A stretch of DNA of 42,659 nt from a phage. The stretch is taken from sequence record PZ386954.1. One strand, written 5' to 3'. The notes under the pieces are model-generated. The model was not told the DNA's origin and did not search any database. It saw only the letters and a list, made by a program, of their open reading frames with translations. Made by a program: the position numbers and the translations under genes. Positions 1 through 42,659 of this stretch are shown here, piece after piece. Each line of letters opens with the position of its first letter. The first letter of the stretch is position 1.

Positions 1-1737
1 ATGGCAGGAATCGTTCGCGCTCACTACGAGAACAACTTCCCGCTGTTCCTGCATGACTACTTCGCATGGCTGGGCTTTGACCTCACTGAAATGCAGCTCG
101 ACATTGGCCGCTACATGGCCGACAGGACGCTCAAGAACAAGTGCGTCATGGCGCAGCGTGGTGAGGCTAAGTCCACCATCGGCATTGCCCGTGCTCTGTA
201 CGAATTTGTGCAGATGCCGAACGCCACTGTGCTGCTGGTCTCCGGTTCGGATGACTATGCTGGCACGCTCTCGCACGCTATCGTGTCTGCCATCATGCAA
301 TGGGACAGACTTGAATGGCTGCGCCCGGAGACTCGCGCTGGCGCACGTACGTCATACACTGACGGCTTTGACGTGCATCACGCGTTCCGTATCCCTGACA
401 AACAGCCCTCTGTAAAAGCGGTAGGTATCTTCGGCCAGTTGCAGGGGAACCACGTATCGCTGTTGATTGCCGATGACGTGGAGACTACCAGTAACGGTAG
501 CTCTCCTGCCAACCGCGCCCGTATCAACACCCTGACCAAAGAGTTCGCGGCTATCGCCAACGATGGTGCAGAGATTCTGTACCTCGGCACCCCGCAGACT
601 CAGGACTCCATCTACAACACGCTCCCGCAGCGTGGCTTCGACGTTCGAATCTGGCCCGGTCGTTTCCCTACGCCGGAAGAAGAAGAACGGTACGGCGGCT
701 GTCTGGCCCCGTGGATTAAGCAGAAGATGGAAGGCCACCCGGAACTGCGTACTGGCTACGGTATCCTTGGGAACCGTGGTGCTCAGACTGACCCTCAGCG
801 TTATTCTGAGGAGAAGCAGCTCCAGAACGAGCGAGATTATCAGCAGGCAGGCTTCCAGTTGCAGTTCATGCTGGATACGTCGCTGTCTGATGCGCTCAAA
901 CAAACGTTACATCTCAGAGACTTAATCTTCTTCCACGGCTCTACGCAGTCTGCGCCAGAGGTTCTGCACTGGTCGAACCACCCGCGCCATGCCGCCGAGC
1001 TGCCACTGGATTTCCCACTTGCTCGCGCTCAGCTATTCTTGGCTGCTGACTTCTCGGACACGTATGTACCATTCGAAAATACCTCGGCGTTTCTTGACCC
1101 TGCTGGTGGTGGGTCGGACGAATCAGTTATCATCGCCACAGCTTCTGTCGGCCCGTTTATCCACGTCATTGGTATGCACGTCTACCACGGCGGCCAGACG
1201 GAGGAGAATATCAAGGCGGCGGTAGAGTGGCTGTCTGAGGTTGGCGTTAAACGGCTGGTCATTGAGGATAACATGGGCCACGGCACTGTGACCAACATGT
1301 ACCGAGGTGAGATTAAGCGGCAGAGCCTGACCATTGGCTGCGAAGGCGTGTACTCGTCCGGCCAGAAAGAGGTGCGTATCATCAACCGCCTCGGCCCAAT
1401 CATGCAGCGCCACCGTGTCGTTGTGCATTGGTGCGTTGTTGAAGAAGACCTGCGGCTGTGCCGGGGGATGAATAACGGTGGTCGAGAGTTCAGCCTGTTC
1501 TGGCAGCTCCAGAACCTGACCCAAGACCGTCAATCAATCCCTCACGATGACCGTATTGAAACCCTATCTGCTGCCGTGTACCTGCACGCTGAGGTGCTAC
1601 AGCAGGACGAACATGAAGAAGCTGCCAAGCGCGAGACTGCTGCTGCACGAGAGTTCCTTGCCAACCCAATGGGTTACGACGACTCGAAGTGGCGCAGCCA
1701 TAAACCTGTGCGCGGCGTGCGACGGAGACTACGTTAA
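1..1737 (+). CDS. terminase large subunit (T7 gp19-like DNA maturase B); start may lie upstream across the window junction (in-frame ATG at 42636)
   Basis: 578-aa ORF; GFQLQFMLDTS...LHLRDLIFF and C-terminal HDDRIETLSAAV resemble T7 gp19 (LQFMLNPNLSD, LAHDDRLDALA); directly follows the small-subunit gene when the window is circularised. Confidence 0.9.
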   Translation: MAGIVRAHYENNFPLFLHDYFAWLGFDLTEMQLDIGRYMADRTLKNKCVMAQRGEAKSTIGIARALYEFVQMPNATVLLVSGSDDYAGTLSHAIVSAIMQWDRLEWLRPETRAGARTSYTDGFDVHHAFRIPDKQPSVKAVGIFGQLQGNHVSLLIADDVETTSNGSSPANRARINTLTKEFAAIANDGAEILYLGTPQTQDSIYNTLPQRGFDVRIWPGRFPTPEEEERYGGCLAPWIKQKMEGHPELRTGYGILGNRGAQTDPQRYSEEKQLQNERDYQQAGFQLQFMLDTSLSDALKQTLHLRDLIFFHGSTQSAPEVLHWSNHPRHAAELPLDFPLARAQLFLAADFSDTYVPFENTSAFLDPAGGGSDESVIIATASVGPFIHVIGMHVYHGGQTEENIKAAVEWLSEVGVKRLVIEDNMGHGTVTNMYRGEIKRQSLTIGCEGVYSSGQKEVRIINRLGPIMQRHRVVVHWCVVEEDLRLCRGMNNGGREFSLFWQLQNLTQDRQSIPHDDRIETLSAAVYLHAEVLQQDEHEEAAKRETAAAREFLANPMGYDDSKWRSHKPVRGVRRRLR

Positions 1738-2405
1738 TGTCCTTGATTACCATCACTGACCAACAGCGGTACGACATCGGCTACCGCGCCAACATTGCTG
1801 CGAACCTTACGCAGCGTTTCGTGAACAACACGACCACTATCACGGCAGCTCAGGCTGCTGACATCGACACGGCCATCCAGCAGCTCATGACAGCGTTGGA
1901 AGCGGCTGGGTATAGTTCCGTACCGGAAGGCTCAGTAATCGTCGCAGACGGCGCTACAGCGACTGTAGTGAACCAAGACGGCACTGTGTCCAAGTCGGGT
2001 ACGGTTGAGGTCGATGGCTCTACTTATCAGATTCGATTCCCGGTGACTGTCGGTATGAAGTCCAACGGTGACTCAATCTCTGTGCAGAATGTGAACGGTG
2101 CCGCTGGCATTACGTCCACTTCCTTCGTGAACAGCAACGGTGTGCTGCTGGCAGCCCGGCTCCCGGCGACGGTGGCCTGCATCGCCAGCGGTAACGGTAT
2201 CCAGATTCGCAACTCTGCGGGCACGGCTATCGCTAACGCCTCCATCACGGTTTCCAACGGCGTTATTGCGTACGGCACCTTCCCGGCGACCATCGCTGCT
2301 GTGGCTAACGCCGCTGCACTACAGGTTCCGGTGACTGGCACTTACACCGACACTGCAACCTTCACTGTCGCTGGTGGCGTTATCACTGGCATTACCCTCT
2401 CTTAA
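1737..2405 (+). CDS. beta-rich Gly/Thr/Ala/Asn/Val-rich protein, possibly a virion or tail-associated adhesin-like protein
   Basis: 222-aa ORF; ATG overlaps terminase stop (TAATG); low-complexity beta-strand-like composition; no catalytic motif recognised. Confidence 0.5.
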   Translation: MSLITITDQQRYDIGYRANIAANLTQRFVNNTTTITAAQAADIDTAIQQLMTALEAAGYSSVPEGSVIVADGATATVVNQDGTVSKSGTVEVDGSTYQIRFPVTVGMKSNGDSISVQNVNGAAGITSTSFVNSNGVLLAARLPATVACIASGNGIQIRNSAGTAIANASITVSNGVIAYGTFPATIAAVANAAALQVPVTGTYTDTATFTVAGGVITGITLS

Positions 2406-2416
2406 GGAGAATCTTT

Positions 2417-2611
2417 ATGGCACTTGTTGACTCTACCGCTGCTGAACGTGCGGAGTTCGTGGCAGCCTGTAATATGGCGGCCAAGTATCTGAACGTTTGG
2501 ACGGAAGACTACTTCTTCGACACCACCAACACCGAGCTGGTTGCTTACTACCAGACGTTCGTGACCCGTGTACAAACGGCACTCACCAACCTCACTAACG
2601 GCGGCGCGTAA
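2417..2611 (+). CDS. hypothetical protein (64 aa)
   Basis: ATG preceded by AAGGAGA Shine-Dalgarno; no TM segment or motif recognised. Confidence 0.5.
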   Translation: MALVDSTAAERAEFVAACNMAAKYLNVWTEDYFFDTTNTELVAYYQTFVTRVQTALTNLTNGGA

Positions 2612-2621
2612 GGAGTAGCGT

Positions 2622-3110
2622 ATGAAACTGTCTCGGCTAATGGCCGGGGCAGTCCTATCAGCGTCGCTGACTCTGACGGGCTGCTCCGCAACTAGCGCAC
2701 TGTCTGCTGTAACTTCGGCTGTATCTCCCAACAAGCCGGAACTGACGGCTCAAGTAGGTGCAGAGAATACGAAGCAAGGTATCGGTGTGACTGCGAAACA
2801 GTCCGACGAAACAGAAGTCGGTGACGTATCAGGCAACGCGAAAGTGGATACCGCTAAGCAGGGTTCGAATGGCACTTCCGTCAAGGACGTTACAGGAGGC
2901 TCTGTAAACGCTTCTAAGCAGGGGTCGCAAATGACCCAAGGAAACGTACAGGCTCGCACAGTAATCGTCTCACAGAGCGACCCACGCAGTCTCCTGTGGG
3001 CTTTTGGCATGGGCCTTACATGTATCCTTGGTTTAGTCATGTGGTTTGTACCATCTCCGTGGAAAAGGAAAGTGAAAGATGACGGAAGCAAAGAAGGAGC
3101 CAACTCCTAA
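2622..3110 (+). CDS. lipoprotein with C-terminal transmembrane segment; candidate unimolecular spanin
   Basis: N-terminal signal peptide with lipobox LTGC; periplasmic region with repeated AKQG/SKQG units; C-terminal hydrophobic helix LLWAFGMGLTCILGLVMWFV followed by KRKVKDD; SD AAGGAG upstream. Confidence 0.6.
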   Translation: MKLSRLMAGAVLSASLTLTGCSATSALSAVTSAVSPNKPELTAQVGAENTKQGIGVTAKQSDETEVGDVSGNAKVDTAKQGSNGTSVKDVTGGSVNASKQGSQMTQGNVQARTVIVSQSDPRSLLWAFGMGLTCILGLVMWFVPSPWKRKVKDDGSKEGANS

Positions 3111-3462
3111 CATCCACTCGCGTATGGGTGCAGTGGAGGCTCGTATGCAATCCGTAGAACTTCGACTCGACAAGCACGAGGTACAAATCGCCACTCTTGA
3201 AAAGGGCGATGCTGCAATGCTGGCCAAGCTCGCGGAGAACGATACCCGCTGGCAGACCGTTCAGCAGCAGCTCCTTGTGGTTGAGCAAATTCAGGACATT
3301 CAGAAGACTATGAGCCATATCGGTAAGCTGTTTACGGCGGCGGCTCACGCTGTCAAATGGTGTCTCTTAACCGCATCCCTGTGTAGCGGTATCTACTTAG
3401 CGATTAAGGCTGGCGACCTCACGGCTCTCCAGTCCTTTATCACGACTATCTTGGGGATGTAA
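3079..3462 (+). CDS. membrane protein with N-terminal coiled-coil-like region and C-terminal hydrophobic segments; holin candidate
   Basis: 127-aa ORF with SD AAGGAAAG; C-terminal KWCLLTASLCSGIYLAIKAG...FITTILGM hydrophobic; sits immediately upstream of endolysin with overlapping stop/start. Confidence 0.45.
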   Translation: MTEAKKEPTPNIHSRMGAVEARMQSVELRLDKHEVQIATLEKGDAAMLAKLAENDTRWQTVQQQLLVVEQIQDIQKTMSHIGKLFTAAAHAVKWCLLTASLCSGIYLAIKAGDLTALQSFITTILGM

Positions 3463-3998
3463 TGACTAACTTTGAAATCTGTATGCGGTTCACCGGGCTG
3501 GCAGAAGGCGGTTACGCCAACCTGCCCGGCGACACCGGAGGGGAAACGAATCATGGAATTAGTGACGCTCGTGATGGAAAGCTGGATGGTAGAGCTTGCG
3601 GTGTCCCTACTGGGCTTGGCGGCACTATTTGTGTGCCTATCCGCGACCTCACCAAAGCGCAAGCCGAAGCAATCTATCGACGGGACTACTACAGCCCCAT
3701 CCGAGGTGACGAGCTTCACCCTGCGATTGCATGTGCCGTGTTCGACTACGGCGTTAACTCAGGTGTCTCCCGTGCGGCGAAAGCTCTACAGCGGGTATGC
3801 GGCGTTGCACAAGACGGGGTTATTGGCCCTGCTACCGTGGCAGCAGCCAAACGTCTGGAACCTCACTCCGCAGCAGCAGCCATCTGTGACCTTCGTATTG
3901 CGTTCCTAAAGGCTTCTACAGCCCCAACAATCGTTCGGTATAGGGATGCCTTGGTAGCTCGTGCAAAACGCTGTAGCGCTTACTGTGCGACGCTGTAG
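3462..3998 (+). CDS. endolysin, glycoside hydrolase family 108-like N-terminal domain plus peptidoglycan-binding C-terminal domain
   Basis: N-terminal FTGLAEGGYANLPGDTGGETNHGI matches the GH108 EGGY...D.GG.T..GI signature; C-terminal ...VAQDGVIGPATVAAAKR resembles PG_binding_3; no signal or SAR segment. Confidence 0.85.
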   Translation: MTNFEICMRFTGLAEGGYANLPGDTGGETNHGISDARDGKLDGRACGVPTGLGGTICVPIRDLTKAQAEAIYRRDYYSPIRGDELHPAIACAVFDYGVNSGVSRAAKALQRVCGVAQDGVIGPATVAAAKRLEPHSAAAAICDLRIAFLKASTAPTIVRYRDALVARAKRCSAYCATL

Positions 3999-4194
3999 GG
4001 GTATCCGAAAGCTGAGGCAATGAACAGGCCGTGGGTGCAATACCCCGGCTTGAAAATTGACTATTTGTACGTGCCCCTCCCTCGACCCAAATGACCGCGC
4101 GTACCCCCATGACGTGTGCGCGGTTTAGCCTCGCGACGTGCGCGGTATTGTCTCGCGTGCGCTGCGCGGCGCGTCGAAAGGATTGCCTGCGTTC

Positions 4195-4600
4195 GGTATA
4201 GCTCGTGCGTGTCGCGTTTCATCGTCTGCCGTGTGGCGTGCTGTGCGCTGTCCTGCTGGCTGTGCTGTGTGCCTGCTGTGTGGGCTATCGGTGGCGGTGT
4301 GGTGCTGTCCTGTGGGGACGCTCTGCGCTGGCTGTGCGGTGCTGTGCGCTGCGCGTGGTCGGGCGGGTATCTGTCTCTTTTCGTGGCGCGGCGTGGTGCT
4401 GTGTGGTGGCGGTGGTGGCGGTGGTGCTGTCCTGTCTGCTGGTCTACTGTCTGCGCCTCCAGCTCTGCGCGTCATGCTCTGCTCCTGTCTGTCACCTGTC
4501 CTACTGCCTTCACGTTCTGCCGTCTGTCAGTCCTACGGCCTGCCATCCGTCATCCGTTCGGCGCTCGCTTGTTTCGGCTGCGCCGCGCTCGCTCTGCGTA
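4195..4600 (+). repeat. non-coding, extremely A-depleted (G/T/C-only) tract with short degenerate repeats (GCTGTGCG, GGTGGCGGTGGTG, CTGTC); probable genome-terminus or terminal-repeat region
   Basis: by direct count only 4 A residues in 4201-4440; overlapping ORFs in all frames here are low-complexity composition artefacts. Confidence 0.7.
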
Positions 4601-4605
4601 TCTAG

Positions 4606-4634
4606 CGATACTATATCACTATAGACACTTTCAT
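4606..4634 (+). promoter_or_regulatory. conserved element CGATACTATATCACTATAGACACTTTCAT; contains TCACTATAG identical to T7 promoter -8..+1; inverted near-identical copy at 25549-25580
   Basis: TCACTATAG at 4616-4624; about 130 bp upstream of the first sigma70 promoter, a T7 phiOL-like position. Confidence 0.45.
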
Positions 4635-4760
4635 TTACTTATTGATTTATAAGGATTTATTTACTGTATTCAATCGGTATTCTATCCAGTGTTAGGATTA
4701 TCTAATCAAACTTTAATCCTAATGATTACAGTAACTTATCACTTTTCTTGAAAATAATAC

Positions 4761-4789
4761 TTGCAAAGGTATTCGGTATTTGCTGTAAT
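4761..4789 (+). promoter_or_regulatory. sigma70-type early promoter P1 (TTGCAA-N17-TGcTGTAAT)
   Basis: -35 TTGCAA 4761-4766, 17-bp spacer, extended -10 TGc + TGTAAT 4784-4789, AT-rich upstream (AAAATAATAC). Confidence 0.7.
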
Positions 4790-4866
4790 TCATCTCGCCG
4801 GACAACACAGCGTCAACGTGTTGGACGGTGTAGGACGGTAACACTGCTCTTTAACAATCTGGTGTG

Positions 4867-4895
4867 TTGACAAGGCAAGCTCACTATGCTGTAAT
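4867..4895 (+). promoter_or_regulatory. sigma70-type early promoter P2 (TTGACA-N17-TGcTGTAAT)
   Basis: -35 TTGACA 4867-4872, 17-bp spacer, TGcTGTAAT ending 4895. Confidence 0.75.
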
Positions 4896-5004
4896 GCTTC
4901 CACGTCAGCCAGACAAGCCAAATAGTGATGGATAAACACGTTAACACCCACGCAGGCTAACTGGTACGGTTTAATTAACTCTGAACGGGCGCTGATTAAA
5001 TCGG

Positions 5005-5033
5005 TTGACAGGATGAAACGAGTATGCTGTAAT
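5005..5033 (+). promoter_or_regulatory. sigma70-type early promoter P3 (TTGACA-N17-TGcTGTAAT)
   Basis: -35 TTGACA 5005-5010, 17-bp spacer, TGTAAT 5028-5033. Confidence 0.75.
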
Positions 5034-5085
5034 ACACACCAGATTGACAGGGCAGCAAGCCAGTCAGTCAGAAGTAAAAAGGTAG

Positions 5086-5114
5086 TTGACAAGCTGAATA
5101 CGATGTGATGTAAT
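5086..5114 (+). promoter_or_regulatory. sigma70-type early promoter P4 (TTGACA-N17-TGaTGTAAT)
   Basis: -35 TTGACA 5086-5091, 17-bp spacer, TGTAAT 5109-5114. Confidence 0.75.
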
Positions 5115-5570
5115 CAGCACCGAGTTGAAAGGATGGAAAGCATCCTGCTCTGAGTGAACGCAAACTGGCCGCGTAGTGTCACGGCTCACTGGGTATCCGC
5201 CGCAGGTTGGAACTGGGTGAGGCATCGCCGAAAGGCAACGGTATCGCAACAATGCTAACGCCGTAGGGGTAGCGCCTGATGCAAGGTAACGGAGAAGCGC
5301 GATAGACGCAGCGCAGTATCAGCACAATACCAAACGTCTTATAAGGCGCGGAGTGAAGCGGGTAGGTAGGCAAGCTGGTAACGGTGAGCCGGACTGCTGG
5401 AGGACTCCTGAGAGTGGATGCAGACAATATCCACGGCGCGAAATGGGCGGGGCGATTTTTCAGGGTAGTGAATCCGACAAGCCAATCAATGCCAACGAGT
5501 GCAGACTGTACGGCGCGTCACAATGGGTTCACTATCCACCTGAAAATAGCCAACAACTGGAGAAATTAAT

Positions 5571-5960
5571 ATGTACCGTATCTATGCAAGCGCATATCGT
5601 CAGGGCAACGCTGAGTCAGTCAATCTGGCGCTTCATTGCAAGGCACTGCGAACGGTGCAGGACATGTTCGGAGTGGTTCCGGTCACACTGACAGGCAAGT
5701 TCGACAATGCGTATGAGTTAAGCATGGTCTTCCCTGTCGATGGAATCTACGAAATCCGACAGGCTGTTAAGCTGTTTTGTAAAGCCTTCGAACAGGACTG
5801 CATCATGGTAGTGACCAAAGACGACGATGCAATCTTCATGGACTCACCGTATCCGGGTAAGCCTGCTGGCAAGCTGGTCAGCAAGACTAACGAGGAAATG
5901 GAAGCCGGGCAGCATACCGCTTGGACTTACGATGGTGAGCAATTTTGGGTAGTGGAGTAA
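5571..5960 (+). CDS. first early protein (129 aa), function unknown
   Basis: ATG with GGAG Shine-Dalgarno; first ORF downstream of the early promoter cluster. Confidence 0.65.
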   Translation: MYRIYASAYRQGNAESVNLALHCKALRTVQDMFGVVPVTLTGKFDNAYELSMVFPVDGIYEIRQAVKLFCKAFEQDCIMVVTKDDDAIFMDSPYPGKPAGKLVSKTNEEMEAGQHTAWTYDGEQFWVVE

Positions 5961-6133
5961 GGAGCATGACTATGTTCACTGCACTGTGTGTTATTGCGGC
6001 GGCGTGTTGGGTTATTGACCAGCGCCTGCCTAAGCGAGCCTGATATGTGGGACTTACTGGTAGCGTTATTCTGGTTCGTCTTTGCAGGCTTGTGGATTTA
6101 CTGGCTGACTCGTCCCAAATTATGGTGACTGCC

Positions 6134-6157
6134 TAATGCGTCTTGCGAGGCGCATTG
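6134..6157 (+). other. intergenic RNA hairpin, 8-bp stem, loop TTGCGA (UGCG tetraloop if closed by U-A)
   Basis: AATGCGTC / TTGCGA / GGCGCATT inverted repeat; no downstream U-tract. Confidence 0.55.
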
Positions 6158-6192
6158 TGAAGTAACCAACCAACAACCCGACGAGGTGTATC

Positions 6193-6720
6193 ATGACTAC
6201 TGTTAAATATACTGCATTCAAAGACGCTGCCGCTCTGGACAAGGCCATTGAGTCTACCGTCAAGAAGGCGCACTCACTGCGTACCGACATCCAGAACGTT
6301 GCTGTCGGCATCATCCTGCACGCTTACCATCACGGCGACTACACTCGTGCTGAATCCTTCGTGAATCAGCTCGGTCAGGGTGTCCGTGGCAAGGCGCTGG
6401 TAGACTGGTTCGTCAAGTTCGGCGGCCTGATTATCGGTGAGAACGGCGGGAAACAGGGTTTCATTGGCTGGCAGGGCGCTGAGTATATCAAGGCGAACAT
6501 TGACACGGCCAAAGCCACTATGTGGTGGAGCCTGAAACCGGAGCAGACCTTCGAAGGCTTCGACCTGCAAGATGCGCTCGAAAAGCTGATTGCCAAAGCT
6601 GAGAAGGCGCTGAACAAGGCCAATGAGCTGCGTCACGAAGGCAAGGACGAAGACGCGAACAAGGTAGTGGTGCCGCAGAACGTCCTCGACCTGCTGCGCA
6701 AGGCTAAACAGGCTGCCTAA
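6193..6720 (+). CDS. early protein (175 aa), C-terminal coiled-coil-like region, function unknown
   Basis: ATG with GAGG SD; follows conserved hairpin. Confidence 0.65.
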   Translation: MTTVKYTAFKDAAALDKAIESTVKKAHSLRTDIQNVAVGIILHAYHHGDYTRAESFVNQLGQGVRGKALVDWFVKFGGLIIGENGGKQGFIGWQGAEYIKANIDTAKATMWWSLKPEQTFEGFDLQDALEKLIAKAEKALNKANELRHEGKDEDANKVVVPQNVLDLLRKAKQAA

Positions 6721-6795
6721 GCGGGATTGACTCAAGCCAGTGTCAAGGCGCTGGCTTTATGGCAATTCTGCCCCAACCTATTCGGAGTATTACCC

Positions 6796-7077
6796 ATGAC
6801 TATCAAAACTGTAACTGCATTCGTGACCAAGAAAGCTGGCGAACTGTATGGCTTCGCTGTTTCCCTGAACGAAGGCCAGTACCTGCACCACGTCCGTGAA
6901 GAAGGCGAGCCGACTGAGGCCGTAGCCATCCTCGAAACGTTGCAGGGTATCCCGCTGCCGCACGAGTTCATCATCATGCTCGCTGAGCAGGACGAAGACG
7001 ACCTGCGACTGCGCCACGGTGACGACCTGACGATTGAAGAAATCGGCACGTTCGAAGCAGAAGTAGACGACGAGTAA
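6796..7077 (+). CDS. small acidic early protein (93 aa)
   Basis: ATG at 6796 with GGAG SD 8 nt upstream (track ORF 6727 begins at TTG); D/E-rich, C-terminal EAEVDDE. Confidence 0.6.
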   Translation: MTIKTVTAFVTKKAGELYGFAVSLNEGQYLHHVREEGEPTEAVAILETLQGIPLPHEFIIMLAEQDEDDLRLRHGDDLTIEEIGTFEAEVDDE

Positions 7078-7086
7078 GCGTTGTCC

Positions 7087-7112
7087 TGCTGCATCCTTGC
7101 GAGGGTGCAGCG
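7087..7112 (+). other. intergenic RNA hairpin, 10-bp stem, loop TTGCGA, followed by conserved leader cassette
   Basis: TGCTGCATCC / TTGCGA / GGGTGCAGCG; then GGCAATAGTGCC mini-hairpin and ...CCGAGGGTTTTAATATG. Confidence 0.6.
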
Positions 7113-7148
7113 TGGCAATAGTGCCTTACTCAATCCGAGGGTTTTAAT

Positions 7149-7490
7149 ATGAGCATCAAACTTGTAATCCTGACCAACATCGCAGCTTCCGCATTCGGCG
7201 CAGACGTACCGGAAGAAGCGCGTACTGCTGAGTGGGTGGCGTTCACCTCCGACGACGAGGGCTACCTGATTGCAGGCCGCAACCGCGACGGCGACTCTGC
7301 CGAGGACATCGTGGCGCACTTCGACGCTGACGAAGGCTTCGCTGGGTTCGCAGCTTCTGGCCTGCCGCTGGAACTGTTCGGCATGATGAACGGCGTGCCT
7401 TTCATCGACCGTGAGAAGCTGGGCGCAGACGTGTCTGTCACCGAGCTGAAAGTGTACGGCGAAGAAGATGACGTAGACTTCTCTGCGTGA
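7149..7490 (+). CDS. small acidic early protein (113 aa)
   Basis: ATG after conserved leader cassette with GAGG SD; strongly D/E-rich. Confidence 0.65.
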   Translation: MSIKLVILTNIAASAFGADVPEEARTAEWVAFTSDDEGYLIAGRNRDGDSAEDIVAHFDADEGFAGFAASGLPLELFGMMNGVPFIDREKLGADVSVTELKVYGEEDDVDFSA

Positions 7491-7497
7491 TACCTTA

Positions 7498-7519
7498 CTG
7501 CCTCGTTGCGACGGGGCAG
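7498..7519 (+). other. intergenic RNA hairpin, 8-bp stem, loop TTGCGA, followed by conserved leader cassette
   Basis: CTGCCTCG / TTGCGA / CGGGGCAG; then GGCAATCATGCC and ...CTGAGGATTTATTATG. Confidence 0.6.
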
Positions 7520-7555
7520 TGCGGCAATCATGCCCCAATCTACTGAGGATTTATT

Positions 7556-7831
7556 ATGTCCACTATCAATGTGTTTTCCCTGAATAACGGCGGTCTGGCT
7601 TTCATCGTTGGCGAGACTGTTGACAATGCACCTTCACTGGGTGTGCAGCCGAAGCCGGACGCAAGCCATGACGAGGTGATTGGCGAGGTGCGCGAGGCGC
7701 TGGAAGACCTCGGCGGTATGCTGATTGCCATTCAGGGTGGCAAGCTGTCGGTTGAAAAGCTGAATGCACTGGAGCCTCGCTTCATCACCAGCTTTGAAGC
7801 TGACAACGTAGACGCGGCTGACTTCGAGTAA
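7556..7831 (+). CDS. small acidic early protein (91 aa)
   Basis: ATG after conserved leader cassette; D/E-rich, ends ...NVDAADFE. Confidence 0.65.
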   Translation: MSTINVFSLNNGGLAFIVGETVDNAPSLGVQPKPDASHDEVIGEVREALEDLGGMLIAIQGGKLSVEKLNALEPRFITSFEADNVDAADFE

Positions 7832-7866
7832 GCCGACCACTAACCCACCAGTAACAGGAGAACAAC

Positions 7867-8103
7867 ATGGCTAAGTTTGAACTGGTACGCTTCACCGACC
7901 CGAACGATGGTGAAGTAACCTATGCACAATTCGCTGACGACCGCCAGCAGGTGGCAGTGTACACCAGCAAGACCTTTGCTTTCGAACAGTTCGGTGAGGA
8001 ACTGCACTTTGACAGCGTGAGCTACGTGCTGCTGTCCGGTGGTGAGTACGCCGATGCAGTGCAGGCCGCACTGGATGAAGGTGAAGTCATCAAGACTGCG
8101 TGA
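7867..8103 (+). CDS. small acidic early protein (78 aa)
   Basis: ATG with AGGAG SD; leader ...CTAACC...AACAACATG shared with the gene at 9073. Confidence 0.6.
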   Translation: MAKFELVRFTDPNDGEVTYAQFADDRQQVAVYTSKTFAFEQFGEELHFDSVSYVLLSGGEYADAVQAALDEGEVIKTA

Positions 8104-8110
8104 TTTCTGT

Positions 8111-8134
8111 CAGCCCATCCATAGCGGTGGGCTG
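8111..8134 (+). other. intergenic RNA hairpin, 9-bp stem, loop CATAGC, followed by conserved leader cassette
   Basis: CAGCCCATC / CATAGC / GGTGGGCTG; then GGCAATCATGCC and ...CTGAGGGTTTTACCATG. Confidence 0.55.
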
Positions 8135-8171
8135 TAGGGCAATCATGCCACAACTAACTGAGGGTTTTACC

Positions 8172-8456
8172 ATGGCTAAAGTAACTGCATACTACTCCGC
8201 ACAAGAGAAAGACATCGTGGCTGTTGTTGGTGACGGCTTCGAAGAAGGCAACTATGCGCTGTGCATTTCCGGCTGCAAAGAAGTACCGAAGCTGAACACG
8301 GTTGATGATGCTGTGGCTGCGCTGCCGTCGCTGCAAGCTGACATCGAACGCATGGGTGAGCTGGCCTTCCTGCTGCACGGTGGTTCGCTGAACGCTACTG
8401 CTTCGGTTGACATGCCTGCCAAGGGCTACGAAGAAGTCGGTAGCTTCGAGGTCTAA
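8172..8456 (+). CDS. small acidic early protein (94 aa)
   Basis: ATG at 8172 directly after conserved leader cassette with GAGG SD. Confidence 0.6.
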   Translation: MAKVTAYYSAQEKDIVAVVGDGFEEGNYALCISGCKEVPKLNTVDDAVAALPSLQADIERMGELAFLLHGGSLNATASVDMPAKGYEEVGSFEV

Positions 8457-8458
8457 GC

Positions 8459-8794
8459 ATGGCGTTGCATCCGGTCAAGGTATTCCGTGGGCCTGACATT
8501 ACGGATGGGCAAGACGTGGCGGTACTGCTGTACCGCCTGCCCGATGGTCAGGAAGGGCTGGTCGTCATCGACCAGATTGAAATCTTAGGGCAGCAGATGT
8601 TGACGAGTGAGGCGAGCGACGAGCAAATCATCGAACGCTTCAAGGCGTACGCCGGGCGCAGGCCATTCATCATCGACCTGCTTAACGAGCTGCACTACAG
8701 CGCCGCGCCGCTGGCTATCCAGACGTGGCTCAAGATTCTCACTCCCATCTACGAGGGTGAGATGTATCTGTTTGGTATTGACAACGAGGAATAA
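8459..8794 (+). CDS. early protein (111 aa), function unknown
   Basis: ATG 2 nt after upstream stop with GAGG SD. Confidence 0.6.
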   Translation: MALHPVKVFRGPDITDGQDVAVLLYRLPDGQEGLVVIDQIEILGQQMLTSEASDEQIIERFKAYAGRRPFIIDLLNELHYSAAPLAIQTWLKILTPIYEGEMYLFGIDNEE

Positions 8795-8796
8795 TC

Positions 8797-9042
8797 ATGG
8801 GTAAGAAAGTAACTTTGAAAGTAGTTAAGCGCCGCCCCGGATTCACCGTGGGTACTGAGTACCCGGCAGTGCTGATTGCTGAGGGCGAGAATCTGGTCAA
8901 GGCATTCCCTAAGCTGGCCTCGGTGTACGGCAAGGGCGCTGAGGATGTGGCAGGCTACGAAACTGTAGCCGTACTGGACGAGCGTGGCCATCCGTGTGAC
9001 TTCTTCACGCAGGGCTATCACGACTGGTTCGAAATCGTTTAA
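8797..9042 (+). CDS. small early protein (81 aa), paralog of the product of 9073-9315
   Basis: shares TVGTEYPAVLIAEGENL with TIGKEYAALLVEAGEEI in the next gene; GAGGA SD. Confidence 0.65.
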   Translation: MGKKVTLKVVKRRPGFTVGTEYPAVLIAEGENLVKAFPKLASVYGKGAEDVAGYETVAVLDERGHPCDFFTQGYHDWFEIV

Positions 9043-9072
9043 CCAACCACCTAACCAAGAGAGGGTAACAAC

Positions 9073-9315
9073 ATGGCACGTTCTATTCTGATTCGCATCA
9101 TCGGCCACACCGCACAGCCGTCCCATTTCTCCGGCGCAGTGCGTGACACTACCATCGGTAAAGAGTACGCCGCTCTGCTGGTTGAAGCTGGCGAAGAAAT
9201 CCCGGACGGCTGGGAAACTGACGAGCAAGGCATCGCGTTTGTTGATGACGTGGGTGATGACTGCTTCGCATACAGCTCGGCGCACCTCGGACACACCATC
9301 GAAATCGTCGAGTGA
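9073..9315 (+). CDS. small acidic early protein (80 aa), paralog of the product of 8797-9042
   Basis: conserved block with the previous gene; GAGGG SD. Confidence 0.65.
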   Translation: MARSILIRIIGHTAQPSHFSGAVRDTTIGKEYAALLVEAGEEIPDGWETDEQGIAFVDDVGDDCFAYSSAHLGHTIEIVE

Positions 9316-9321
9316 TAAGCT

Positions 9322-9345
9322 ACAGCCTCTGCTTGCGGGGGCTGT
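9322..9345 (+). other. intergenic RNA hairpin with CTTGCG-containing loop
   Basis: ACAGCCTC...GGGGCTGT inverted repeat downstream of the stop at 9315. Confidence 0.5.
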
Positions 9346-9371
9346 GTCATTATCAAACGAGCGAGGTGAGC

Positions 9372-9524
9372 ATGAGCGGCAGCACATACAATGCGCACGC
9401 CAACCAGATAAGCTACGCAGGGTACTGCGCACTGGGTGGGGCGAGCAACCCGAACCTAATGAGCCGGGCGGTGTATCTCGGCGGTCACTACATGCACCAC
9501 GAATACTATTTAATCAGGGGGTAA
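9372..9524 (+). CDS. small protein (50 aa), Tyr/His/Gly-rich, function unknown
   Basis: ATG with GAGGTGAG SD; short, so uncertain. Confidence 0.4.
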   Translation: MSGSTYNAHANQISYAGYCALGGASNPNLMSRAVYLGGHYMHHEYYLIRG

Positions 9525-9526
9525 CT

Positions 9527-9811
9527 ATGGTACTGGCATCTGAAAGTATTATCGAACAGGCTGGCGCAATCCGTGAAGCTGAGCATCTGCGTGGGGTAGC
9601 CGCAACGCTCGGTCACTGTGCTGGCAACGGCGGTCTGCGTGGGCATTCAGTCGGCGGCGTATTTCCCTGCGTGATATTCTCGCGGGGCAACCCACATGAA
9701 CACCTCGACTGGTGCTTCCTCGCACCGAACGGCGACGAGTTCGACGGCTTCGTAAGTTATGAAGATGCGTATGCAGCCGCGCAGGTATGGCTGGAACAAC
9801 GAGAGGTGTGA
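9527..9811 (+). CDS. hypothetical protein (94 aa)
   Basis: ATG with AGGGGG SD; tightly packed with neighbours. Confidence 0.55.
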   Translation: MVLASESIIEQAGAIREAEHLRGVAATLGHCAGNGGLRGHSVGGVFPCVIFSRGNPHEHLDWCFLAPNGDEFDGFVSYEDAYAAAQVWLEQREV

Positions 9812-9813
9812 GT

Positions 9814-10113
9814 ATGAGTAAGTGGAAAGATAACGTAGCCAAGCTACAGCGTTGGTTGGTCGATGCCTTTGGCGCACCGCCAGCCCCTGTGCATGACGAC
9901 TCGCCGTTCCAATACGTCGAGAAGAAAACGCAGGAGCTTAAGCTGGGTGACTACGTGGTAGCATACGGCGGTTACATCCAGCGCATCGGTGCCGTGGAGT
10001 ATGACGGCAGCCGACTGGTCGTAACCAAGTTAGGGCATGGGCCTGAGCGTGAGTGGCAGGCGTACGAAGATGACGAGTTCACCGTCCGTATTCTGAAAGA
10101 GGATAACAAATGA
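9814..10113 (+). CDS. hypothetical protein (99 aa)
   Basis: ATG at 9814 with GAGAGG SD (track ORF extended upstream). Confidence 0.55.
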   Translation: MSKWKDNVAKLQRWLVDAFGAPPAPVHDDSPFQYVEKKTQELKLGDYVVAYGGYIQRIGAVEYDGSRLVVTKLGHGPEREWQAYEDDEFTVRILKEDNK

Positions 10114-10622
10114 TTGACTTCAAAACTTTTAACCCGAAGCAGTTGGAAGTGATTAAGCTGCTGGCTGCACACATCGACAGCGAGCCTATGCTCAGTGAGC
10201 TGGTAGAGTTCAAGGGTGGCTACCTGCCGAAGCAAAGTTACATCGGCGCGGTGCGTGCCGGGCGCGAGGGTATGCTGGACATTGTTCCGGCCACTCGTAC
10301 TGGTGCGCTGCTGGCACGCAACGTCAGCGTCATCATCGGCATGAACATGCGAGCTGCGCAGGCAGACGGTGACGAGGAGTTGCAGGTCGAGCTGCGTCTG
10401 GCTGGTAAGATGGCAGCGCAGGCTATGTCCTCGGTTGATATTGCTGAGAAGTATCACGACTGGTACATGGCGTGCTCCAATGTGCCGGGGGATATTAGCG
10501 AGACGGCGCTGGGTCTGCTGTTCGTGGGCGAGTTCATTGACACAACGATGCGTACTATCAAGGGCAACGTTGAGCAGATGATTCGTGCAATGCTGGAGTC
10601 GAAGAATGCAACGCGACACTAA
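10110..10622 (+). CDS. hypothetical protein (170 aa)
   Basis: ATG overlapping upstream stop; AAGAGGA SD. Confidence 0.6.
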   Translation: MIDFKTFNPKQLEVIKLLAAHIDSEPMLSELVEFKGGYLPKQSYIGAVRAGREGMLDIVPATRTGALLARNVSVIIGMNMRAAQADGDEELQVELRLAGKMAAQAMSSVDIAEKYHDWYMACSNVPGDISETALGLLFVGEFIDTTMRTIKGNVEQMIRAMLESKNATRH

Positions 10623-10776
10623 GCTGGCCGTAGTCAAATCACCCACCGGATTATTCTGGTGGGTTGTTAATAAACTCCAGCCGAATAAACCTTTGGCTGT
10701 GCGTGACACAAAGTGGGAAGCCGAGAGTAAACTCGAAGACCTGCAACGCATAGTGCGTAATGTTATTCCGGTGTAG
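10606..10776 (+). CDS. hypothetical small protein (56 aa)
   Basis: ATG at 10606 with GGAG SD; overlaps end of upstream gene. Confidence 0.4.
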   Translation: MQRDTKLAVVKSPTGLFWWVVNKLQPNKPLAVRDTKWEAESKLEDLQRIVRNVIPV

Positions 10777-10786
10777 TCATCTACTC

Positions 10787-10811
10787 ATGCCTGTTATTAT
10801 TTAGCAGGCAT
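10787..10811 (+). terminator. hairpin with AT-rich loop at the early/middle boundary, directly upstream of the ATGAAGGTGTCTATA motif
   Basis: ATGCCTG / TTATTATTTAG / CAGGCAT. Confidence 0.35.
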
Positions 10812-10830
10812 TATGAAGGTGTCTATATTG
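10812..10830 (+). promoter_or_regulatory. copy of the ATGAA(A/G)GTGTCTATA motif family, candidate phage-RNAP promoter or regulatory box
   Basis: TATGAAGGTGTCTATATTG, 18 of 20 identical to the 25549 copy; about 20 nt upstream of the 10850 gene. Confidence 0.4.
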
Positions 10831-10849
10831 GCCAACGTGAGGATGAAAT

Positions 10850-11053
10850 ATGTTCCGAGTTATATTGTTGTTCCTGTTCCTCGTTATTATTTGGGGAGCT
10901 TTATGGATGGCGCTGGCAGTGTTCGCACTGATACCAGCCATCGGTGAGTCGGCTACTTCTTCGGTGGGTACGCTGCTCGGTATGCTGGTAGGCTGGGGCT
11001 TGATGCACGTAAGCCTGAGCGTAGGTCAGAGCCGGAGGTGGATTAGATGGTAA
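10850..11053 (+). CDS. small membrane protein (67 aa)
   Basis: highly hydrophobic, predicted TM helices; GAGGATGA upstream. Confidence 0.55.
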   Translation: MFRVILLFLFLVIIWGALWMALAVFALIPAIGESATSSVGTLLGMLVGWGLMHVSLSVGQSRRWIRW

Positions 11054-11487
11054 AGCCTAAGTACAAAATCGGTGACGAGATTGTAGGTCACAACGACACT
11101 GGCACCCGGTCAGGTAAGCTGGGTATCATCGCATGGGTTAACCCTGACCGCCGAGCATGGGAGCGCAGTGGTGAGACCCGCTACATCGTGAGCTGGATTG
11201 GTGAGCGGCTGAATGCACAGCCGGACATCAGCCACTACAAGTCTGATTGGCTGGAGGATAACACCAGTCTGGTCAGCCGCAAGCCAGAAGACCGGGGCCG
11301 CTACATGTGCTTGGTCGAAGGCAGCAATGCACCGCCGAAGGTTGAGCACATCACTGAACTGGATGCGCGGGAAGAAGCTGAGCGTTTGGCTGAGCGCAAC
11401 GGAGGTACTGTCCGTGTGCTGCAAGTTGTAGCCAGCGTGAAGATGAAGAAGAAGATTCAGTACATACCAGAGTGGGATAACGAATGA
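11047..11487 (+). CDS. hypothetical protein (146 aa)
   Basis: ORF with SD; no motif recognised. Confidence 0.6.
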   Translation: MVKPKYKIGDEIVGHNDTGTRSGKLGIIAWVNPDRRAWERSGETRYIVSWIGERLNAQPDISHYKSDWLEDNTSLVSRKPEDRGRYMCLVEGSNAPPKVEHITELDAREEAERLAERNGGTVRVLQVVASVKMKKKIQYIPEWDNE

Positions 11488-12194
11488 TGAAATCAGTGAG
11501 CAACGACGAGTGGCCGGAGCTGGCGAAGCGTCTGCCAGTAGGACAAAAGCGAAGGACGTTTCACAGTTGCTCGCGGTCATTCAGCAAGACCAACTTTGAG
11601 TATGGCCGTGCGCCGGATTACATCTGGTGCAAGTGCCATCGCTGTGGGTACAGCCGCAAGCATGACCTGACCCATGCAGTGTACGTACCGCCAGCCGAGG
11701 TGCAGGTGAAGGTGCCGACTGATGTTGTGCCTATCACTGAGGTGATTGCCAAGCAGCCCCGCCTTCTCCTGCCTGTGCTGGAGCGCGAGAACCTGATGCC
11801 GCACCTGTCTATCCTGACTGCAAGCCCAACGTATGGCAGGCTGTATCTGCCGGACGACACGGGCAGCTACTGTGGTCTGGATTACACCGGGCGGCAGTTC
11901 ATACCATGGCGCTCACCGCACAAGCATAGCTTGGCGATGAAGGTACACCCGCGAGGTGAGGCTGAGACGAATTGCCTGTGGGTATACGGTGAGGTGGACG
12001 AGTATCTCCAGCAGGTACGTGACGGGGGCAACTGTGCTTTCGTGCCGAACGTGGATGACACGACATTGCAGGCACTGGTAAGTGTGACGCTGGCCTATGG
12101 CTACAACCTCGTGGTCATCTGCCACCACCCAAGTGCTCAACGTATCCGCAGGGAACTGCGTGTGGTAGGGCGAGTGCAGATAGTAGGAGAGTGA
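11484..12194 (+). CDS. zinc-finger DNA replication protein, possibly DNA primase
   Basis: H-x-C...C-x-C-x2-C cluster (HSCSRS...CKCHRCGY) near the N-terminus; position immediately upstream of the helicase; no clear TOPRIM motif. Confidence 0.4.
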   Translation: MMKSVSNDEWPELAKRLPVGQKRRTFHSCSRSFSKTNFEYGRAPDYIWCKCHRCGYSRKHDLTHAVYVPPAEVQVKVPTDVVPITEVIAKQPRLLLPVLERENLMPHLSILTASPTYGRLYLPDDTGSYCGLDYTGRQFIPWRSPHKHSLAMKVHPRGEAETNCLWVYGEVDEYLQQVRDGGNCAFVPNVDDTTLQALVSVTLAYGYNLVVICHHPSAQRIRRELRVVGRVQIVGE

Positions 12195-12195
12195 T

Positions 12196-12624
12196 GTGCT
12201 TGAGTGTATTGACCACGGCCAGAAGGGTAATGCTAATGGCTACGGATATACCAGCCGCTATGTAGATGGCAAGCGGGTAGTGGTTGGGCTGCACCGCGCA
12301 GCTTACTGCGATGCGCATGGCCTGCCTTACTCTGCAATCAAGGGCAAGGTGGTCATGCACCGTTGTGATAACCCACGCTGTATCAACCCTGACCATCTGG
12401 TGTTGGGTACACAGGGAGACAACATGCAGGACATGATGGGCAAACGCCGACACCACAAGGGTGAGGCAACACCGCACGCCAAGCTGACGAGTGAGCAGGT
12501 CGTGCTTATCCGTAAGCTGTACGCTGAGGGCGGCGTAACCCAACGTGAACTTGCGTTGGAGTTCGGTGTATCCCAAACGAATATCAGTGCCATCGTAAGG
12601 GGAGAAACTTTCAGTGTTGGATAA
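12196..12624 (+). CDS. HNH homing endonuclease with C-terminal helix-turn-helix
   Basis: GTG start; HRCDNPRCINPDHLVLGTQGDN HNH motif; C-terminal QRELALEFGVSQTNISAIVRGE; inserted between the zinc-finger gene and the helicase. Confidence 0.8.
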   Translation: MLECIDHGQKGNANGYGYTSRYVDGKRVVVGLHRAAYCDAHGLPYSAIKGKVVMHRCDNPRCINPDHLVLGTQGDNMQDMMGKRRHHKGEATPHAKLTSEQVVLIRKLYAEGGVTQRELALEFGVSQTNISAIVRGETFSVG

Positions 12625-13879
12625 ACTGTTGTTAACGGTGATGCGCGAGCGCGGGAAATACAACTCCCTGCGACACGCCATCCCGGAAGATACAATGAGC
12701 CAGACCACGGGCTATATGCTGCGTGCTTACGGCTCATACTTTGACGCGTTCCCGGACAGTGACTTCATTGACATTGAGACACTGGGTACGCATGTTCGTT
12801 TGAAGACAGGCAGCACGCCTGAACAGATGGCAGCCTTCGATTCGTTGTGCGCTCAGCTCAAAGAGTACAAGCCAACGAAGGAGCAGAAGGAGGGCATCCT
12901 TGACCAGCTCGTAGAGTTGGACACTGCTGGTCGTGCGAACCTGCTAATGCAACGGTACGATAATGGTGAAGAACTTGATATTATCTATGAGCTTGGCCGT
13001 CTGGCTGAGGGCGCACGCCGCAGTCGGGGTCAATCATCCGTTACCGATTACGTCGATGACGATGTTGTTGACATTATTAATCGGACTGATGATGACCAAG
13101 GCTTTAAGTTCGGTCTCATGTGCCTGCAAGATAGCGTACGCGTACTGCTTCCCGGCGACTCCGTTGCAATCGCTGCCCGACCTGACAGTGGGAAGACCAG
13201 CTTCATCGCGTTTAACCTTACGCGAATGGCGGCGACAGCAGCGAAGCTCTATCCGGGCAGACCAATCCTGTGGTTCAACAACGAAGGTCAGGGCATCAAC
13301 ATCATCCCGCGCATCTATCAGGCGGCGCTCAACTGTACGCTCCCGGAACTGAAAGAGCTGGGTGAGGACAGAGGCAAGCTGCACGCTGCGTATGCCAAAG
13401 CACTGGGTGCGCCAGCCAATGTGATTCGTGTTAAGGATATGCACGGCGCGACGCTGGCGAAAGCTGAGCAGGTTATCGAAGCGATGAACCCGTGCATCGT
13501 GGTGTGGGATATGCTTGCCAACTTCAAGCTGTCTGTGTCTGACCCGTCAAGCAACAAGGCGAGTCAGGTCGAGCAGCTATGGCAGGAGGTACGTGAGCTG
13601 GCAGTGCGCCACAACTTTGTGTCGCTGGCTACGGTTCAGGTATCTGCTGATGGTGCCGATGATATGTTCCCGGCACTGGATGCGCTCAAGGATTCCAAGA
13701 CTGGTATCCAAGGGGCGACTGATGTTATCGTGATGCTCGGCAGTGTGGATGACCCATCACTGGCGGCGCGGCGCGGTGTCAGTACGCCGAAGAACAAACG
13801 CCAGATTGCTGGGCGTCCAAGCAACGTGCGGTCGCAGGTACACTTCTTTGCTGACCGCTGCCAATACGAGGATATGTAA
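12614..13879 (+). CDS. replicative DNA helicase (DnaB/T7 gp4 helicase-like)
   Basis: Walker A IAARPDSGKTSF and Walker B-like CIVVWDML; start uncertain (GTG 12614 or ATG 12641). Confidence 0.7.
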   Translation: MLDKLLLTVMRERGKYNSLRHAIPEDTMSQTTGYMLRAYGSYFDAFPDSDFIDIETLGTHVRLKTGSTPEQMAAFDSLCAQLKEYKPTKEQKEGILDQLVELDTAGRANLLMQRYDNGEELDIIYELGRLAEGARRSRGQSSVTDYVDDDVVDIINRTDDDQGFKFGLMCLQDSVRVLLPGDSVAIAARPDSGKTSFIAFNLTRMAATAAKLYPGRPILWFNNEGQGINIIPRIYQAALNCTLPELKELGEDRGKLHAAYAKALGAPANVIRVKDMHGATLAKAEQVIEAMNPCIVVWDMLANFKLSVSDPSSNKASQVEQLWQEVRELAVRHNFVSLATVQVSADGADDMFPALDALKDSKTGIQGATDVIVMLGSVDDPSLAARRGVSTPKNKRQIAGRPSNVRSQVHFFADRCQYEDM

Positions 13880-14241
13880 TGAGCCATTTGAAGGTAGGTG
13901 ACCGAGTAGTAAACATTGATGCACGCAGTGTGCATTACGGTGCGAAGGGTACTGTGGTTGACATCAACGACAAGTACGTGAGCATTGACCGCGACGATGG
14001 TGCGCGTGGTTCTGGTATCAGTGGCTCGTGGACTGCACGCCATGCGTCGTGGGCGCTGATTGGTGACGCTCCGCATGTAGCAGCCACGCCTGAACCGGAG
14101 GCGACTGCCGAGGACTGGAGCTACGCTGAGGCTGAGCGTCTGTACCAAGCAGCGTGCGATGCCATGTCAGTGTACAACCAGTACGTTGAGCGTAAGCCGA
14201 CGACCAGCTACCTGCCCGGCAGCGTGCCGAGTAAGTGGTGA
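13879..14241 (+). CDS. hypothetical protein (120 aa)
   Basis: ATG overlapping helicase stop (TAATG); N-terminal KVGDRVV...GTVVDI KOW/SH3-like feel. Confidence 0.55.
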   Translation: MSHLKVGDRVVNIDARSVHYGAKGTVVDINDKYVSIDRDDGARGSGISGSWTARHASWALIGDAPHVAATPEPEATAEDWSYAEAERLYQAACDAMSVYNQYVERKPTTSYLPGSVPSKW

Positions 14242-14361
14242 GGGGCCGCAGCTATCGCCGTTGCTCTTGCGGCGGCAGTCTGCTGGCTGAGCAGACCAAG
14301 GGCAAGGCCACTGGCAAGACGCTGGTGATTTACGAATGTGAAAAGTGTGGAGTAAAGCAGT

Positions 14362-14553
14362 ATGGAAGAACGCACGTATCGAGCGGCACCCTTAAACCAA
14401 CGTGAGCAAGCAACCATCCGGGCGCAGTACCGGAAGGGTGATGCGTTCCGTGGTGCCGAGGCGCTGGCCGAACGTTTCAATGTGCCGCCTGCTGATGTGG
14501 TGGCAGTGGTGAACTTCACTTATCGCAAGGGGAAACAGAAGCATGATAAGTAA
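14362..14553 (+). CDS. hypothetical small protein (63 aa)
   Basis: ATG with GGAG SD; stop overlaps next gene. Confidence 0.5.
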   Translation: MEERTYRAAPLNQREQATIRAQYRKGDAFRGAEALAERFNVPPADVVAVVNFTYRKGKQKHDK

Positions 14554-15226
14554 TGCAGAAGTCAAGCGCGTATGGGCAGAGGACATCTGCCGTCTGCTGC
14601 AATCACATGAGCTGAACTTTGTGGTTGCCGGGGGAGGGGCAAGGGATACAGCGCTGGGTGTTGAGCCGAAGGACTATGACATCGTGGTCTTCGGTTGGGG
14701 TGGGGATGTAAGCCGCGTGGTCGGTAGATTGGAATGGTTGGACACCAACCTCGAAGCGTATGCCAAGCAGCACAACCTGCCGTATGAGTACATGCCAAGC
14801 TACCACGACGCAGCCGAGGGCGGCGACTTCGGTTCCCGTCTGTACGGTGTGTTCAAGCTCGGCCCGGTTGACATCATCATTAGTAAATGTGGCTGCTGGT
14901 CACAGGTGCTGAGCGAGTTCGACTTCAACCTGAACCAGTTCTACTTCCCGTCCAGTATCCCGCGATACTCCGGGCAGTACAGCCGTGACCCCGGTGAGTT
15001 CATGGCGTACCCGTACGAGCCGAAGCTAACAGCCGAGGACGTGCAGTGGTATCCGGCGCTGGCCAGTCTGGTTGAAAGCTACGACGACCTGCTGACTCTC
15101 CGTGTCTGCCGACCGGATGCCAGCCTGAGTCGTGTGGCCTACATGCTGGAGAAGCACGAGACACACCGCGAGCGCATCGAAGCATACGTCAATCGTATGC
15201 CAGACCATTTGGGTGGCACAGCATAG
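14543..15226 (+). CDS. nucleotidyltransferase, class II CCA-adding enzyme / poly(A) polymerase head-domain-like
   Basis: FVVAGGGARDTALGVEPKDYDIVVFG parallels E. coli Cca [25 protein letters not shown] (GG.(V/A)RD...D.D); 227 aa, head domain only. Confidence 0.7.
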   Translation: MISNAEVKRVWAEDICRLLQSHELNFVVAGGGARDTALGVEPKDYDIVVFGWGGDVSRVVGRLEWLDTNLEAYAKQHNLPYEYMPSYHDAAEGGDFGSRLYGVFKLGPVDIIISKCGCWSQVLSEFDFNLNQFYFPSSIPRYSGQYSRDPGEFMAYPYEPKLTAEDVQWYPALASLVESYDDLLTLRVCRPDASLSRVAYMLEKHETHRERIEAYVNRMPDHLGGTA

Positions 15227-15236
15227 CGGGGGATGA

Positions 15237-17702
15237 ATGGCAATAAGAGCACAGGTAATCGACGTTGAGACTGAGAACCATGAGTGGTATGGGGAGCTGG
15301 CATCGCCGCGCTGCCCGGATAACTATGTGGTTATGCAGGGCCAGCGTGACTGTGTGCTGACCAAGGATGGCTGGGTATTCTACGAGCGCGAGGAGTATCG
15401 GTACAGTTCTCGTGAGGACTGGTTGCAGAACAAGAGTCTGCACCTGCATCCTGACACGAACATTCTGGTAGCTCACAACGCGCCGTATGAATTGAGCTGG
15501 TGGTTCGAGCATTACGGTGACGAGTTCATTGCCTTCCTCAAACGAGGTGGCCGTGTATTCTGTACCGCGTATGCTGAGTACCTGCTGACGCATCAGCAAT
15601 CCCAGTACCCATCCTTGAACGAGACAGCACCGAAGTATGGTGGTACTCACAAGGTGGATGCAGTCAAGGCAATGTGGGAGTCAGGCTACCTGACCAGCCA
15701 GATTGACCCTGAGCTGCTGAGCGAGTATCTGTCCGGGCCGTCCGGGGATATTGAGAACACGACCAAGCTGTTCGTTGGTCAGTGGGCTGAACTGACAAAG
15801 CAGGGCATGTTGCCGATGGCACTGACCCGCTTCGAAGGTATGCTCATGTGGGCGTACATGATGCACGCTGGTCTGCATGTTGACCGCGAGGTAGCCGAGC
15901 GCAACCGTCGCGAGTTACAGGATGCAATCAGTGGGCTGACTGAAACGCTGCTGAGTTACCTGCCAGCCGACATGCCGAAGGAAGCGCGTGAGCAATTCAA
16001 GTTCACGTCAGCTTATCACATGAGCGCCTTCGTGTTCGGTGGTGTGATGAAGTACAAGGCGCGAGTCGAGCGCCGGGATGCCGAGGGCAATCTCATTTAC
16101 GTGAAGGTGGATGCACCACTGTTCAAGCGAGGCAAGGACAAGTGGCTCAAGCATACCAGCGAGTGTGAGTGGGATGACGAGACTGGGTTGTGGTATGACC
16201 CGGTTGAGAAGGTACACCAGACTATCTACACCAGCGGCAAGCACAAGGGCGAGCCGAAGTTTGAGAAGCTGGCTACCGACGAGGTGGATACCAAGTGGGG
16301 TGAGGTGCTGTTCCGTATGCCGGGGCTTCTGCGTGTGCAGGATAAACGAGCGAAGGAGATTGCAGACAACCTCGAATGGGAAGACCCGAAGAAGCCGGGC
16401 GAGTATCTCCGGCGCACAGGTGATTGGGTAGGTAAGCGTAGGCTGGCCGATGGTTCCCCGGTATTCAGTACGGCGGGTGAGGTGCTGGACATTCTGGCAG
16501 CTCGTAAGATTCCCGGCGTGGTGGAGATTGCTGACCGGGCCAAGGCACAGAAAGACCTCGGCACCTACTACCTCAGCGAGACGTTCGATGAAGAAGGTAA
16601 CGTGACTGGCCAGTCGGGGATGATGCAGTTCATCCAGCCGGACAGTATCGTACACCACACCATCAACATGACCGCGACCGAGACGACGCGCTTATCTTCG
16701 GCGCGACCGAACAGCCAGAACTTGCCACGTAAAGGTACGAGTAAGGTTAAGCAGATGTTCACCTCCCGCTTTGGTGAAGGTGGCCGCATCGTTGAAGCTG
16801 ACTACTCGGCACTGGAAGTGGTGGGGCTGGCCGGGTTCAGTAAGGATAAGAACCTGATTCGTGCATTGCTCGATGGTATCGATATGCACTGTATGCGATT
16901 GTCAGCTCAGCTCAACGAGCCGTACGAGGACGTGCTTAAGAAGTGCAAGGATGAATCCCATCCTGACCATGCACGGTACAGTCAGATGCGTACTGACATT
17001 AAGCCGAAGGCGTTCTCATACCAGTACGGTGCAACAGCGCGAGGTATTGCTTACTCGACTGGTTGCTCAGAGGAAGAAGCGCAGGCGTTCATCGACAACG
17101 AGAAGGGTCTGTTCCCGGAAGTTGAAGAATGGTTCGACGCGGTTATCTTCCCTGCCGTAGAGAAAAGTGGACAGAGCAATGTATTCAAGGAGCAGGACGA
17201 GAACGGGCGGTGGCAGGTGTATCGCCGTGGTCACTTCCGTTCGCCGGGTGGAACTTGTTATTCATTCCGTCAGTACGAGAAATGGAACAAGGCGGCGCGT
17301 GCTCACCTGATGGAATACAAACCAACTCAGATGCGTAACTATCCTATTCAGGGTGAGACCGCATTTTGGGTACAGGGAATCGGTGGCCTGCTGTTCCGCT
17401 GGCTGCTATCGAACGACTTCTTTGGTGGGCGTGTGGTTCCCATCAACCAAGTGCATGACGCATTCTATTTCGACATTGCACCTGACTGCCCTCACGAGTT
17501 CTTCGTTGGACTCAAGGCAATCATGGAGAGCATCCCGGAATACTATAACCACGTATGGCCAGAGTATAACCTGACAGTGCCGTTCCCGGCAGAGGTGGAA
17601 GCAGGGCCAAGCATGTACGAGAAGCACCACGTAGAGACGACAGCCGATGAAGTGCTGGAGTTTAAGAGACAATTCCTGTTGAGTAAGGGTATCGCATTAT
17701 GA
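15237..17702 (+). CDS. DNA polymerase, family A (T7 gp5-like)
   Basis: 821 aa; DYSALEVVGLA (motif A), KPKAFSYQYGATARGI (motif B), INQVHDAFYFD (motif C), RPNSQNLPRK. Confidence 0.9.
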   Translation: MAIRAQVIDVETENHEWYGELASPRCPDNYVVMQGQRDCVLTKDGWVFYEREEYRYSSREDWLQNKSLHLHPDTNILVAHNAPYELSWWFEHYGDEFIAFLKRGGRVFCTAYAEYLLTHQQSQYPSLNETAPKYGGTHKVDAVKAMWESGYLTSQIDPELLSEYLSGPSGDIENTTKLFVGQWAELTKQGMLPMALTRFEGMLMWAYMMHAGLHVDREVAERNRRELQDAISGLTETLLSYLPADMPKEAREQFKFTSAYHMSAFVFGGVMKYKARVERRDAEGNLIYVKVDAPLFKRGKDKWLKHTSECEWDDETGLWYDPVEKVHQTIYTSGKHKGEPKFEKLATDEVDTKWGEVLFRMPGLLRVQDKRAKEIADNLEWEDPKKPGEYLRRTGDWVGKRRLADGSPVFSTAGEVLDILAARKIPGVVEIADRAKAQKDLGTYYLSETFDEEGNVTGQSGMMQFIQPDSIVHHTINMTATETTRLSSARPNSQNLPRKGTSKVKQMFTSRFGEGGRIVEADYSALEVVGLAGFSKDKNLIRALLDGIDMHCMRLSAQLNEPYEDVLKKCKDESHPDHARYSQMRTDIKPKAFSYQYGATARGIAYSTGCSEEEAQAFIDNEKGLFPEVEEWFDAVIFPAVEKSGQSNVFKEQDENGRWQVYRRGHFRSPGGTCYSFRQYEKWNKAARAHLMEYKPTQMRNYPIQGETAFWVQGIGGLLFRWLLSNDFFGGRVVPINQVHDAFYFDIAPDCPHEFFVGLKAIMESIPEYYNHVWPEYNLTVPFPAEVEAGPSMYEKHHVETTADEVLEFKRQFLLSKGIAL

Positions 17703-18592
17703 CCGCATCTGTATTGAACCGCATGAACTCCATCGTCGAACAGTATGTTGACGAGGAAGAACTTGACTTTAACGAAGCCACGTCTGGTGGTGGTAAGCTG
17801 CTGCCGGAAGGTAAGGCACTGGCACGTCTGGTTGGCTACATTGAAGTGGGGCCGAGCGTAACCAAGCAGGCACCGGACAAGCCGCCTGTCAATAAGTTCT
17901 TCCTCCAGTTCGCGCTGTGGGGCAAGGCCAAGAACGGCGAGACTTACCACGAAGTTGTCAATGGTAAGATGGTGCCGGGCAAGGTGCGCACGCAGTTCAT
18001 CGCTGTGAAGAAAGACCTCAACAGCAAGTCCGGCGCATACAAACTGTTCAAGCGTATGAACCCGGACAAGACTGCGAAGCACTTCGCGCAGCTTCTGAAC
18101 CACACCTTCATCGTTCCGATTATCCACAACGAATCGGGCGAGGGTGAGAACAAGAAGGTGTACGCCAACATCGACCTTGAGAACATCATGCTCGCGGTTG
18201 ACCCGGTGACTGACCAGCCGTACCCGGTGCCGGAGGTTGAGGACGAGACTCTGTTCAAGCTGTTCCTGTGGAACCGTCCGACCAAGGAAGACTGGGAATC
18301 CCTGTACATCGAAGGCAAGAACGACGATGGTAAATCCAAGAACTGGATTCAGGATAAGCTGCTGGAATCTCCAGAGTTCCCCGGCTCTCCGCTTGACCTG
18401 CTGCTGAATGGTGCAGGTGCTGGCTCAGCGATTGCCGAGCTGCCGGAGCTGGGCGACGTGGGTGCGCCGGAGGAAGTGGCCGAGGTCAAGGAAGAAGTGA
18501 AGGAGCTGGAGACGGCTGGCGCTGCTGACAAGACCAGCACCAAAGAGCCGGACGTAACTGGTGACGCTGACTTCGGGCTGCCGAGTCTGTAA
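17699..18592 (+). CDS. hypothetical protein (297 aa) with acidic C-terminal region
   Basis: ATG overlapping DNAP stop (ATGA); C-terminal EVKEEVKELE...DADFGLPSL. Confidence 0.6.
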   Translation: MTASVLNRMNSIVEQYVDEEELDFNEATSGGGKLLPEGKALARLVGYIEVGPSVTKQAPDKPPVNKFFLQFALWGKAKNGETYHEVVNGKMVPGKVRTQFIAVKKDLNSKSGAYKLFKRMNPDKTAKHFAQLLNHTFIVPIIHNESGEGENKKVYANIDLENIMLAVDPVTDQPYPVPEVEDETLFKLFLWNRPTKEDWESLYIEGKNDDGKSKNWIQDKLLESPEFPGSPLDLLLNGAGAGSAIAELPELGDVGAPEEVAEVKEEVKELETAGAADKTSTKEPDVTGDADFGLPSL

Positions 18593-19017
18593 TGGATTGC
18601 ATAGACCACGGTAAACGCGGCAACCACTTTGGCTACGCCACCACCACGAGGACGGTAGGTGGCAAGCGCCGGGCTGGTATCAAGCTGCATCGTCTGGTCT
18701 ACTGTGAAGCGCATGGCCTGTCTCTCCTTGACATTGAGGGGCAGGTCGTGCGCCATACCTGCGACAACCCGCGCTGCATTAACCCCGACCACATGGTACT
18801 CGGTACTCACCAAGACAATGTGGCCGACCGGGTAGCGCGTGGCCGTGGGGCAGTAGGCGTGAGGAATGGCAGAGCCGTACTGTGTCCCGCCGTAGTGGAC
18901 GCAATCCGTAGCCGCTATGCGAATGGCGGCATCAAGCAATCTGAGCTGGCTGAGATTTATGGCGTGAGTCAAACGCAGGTCAGCCGCATAGTGAGGGGAG
19001 AGTCATGGGAAAGTTAG
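18592..19017 (+). CDS. HNH homing endonuclease, paralog of 12196-12624
   Basis: MDCIDHG...HTCDNPRCINPDHMVLGTHQDN; C-terminal ELAEIYGVSQTQVSRIVRGE. Confidence 0.8.
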   Translation: MDCIDHGKRGNHFGYATTTRTVGGKRRAGIKLHRLVYCEAHGLSLLDIEGQVVRHTCDNPRCINPDHMVLGTHQDNVADRVARGRGAVGVRNGRAVLCPAVVDAIRSRYANGGIKQSELAEIYGVSQTQVSRIVRGESWES

Positions 19018-19979
19018 ACAGGCTACTCGCCAGAGCGGAGGTGGAACCTGACCAGTTTGATGGTTACGTGTCTGGTCGTATTCTGCTGTGTGATGCTGAC
19101 TCGACAGTCTACGTTGCGGCAGCAACCACGAAGAACATCGAGACAGCGAAGACGCGGTTCTGTTCCGGGGTGCTGACTGCTAAGTTCCTCGCCAATGCTC
19201 AGTCAGTCCGTATCGAGTTGACCGCTGCGGAGTGTACGAAAGCTGGACGGTACAAGCTGCGTGGGGCCAAGCTGTATCAGGGCAACCGAGACAAAGACCG
19301 CAAGCCCGGTCTGGTCGAGCCGTTGCGTAAGGCGATTGGCCGGAATATGTTCAACGTTCCTGATGGCGAGGATTGGTACGTCCACCTGAACTTCGAGTTC
19401 GAGGCAGACGACACCTTAATCATGGATGCGTGGACGATTGGCATTAACGATGCAGTAATCTACAGCGCGGATAAAGACCTGCGCTGCTGGCCGGGCAGGT
19501 TCCTCGACCCATACGATAACAAGGTACTGGAGCCATGCAAAGGTGTCGGCACATTGTGGTGGCATGAAACCAAGAGTGACAAGTCGCTCATTGGCCATGG
19601 CCCGATATTCTTTTGGGCGCAGATGCTGATGGGTGACACGGCAGACAACATCGCTGGTGTCAAGAAACTTGGCAAGCAGGCAGCTTACAATATGCTGAAC
19701 GCGTATCAGGAAACTGATGACGAGTCGGCAGTGGCTGAGCTGGTGCTGAGGGAATACATGGTGCGTGACCAGAACCCATGGCCAGAGGCTGTTGCCTTGT
19801 GGCTGTACCGCACGCCGACCTACTCATTCGCAGCTCACTTGAATACGCTGACCTTGAGCAAGGAGCTGCGTATCTGGTTGCATAAGAAATTGAATGAGGA
19901 ATGGTATGCGGAAAGTGACTGGCGCGACCTTGTTGCAGATGCGGAAGAATGCGATGGGTTATCCTTGCCCACTCTGTAA
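19005..19979 (+). CDS. 5'-3' exonuclease (T7 gene 6-like, FEN/H3TH)
   Basis: H3TH motif MGDTADNIAGVKKLGKQAA (GD..DNI.GV...G). Confidence 0.8.
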   Translation: MGKLDRLLARAEVEPDQFDGYVSGRILLCDADSTVYVAAATTKNIETAKTRFCSGVLTAKFLANAQSVRIELTAAECTKAGRYKLRGAKLYQGNRDKDRKPGLVEPLRKAIGRNMFNVPDGEDWYVHLNFEFEADDTLIMDAWTIGINDAVIYSADKDLRCWPGRFLDPYDNKVLEPCKGVGTLWWHETKSDKSLIGHGPIFFWAQMLMGDTADNIAGVKKLGKQAAYNMLNAYQETDDESAVAELVLREYMVRDQNPWPEAVALWLYRTPTYSFAAHLNTLTLSKELRIWLHKKLNEEWYAESDWRDLVADAEECDGLSLPTL

Positions 19980-20286
19980 TGAGCCGATGGTAGACCTCAA
20001 GCTCATGGTTGTTGACCACGACCATGTGAGTGGGGAGATTCGCGGAGTCATCTGTCGCTGGTGTAATGCTCAGCTCGGTAAGGTAGAGAACTCTGCCAAC
20101 CGAGCGAAGCGCCAGCGTACTGTGGATGATTGGCTGGACAGTGCCATCGAGTGGCGGCGTAAGCAACACACTGGTCTGATGTACCCAACGCACAAGACCG
20201 AGGCAGAGAAGAAGGCGGCAGTAGCCGACAGACGTAAGAAGGCAGCAGCCGCGAAAGCGCGAGCCTTATTGACTAAGGGGAAATGA
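19894..20286 (+). CDS. endonuclease VII-family junction-resolving enzyme; true start may be 19906 or 19954
   Basis: CPLCNEP...VVDHDHVSGEIRGVICRWCNAQLG matches the C..C...DHDH..G..RG..C..CN..LG signature. Confidence 0.7.
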   Translation: MRNGMRKVTGATLLQMRKNAMGYPCPLCNEPMVDLKLMVVDHDHVSGEIRGVICRWCNAQLGKVENSANRAKRQRTVDDWLDSAIEWRRKQHTGLMYPTHKTEAEKKAAVADRRKKAAAAKARALLTKGK

Positions 20287-21410
20287 TGACCAAGTTAACG
20301 AATCACCAACTCAAAGAAGACATTGCCGAAGGGCTTGGCACTAAAGCCATTGCGGATAAGCACGACATGACCGAGAGTGCTATCCGATACCGGAAGCGCC
20401 AGCTCGCCAAGAGCGGCTGGAGTCCTGAGCACGACATGACGAAGGAGGTGCCGGAGCCGTACGCGGTCAAGGGTACGTCCACGCTGTACGATAAGGACGG
20501 CAACGTTGTCATGCAGTGGGTGAAGACTGCGCTCGACCGTGAGCAAGAGCTGGCCATGTTGCAGGCAGCAGTTGATGCAATCAGTGAGAGCATCGTGCCG
20601 GAGCCGCCGCGCTTGTATGCAGGTCGCACAGCGCCAGCCGATTTGCTTAACCTGTTCGTCCTGACTGACTACCACCTCGGTATGCTGGCATGGGCAGAGG
20701 AGACTGGCGACGACTGGGATATGAAGATTGCGGAAGACCTGCTGGTCAAGTGGTTCGCCGCCGCCATCGACAGTGCGCCGCCAGCTCAGGTTGCTATCTT
20801 CGGACAGCTCGGTGACTTCCTGCACTGGGATGGGTTGGATGCAGTAACGCCATCAAGTGGTCATGTGCTGGATGCCGACACGCGATTCCAGAAGCTGGTG
20901 CGTGTGGCCATTCGAGCGCAGCGCCGCATCATTGGTATGCTGCTGGAGAAGTTCCCGCAGGTTCACGTAGTGTGTGCCGAGGGCAACCATGACATGGCCA
21001 GCTCAATCTGGATGCGAGAGCTGCTGCATGTGCTGTACGCCGACGAGCCGCGTGTCACTGTTGACCGCAGCCCCGACCCGTACTATTGCTATGAGCATGG
21101 CGAGACGGCGCTGTTCTTCCACCATGGTCACAAGCGTAAGGCAGAACAACTGGAGACTGTACTGGTATCCAAGTTCCGCGAAGTGTATGGCCGAACCAAA
21201 CACGCTTATGCACACGTTGGCCACCTGCATCACAAGAAGGTATTGGAGTCTGGTGTCATGGTTGTCGAGCAGCACCGTACGCTGGCGGCGAAGGATGCCT
21301 ATGCTTCTCGTGGTGGTTGGCTGAGTGAGCGCAGCGCGAGCGTGATTACGTATCATGCCCGGTACGGTGAGGTCGCACGATTCACCATTAGCCCGGAGAT
21401 GTTAGAGTGA
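20283..21410 (+). CDS. calcineurin-like metallophosphoesterase with N-terminal helix-turn-helix domain
   Basis: motifs DYH, GDFLHWDG, EGNHD, HHGH, GHLHH in canonical order; N-terminal AIADKHDMTESAIRYRKRQLAKSG HTH-like. Confidence 0.7.
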   Translation: MMTKLTNHQLKEDIAEGLGTKAIADKHDMTESAIRYRKRQLAKSGWSPEHDMTKEVPEPYAVKGTSTLYDKDGNVVMQWVKTALDREQELAMLQAAVDAISESIVPEPPRLYAGRTAPADLLNLFVLTDYHLGMLAWAEETGDDWDMKIAEDLLVKWFAAAIDSAPPAQVAIFGQLGDFLHWDGLDAVTPSSGHVLDADTRFQKLVRVAIRAQRRIIGMLLEKFPQVHVVCAEGNHDMASSIWMRELLHVLYADEPRVTVDRSPDPYYCYEHGETALFFHHGHKRKAEQLETVLVSKFREVYGRTKHAYAHVGHLHHKKVLESGVMVVEQHRTLAAKDAYASRGGWLSERSASVITYHARYGEVARFTISPEMLE

Positions 21411-21625
21411 CACGAACCCTGTACCAAGAAGATGTGGTGCAGCTTAAAGAAGATGGCCTCTCGATTGAGTGGGAGGCCAACACTCAGGTTGAGCTGTACA
21501 AAGATGGCACCGTCTGTATTTCTCAGGACGGTGAGGAAGTCTGGTTGCCTTGGGCGTACGTCCGAGATATTATCTTTGCTCTTGAGGAAGCACACGATGC
21601 ACATGAAAGACACCGTAGTAGTTGA
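21407..21625 (+). CDS. hypothetical small acidic protein (72 aa)
   Basis: GTG start overlapping upstream stop (GTGA); overlaps next gene start by 29 nt. Confidence 0.4.
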   Translation: MTRTLYQEDVVQLKEDGLSIEWEANTQVELYKDGTVCISQDGEEVWLPWAYVRDIIFALEEAHDAHERHRSS

Positions 21626-22100
21626 CTTGGATGGTACGCTGGCTGATGGCCGCTGGCGTTTGCACCTGCTGCCTCCACCGGAGCGTCGGCACCTTGATGA
21701 AGCGTGGGCCGAGTTCAACTTGGCTGGCGCTGACGACCCTGCGTTTCAGGACACGATTGACATTGTGAACGCTCTGGCCCTCACGTATCGCATTGTCATC
21801 CTGACCGGACGCGGAGCCGTGGCCCGTGAAGTAACAGAGCAGTGGCTCGATGAAGCTGGTGTGGTTTACGACAAGCTAATCATGCGGGAGATTGGTGACT
21901 GCCGTAAGGACACTGAGATGAAGCGTGCAGCGCTGGAGGACATCGGCATTGAGAACATCGTGTGTGCCTTCGACGACCTGCCCCACATCGTGGACTTCAT
22001 GCGTGGCCTCGGCATCACAGTGTATGAAGTGACCCGGTACGAGGACAACCATGAGTATGTCCACGCCAATGCCAAATACGATGGAGACAAAGATGAGTAA
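21597..22100 (+). CDS. HAD-superfamily phosphatase
   Basis: N-terminal VVVDLDGTLADG (DxDGT motif I); ATG at 21597 with GAGGAAG SD; track ORF extended upstream. Confidence 0.65.
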   Translation: MHMKDTVVVDLDGTLADGRWRLHLLPPPERRHLDEAWAEFNLAGADDPAFQDTIDIVNALALTYRIVILTGRGAVAREVTEQWLDEAGVVYDKLIMREIGDCRKDTEMKRAALEDIGIENIVCAFDDLPHIVDFMRGLGITVYEVTRYEDNHEYVHANAKYDGDKDE

Positions 22101-22671
22101 GAAGGGTAAGCAGTTTATCTTAGACCCGTCCCGTAATTGGGGTACTGGCACACTGCTGAGCGACATTGCTGAGCAGGGTATCATCCTGACGTACGACGAG
22201 CCGTATGACGTGCCGAACGATAGCCGGGACTACTACACCTGCGTGAAGGATGGTAAGACTCACCTGCTTGTGCTGGAGCCTTACGAGGTGAAGGAAGTCG
22301 AGACTGCATTCATCCCGGTTGACCCGTACGACCCGGCCTCTGATGTTGAGGTGGCCGTGGCCAAGAGTGCCGGGCCGGGCGGTATGAAGTTCGACGGCGG
22401 CAAGCCCCGCATGTCCTTGTTGTTCGATGGCTGCCCGAATGCGCTGGAGGCTGTGGCCAGCGTGCTCACCTTCGGCGCAGAGAAGTATGCAGCCCACTCG
22501 TGGCAGACTGTACCGGAAGGTGAGGAACGCTACAAGTCGGCGCTGCTCCGGCACCTGACGGCGGTGGGCAAAGGTGAGGAACTGGATAGCGAATCCAACC
22601 TACACCATCTGGCGCACGCCGCGTGCAATGCGCTGTTCATTCTGGAACTCGAATTAAGGAAACGCAAATGA
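22093..22671 (+). CDS. conserved phage protein; C-terminal domain resembles the family sometimes annotated dATP/dGTP diphosphohydrolase N-terminal-like or DUF
   Basis: KFDGGKPRMSLLF...ALEAVASVLTFGAEKY...RYKSALLRHL...HHLAHAACNALFILE; assignment from memory of the family, not searched. Confidence 0.5.
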   Translation: MSKKGKQFILDPSRNWGTGTLLSDIAEQGIILTYDEPYDVPNDSRDYYTCVKDGKTHLLVLEPYEVKEVETAFIPVDPYDPASDVEVAVAKSAGPGGMKFDGGKPRMSLLFDGCPNALEAVASVLTFGAEKYAAHSWQTVPEGEERYKSALLRHLTAVGKGEELDSESNLHHLAHAACNALFILELELRKRK

Positions 22672-22844
22672 GTGTTTTACTTTGGATTGTAGCTGTGGTA
22701 TGGTTTGCCCTGTTCTCTGTTGTCTGTCTGGCCGCGTGCGACCAGTACAACAAGACGCACGTTGACAGGTCTGGTGCAGCAGGCTTTATCCTGTGGTTAT
22801 TTCTGGCTGTCATCCCCGCTGTTCTGTTTGCCTGTCTTGCGTAG
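22668..22844 (+). CDS. small two-TM membrane protein (58 aa)
   Basis: ATG with AAGGAAA SD; two hydrophobic helices separated by DQYNKTHVDRSG. Confidence 0.5.
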   Translation: MSVLLWIVAVVWFALFSVVCLAACDQYNKTHVDRSGAAGFILWLFLAVIPAVLFACLA

Positions 22845-22852
22845 GAGGTTGT

Positions 22853-23086
22853 ATGAGTCGTTATCAAAGAGCCATTGAGGACACAGTGGTTGACCGTAAA
22901 GTGTGCGGTGCCTGCATGGGTAGCGGCACCTACCGTGGCATGTTGATTGGTGGGCAGGTAGTCCTGATGGATTGCGAAGCCTGCGGCGGTACGGGTACGA
23001 ATGACCCGGCACTGCAACATTCTGTACTGAGTGACTTGGGCCAGCGCAAACAAGCGCAGCCGGGATATGACGAACCAACGGAGTAA
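22853..23086 (+). CDS. small zinc-finger protein with two CxxCxGxG motifs (DnaJ Cys-rich-like)
   Basis: CGACMGSGT and CEACGGTGT; AGGAGG SD; immediately upstream of RNAP. Confidence 0.6.
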   Translation: MSRYQRAIEDTVVDRKVCGACMGSGTYRGMLIGGQVVLMDCEACGGTGTNDPALQHSVLSDLGQRKQAQPGYDEPTE

Positions 23087-25521
23087 TGATGGACTTACTT
23101 GCAGAGCAGATTCGACTTGAAGAAGAAGCACGAGCCAGACACCGCGAGGGCTGGCTGGATAATATCAAAGAGGCGATGGCCAGTGGCCGGGCCGGGTCGG
23201 TGCCGTTGCTCCAGCGTATGATGGTAGAGGCGTATCCTCTTGTCGAAGCTGCGATGCAAGAAACCCTGAGCGAAACGACCCGTGGATATGGTGCGCAGTA
23301 CCGGACGTACATGCGTGAGATTGGCACCAAAGCGTGTGCCTCTCTCGCACTGAGCATGGCGGTGTCCGGTGCTGCGTCGGAGCAGGCGGTACTGAGTCTG
23401 CTCAAGAGCATGGGCAAGGCACTGATGGCTGAGGTGGTGTACCTCCGGGCGAAGCAGACCGGGCCACAGCAGGCGGCGTACATGGAGCGCGTTAAGCAGG
23501 ACGTGAAGAAGTCTCGCTCGAAGTCAGCGAACCACGTTTACAATAAAGCGCGTGCGTCGGCGGCGAACGTTGGGGTGGAGATTGATGTGCTACCGCAGCG
23601 TGCGCTGATTACCATTGGCAAGTTGATGATGAAGTGCGTCGAGCCAACTGGTCTGGTGTCTACGATTCGCGTCGGCGGCAACCAGCGCCAGCGCGGTACG
23701 GCACACTTCGCACTGCATGAAGATGTGCTGGCTACGATGAATGACTGGCTGGACATGCCGCGTGCCGATGGCATGTGCTGCCCACCGCTGATTATCCCAC
23801 CGAAGCAGATTGCCCCGAATGGTCGCAGTGGTATGTGGCATTCCGATGGGCAGGCAGCGATGTACCGGGTAATGAGTCGCATGAACCACAAAGGGTATCG
23901 TGCATTGAACGTTGACCCGACCCCCGTTATAGAGCCGTGTATGATGCTCAGCAGCGTTCCGTACCGAGTTAACCCAATGGTACTGGAGTTCCTGCGAACG
24001 AACCGTACAGGCGTTATGGGGCTGCCTGTGCCACCTCGTGAGCCTACACTTCCGTTTACCATCCCCGCTGGTGTGAGCTTTGCGCAGTACATCAGCAAGT
24101 TCCCACCAGAGATGCAGCAGCAGATGGATGCCGAAGCTCATGAGTACAAGGTGAAGACTCGCTTGTATTACAATGAGTTGCGTAAGTTCACGTCGCAGAT
24201 GCTGGCGTTGAATGGTGCAGTCAAAGAGGCAGACAGGTATGCGCAGTACGATAGGATTTATCTCCCGACTTACGCCGATACGCGGGGCCGAATTTATTAT
24301 TCTTCGACCCTTAACCCTCAGTCTATCGACGCGGTGCGAGCGCTGCTTGAGCTTGCGGAACCAGTGGCTCTCGGAAGCGAGGGGCTATTCTGGCTCAAGG
24401 TTCATGTTGCGAATTGCTTCGGCTACGACGCAACAGACTTCGACGACCGGGCGGCGTGGACGGACAAAACACTCCCCCGACTACGTGAGGCGTGCCGTCT
24501 TCCAGAGGCATTTGATTCGTTCTGGTCTGAGGCCGATAGCCCTATCTCAGCGTGGGCTGCATCTGTTGAACTCATTCGAGCTATCGACAGCGGAAGTCCT
24601 GAGACTTATCCCTGCCGAGTGGTTACGCAGTGGGATGCTACATGTTCAGGTCTCCAACACCTCAGCGCAATGTTACGCGATGAAGTTGGGGGTGCTGCTG
24701 TCAATCTTATCAATAGCGTGGGGCGAAAGGCAGACATATATCTCAAGACGGCAGCAGCGGCGATGCAGGCTCTTGAAGATAGTGAAGCGCAGTCACCGAC
24801 GCAGATGGGTACGTGGCTTGTTTCAATCGGCATTGTCCGGGCTATGGCCAAGAAGCCAGTGATGACCTACGTGTACGGGGCAACCCGTCACGGTATGGTG
24901 GACTACTACTGCCTGTACCTGCGAGAGAACCGGGTCAAGCTGCCGGACGGCAAGAGCCTACTGGAGTGTGCGCAGTTCATCGCAGAGTTCATGTGGAATG
25001 CAATCCCGCGTGTCGTGCCGAAAGCGGCAGAGCTGATGGCGTGGTTGCAGGCTATCGCGGTGGAGGCGGCGGCTAACGGCGAGTACGTGGAAATCATTGC
25101 GCCGTCAGGGTTGCGGGTGGTTAACCTGTACCAAGCCAGCAAGGAGACGATGCTCAACAACATCAACCTCATGGGTATCCACAGCATTAAGCTGCGCGAG
25201 TATCTGGACAAGCCGGACGGCAGGAAGTGCGCTGCTGCGATTGCTCCTAATTTCGTACACGCTATGGATGCCAGCCACATGATGAAGGTGTTGTGGGAGA
25301 TGTGGAATAACGGGGTGTTCATGGTGTCCATCCATGACTCGTTCGGTGTTGCTGCTGCTCATGCCGGGTTACTTCACAAGGTCATTCGTGAAAAGTTCGT
25401 GCAGATGTATGAGCAACATGACCCAATTCAACAACTTGCTGTGCGATACAATGCTGTTGCACCTGAACGGGGCAATCTGGACATCCAGCTTGTGAAACAA
25501 TCAAGCAAGTTTTTCTGCTGA
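23086..25521 (+). CDS. single-subunit DNA-dependent RNA polymerase (T7 gp1-like)
   Basis: 811 aa; catalytic VSIHDSFGV motif and overall T7-class RNAP layout; located directly before the structural genes as in phiKMV-like phages. Confidence 0.9.
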   Translation: MMDLLAEQIRLEEEARARHREGWLDNIKEAMASGRAGSVPLLQRMMVEAYPLVEAAMQETLSETTRGYGAQYRTYMREIGTKACASLALSMAVSGAASEQAVLSLLKSMGKALMAEVVYLRAKQTGPQQAAYMERVKQDVKKSRSKSANHVYNKARASAANVGVEIDVLPQRALITIGKLMMKCVEPTGLVSTIRVGGNQRQRGTAHFALHEDVLATMNDWLDMPRADGMCCPPLIIPPKQIAPNGRSGMWHSDGQAAMYRVMSRMNHKGYRALNVDPTPVIEPCMMLSSVPYRVNPMVLEFLRTNRTGVMGLPVPPREPTLPFTIPAGVSFAQYISKFPPEMQQQMDAEAHEYKVKTRLYYNELRKFTSQMLALNGAVKEADRYAQYDRIYLPTYADTRGRIYYSSTLNPQSIDAVRALLELAEPVALGSEGLFWLKVHVANCFGYDATDFDDRAAWTDKTLPRLREACRLPEAFDSFWSEADSPISAWAASVELIRAIDSGSPETYPCRVVTQWDATCSGLQHLSAMLRDEVGGAAVNLINSVGRKADIYLKTAAAAMQALEDSEAQSPTQMGTWLVSIGIVRAMAKKPVMTYVYGATRHGMVDYYCLYLRENRVKLPDGKSLLECAQFIAEFMWNAIPRVVPKAAELMAWLQAIAVEAAANGEYVEIIAPSGLRVVNLYQASKETMLNNINLMGIHSIKLREYLDKPDGRKCAAAIAPNFVHAMDASHMMKVLWEMWNNGVFMVSIHDSFGVAAAHAGLLHKVIREKFVQMYEQHDPIQQLAVRYNAVAPERGNLDIQLVKQSSKFFC

Positions 25522-25525
25522 TAAA

Positions 25526-25577
25526 TAGTGATATGTATCATTGACTTATATGAAAGTGTCTATAGTGATATGTATCA
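25526..25577 (+). repeat. 15-bp direct repeat TAGTGATATGTATCA, two copies (25526-25540 and 25563-25577)
   Basis: read directly in the RNAP-to-late-gene intergenic region. Confidence 0.8.
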
Positions 25578-25580
25578 CGC
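25549..25580 (+). promoter_or_regulatory. conserved element TATGAAAGTGTCTATAGTGATATGTATCACGC, candidate phage-RNAP promoter or regulatory box
   Basis: 22-nt perfect inverted match to 4613-4634; first 13 nt ATGAAAGTGTCTA also occur at the start codon of the 25839 gene. Confidence 0.45.
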
Positions 25581-25632
25581 TACCGGTAGCCCCGTCAGTG
25601 GCGGGGGTTACTGCCACTAAGAGAGGATTGTA

Positions 25633-25824
25633 ATGGGTAAAGAATCTCCATTAGAAAGAGTATCGTTCACTAAAGCTCAGTTAGCTCTACTGGAAAAACA
25701 CTTCGGAACTTGGGCGGCAGTAGGTAAGACTGTAACCCCTGATACAAACCTGCCACTGATTAACAGAGAAGCTGGTAAACAAGATGTTATCGACTTCATC
25801 CGTGAACGTGTCATTGGATTGTAG
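25633..25824 (+). CDS. hypothetical small protein (63 aa), first gene of the late region
   Basis: ATG with GAGAGGA SD. Confidence 0.6.
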   Translation: MGKESPLERVSFTKAQLALLEKHFGTWAAVGKTVTPDTNLPLINREAGKQDVIDFIRERVIGL

Positions 25825-25838
25825 GGAGAGTTGTCGGT

Positions 25839-26258
25839 ATGAAAGTGTCTACTATGGGAAATACATCACACACGACAATGCCACTCGACATTCGCCGTGC
25901 TGTGGCCGAGGGCATTCAAGCCGAGCGGCCATGGTCTGACTTATCTCCCGATGTGATTGTTGACAGCATGTACGAGGCCACCGCCTCCGGTTGTGTTGAC
26001 GTTTACATCACTGATGATGACAACAGCCTTATGGCCGTTGCGCACATCGGCAGGTTATTCGATATTCATGTGGGCGAGATGGTGGTCGTTATGGCCTCAT
26101 ACGTCTGGCCCCCGTACAGAAACCGTGGAGTGATGCGTGCCATCCTCCGTGTACTCAAAGACGTGGCCCGTTCAGAGGGTGTGCGTTGGTGCGGTTACTC
26201 CCATATGGTGCGGCCTTACGTTCAGGAGTACCGCTTCATTGATTTGGAGAAACCGTAA
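25839..26258 (+). CDS. hypothetical protein (139 aa), possible minimal GNAT-like acetyltransferase fold
   Basis: YVWPPYRNRGVMRAILRVLKDVARSEGV resembles the GNAT acetyl-CoA-binding R-x-x-G-x-(G/A) region; weak call. Confidence 0.4.
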   Translation: MKVSTMGNTSHTTMPLDIRRAVAEGIQAERPWSDLSPDVIVDSMYEATASGCVDVYITDDDNSLMAVAHIGRLFDIHVGEMVVVMASYVWPPYRNRGVMRAILRVLKDVARSEGVRWCGYSHMVRPYVQEYRFIDLEKP

Positions 26259-26518
26259 TGGGTAGCGTAGGCAAAGTATTCAAGGGCATTGGCTCGGTCT
26301 TCGGGCTGGGTAGCCAAAAGCCTCAGTACACTATCAAGACTGACCCGGCGCAGGTGAAGGCAGAAACGATGCAGGCTAACCTTGCAGCCGACCTCGCTGG
26401 TGAGAACACCCCAACCATTCAGGCAGGTGGCCAAGTAAGCTCGGCCTCTGATACGCTGGGTGGTCGCCGCCGTCGCACCGGAACTGGTGTGGCAAGTAAC
26501 CTCGGCATTGGGAGCTAA
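26258..26518 (+). CDS. small Gly-rich basic protein (86 aa), probable virion protein
   Basis: ATG overlapping upstream stop; position just before the portal gene. Confidence 0.55.
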   Translation: MGSVGKVFKGIGSVFGLGSQKPQYTIKTDPAQVKAETMQANLAADLAGENTPTIQAGGQVSSASDTLGGRRRRTGTGVASNLGIGS

Positions 26519-26520
26519 GC

Positions 26521-28086
26521 ATGACTCAAGACGCGCAGAACGTCAGCTATGAGTCTCTGTGGCAGAAGTACCGGGATAGCAACGTTGTCACCAAAGCGCG
26601 GGAATACAGCCGCTATACACTGGCCAAGCTGGTGAGCGAGTATGACCGCAGTGACGTGGACGACATGAACCGCCAGCAGATTACTCGTGATTACCAGTCT
26701 GTCGGCGCTCTGCTCGTCAACAACCTAGTTGCCAAACTGGGTGAGTTCCTGTTCCCGGCTTCCGCTCGATTCGTGAAGCTGAAATTAAACAAGGTGTCTG
26801 ACCAACAGCGGCAGTCTATGTCGCAAGTTAATCAGGCGCTTATCACTATTGAAAAGGCCATCGTAGACAAAGCCAAAGAGAATGGCGGCTACGCTGACCT
26901 GCTCCAAGCAATTGCCCAACAAGCTGTGACCGGAAACGCCGCGCTGTACCGCGATATGGAAACTGGTTCGTACCGAGTGTACGGATTGGAATCCTTCGTG
27001 GTGCAGCGCGACGGTCGTGGCGTTGTGGTGGATGCTATCGTGAAGGAGCGCATCCAGTGGGATTCTCTGCCCAAGGACTTTCAGAATGAACTGAACTCCA
27101 AAGGCTTCCGCTGCGGTGGGAACAAACGCGTATGGCTGTACACTCGTGTGCTCCGCGTCCAGAAGGACAGTGGCACGTACGGCTATGAAATCACGCAGCA
27201 GATTGGTAACTACCAAGGTTGCGTCTATACCCCCGGTAAGGATTACTACCCTGAAAAAGTCTGCCCATGGTTATTCCCAGTGTGGTCTTTGAAGTCTGGC
27301 GAGCATTACGGTCGCGGGATTGTCGAAGACCACGCTGGGGATTTCGCACGTCTGTCCATGCTGTCTGAGCACTCAGCTCTGTACATGCAGGAAGCGCTGC
27401 GCGTGCTGTGGATGCTCACTGGTTCTGGCGGCAACGTCGATGACATTGAGAGCGCAGAGACTGGTCAGGTCATTCCACTCCAGAACGGCACATCGCTGTC
27501 CGGCTTGGAGGTCGGGGATTACCAGAAAGTTCAACAGGCCCGTGACGAAATCAACCAGATTGTGCAGCGACTGGCGCAAGCCTTCATGTACACTGGCGAG
27601 TTCCGTGACTCCGAACGTACCACCGCCACCGAAGTGCAGCAGGTAGCAACCAGCGCCGAACGTGGGCTGGGTGGCCCGTACTCAATGCAGGCTAAGACCC
27701 TCCAGATTCCTCTGGCGTACGTCCTGCTCGCGGAGATTGACGAGTCCACCGTACCTGACATCGTAGGCAATATCCTGTCGCTTCAAGTTGAAGCTGGTCT
27801 GGATGCCCTCGGTCGCAGCATTGAAGCAGAGACGCTGATTCGTGCGCTCTCTGACTCGCAGGCAGCAATGGTTGCTGTCCAAAATATTAATGGCGTTGCT
27901 AACACCATCGACCCACAGAAAGTCCTTGAGGTTATCTTCGCATCCAACGGTGTTGCGCTTGACGACTATCGTAAGTCGGCACAAGACTTGGCCCAAGAAG
28001 GGCAGGCCATCGACAATGCAGCGCAGGCTGCCGCAGGCGTTCAGCCGGGCGCGGTCGATGTAGCGCCTAACATCGCACAGATTTAA
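26521..28086 (+). CDS. portal (head-tail connector) protein
   Basis: 521 aa; position and size match T7 gp8-class portals; precedes scaffold and capsid. Confidence 0.85.
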   Translation: MTQDAQNVSYESLWQKYRDSNVVTKAREYSRYTLAKLVSEYDRSDVDDMNRQQITRDYQSVGALLVNNLVAKLGEFLFPASARFVKLKLNKVSDQQRQSMSQVNQALITIEKAIVDKAKENGGYADLLQAIAQQAVTGNAALYRDMETGSYRVYGLESFVVQRDGRGVVVDAIVKERIQWDSLPKDFQNELNSKGFRCGGNKRVWLYTRVLRVQKDSGTYGYEITQQIGNYQGCVYTPGKDYYPEKVCPWLFPVWSLKSGEHYGRGIVEDHAGDFARLSMLSEHSALYMQEALRVLWMLTGSGGNVDDIESAETGQVIPLQNGTSLSGLEVGDYQKVQQARDEINQIVQRLAQAFMYTGEFRDSERTTATEVQQVATSAERGLGGPYSMQAKTLQIPLAYVLLAEIDESTVPDIVGNILSLQVEAGLDALGRSIEAETLIRALSDSQAAMVAVQNINGVANTIDPQKVLEVIFASNGVALDDYRKSAQDLAQEGQAIDNAAQAAAGVQPGAVDVAPNIAQI

Positions 28087-28096
28087 TGGAGAATAC

Positions 28097-29329
28097 ATGT
28101 TTGGTGAATCCCAACCTACTGCCGCACCCGCTCCCCAAAACGTACCCGCTGGCCCGACCTATGCTCCCTCTGGTCACAGCGGTAATGATTATGGTGGAAG
28201 CCCACAGGTGGTACAGAACCCAGCGTTAGGCCGTCTCGGTACGCCAATCGAGTTACCTCGTGGTGGTGCTACCCCGCAGCCTGCGCAGCCGTTCGGACAG
28301 CAGCCGGGCCTGATTCCTTATCAGGAGCAGAATCCGTATGCACAGCCCCAACAGGGAAACCCAAGTCCTTACGCACCCGTACCTCAGCAGAACCCGTATG
28401 GTGCTCCGCAGCAGACCTCTCCGTTTGCGGCACCACCAATTCCGGTTAATGGGTATCAGAATCCGGGCGCAACGCCTCCGGGCCAAGCGGCTCCGGCACA
28501 ACAGTTCCAACAGCCAGTAGCTCCGCAGCCATATGCTTTCGACCCGTATGGTCGTCAGCCGGGCGCACAGCCGCAGGCACAGCAGCCTCAACAGCAGCAG
28601 CCGCAGCCATTCCAACAGTTGCAGCAGCAGCCGGGCCAGCCTCCACAGCAGTTCCAGAATCCCAACCTCACGGCTGAGAAACTGGCTACTCAGGAAGGTG
28701 GCTTGACCTCCGAGCAGGTTGCTCAGATTTTCCCGGACGATACCAGTCGCGCCGTATTCCAAGGCATGGACACCATTGCCCGTGGCCAGAACATCGACCT
28801 GCTTGCAGCGTTCGGTTCGGCTTACGAGCGTCGTGACCCGTCTCTGGTGAACGACCGCTATCTGGCTCAGTTCGACCCACAGACTGTATCAATCCTCAAA
28901 GGTCAATTCGGCGCACTGGTTGCGGCTGGTCAGCAGCGTGACGCTGCAATCGAGCAGCAGGTTTATCAGATGGCTGGTGGCGAGGAGCGATGGGGTCTGG
29001 CTGTACAGGCATTCAACACCGCCGCCGACAAAGGCACGGTCGATGCCGTTGTAGCGGCTGTGAACTCCGGCGACCCTAATCAGGTGCGTCTGGCAGTGAA
29101 CACCATTCTCCAGTTCGCTGGTTCCGCAGGGAATATGATTCAGCGTTCTGGTCAAACTTTGACGCCTAATGGTGGCGGTCAAGCACCTCGTGAGGTTATG
29201 ACCAACGAGGCATTCCGTCAGCATCTTGGCTGGCTTGAGCAGGCGCATCCTGTTGGTTCCCCGGAATACAACAAGCATTACGCCGTACTGGTAGAGCAGC
29301 GCCGTCAGGCTAAAGCTCAAGGTTACTAA
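28097..29329 (+). CDS. scaffolding protein with an unusually long Pro/Gln-rich low-complexity N-terminal half
   Basis: 410 aa between portal and major capsid genes; N-terminal ~200 aa dominated by P, Q, G, A, Y. Confidence 0.7.
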   Translation: MFGESQPTAAPAPQNVPAGPTYAPSGHSGNDYGGSPQVVQNPALGRLGTPIELPRGGATPQPAQPFGQQPGLIPYQEQNPYAQPQQGNPSPYAPVPQQNPYGAPQQTSPFAAPPIPVNGYQNPGATPPGQAAPAQQFQQPVAPQPYAFDPYGRQPGAQPQAQQPQQQQPQPFQQLQQQPGQPPQQFQNPNLTAEKLATQEGGLTSEQVAQIFPDDTSRAVFQGMDTIARGQNIDLLAAFGSAYERRDPSLVNDRYLAQFDPQTVSILKGQFGALVAAGQQRDAAIEQQVYQMAGGEERWGLAVQAFNTAADKGTVDAVVAAVNSGDPNQVRLAVNTILQFAGSAGNMIQRSGQTLTPNGGGQAPREVMTNEAFRQHLGWLEQAHPVGSPEYNKHYAVLVEQRRQAKAQGY

Positions 29330-29349
29330 TTTCTTCGTAAGGATTTTCC

Positions 29350-30342
29350 ATGGCTGATAACACCTATACCCCAAATCAGTTCCGTCCACACTGGGGTGGC
29401 GCGAACTCTGATAACGACATCCACCTTGAGGTGTATGACCGTGATGTTCAAACCCAGTTCATCTACAACTCCATCTTCCGTTCCGGTCTGACCAACTTCA
29501 AGTCTGTGGCTAACCAGTCCAACACTTGGCGTGGCGACCGTCTCGGCTCTGTGACTGTTAAGGGTCGTCGCTCTGGCGAGGCGCTGGACAACCAGCCAGT
29601 TCGCTCTGAGAAACTGATTGTCACTGTGGATACCGTGTCTTACATCCGTATCCCGATTGACTATCAGGACGACTGGACTGCGCCGGACTTCCGCGCTGAG
29701 CTGACCCGTAACATGGGTACTGCACAGGCGAAGGCGTTCGACCAAGCGCACGTCATCCAGCTCCAGAAGTCTGCTGACTTCGTGCCTCCGGCTTCTCTGG
29801 CTGGTGCGTTCAACGCAGGTATCAAGGAGCAGGTCACTCTGACTGGCACCGTGGCATCTGAGGAAGATGATGCGTCTGCGCTGGTACACGGCCACAAGAA
29901 AGCTATCGAGGCGTTCATTCGCCGCGATGCTGACCTTGGCCGACTGGTTACGCTGATTGACCCGGCGTGGTTCAGCATTCTGCTGGAGCACAAGAAACTG
30001 ATGAACGTTGAGTTCACTGGTGGTCGTGGTGTCAACGACTTCGCAATGCGTCGTGTTGCGTATGTCAACGGTATCCGTATCATCGAGAGCAACGCGTTCC
30101 CGCAGGCGGCAATCACCGACCACATCCTCGGCCCTGACTTCAACGTCACCGCCGACGAGATTCAGCGCAAGATGATTATCTTCGACCCGTCTCTGGCTCT
30201 GGTCACTGTCGAAGCCCAGCCGCTGTTCAACCGCGTATGGGATGACGAACGTGAACTGACCAACGTTCTGGATAGCTTCCACATGTACACCGTGGGTCAG
30301 CGTCGTCCAGACGTGGTTGCTGTAGTTACCACTGAGTCCTAA
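29350..30342 (+). CDS. major capsid protein
   Basis: 330 aa; T7/phiKMV-like capsid size and position; followed by terminator-like hairpin. Confidence 0.85.
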   Translation: MADNTYTPNQFRPHWGGANSDNDIHLEVYDRDVQTQFIYNSIFRSGLTNFKSVANQSNTWRGDRLGSVTVKGRRSGEALDNQPVRSEKLIVTVDTVSYIRIPIDYQDDWTAPDFRAELTRNMGTAQAKAFDQAHVIQLQKSADFVPPASLAGAFNAGIKEQVTLTGTVASEEDDASALVHGHKKAIEAFIRRDADLGRLVTLIDPAWFSILLEHKKLMNVEFTGGRGVNDFAMRRVAYVNGIRIIESNAFPQAAITDHILGPDFNVTADEIQRKMIIFDPSLALVTVEAQPLFNRVWDDERELTNVLDSFHMYTVGQRRPDVVAVVTTES

Positions 30343-30352
30343 TGGTAAACTC

Positions 30353-30375
30353 GAAGCCCTTCTCTGAGGGGCTTC
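30353..30375 (+). terminator. hairpin downstream of the major capsid gene (T7 Tphi-like position)
   Basis: GAAGCCC(TT) / CTCTG / (A)GGGGCTTC stem-loop followed by U-rich TATGATTAT. Confidence 0.45.
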
Positions 30376-30398
30376 TATGATTATCACTGGGAGGTTTT

Positions 30399-30947
30399 AT
30401 GACTCTACTCGAAGCAGTCAACATTGTTCTTCGAGCATTGTCTGAACACACTGTATCATCCACCGAGATTCGAAACCCGTCCGTTACCCTTGCACTTGAC
30501 AAGATTGGTATCGCACAGGAAGAAGTTCTCACTGATGGTTGGTGGTTCAACAATATTCGAATCACCATCCCCCGCGAAACGGATGGTCGTGTCAAATACC
30601 CCGCCGACGCATTGAGCTTCATCCCTGATGGGTTTGAGTGTATCGTGCGTGGCGGGTATCTTTACAACGCTAATTCCCAAACCTTTGTTTTTACAGAAGA
30701 TGTTCCGGGATTGGTGACTTACGATTTAGGCTGGGATGACCTACCCAGTCCGGTACAACGACTCGTTGCATATCAAGCAGCTATCTCCGCGTACTCGGAT
30801 GACATGGGTGACAATCCCCCGGCCAGTGTTACTGGTGGTTATGCCATGGCCCTGCAACAGTGCCAGTCTATCCATACCCGCCAGCGTCGATTCAATGCTC
30901 GCCAGCGCAAGAGCTGGTGGCGCTATGAGAGTGCTCGGAGAGGATAA
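30399..30947 (+). CDS. tail tubular protein A (T7 gp11-like)
   Basis: 182 aa; conserved position after capsid; GGAGG SD. Confidence 0.8.
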   Translation: MTLLEAVNIVLRALSEHTVSSTEIRNPSVTLALDKIGIAQEEVLTDGWWFNNIRITIPRETDGRVKYPADALSFIPDGFECIVRGGYLYNANSQTFVFTEDVPGLVTYDLGWDDLPSPVQRLVAYQAAISAYSDDMGDNPPASVTGGYAMALQQCQSIHTRQRRFNARQRKSWWRYESARRG

Positions 30948-33391
30948 TGCCAGTATACCAAGGCGCTTATAAATCCATCCTCGGCGGCGTGAGCCAGCAG
31001 GTCTATACTGACCGCCAGCTATCGCAGGTTGAGGAACAGGTCAACATGACCTCTGACACCGTGCGTGGCCTGCGTAAACGCCCCGGCACCCGACTACACC
31101 GTACTGTGGATTCCACTAACGCGAACGTCTGGAGCCTTGGTAACTTCGGCCACCTGCGATTCACTACCACAAACTTAGGTTGGGGCATCACCACGTTCAT
31201 CGTGAATACGAAGACCGGGTATGTCACCGCCATTGTCGAGACGGAGACTGTCCAGTTCATGGGCCAGTCCTCGTACCTCGTCACGAACAACCCCGACGAC
31301 ATCGTGTTCGCTACCGTAGGCAACACCATGTACGTTGCCAACTGCTCCAAGCTACCAGTGCTTCTGGAGAACGAGACGCGTATGAATCCGGGTCGCCGGG
31401 GTTACTTCTTCGTGCTGGCTGGCGGCTACGGCAAGCAGTACACCGTTCGCGTTGAGACGAGCGGGGGCGCTGTGTCAGCCTCTTACACTACGCCTAACTC
31501 TGGCGATACGGGCGCTTCGGATAAGGCCACACCAGAGTACATCATTGGTCAGTTGAAGACTCAGCTCGACGCTGCCGTTGGCGGCGCTACCGGGCTGGAG
31601 GTTGTGCAGGTGGATGGTGCGTACATGTACCTCCAGACCACTGCCGCATACACTGACCTGAACGTCTCCACCAACACTGGCTCCAGCTACGCGATTGCCT
31701 CGAACACCCACCGTGTTGACCTGACCACCAAGCTCCCGGCACGTCTGCCGACTCAGGCTGGTGGCTTCATCATGACCGTAGGTGATGACAGCTTCGCACA
31801 GTATTTCCAGTGGGATTATGCCAACTCGCGCTGGGTGGAGAAAGGTGCTTGGGGTTCCCCGACCGGGATTAACCCAAGCACAATGCCGCTGGTGTTCAGC
31901 ACGACTTCGACCACCAACCAGCACACGTTCGCCCAAGGCTCATGGCCGGGCCGACTGGCTGGCGACGACAAGACCAACTCAATCCCAGCATTCACTGATG
32001 CTGATGGTGTGGGTATCACTGGTCTGGCTTCGTTCCAAGGTCGCCTGATTGTGTTCTCCGGCCCGTACATTACCATGGGTTCCAGCAACAAGGAAGACAG
32101 AACCAACTTCTTCCGTACGACTGTGACGCAGGTACTGGACGACGACCGCATTGAGTTCACCGCAACCAGCTTCGCCGGGGCATCGTTCCGGTACGGCATC
32201 CCGTTCAACTCTGACCTGATTCTGGCCAGCGAGGAACACCAAGCCGTTATCCCCGGACGTAACCAAATCCTTACGCCGAACAACGCCACTGCTGTGTTGA
32301 CCTCGACGTACCAGATGGACACTGGCGTAGCGCCGACCACTTCTGGCCGCAGCCTGTATTACGCGTACCCGCGCTCGAACAGCTCATTCTCCATCAAGGA
32401 GATGCTGCCGTCCGGCTACACGGATTTGCAGTACGTGAGTCAGGACGTGACCGACCACCTGCCGACCTATCTGGAAGGGGCCAACTCGTACATCTCTGCC
32501 AGCACCACGAACAACATCGTTGTGTTTGGCTCAACCACTGAGAAGTCCACGCTCTACGTGAACGAGTACCTGTGGTCAGGTGACGAGAAGGTGCTGTCCT
32601 CTTGGCATCGCTGGGAGGTGTACGGCACTGTGCAGGCTGCGTGGTTCGTTCGTGAGGTGCTGGTGCTCTTGGTTGAGCAGCAGGGCCACATGAACCTGCT
32701 CACGCTGTCCATGCGAGATTCCCCTGACCCGACTGACCCGGCGCGATTCCTCCCGGCCATTGACTACGCCCAGTTGATGACTGTGACGAACCCGGCCACG
32801 GACAGCTCGTACATTCAGTTTGCTGCCACTGGCGAGCAGAAGGCGCTGTGGGACATTATCCAGTACCGCTACCAGACTGAGGGCAACTGGGACTTCATGA
32901 CGAACGTAGTGCCGTCTGGCAACTACATCGGGGCTGAGGTCGGGGTTAAGTCCATCGACACCACGAACCGACGCGTGTACCTCCAGCCTTCGTACGGCAG
33001 CAGCTCACTGTATGTGGGCCTGCGATTCACTGCCCTGTTCAGCCCTACGCCTCCGCGTGTGTTCAATCAGGACGGCTCGTACATGGACGTGAACAAGATG
33101 ATCATCATGCACTACAACTTCACGTTGCGGTACACGAGCCTGTTCAACATCACGGCCAGCGACCGGGGCGCGTACTCGGCACTGAACATCATCAGCAGCC
33201 CTATCCGGTACACCAGTAAAGAGCTGGGTCTGGAGTCTGCGATGTTGGCCAAGCGTGCGCACTTGAAGGTTCGCATGGGTCTTGAAGTGGAGTCCAGCAG
33301 CATGGTCGTGGATTCGTCTACGGCAGGCGACCTGAACATTCAGGGGCTTGGCTACTACATCAAGTTCTACAACAAAGTTCGGAGAATTTAA
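30947..33391 (+). CDS. tail tubular protein B (T7 gp12-like)
   Basis: 814 aa; ATG overlaps upstream stop; conserved position and size. Confidence 0.8.
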   Translation: MPVYQGAYKSILGGVSQQVYTDRQLSQVEEQVNMTSDTVRGLRKRPGTRLHRTVDSTNANVWSLGNFGHLRFTTTNLGWGITTFIVNTKTGYVTAIVETETVQFMGQSSYLVTNNPDDIVFATVGNTMYVANCSKLPVLLENETRMNPGRRGYFFVLAGGYGKQYTVRVETSGGAVSASYTTPNSGDTGASDKATPEYIIGQLKTQLDAAVGGATGLEVVQVDGAYMYLQTTAAYTDLNVSTNTGSSYAIASNTHRVDLTTKLPARLPTQAGGFIMTVGDDSFAQYFQWDYANSRWVEKGAWGSPTGINPSTMPLVFSTTSTTNQHTFAQGSWPGRLAGDDKTNSIPAFTDADGVGITGLASFQGRLIVFSGPYITMGSSNKEDRTNFFRTTVTQVLDDDRIEFTATSFAGASFRYGIPFNSDLILASEEHQAVIPGRNQILTPNNATAVLTSTYQMDTGVAPTTSGRSLYYAYPRSNSSFSIKEMLPSGYTDLQYVSQDVTDHLPTYLEGANSYISASTTNNIVVFGSTTEKSTLYVNEYLWSGDEKVLSSWHRWEVYGTVQAAWFVREVLVLLVEQQGHMNLLTLSMRDSPDPTDPARFLPAIDYAQLMTVTNPATDSSYIQFAATGEQKALWDIIQYRYQTEGNWDFMTNVVPSGNYIGAEVGVKSIDTTNRRVYLQPSYGSSSLYVGLRFTALFSPTPPRVFNQDGSYMDVNKMIIMHYNFTLRYTSLFNITASDRGAYSALNIISSPIRYTSKELGLESAMLAKRAHLKVRMGLEVESSSMVVDSSTAGDLNIQGLGYYIKFYNKVRRI

Positions 33392-33392
33392 T

Positions 33393-34133
33393 ATGGGTTG
33401 GGCAGCTTTTGCTAAAGCTGGTGCCGACGCTACGAACTCCTTCATCACCACCTATGCTCAAGGACGAGCAGAGCGTGCGCAGATGAAGGCGGTTCAGGCA
33501 GAAAACGAACGCCTGAACAAGCAAACGTGGCAGGCAATGGGCCAGCGCATCAACACCGTGAATCTCCAGCGCGGCCTGCTCCGGCAGCAGACTGGCACCG
33601 ACCTGTACAATATCAACAAGGAAGCTAACCGGGCATCCGGCGCGAGCATTAACAATGCCGCCGCTGCCGGGATTGAAGGTGCCTCTGTGGACGAGGCGGT
33701 CACGGACATCAGCCGCCAGAATCAGGAAAGCCAAGCGCAGACCCGGTTCAATGAGCAGATTCAGGAGATGAACCTCGACACCAGTATCAACGACATCATC
33801 GACACCGCCGTCGCAGCTCAGCGTTATTCGCAGAAGCCAGCGAGCAACAGCATGATTGTGGGCCGCGCCATTGGCGTGTCTGCTATGCAGTTTGCTTCGA
33901 GCCTCGCGCAGACCAGCTTCGACTACATGCCGACTGAGGGTGCGAAGGGTACGGGTACACAGAGCGGCAGTGCTGGCGCTACAGCGTCAACGTTCGATAA
34001 CCTCGGCTCCAGTACAGCGAGTTATGGAACAACTAACTGGATGCAGAAGGCTGGGGAATTTAACCCTGTGCCTGCGCAGTATCAATCAAATCGTTACATG
34101 GGCTACGGCTCAGGTTCAATCTTTGGGGGCTAA
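33393..34133 (+). CDS. internal virion protein A
   Basis: ATG at 33393 with GGAG SD; first of three consecutive internal-virion-protein-sized genes. Confidence 0.65.
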   Translation: MGWAAFAKAGADATNSFITTYAQGRAERAQMKAVQAENERLNKQTWQAMGQRINTVNLQRGLLRQQTGTDLYNINKEANRASGASINNAAAAGIEGASVDEAVTDISRQNQESQAQTRFNEQIQEMNLDTSINDIIDTAVAAQRYSQKPASNSMIVGRAIGVSAMQFASSLAQTSFDYMPTEGAKGTGTQSGSAGATASTFDNLGSSTASYGTTNWMQKAGEFNPVPAQYQSNRYMGYGSGSIFGG

Positions 34134-34135
34134 TC

Positions 34136-36832
34136 ATGGCTACTATGCGTGACCAGCGTGGCGCTAACCTTAATGCTGCGCAGCAGGGATTACCAAGTGT
34201 GCAGCAGGCGCAGACTCCGTTTAGTCTCGCAGGCCGCGATACTCGCATCGACACGTTTCCTACCGAGTCCATTCAACGCGTACTGAACATGGCCAGCGCA
34301 CTTGCTGGCCGTGTCACTGAGCGTGTGAACGAGGAAGAATACCTCAAGGGGGCTAACGCCGCCGCGAGTGGCAAGGCTGTCGAGGATTTGGATTCGAACT
34401 GGCTTACCGCTCAGTTCCAGAAAGCTGGTTACAACGACCAGTACAAACGAATGGAAATGGCGAAGGTCGCCTCAGACATCTCGGCTAACATGCCGCAGTA
34501 TGCGAAGATGGCACCCGACGAGTTCTTGAAGGTGGTGGACGAGAAGACCACTGGCCTGTTCGAGAACACTGATGGTATGACGCTGAACGGGCGTAAGTCA
34601 CTGCTGGAGAACCAGCTCACGTTCAGCAACACCCTTATCCGTACGCAGGCTGCCCAGCATGGTAAGTATCTGGTTGAGCAGCGTGCGGCGATGTACAACA
34701 CGCAGGGTAACACTCTAGTTACTCTGGCGGCTCAGGCCAAGGCCACTGGCGATGGCGGCGCGTACGCTAACGCTACGGCAGCAACCATGGCATGGGCCAA
34801 GTCTATTCTGGCAGACGACAAGCTGCCACTGGAGACTCGCCGGACGCAGGTGACTTCCATGATGGGGCTGATGCTCCAGCAGGATTTGCGTACCCCGGTC
34901 GAGACTGCTGTGAACTCCGGGCTATTCAACGAGCTGCCTGCCGACGATTTGGCCAAGCTGCAAGGTCAGATTCGTGAATCCAAATCTCGTACTGAGGTTC
35001 AGGATAACATGGGTCTGCTGGCGCAGAAGGGTCAACTTGATGCGCGTCAGGCAGTATTCGGTGACGTTACGCCGGAACAGTACACGCAGACGCTCCAGCA
35101 GATGGTGGACAATAAGCTGATTAGCGCTGGTGGTTTCAGCTCTGCTATCGAGTCCTTCTACAAGGATTACGCCAAGCAAGCCAAGGCCAGCCAGCTCGGT
35201 CAGGCTTACGCCACCGGGAACCAGACGTACATGCTCCAGCAGGGCGCGAGTGAGCAGGATGGTGCTGACGCATTCATCAAGGCTCGCATGAAGCAACCGG
35301 GCGCGACGGCAAGTTCCGTGGCGTTCGACCTGCTGCAAGTGGGTGCGCAGACTGGCTTCCCTTCTGCGTACAAGTCTGCTGCCAAGTTGATTGAACCATC
35401 CCTGTCGAACTTCGGCACCGTGGATGAAATGAACCCTGACGCTGCCCGTACCGTAACCGGGCTGATTGACCGTGTAACCGTGGCCGAGAATCAGGGTGAC
35501 AAGACTGCATGGACTAAGCTCCTGTCCGGTCTGTCAGAAGAAAACCAAGAGAAGATGGTGTACATGCGCGAGCAGATTAAGGCTGGCCGCACCATCGACC
35601 AAGCTGGTCAGGGTTACATCAAGCAGCAGCAGGACTACGCTGGCTTGACCCCGGCACAGAAATCTCAAATCCTCACGCAGCGTCAATCTGACGTTAACTC
35701 TGTGGTGAATGGGCTGGAGGCTCAGGGCTTCCTCTCTCGCACTTGGCAGGGTCTGGCTGGTCTGTTCTCAGATACTCAGCAGAACCTGTTCCAAGCACGC
35801 GTCGCATCTGGTGACATTACTGCCGCGCAGGAAATGTCGGAGGTGTCTGCCGCGTACCGCGAGGAGCTGCAAGCTGTAGTCCTCAAGAACCCGAACGTGA
35901 CGAAGGATGGTATGGAAGCACTCGCATCTGCGAAGCTGGCCAACCGTGTCCTGCGCGTCGGTGAAACCACATTCAGCCCCGGCTCTGTGCTTATCGCACC
36001 GAGAGGCCAAACTGTTCAGTCTATGCTCGGCTTGCCTGCTGACGTAGCCCCCGACCGTATCGGTCGCGCTATCGCCGCACTTGACCAGACCAAGGCACCA
36101 GAAGGCTTCGAGTCGTCCTACTCGTTTATGCCAGATGGCTCTCTGAACGTTCAGTTCTTCAACAAGCAAGGTGACGTTTCCCCGAACTCGGTACGCATTC
36201 TGCCGCAGCTCGTGCAGGAACGCATCCGTGAAGACGACCGTGCAGCAGCCACTGCCAACAACGAAGTGTATGGCGACGGGAAACTCTTTGTTGATAAGAC
36301 CAGTAACGTGGGTATCCGCGTGAATGGCGTTAATACTGCGGGGGTAGACGAGCAGCGTATGCTTGTTGCCCGTGGCAAACTGATTGACTTCGAAGGTATC
36401 CGCAGCACCACCTACCGCGACAGCACTGGCGTACAGACTAACGGTGTCGGTATCTCCGACCGTAGCCCGTACTTTGCCCAAGGCCAAGCGTCTGGTATGA
36501 AAGGCGGTACTGAGTGGTCGCCGCGAACTATCCACGATACGTTCGTGCAACACACCAACATGGTAGCCCGGCAGATGCCCGGCACTGCTGCTGCACTGGG
36601 GTGGAGTCGTGATAACGATGCCCAGTTCCAGTTCATGATGCAGATGGGTTATCAGGCAGGTTCAAGCTGGTATCGTACCGATGGTGCGTACAGCAAACTG
36701 GCTGATGCAATCCGTGTTGGCGACCAAGAGAAAGCTGTGCAGGCTCTGGCTGCGACCCCGGCTTATAAGCTGTCGCAGGACGAGCGTAAGCAGTATTACG
36801 TCCAAACTCTACTCGCAGGTATGCAGGAATGA
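34136..36832 (+). CDS. internal virion protein B (T7 gp15-like)
   Basis: 898 aa; synteny. Confidence 0.75.
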   Translation: MATMRDQRGANLNAAQQGLPSVQQAQTPFSLAGRDTRIDTFPTESIQRVLNMASALAGRVTERVNEEEYLKGANAAASGKAVEDLDSNWLTAQFQKAGYNDQYKRMEMAKVASDISANMPQYAKMAPDEFLKVVDEKTTGLFENTDGMTLNGRKSLLENQLTFSNTLIRTQAAQHGKYLVEQRAAMYNTQGNTLVTLAAQAKATGDGGAYANATAATMAWAKSILADDKLPLETRRTQVTSMMGLMLQQDLRTPVETAVNSGLFNELPADDLAKLQGQIRESKSRTEVQDNMGLLAQKGQLDARQAVFGDVTPEQYTQTLQQMVDNKLISAGGFSSAIESFYKDYAKQAKASQLGQAYATGNQTYMLQQGASEQDGADAFIKARMKQPGATASSVAFDLLQVGAQTGFPSAYKSAAKLIEPSLSNFGTVDEMNPDAARTVTGLIDRVTVAENQGDKTAWTKLLSGLSEENQEKMVYMREQIKAGRTIDQAGQGYIKQQQDYAGLTPAQKSQILTQRQSDVNSVVNGLEAQGFLSRTWQGLAGLFSDTQQNLFQARVASGDITAAQEMSEVSAAYREELQAVVLKNPNVTKDGMEALASAKLANRVLRVGETTFSPGSVLIAPRGQTVQSMLGLPADVAPDRIGRAIAALDQTKAPEGFESSYSFMPDGSLNVQFFNKQGDVSPNSVRILPQLVQERIREDDRAAATANNEVYGDGKLFVDKTSNVGIRVNGVNTAGVDEQRMLVARGKLIDFEGIRSTTYRDSTGVQTNGVGISDRSPYFAQGQASGMKGGTEWSPRTIHDTFVQHTNMVARQMPGTAAALGWSRDNDAQFQFMMQMGYQAGSSWYRTDGAYSKLADAIRVGDQEKAVQALAATPAYKLSQDERKQYYVQTLLAGMQE

Positions 36833-39800
36833 TTATCACACAAGAATCGCTCGACAAGTTCATGGCTCCCAAGCAGGGGGCCAACGCTCCCTCGCTGGTT
36901 ATTCCAGCTCCCGTAAAGACTGCTGACCTCAGCACTCCACTGCAAGATGCCACTCGTCAGGGTGCCGTCGAGCAGTTCGACAAGATGCAGGAACTGGAAG
37001 CAACTCCGATGGCCACGGCGTTGAGTGCTTCTGTGAAGAACTGGGACACCACCCAGCTCTTTGATGCCGCGTTCAACAAGCCCACCTTCCAAGCTGACCC
37101 GGACTTCAAGCCCAACGAGGCATTGCAGAACGTACAGTTCCCGGTGGGTGCAGATGACCGGACGTTCCTGTTCAAATCCAAATCCATGGACGAGTTCAAC
37201 TGGCGTACCCAGCAGCTCCAAGAGATGCGAGAACGTACCCAGTTGGCTCACACTGCGCCAGTGATGAACGCAGTGCTGCAATTCGCTGACCCGCTGTACC
37301 TTGCTACTGACCTGCTCTCGATGGGAGCAGGCACTGCCCTGAAACTTGGTCGCCTTGGAACCGCTGCCGTAGGCGCGGCGTCCACTGCTACGCTGATGAA
37401 CACCATCGGTAGCGAGGCTCGCCCAGTATCTCAGAACGAGATTATCTTTGCGGCTGCCCTGCACGGGGCGGCCACCACTGCATTCTATCGCCCCGCCGCT
37501 GCGCCAGCCCGTCGCCTTGATGAGCTGTCGCCAGAGGAATTTGCGGCTGAGATGCAGCGCCGTAACGGTATTGACCCGAACAACCCGCCGCAGTTTGACC
37601 CGAACAACGCCATGTCTCCGCTGGCAATGTCCCTCGGTGTCGGCCCTCGCGGTGCCACTGTAGTTGACGAAGTACCGGAATCCATTCGGGCTGCGGCTCA
37701 GCGTGGACTCGACCTCGCACGCCGTGGTGAGCAGACCAACCCTAAGCGTCCATTCCTTGAGTGGTCACTGTTCAAGTCGTTCAGTCAGCATTCTGAGGAA
37801 TCCAGTGCGTTGGCCGGGCGACTGCTGGACGACCCACTGAACCCGAACATGACCTCTGCTGCTGCAATCCAGCGCGAGACTCAGGCTCGCTTCGGTGTGC
37901 TGCTGAACCAGTATGAAGACACCCTGCGCCATGCCCTGACCACTGATGGCTGGAGTAACATCCGGCGCTTCCGTGACCCGGTTGGCTATCGCCGGGCGCA
38001 GCAGGAGTTCGAAGCTGCTGTTCGTCTTGAGCTGGACAAGCGCATGATTGACAACAACTTCCGTGGCGCTAACCCGAGTGTGGCCGCTGCCGCCGACCGA
38101 CTGGGCGAATACTCTCGCGCCGTGGGCCGGGAGCTGGAACGCAAGGGGATGGTTGAGCCGGGCTTCGTGGAGAAGAACCCGTACTACTACCCTCGCCGGA
38201 TGAACGTGACCAAGGTTGAGCAGGCTGAGCAGTTGCTCGGCAAGAAGCCATTCATGAAGCAGATGACGACTGCTGTGCAGCGCGGTATCGGTACTGACCG
38301 TCCGACTGCCAACGTCATTGCCCATGCTATGGTGGAGCGTGCCCGCCGCAAAGGTTACGGTATCGACAACTCCGGTACGATTATCAACAAGGAGGGCCGC
38401 GATGAGCTGCTCGAAATCATTGAGAACTCGAAAGGACTCGACGAGGCTGCCAAGGCCCGTGCTTCCGCACTCCTTCGTGAATCTGGCTCGGACGCTGGCC
38501 GACCGTCGATGCTTAAGAGCCGTATCAACATCGACATGATGCACCAGCTCGGCCCTAACTTGCAGGTGCGTGACCTGTTCGATGACAGCATCACCAGTAT
38601 GATGGACAGCTACAACCGCCGCATTACTGGGCGACTGGCTCTGCATGAGGCTGGACTGGGTACTGACGCCGAACGCGCTGCTGCTCGTGAGGCTCTGGCC
38701 AAATCCATCAAGGATGGTACGGCTCGTCGTCAGGCGCTGGGGCAGTATGACAACATCATGGCTTATTACCAAGGTGCGCCAGTTGGTGAGGAAATGCCGC
38801 AGTTCATGCGTCAGCTCTCTGCACTGACTCAGGCTACTGGTCTGGCTGCATCTGGTCTGTGGCAGTTGGTGGAATACGGCACGATGATGCAACGTTTCGG
38901 GGCAGTCAATACGTTTCGCGCCATGATGCGTACAATTCCCGAAGCACGCGCACTATTTAAGCAAATGAGGGTGTCTACTAAGGAAGGTCGTCAGTTGGCA
39001 CTTGATGCCGAGGAAGCTCTGACTGCGGCGGTTGCGAGTGATATTCGTATGCGCCCAATCATGCAGCACTATGAAGATATGTTCTCTGCGGATAAGTCAC
39101 CGTGGGTTATGCGTCTTGAGCACGCCCGTGATGCTACCATGTTCATCAACATGCAGAAATACATCCACTTCCACCAGACCCGTACCAACGCTGCGCTCGT
39201 GATGCAGACTCTGCGTAAGGCTGCCGAAGGTGACGCCAAGGCTATTGCCGCGATGAAAACCTATGGTGCCAATGAGCAGCTTCTGAACGACATTCGCAAG
39301 CAGGTCGGGCAGCATGGCACCAAGCCAGACGCTTGGGACGAGGGCGTGTTCAACCGCTCCCGTATTGTCATGATGAATGCCATGGATGACGCCATTGTTC
39401 GCGCCCGTGTGGGTGAGCTGCCTGCGTTTGCAGAGTTCAGCACGCTCGGTAAGTTCCTGTTTACGTTCCGTCGATTCGTAGCGGCTACGCACAACAAGAC
39501 ACTGGTGGGTACGTGGAATCGTGAAGGTGCTCGCGGAATGGCTACGCTCATGGCGTATCAGTATCCGCTGGCGATGATGGCCACCGCAGCCAACAACGTG
39601 ATTTCTGGCAAGGCTTTCTCCGACCCGGAAACCATGGCACCAAATAAGCTGGCTGGGCAGGCACTGAACTATCTTGGTGCTATCGGCTTTGCCTCCGAGT
39701 TCACTGGTGTCCTGACCGGGCAGCAGCGTAGCTTCGGTGCGCCGGGCCTGTTGTTCCTCGACCGTGCCTACGGCGTGGCAGGTGCAGCTACCAATGCTGC

Positions 39801-39939
39801 TGGCGGTGTGTTGACTGGGGATGCTGACCAAGCCATCTCCGGTGCTCGCAAGGCGGCGGGTAACGTCATCCAAGCAATCCCACTCATCTCCATTGTGCCG
39901 GGCGTCCGAGCACTCAACGAAGCAGTTAAGGGTGAATAA
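36829..39939 (+). CDS. internal virion protein C (T7 gp16-like)
   Basis: 1036 aa; overlapping stop/start with neighbours; synteny. Confidence 0.75.
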   Translation: MIITQESLDKFMAPKQGANAPSLVIPAPVKTADLSTPLQDATRQGAVEQFDKMQELEATPMATALSASVKNWDTTQLFDAAFNKPTFQADPDFKPNEALQNVQFPVGADDRTFLFKSKSMDEFNWRTQQLQEMRERTQLAHTAPVMNAVLQFADPLYLATDLLSMGAGTALKLGRLGTAAVGAASTATLMNTIGSEARPVSQNEIIFAAALHGAATTAFYRPAAAPARRLDELSPEEFAAEMQRRNGIDPNNPPQFDPNNAMSPLAMSLGVGPRGATVVDEVPESIRAAAQRGLDLARRGEQTNPKRPFLEWSLFKSFSQHSEESSALAGRLLDDPLNPNMTSAAAIQRETQARFGVLLNQYEDTLRHALTTDGWSNIRRFRDPVGYRRAQQEFEAAVRLELDKRMIDNNFRGANPSVAAAADRLGEYSRAVGRELERKGMVEPGFVEKNPYYYPRRMNVTKVEQAEQLLGKKPFMKQMTTAVQRGIGTDRPTANVIAHAMVERARRKGYGIDNSGTIINKEGRDELLEIIENSKGLDEAAKARASALLRESGSDAGRPSMLKSRINIDMMHQLGPNLQVRDLFDDSITSMMDSYNRRITGRLALHEAGLGTDAERAAAREALAKSIKDGTARRQALGQYDNIMAYYQGAPVGEEMPQFMRQLSALTQATGLAASGLWQLVEYGTMMQRFGAVNTFRAMMRTIPEARALFKQMRVSTKEGRQLALDAEEALTAAVASDIRMRPIMQHYEDMFSADKSPWVMRLEHARDATMFINMQKYIHFHQTRTNAALVMQTLRKAAEGDAKAIAAMKTYGANEQLLNDIRKQVGQHGTKPDAWDEGVFNRSRIVMMNAMDDAIVRARVGELPAFAEFSTLGKFLFTFRRFVAATHNKTLVGTWNREGARGMATLMAYQYPLAMMATAANNVISGKAFSDPETMAPNKLAGQALNYLGAIGFASEFTGVLTGQQRSFGAPGLLFLDRAYGVAGAATNAAGGVLTGDADQAISGARKAAGNVIQAIPLISIVPGVRALNEAVKGE

Positions 39940-42320
39940 TGGCGAACAGCTATAATACTTACGTGGCGAACGGTTCACAGACCGCATTCCTCGTCACGTT
40001 CGAGCAGCGCGTGTTCACTGAGATTCAGGTGTACCTCAACTCCGAACTCCAGACGAGCGGATACACCTACAACTCTGTGACCAAACAGATTGTCTTTGAC
40101 ACCGCCCCGCCAATCGGGGTGATTGTCCGACTCCAACGCTACACCTCCGATATTCTGCTTAACAAGTTCGGTCAGGACGCTGCCTTCACGGGCAGCAACC
40201 TCGACGAGAACTTCGAGCAGATTCTGTTTAAGGCTGAGGAAACTCAGGAAGCATGGCTCGCGCCGCTTGACCGTGCCGTCCGTGTTCCGAACTCCGAAGT
40301 CTCCATCAACGCTTTACCGAACGTCGCTGGTCGCCGCAACAAAGCACTGGGCTTTGATAGTAATGGCCAGCCGTTCATGATTCCTCTGGTTGATATTCCT
40401 GACTCCGCGCTGGCTATTGCACTCGCAATGAATGACGGCGGTAAATGGATTGGTACACTGGGCGGCGGTACGTTCCTCGACCGTCAGGATACTGTGTGCC
40501 TGTCAGAGTTCACCAACAACACTGGTTACGCGTCAGTTAGCGCTGCTGTGCAGGCTTGCTTTGACTATGCCGCAGCCAACAATAAAGTAGTGGATGCTCG
40601 CGGCTGGGTAGGCACGCTAAACGCCAACGTCACGATGACAAATATTGAGGTTGTCGGCGGTACGTGGAAAGGCACATCTGACGTGTTTATCGTTAACTCG
40701 CTGTTCCGCAACTTCGAGATTAATAACCTGCGCCTGCGTCCATATGGCGGCGATGTTCGTATCCGCTATGGCTTATTTGATGGTAAGCCCACGCTGAGTA
40801 AAGTGGCGAGCATTATGCTCCAAGCTATCCCAGCCGCTGGCACCATTGAGGTCACAGATTGCGAGTTCCGAAATGGTCTATATGGTATCTTGCAGCAAGG
40901 CACTGGCGAGGTGATGACGCGTGGCCTGTTTCGTAACCTGTCGTTCTATGACATGGGTGGTGATGGGATTGAGCTGAACGTTGTGCAGAAACACTACGAT
41001 GATGGCTGTCTAATTGAGAACATCGTTCTTGAGAACATAGACAGTACAGGTCAGGCACCTATCAATAACTCCAACTGGGGTATCGGTATTGGTGTGGCTG
41101 GTAGTTCTCCATATGGTTTGGATACTCCAGACAGCTATTATGCCAAGAACATTACCATTCGCAACGTCAAGGCACGACGCTGCCGTCAGGTTGTTCACTT
41201 TGAGCAGGTTCGTGATTCGCTTATCGAGAACATCGACGGCGACCCCGACCAGAACGTGTCTAACGGCTCCGGCCTGACTATGGCCACTGTGCTGTGCTAC
41301 GGTGCGCGTCGCGTTACCATCAACGGTGTACGCGGTGAACCAGTGGTCACAGAGGGTACTGACCCGCATAGCATCCGCATTGTGATGCTGGAGTGGGGTA
41401 CTAACGCCGGGATTGGCGCACGCGGGCCATGTCAACACATGACTGTGCGCAACGTGTCATCCCGTAATGGGCGCTTCTATGCTGGCGTAGGCTGTCAGGC
41501 TGTAGGGCTAGACAATACAGCAACGTTCGAGAACATCGACTGCTATAACTTCCGAGTGTTCGGCGTAGCGCGTGAACTTAATCTAGCCAACATCACCTGC
41601 ACAGTGTTTGACTGTATCGGCGATGATTCTGCTGGCGGTACTTCGTCCAACGGGTATCTGGCTGTCGGTCGCACAACGCTCAATATGACCAATGTTAACG
41701 CACTGTCTGAGGACTTGGTAGCCAATCAGGGCTGGAGCCGCTGTGCATACTCGTATGTGTCCAGCGTGGCATCCAACGTGTACGCACGTCCGTATCCCCG
41801 CCAAGGGATTGATGGTGGCATTGGTGTACCTGTGCGGCCCAGCAACCGTGTGTACGTGATGCCGGATGCTGCTGATGTGAATATCACAGACTGGGATGGT
41901 ACTCAGTTCCCTGCCGGACGAGAGTTCGTAGAGGGTGACTTGATTATGCGTACTGATGGTAAGTTCTTTACGGTAACTCGCAGTGGTGCCTATATTCCAG
42001 CTATTGCCGAATATCGGGTCAAAGCTGCGGCAGCAGGTCAGACGTACCTCGCCAGCAATTACCCTATGGATGGTAACAAAGGGTCAATGGTTTGGATTTA
42101 CAGATACATGCTGACGCCCGGCACCCATATCAATATTCCGGGAGCTGGTGCAGGCGGCGGAGTATTACATACCACCATTGCTCGCGGCCCGTACCGTACG
42201 GACGTGAACAACCCTACCAGTGAGATTCGCGTCGGCATTAGTGACCCTATCGTCACAGCTATCCCGGCAGGTACTCAGCTATCCGCCACGTACCCAATCT
42301 CGTTCCGTACACCAACATAA
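39939..42320 (+). CDS. tail fibre / tailspike with T7 gp17-like N-terminal anchor and parallel beta-helix-like C-terminal region (possible polysaccharide depolymerase)
   Basis: 793 aa; N-terminal MANSYNTYVANGSQTAFLVTF...; C-terminal recurring N-I-x-I-x-N-V rungs (ENIVLENID, NITIRNVKA, MTVRNVSS, FENIDCYNF). Confidence 0.75.
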   Translation: MANSYNTYVANGSQTAFLVTFEQRVFTEIQVYLNSELQTSGYTYNSVTKQIVFDTAPPIGVIVRLQRYTSDILLNKFGQDAAFTGSNLDENFEQILFKAEETQEAWLAPLDRAVRVPNSEVSINALPNVAGRRNKALGFDSNGQPFMIPLVDIPDSALAIALAMNDGGKWIGTLGGGTFLDRQDTVCLSEFTNNTGYASVSAAVQACFDYAAANNKVVDARGWVGTLNANVTMTNIEVVGGTWKGTSDVFIVNSLFRNFEINNLRLRPYGGDVRIRYGLFDGKPTLSKVASIMLQAIPAAGTIEVTDCEFRNGLYGILQQGTGEVMTRGLFRNLSFYDMGGDGIELNVVQKHYDDGCLIENIVLENIDSTGQAPINNSNWGIGIGVAGSSPYGLDTPDSYYAKNITIRNVKARRCRQVVHFEQVRDSLIENIDGDPDQNVSNGSGLTMATVLCYGARRVTINGVRGEPVVTEGTDPHSIRIVMLEWGTNAGIGARGPCQHMTVRNVSSRNGRFYAGVGCQAVGLDNTATFENIDCYNFRVFGVARELNLANITCTVFDCIGDDSAGGTSSNGYLAVGRTTLNMTNVNALSEDLVANQGWSRCAYSYVSSVASNVYARPYPRQGIDGGIGVPVRPSNRVYVMPDAADVNITDWDGTQFPAGREFVEGDLIMRTDGKFFTVTRSGAYIPAIAEYRVKAAAAGQTYLASNYPMDGNKGSMVWIYRYMLTPGTHINIPGAGAGGGVLHTTIARGPYRTDVNNPTSEIRVGISDPIVTAIPAGTQLSATYPISFRTPT

Positions 42321-42330
42321 GGAGAACCAC

Positions 42331-42636
42331 ATGGCATCCGTGAATAAGCAGCTCGACGGGCTGCACCGGATGCTGGTGGAGTATCTGTCCGACCGCTTGG
42401 CCGACGCTCGTAGGAAAGATGAACATGGTAATATCATCGAACCTATGGCGGCGGCTGAGCTGTCCGTACTTCGCCAGTTCCTGAAAGACAACGGTATTCA
42501 GGCTGATAAAGACCACGCAGATGACCTGCTGGCGCTGCAAGAGCAACTGAATAACGAAAAGACCGAGGCAGGTCGTAAGGATATTATGACCGCTGCCATT
42601 AACTCAATCGCAGAAGATAGCGGGATGATGCACTAA
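42331..42636 (+). CDS. terminase small subunit (DNA maturase A)
   Basis: 101 aa; GGAGAA SD; immediately upstream of the terminase large subunit across the window junction. Confidence 0.7.
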   Translation: MASVNKQLDGLHRMLVEYLSDRLADARRKDEHGNIIEPMAAAELSVLRQFLKDNGIQADKDHADDLLALQEQLNNEKTEAGRKDIMTAAINSIAEDSGMMH

Positions 42637-42659
42637 TGGATTTACAACGCCGCATGGTG

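Follow-up and report, generated by a model that had tools for sequence, protein, structure and literature searches.

The gene at positions 39,939 to 42,320 of the window (the whole stretch of 42,659 nucleotides analysed here, sequence record PZ386954.1) is very probably that of a Bonnellvirus-type podophage tailspike, in which a T7 gp17-type anchor precedes a beta-helix that cleaves colanic acid, and whose Lidtsur-type head was acquired by recombination. The most likely role of the spike is to digest the slime layer of colanic acid on enterobacteria, thereby opening the way to the cell surface.

Genomic setting of the tailspike gene

The genome, complete and circularly permuted, is that of a T7-like coliphage of the genus Bonnellvirus (Autographiviridae), and the spike gene lies in it between two neighbours on the same strand:

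36829..39939, plus strand: internal virion (ejection) protein of 1036 aa, upstream neighbour (PHROG 342, E=8e-168; synteny with Lidtsur and aldrigsur)
39939..42320, plus strand: putative tailspike (colanidase) gene (PHROG 6117, E=1.5e-226; Lidtsur gp47, 93% amino acid identity)
42331..42636, plus strand: terminase small subunit of 101 aa, downstream neighbour (PHROG 891, E=3e-19; synteny with Lidtsur and aldrigsur)

The reading frame, whose limits were already correct in the preliminary description of this DNA, comprises 793 codons plus stop. Its ATG at 39939 shares one base with the TAA of the preceding gene (TAATG) and has an AAGGGTG Shine-Dalgarno-like sequence on its 5' side, and its own TAA at 42318-42320 is directly followed by the AAGGAG ribosome-binding site of the terminase small subunit. 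The gene order (tube, nozzle, gp14-like, gp15-like, gp16-like, spike, TerS, TerL) places the spike after the internal virion proteins and before the terminase, as in the Autographiviridae structural module. A second tailspike in the genome was ruled out, every other large ORF being otherwise assigned, and the protein is therefore the sole receptor-binding candidate. Scans around the gene returned promoters (4 found against 3.8 expected) and terminators (4 against 4.2) at chance level. The dN/dS values, 0.036-0.043 for the whole gene and 0.018-0.028 for the beta-helix, where purifying selection is strongest, indicate that the gene is functional.

Modular architecture and mosaic origin of the head

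The protein is divided into the following parts, the first breakpoint of the mosaic falling close to the start of the beta-helix:

39939..40418, plus strand: N-terminal virion anchor of the T7 gp17 N-terminal domain type, aa 1 to ~160 (PF03906; profile match to 7BOZ/7EY9)
40581..41798, plus strand: predicted right-handed parallel beta-helix body, aa ~215-620, about a dozen rungs (AlphaFold2 and DSSP; Foldseek; motif enrichment)
40600..40700, plus strand: 5' recombination breakpoint, ~aa 225-250 (sliding identity; megablast coverage pattern; segment identities)
41799..42317, plus strand: C-terminal domain of mixed beta structure, aa 621-793 (homology to the C-terminal region of gp150; AlphaFold2 model)

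The T7 gp17-like anchor that had been proposed from the sequence is real. On the whole protein PF03906 matched aa 2-104 (E=3.1e-5) with 24.1 bits, slightly below the Pfam gathering threshold of 25.2, which the isolated aa 1-170 passed by a narrow margin (27.6 bits); the near-identical N-termini of the homologues P0002, P0004 and P0006 scored 25.5-26.5 bits, and the model matched 22 of 22 aligned homologous N-termini. Furthermore, a profile of 22 diverse N-termini recovered the T7 gp17 N-terminus in the solved T7 tail structures 7BOZ and 7EY9 (E=2e-17; positions 1-128 to 1-140 in the 7boz_a/7ey9 match), together with the podophage fibre N-termini 8vbx_R, 23sh_r and 8es4_G (E<=5.5e-24). Past the Pfam core the anchor continues into a conserved LRVP...LP..R...LGFD..G.P extension. 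A homologue search with the N-terminal 165 aa gave no match, and the exhaustive search of representatives used instead found the anchor to be common to 1291 representative clusters, nearly always in N-terminal position. By homology, this domain would dock the spike, presumably a homotrimer, on the short tail at its adaptor/nozzle junction.

The AlphaFold2 monomer model, with pLDDT above 90 across most of aa 200-790, predicts the right-handed beta-helix that the preliminary description had anticipated and superposes on the crystal structure of Phi92 gp150 (6E0V), the best Foldseek match (6e0v_A; E=6.8e-39, target-normalised TM 0.85, 658 aligned columns); the tailspikes of HK620, Sf6 and CBA120 and those of the Klebsiella depolymerase kind rank next. 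The same description had read a repeated N-I-x-I-x-N-V into this region; a rung signature does recur, but the heptad as worded cannot be called a repeat because its literal form is found once (NITIRNV, aa 404-410), I/V/L degeneracy adding a second copy (NIVLENI, aa 361-367). The shorter signature that takes its place, [R/E]-N-[I/L/V], occurs seven times (aa 332, 360, 365, 408, 430, 504 and 531) against 1.24 +/- 1.07 in residue shuffles, of which 0.02% reached seven, and the looser [R/E/T/A]-N-[I/L/V/F] counts 13 copies against 3.9 +/- 1.9 expected. All seven of the former and 12 of the 13 latter lie on strands predicted for the beta-helix (aa 215-620).

The Lidtsur-type head was placed as a cassette, by recombination, onto an aldrigsur/altidsur-like genome and N-terminal anchor. 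The genome backbone is ~97% identical to aldrigsur and altidsur and ~79-80% to Lidtsur, and the spike is of the rare Lidtsur type from about residue 230 onwards, up to its stop codon. On the 5' side of the breakpoint the sequence tracks aldrigsur (78-91% nucleotide identity inside the gene, higher in the upstream gene), whereas on the 3' side it tracks Lidtsur (77-87%) and identity to aldrigsur falls to 43-69%; the 3' breakpoint falls at the tailspike stop codon, ~42320. In Bonnellvirus-like phages a single conserved T7-type anchor carries five or more head types, with heads 46-65% and anchors 77-97% identical to each other, and the Lidtsur-type head shares 46-57% identity with the four other types on this anchor.

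These relationships are well illustrated by the closest counterparts. Gp47 of Escherichia phage Lidtsur (YP_009821645.1, 'putative tailspike colanidase') has the same 793 aa and aligns without gaps at 93% amino acid identity, rising to 97% in the beta-helix, with gene position and the genus Bonnellvirus also shared. It differs in its gene, only 82.6% identical at the nucleotide level (dS ~1.2), and in its N-terminal 105 aa, which are 86% identical because the anchor described here belongs to the aldrigsur/NST1 lineage. The spikes of NST1 (ADI49571.1), J8-65 and aldrigsur/glasur (the latter annotated as 'tailspike colanidase') have in common with our protein the architecture, anchor, family and invariant motifs, and NST1-type spikes are ~91% identical to it over aa 1-245; their head (aa 246-793) shows only ~50% identity (53% in the beta-helix), thus representing a different allelic type. 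The C-terminal domain, at ~45-46% identity to the NST1 type, is the region that diverges most between head types.

Colanidase family and candidate active site

Membership of the colanidase family is most evident in a central core and in three acidic residues of it:

40854..41333, plus strand: most conserved core, aa 306-465, shared with bacterial WcaM (NCBIfam WcaM models; BLASTP to E. coli K-12 WcaM; PF27800)
40962..40973, plus strand: codons of D342 and E345 (motif GDGIE), acidic residues that are candidates for catalysis or substrate binding (invariant in homologues)
41202..41204, plus strand: codon of E422 (motif HFE), the third of the invariant acidic residues and likewise a candidate for the active site (invariant in homologues)

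The protein matches PHROG 6117, 'colanic acid degradation', over aa 91-791 (E=1.5e-226) and, in the PDB search, the sequence of Phi92 gp150 (6E0V) over aa 162-791 (E=9.5e-76); it is 64% identical overall to the colanic acid-degrading protein of NST1, and proteins 96% identical to it carry Pfam PF27800, 'WcaM'. This full-length homology to characterised colanic-acid hydrolases, together with the fold match to 6E0V, supports the earlier suggestion of a beta-helix polysaccharide depolymerase. The core contains ILQQG, GDGIELNV, NWGIGIG and RQVVHFE, so that the family motifs GDxIE-NV, NWGIGIG and RQxxHxE are all kept. Seven residues (D342, E345, N347, W380, Q417, H420 and E422) are invariant in 43 of 43 aligned homologues, and these residues, D342, E345 and E422 among them, are also retained in Phi92 gp150 and E. 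coli WcaM. Our search of the literature for the catalytic residues of the gp150/6E0V family and for WcaM function found nothing usable.

Phi92 gp150 (PDB 6E0V/6E0W) conserves GD(G/A)IELNV, NWGIGIG and H-x-E at ~30-38% identity, but it is a myovirus protein with another N-terminal attachment module and without the T7 gp17-type anchor; in related proteins the N-terminal module is the TSP1/Gp66-type PF18668. E. coli WcaM (b2043, in the colanic acid biosynthesis cluster) is related to the core, over aa 315-465, at 35% identity (BLASTP, E=7e-19) and shares D342, E345, N347, Q417, H420 and E422, although it is a bacterial protein of 464 aa lacking any virion anchor. The NCBIfam WcaM models match aa 306-463 (E=2e-20) with 72-73 bits against equivalog cutoffs of 795-808 bits (TIGR04004/NF007517); therefore, a domain is shared with WcaM, and orthology to it was rejected. 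The P22, Sf6 and HK620 endorhamnosidases, the CBA120 TSPs and the Klebsiella depolymerases have in common with the spike the right-handed parallel beta-helix, a modular N-terminal anchor and the general strategy of drilling through a surface glycan. Their likeness is at the level of fold only (8-12% identity, TM 0.2-0.38), with other substrates and active sites, and assignment to the P22/Sf6/HK620 endorhamnosidase family was discarded, as it was matched in fold alone (8-10% identity, TM 0.19-0.38) and the PDB search gave no sequence match to it.

Substrate, alternatives and significance

Among the relatives, J8-65 forms halos that expand and reduces high-molecular-weight colanic acid (PMC4179555), a paper which, with Firozi 2010 as cited there, also covers colanic-acid degradation by NST1-type relatives; our statements on NST1 rest on it and on GenBank naming. 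In colanic acid, gp150 is reported to attack the Glc-Fuc linkage by hydrolysis (PMC13450770, citing Xu et al. 2025). By analogy with these characterised homologues, the predicted beta-helix would bind and endo-hydrolytically cleave colanic acid, the Rcs-induced exopolysaccharide common to E. coli, Enterobacter, Kosakonia, Cronobacter and their relatives, with D342 and E345 (GDGIE) and E422 (HFE) as the candidate active site. Cleavage would enable the virion to tunnel across the slime layer and reach the outer membrane, at which a secondary step would trigger DNA ejection, and free or virion-borne enzyme diffusing out of plaques would be expected to produce halos on mucoid lawns. One observation counts against this picture: the plaques of the bonnellvirus Kc261, whose spike is annotated as a colanidase, were small and had no halos in the conditions of that study (PMC8402661). 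The preliminary description had pointed to capsule or LPS as the target and to a capsulated enterobacterial host. A surface polysaccharide is upheld, but it is most likely the exopolysaccharide colanic acid (M antigen) and not a K capsule or LPS; neither is a capsulated host required, as E. coli K-12 MG1655, the strain on which the closest relatives were isolated, is devoid of K capsule and O antigen and able to make colanic acid (bioRxiv 10.64898/2026.04.02.716166).

A head that is ~50% identical to the NST1 type and ~30-38% to gp150 could differ in substrate fine-specificity, and 'colanidase-like' folds are also found in Klebsiella capsule depolymerases (DepoCatalog class 5; PMC13385381), so that the fold alone does not fix the substrate. 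It could thus be argued that the Lidtsur-type head, with the same fold and chemistry, has a polysaccharide substrate different from canonical E. coli colanic acid, for instance colanic acid with another pattern of acetylation or pyruvylation, a capsule resembling colanic acid such as Klebsiella K108, or an Enterobacter exopolysaccharide, in which case the exchange of head cassettes would amount to a host-range switch. The identity of 46-57% to the four other head types (for NST1, 53% in the beta-helix and 46% in the C-terminal domain), the occurrence of members of the 90% cluster in Enterobacter kobei and E. asburiae assemblies, and the resemblance of the K108 capsule to colanic acid, along with the colanidase-like domains of Klebsiella capsule depolymerases (PMC13385381), are all in line with this proposal. 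We nevertheless regard it as unlikely: Lidtsur was isolated on E. coli K-12 MG1655, as were NST1-type bonnellviruses (PMC7552041), and colanic acid is the only exopolysaccharide of such kind in this strain; the WcaM-like core and its invariant acidic residues are intact, and the far more distant gp150 (~30-38% identity) still acts on colanic acid.

The chemistry and the very existence of an enzymatic activity can be questioned as well. Glucuronic acid is present in colanic acid, and the weaker fold matches include beta-helix tailspike depolymerases and lyases (alginate lyases, RbmB), as would suit degradation by beta-elimination at this residue in place of hydrolysis; these lyase matches are nonetheless remote (TM 0.2-0.45, 8-14% identity) and hydrolysis of the Glc-Fuc backbone linkage is what has been reported for the homologue gp150 (PMC13450770, citing Xu 2025), which makes a lyase very improbable. 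Even harder to sustain is a spike that has lost its activity and whose beta-helix only binds a polysaccharide or another receptor such as the LPS core. At 37 C the production of colanic acid by K-12 hosts is low, and infection of MG1655 may therefore depend on another receptor; however, the spike keeps all family-invariant residues, D342, E345 and E422 included, and purifying selection is strongest precisely on the beta-helix core (dN/dS 0.018-0.028). Hydrolytic cleavage of colanic acid by the Lidtsur-type head is our favoured reading.

The tailspike is an ordinary, already-described kind of protein, which carries little weight for basic biology: colanidase tailspikes are known, structurally solved and biochemically characterised, and the Lidtsur-type allele had already been noted in phage Lidtsur. 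From an applied point of view, broad phage resistance commonly arises through mucoidy, i.e. the overproduction of colanic acid, and colanidase-bearing phages and enzymes consequently serve as 'donors' in cocktails and as a means of clearing DNA preparations of colanic acid. For the engineering of spike chimeras, the clean breakpoint at about codon 230-250 provides a usable junction. A diverged and evidently functional second head type on a well-studied backbone offers, in addition, a natural pair in which to map the determinants of substrate recognition. That the head types are enzymes tuned to different colanic-acid variants or colanic-acid-like capsules across enterobacterial genera, and not neutral variants, is a tentative and rather doubtful idea. 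If they do differ in substrate, the Lidtsur-type head on an aldrigsur backbone would represent a recent host-range or substrate switch.

Genome context of the spike gene

The window represents a complete Bonnellvirus (Autographiviridae) genome in circularly permuted form. Its first base is that of the ATG of the large terminase (TerL) gene, and it ends just past the small terminase (TerS) gene. The position of these two genes at opposite edges reflects the circular permutation, and record PZ386954.1 seems to have been re-oriented to begin at TerL and not at the physical ends. Over the core (10-34 kb) it is 96.8% and 96.4% identical to the Escherichia phages aldrigsur and altidsur, respectively, and only ~80% to Lidtsur. 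Gene order around the spike is canonical, i.e. tail tube A and B, three internal virion proteins, spike, TerS and TerL:

36829-39939: last internal virion protein (PHROG 342)
39939-42320 (+): spike, 793 codons
42331-42636: TerS (PHROG 891)
1-1737: TerL

The spike ATG shares one base with the TAA of the upstream gene (TAATG) and is preceded by a purine-rich AAGGGTG, while AAGGAG comes right after its own TAA (42318-42320), ahead of the TerS start codon ATG at 42331. Promoter and terminator scans of the spike region returned matches at chance level only, and no second receptor-binding candidate was found among the other window ORFs. Further features of the genome are:

4116-4441: non-coding, G+T-rich, with degenerate short direct repeats (GCTGTG/GGTGCTGTG-like)
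4760-5114: 30-nt element GTTGACA...TGCTGTAAT, four tandem copies spaced 81-138 nt
12196-12624 (+): small ORF, 142 aa
18592-19017 (+): paralogue of the former, 141 aa, 53% mutual identity

The G+T-rich repeats are the reason why AT skew is strongly negative (-0.26) in bin 4001-5000, and they lie near the physical genome end, judged by Lidtsur coordinates (Lidtsur position 1 = window 5571). Since the 30-nt element combines a near-consensus sigma-70 -35 box with an extended -10 box, its copies are probably early promoters of the phage for the host RNA polymerase. Both small ORFs look like homing-endonuclease genes because they carry HNH_3 (PF13392) and helix-turn-helix domains; one lies between primase and helicase, the other ahead of the exonuclease gene, and neither segment has a counterpart in the otherwise ~97-98% identical aldrigsur.

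Anchor and beta-helix body

The preliminary description had proposed a T7 gp17-like anchor, which our profile searches confirm. The T7 tail fibre N-terminal domain PF03906 matches aa 2-104 with 24.1 bits in the whole protein, just below the 25.2-bit cutoff, and with 27.6 bits in the isolated N-terminal 170 aa. A diverse 22-sequence anchor profile, all 22 members of which match PF03906, hits the gp17 N-terminus in T7 tail complexes of known structure (7BOZ/7EY9; E=2e-17), as well as the N-termini of other podophage fibres or spikes (8VBX gp47, 23SH gp9, 8ES4 Gp44, the phiAB6 tailspike and Klebsiella/Acinetobacter depolymerases). Among 1.84 billion representatives searched exhaustively with HMMER, 1291 clusters share this domain; in nearly all cases it occupies the very N-terminal end of the protein, whose length ranges from 133 to 2495 aa.

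The beta-helix predicted for the rest of the protein was likewise borne out by several concordant results. PHROG 6117 ('colanic acid degradation') covers aa 91-791 (E=1.5e-226), and a PDB sequence search retrieved gp150, the colanidase tailspike of myovirus Phi92 (6E0V/6E0W), over aa 162-791 (E=9.5e-76). The AlphaFold2 model, built on a 43-sequence alignment, has a mean pLDDT of 79, exceeding 90 for most of aa 200-790, and is all-beta from ~aa 215 to 620, with a C-terminal domain thereafter; pLDDT falls to below 50-68 at aa 1-176 because the alignment combined several anchor types. Foldseek against the PDB placed 6E0V first (E=6.8e-39; target-normalised TM 0.85), followed at fold level only (8-12% identity) by the HK620, Sf6, Pam1, CBA120 and Klebsiella depolymerase tailspikes and other right-handed beta-helix carbohydrate enzymes. 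On the other hand, the regularity of the N-I-x-I-x-N-V rungs had been overstated: the literal heptad occurs once (NITIRNV, aa 404-410), with one more I/V/L-degenerate copy at aa 361-367. A compositional beta-helix signature is nonetheless real, [R/E]-N-[I/L/V] being found seven times (aa 332, 360, 365, 408, 430, 504 and 531; 1.24 +/- 1.07 in residue shuffles) and the looser [R/E/T/A]-N-[I/L/V/F] 13 times (3.9 +/- 1.9), with 7/7 and 12/13 copies, respectively, in predicted beta-strands of the central domain.

Conserved core, substrate and mode of action

The suggested polysaccharide depolymerase can be specified further: by homology and predicted fold the spike is a colanidase tailspike which, judging from its homologues, would cleave colanic acid. 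Such tailspikes are an already known kind, with structure solved and biochemistry done. The nearest annotated proteins are bonnellvirus 'tailspike colanidases' and the 'colanic acid-degrading protein' of phage NST1 (ADI49571.1). The type bonnellvirus J8-65 came from a screen for colanic-acid degraders, and its spike is 87% identical to the characterised NST1 colanidase (PMC4179555). Gp150 is reported to cleave colanic acid hydrolytically at the beta-1,4 Glc-Fuc linkage (Xu et al. 2025, as cited in PMC13450770).

The most conserved part of the spike, aa 306-465, is homologous to WcaM (NCBIfam E=2e-20), encoded in the host's own colanic-acid cluster; the conserved core is 35% identical to E. coli K-12 WcaM (E=7e-19), and the common domain is Pfam PF27800 'WcaM'. 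D342, E345 and E422 are invariant in 43/43 aligned homologues and kept in gp150 and WcaM, and we propose them, by inference only, as candidate active-site residues; our literature search found no paper defining the catalytic residues of the colanidase family. The K-12 wcaM gene (4503-5897 of the sequence compared) shares the core encoded at window 40854-41333, including the three acidic residues, which suggests that WcaM may be a colanic-acid glycanase itself, or that the phage enzyme may have evolved from it. The spike gene is under strong purifying selection, dN/dS being 0.043 when compared with the metagenomic phage L008, 0.036 when compared with Lidtsur, and 0.018-0.028 for the beta-helix.

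On the domain architecture, predicted fold, family membership, conservation and selection established here, a mode of action can be projected from homologues: spike trimers would use the gp17-like domain to dock at the adaptor/nozzle, colanic acid would be bound and endo-hydrolysed by the beta-helix, cleavage would give the virion access to the outer membrane, and enzyme set free would produce halos on mucoid lawns. A shift of substrate to a colanic-acid variant or colanic-acid-like capsule is plausible, given that head types (the head being the part after the anchor) differ by ~50% and that Klebsiella capsule depolymerases contain colanidase-like domains (PMC13385381), but is disfavoured by the isolation of Lidtsur and NST1-type phages all on K-12 MG1655. 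Lyase chemistry, or a spike that only binds, is disfavoured too, since hydrolase activity is reported for gp150 and the core of the window spike is intact and strongly constrained.

Modularity and exchange of colanidase heads

The colanidase head family occurs in 255 phage records of many taxa, with almost exclusively enterobacterial hosts. Two records, named as Pseudomonas phage PsgM04F and Campylobacter phage C3, also contain near-identical Phapecoctavirus/phi92-like colanidase genes; neither host is known as a producer of colanic acid, and these host labels or isolation histories therefore look doubtful. PF27800 heads are carried on three unrelated anchors, namely PF03906, the P22 head-binding PF09008 and TSP1/Gp66 PF18668, the latter with or without PF26208. 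This distribution over podo-, myo- and jumbo phages is a classic example of how modular receptor-binding proteins are. At least five head types, with 46-65% mutual identity, sit on the T7-type anchor, while the N-terminal 245 aa of these spikes are 77-97% identical.

The exact spike protein is absent from a collection of 15 billion sequences. Thirteen proteins make up its 90% cluster, among them Lidtsur gp47 (YP_009821645.1) and 'hypothetical proteins' from Enterobacter kobei and E. asburiae assemblies on ~42.7-kb contigs. Four Lidtsur-type proteins retrieved (P0049, P0050, P0052 and P0053) were deposited under these two species as 'hypothetical protein', on contigs of up to 42.7 kb. Such contigs are probably whole bonnellvirus genomes within bacterial assemblies, hinting at Enterobacter as natural host of the Lidtsur-type head.

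At the DNA level the whole spike gene is matched by Lidtsur only (82.6%); in all other bonnellviruses, aldrigsur and altidsur among them despite their near identity elsewhere, only its first 730-744 nt match. By three-way sliding identity among window, aldrigsur and Lidtsur, the 5' breakpoint falls at ~40,600-40,700 (codons 225-250), and the 3' one coincides with the stop codon. The enclosed segment is 43-69% identical to aldrigsur vs 77-87% to Lidtsur, and directly 3' of the stop codon aldrigsur is back at 97-99%. The protein segments follow:

Protein identity of the window spike to three homologues
aa 1-105: Lidtsur 86%, NST1 92%, aldrigsur 90%
aa 106-245: Lidtsur 90%, NST1 91%, aldrigsur 90%
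aa 246-620 (beta-helix): Lidtsur 97%, NST1 53%, aldrigsur 53%
aa 621-793 (C-terminal domain): Lidtsur 93%, NST1 46%, aldrigsur 45%

Of the phages in the 90% cluster of the spike, the metagenomic L008 is ~88% identical to the window over its full length, with no breakpoint. The gene is of recombinant origin: cassette recombination brought a Lidtsur-type head into an aldrigsur-like genome. The spike adds a new sequence to the Lidtsur-type allele, which had been noted before, and the window places this version on another backbone.
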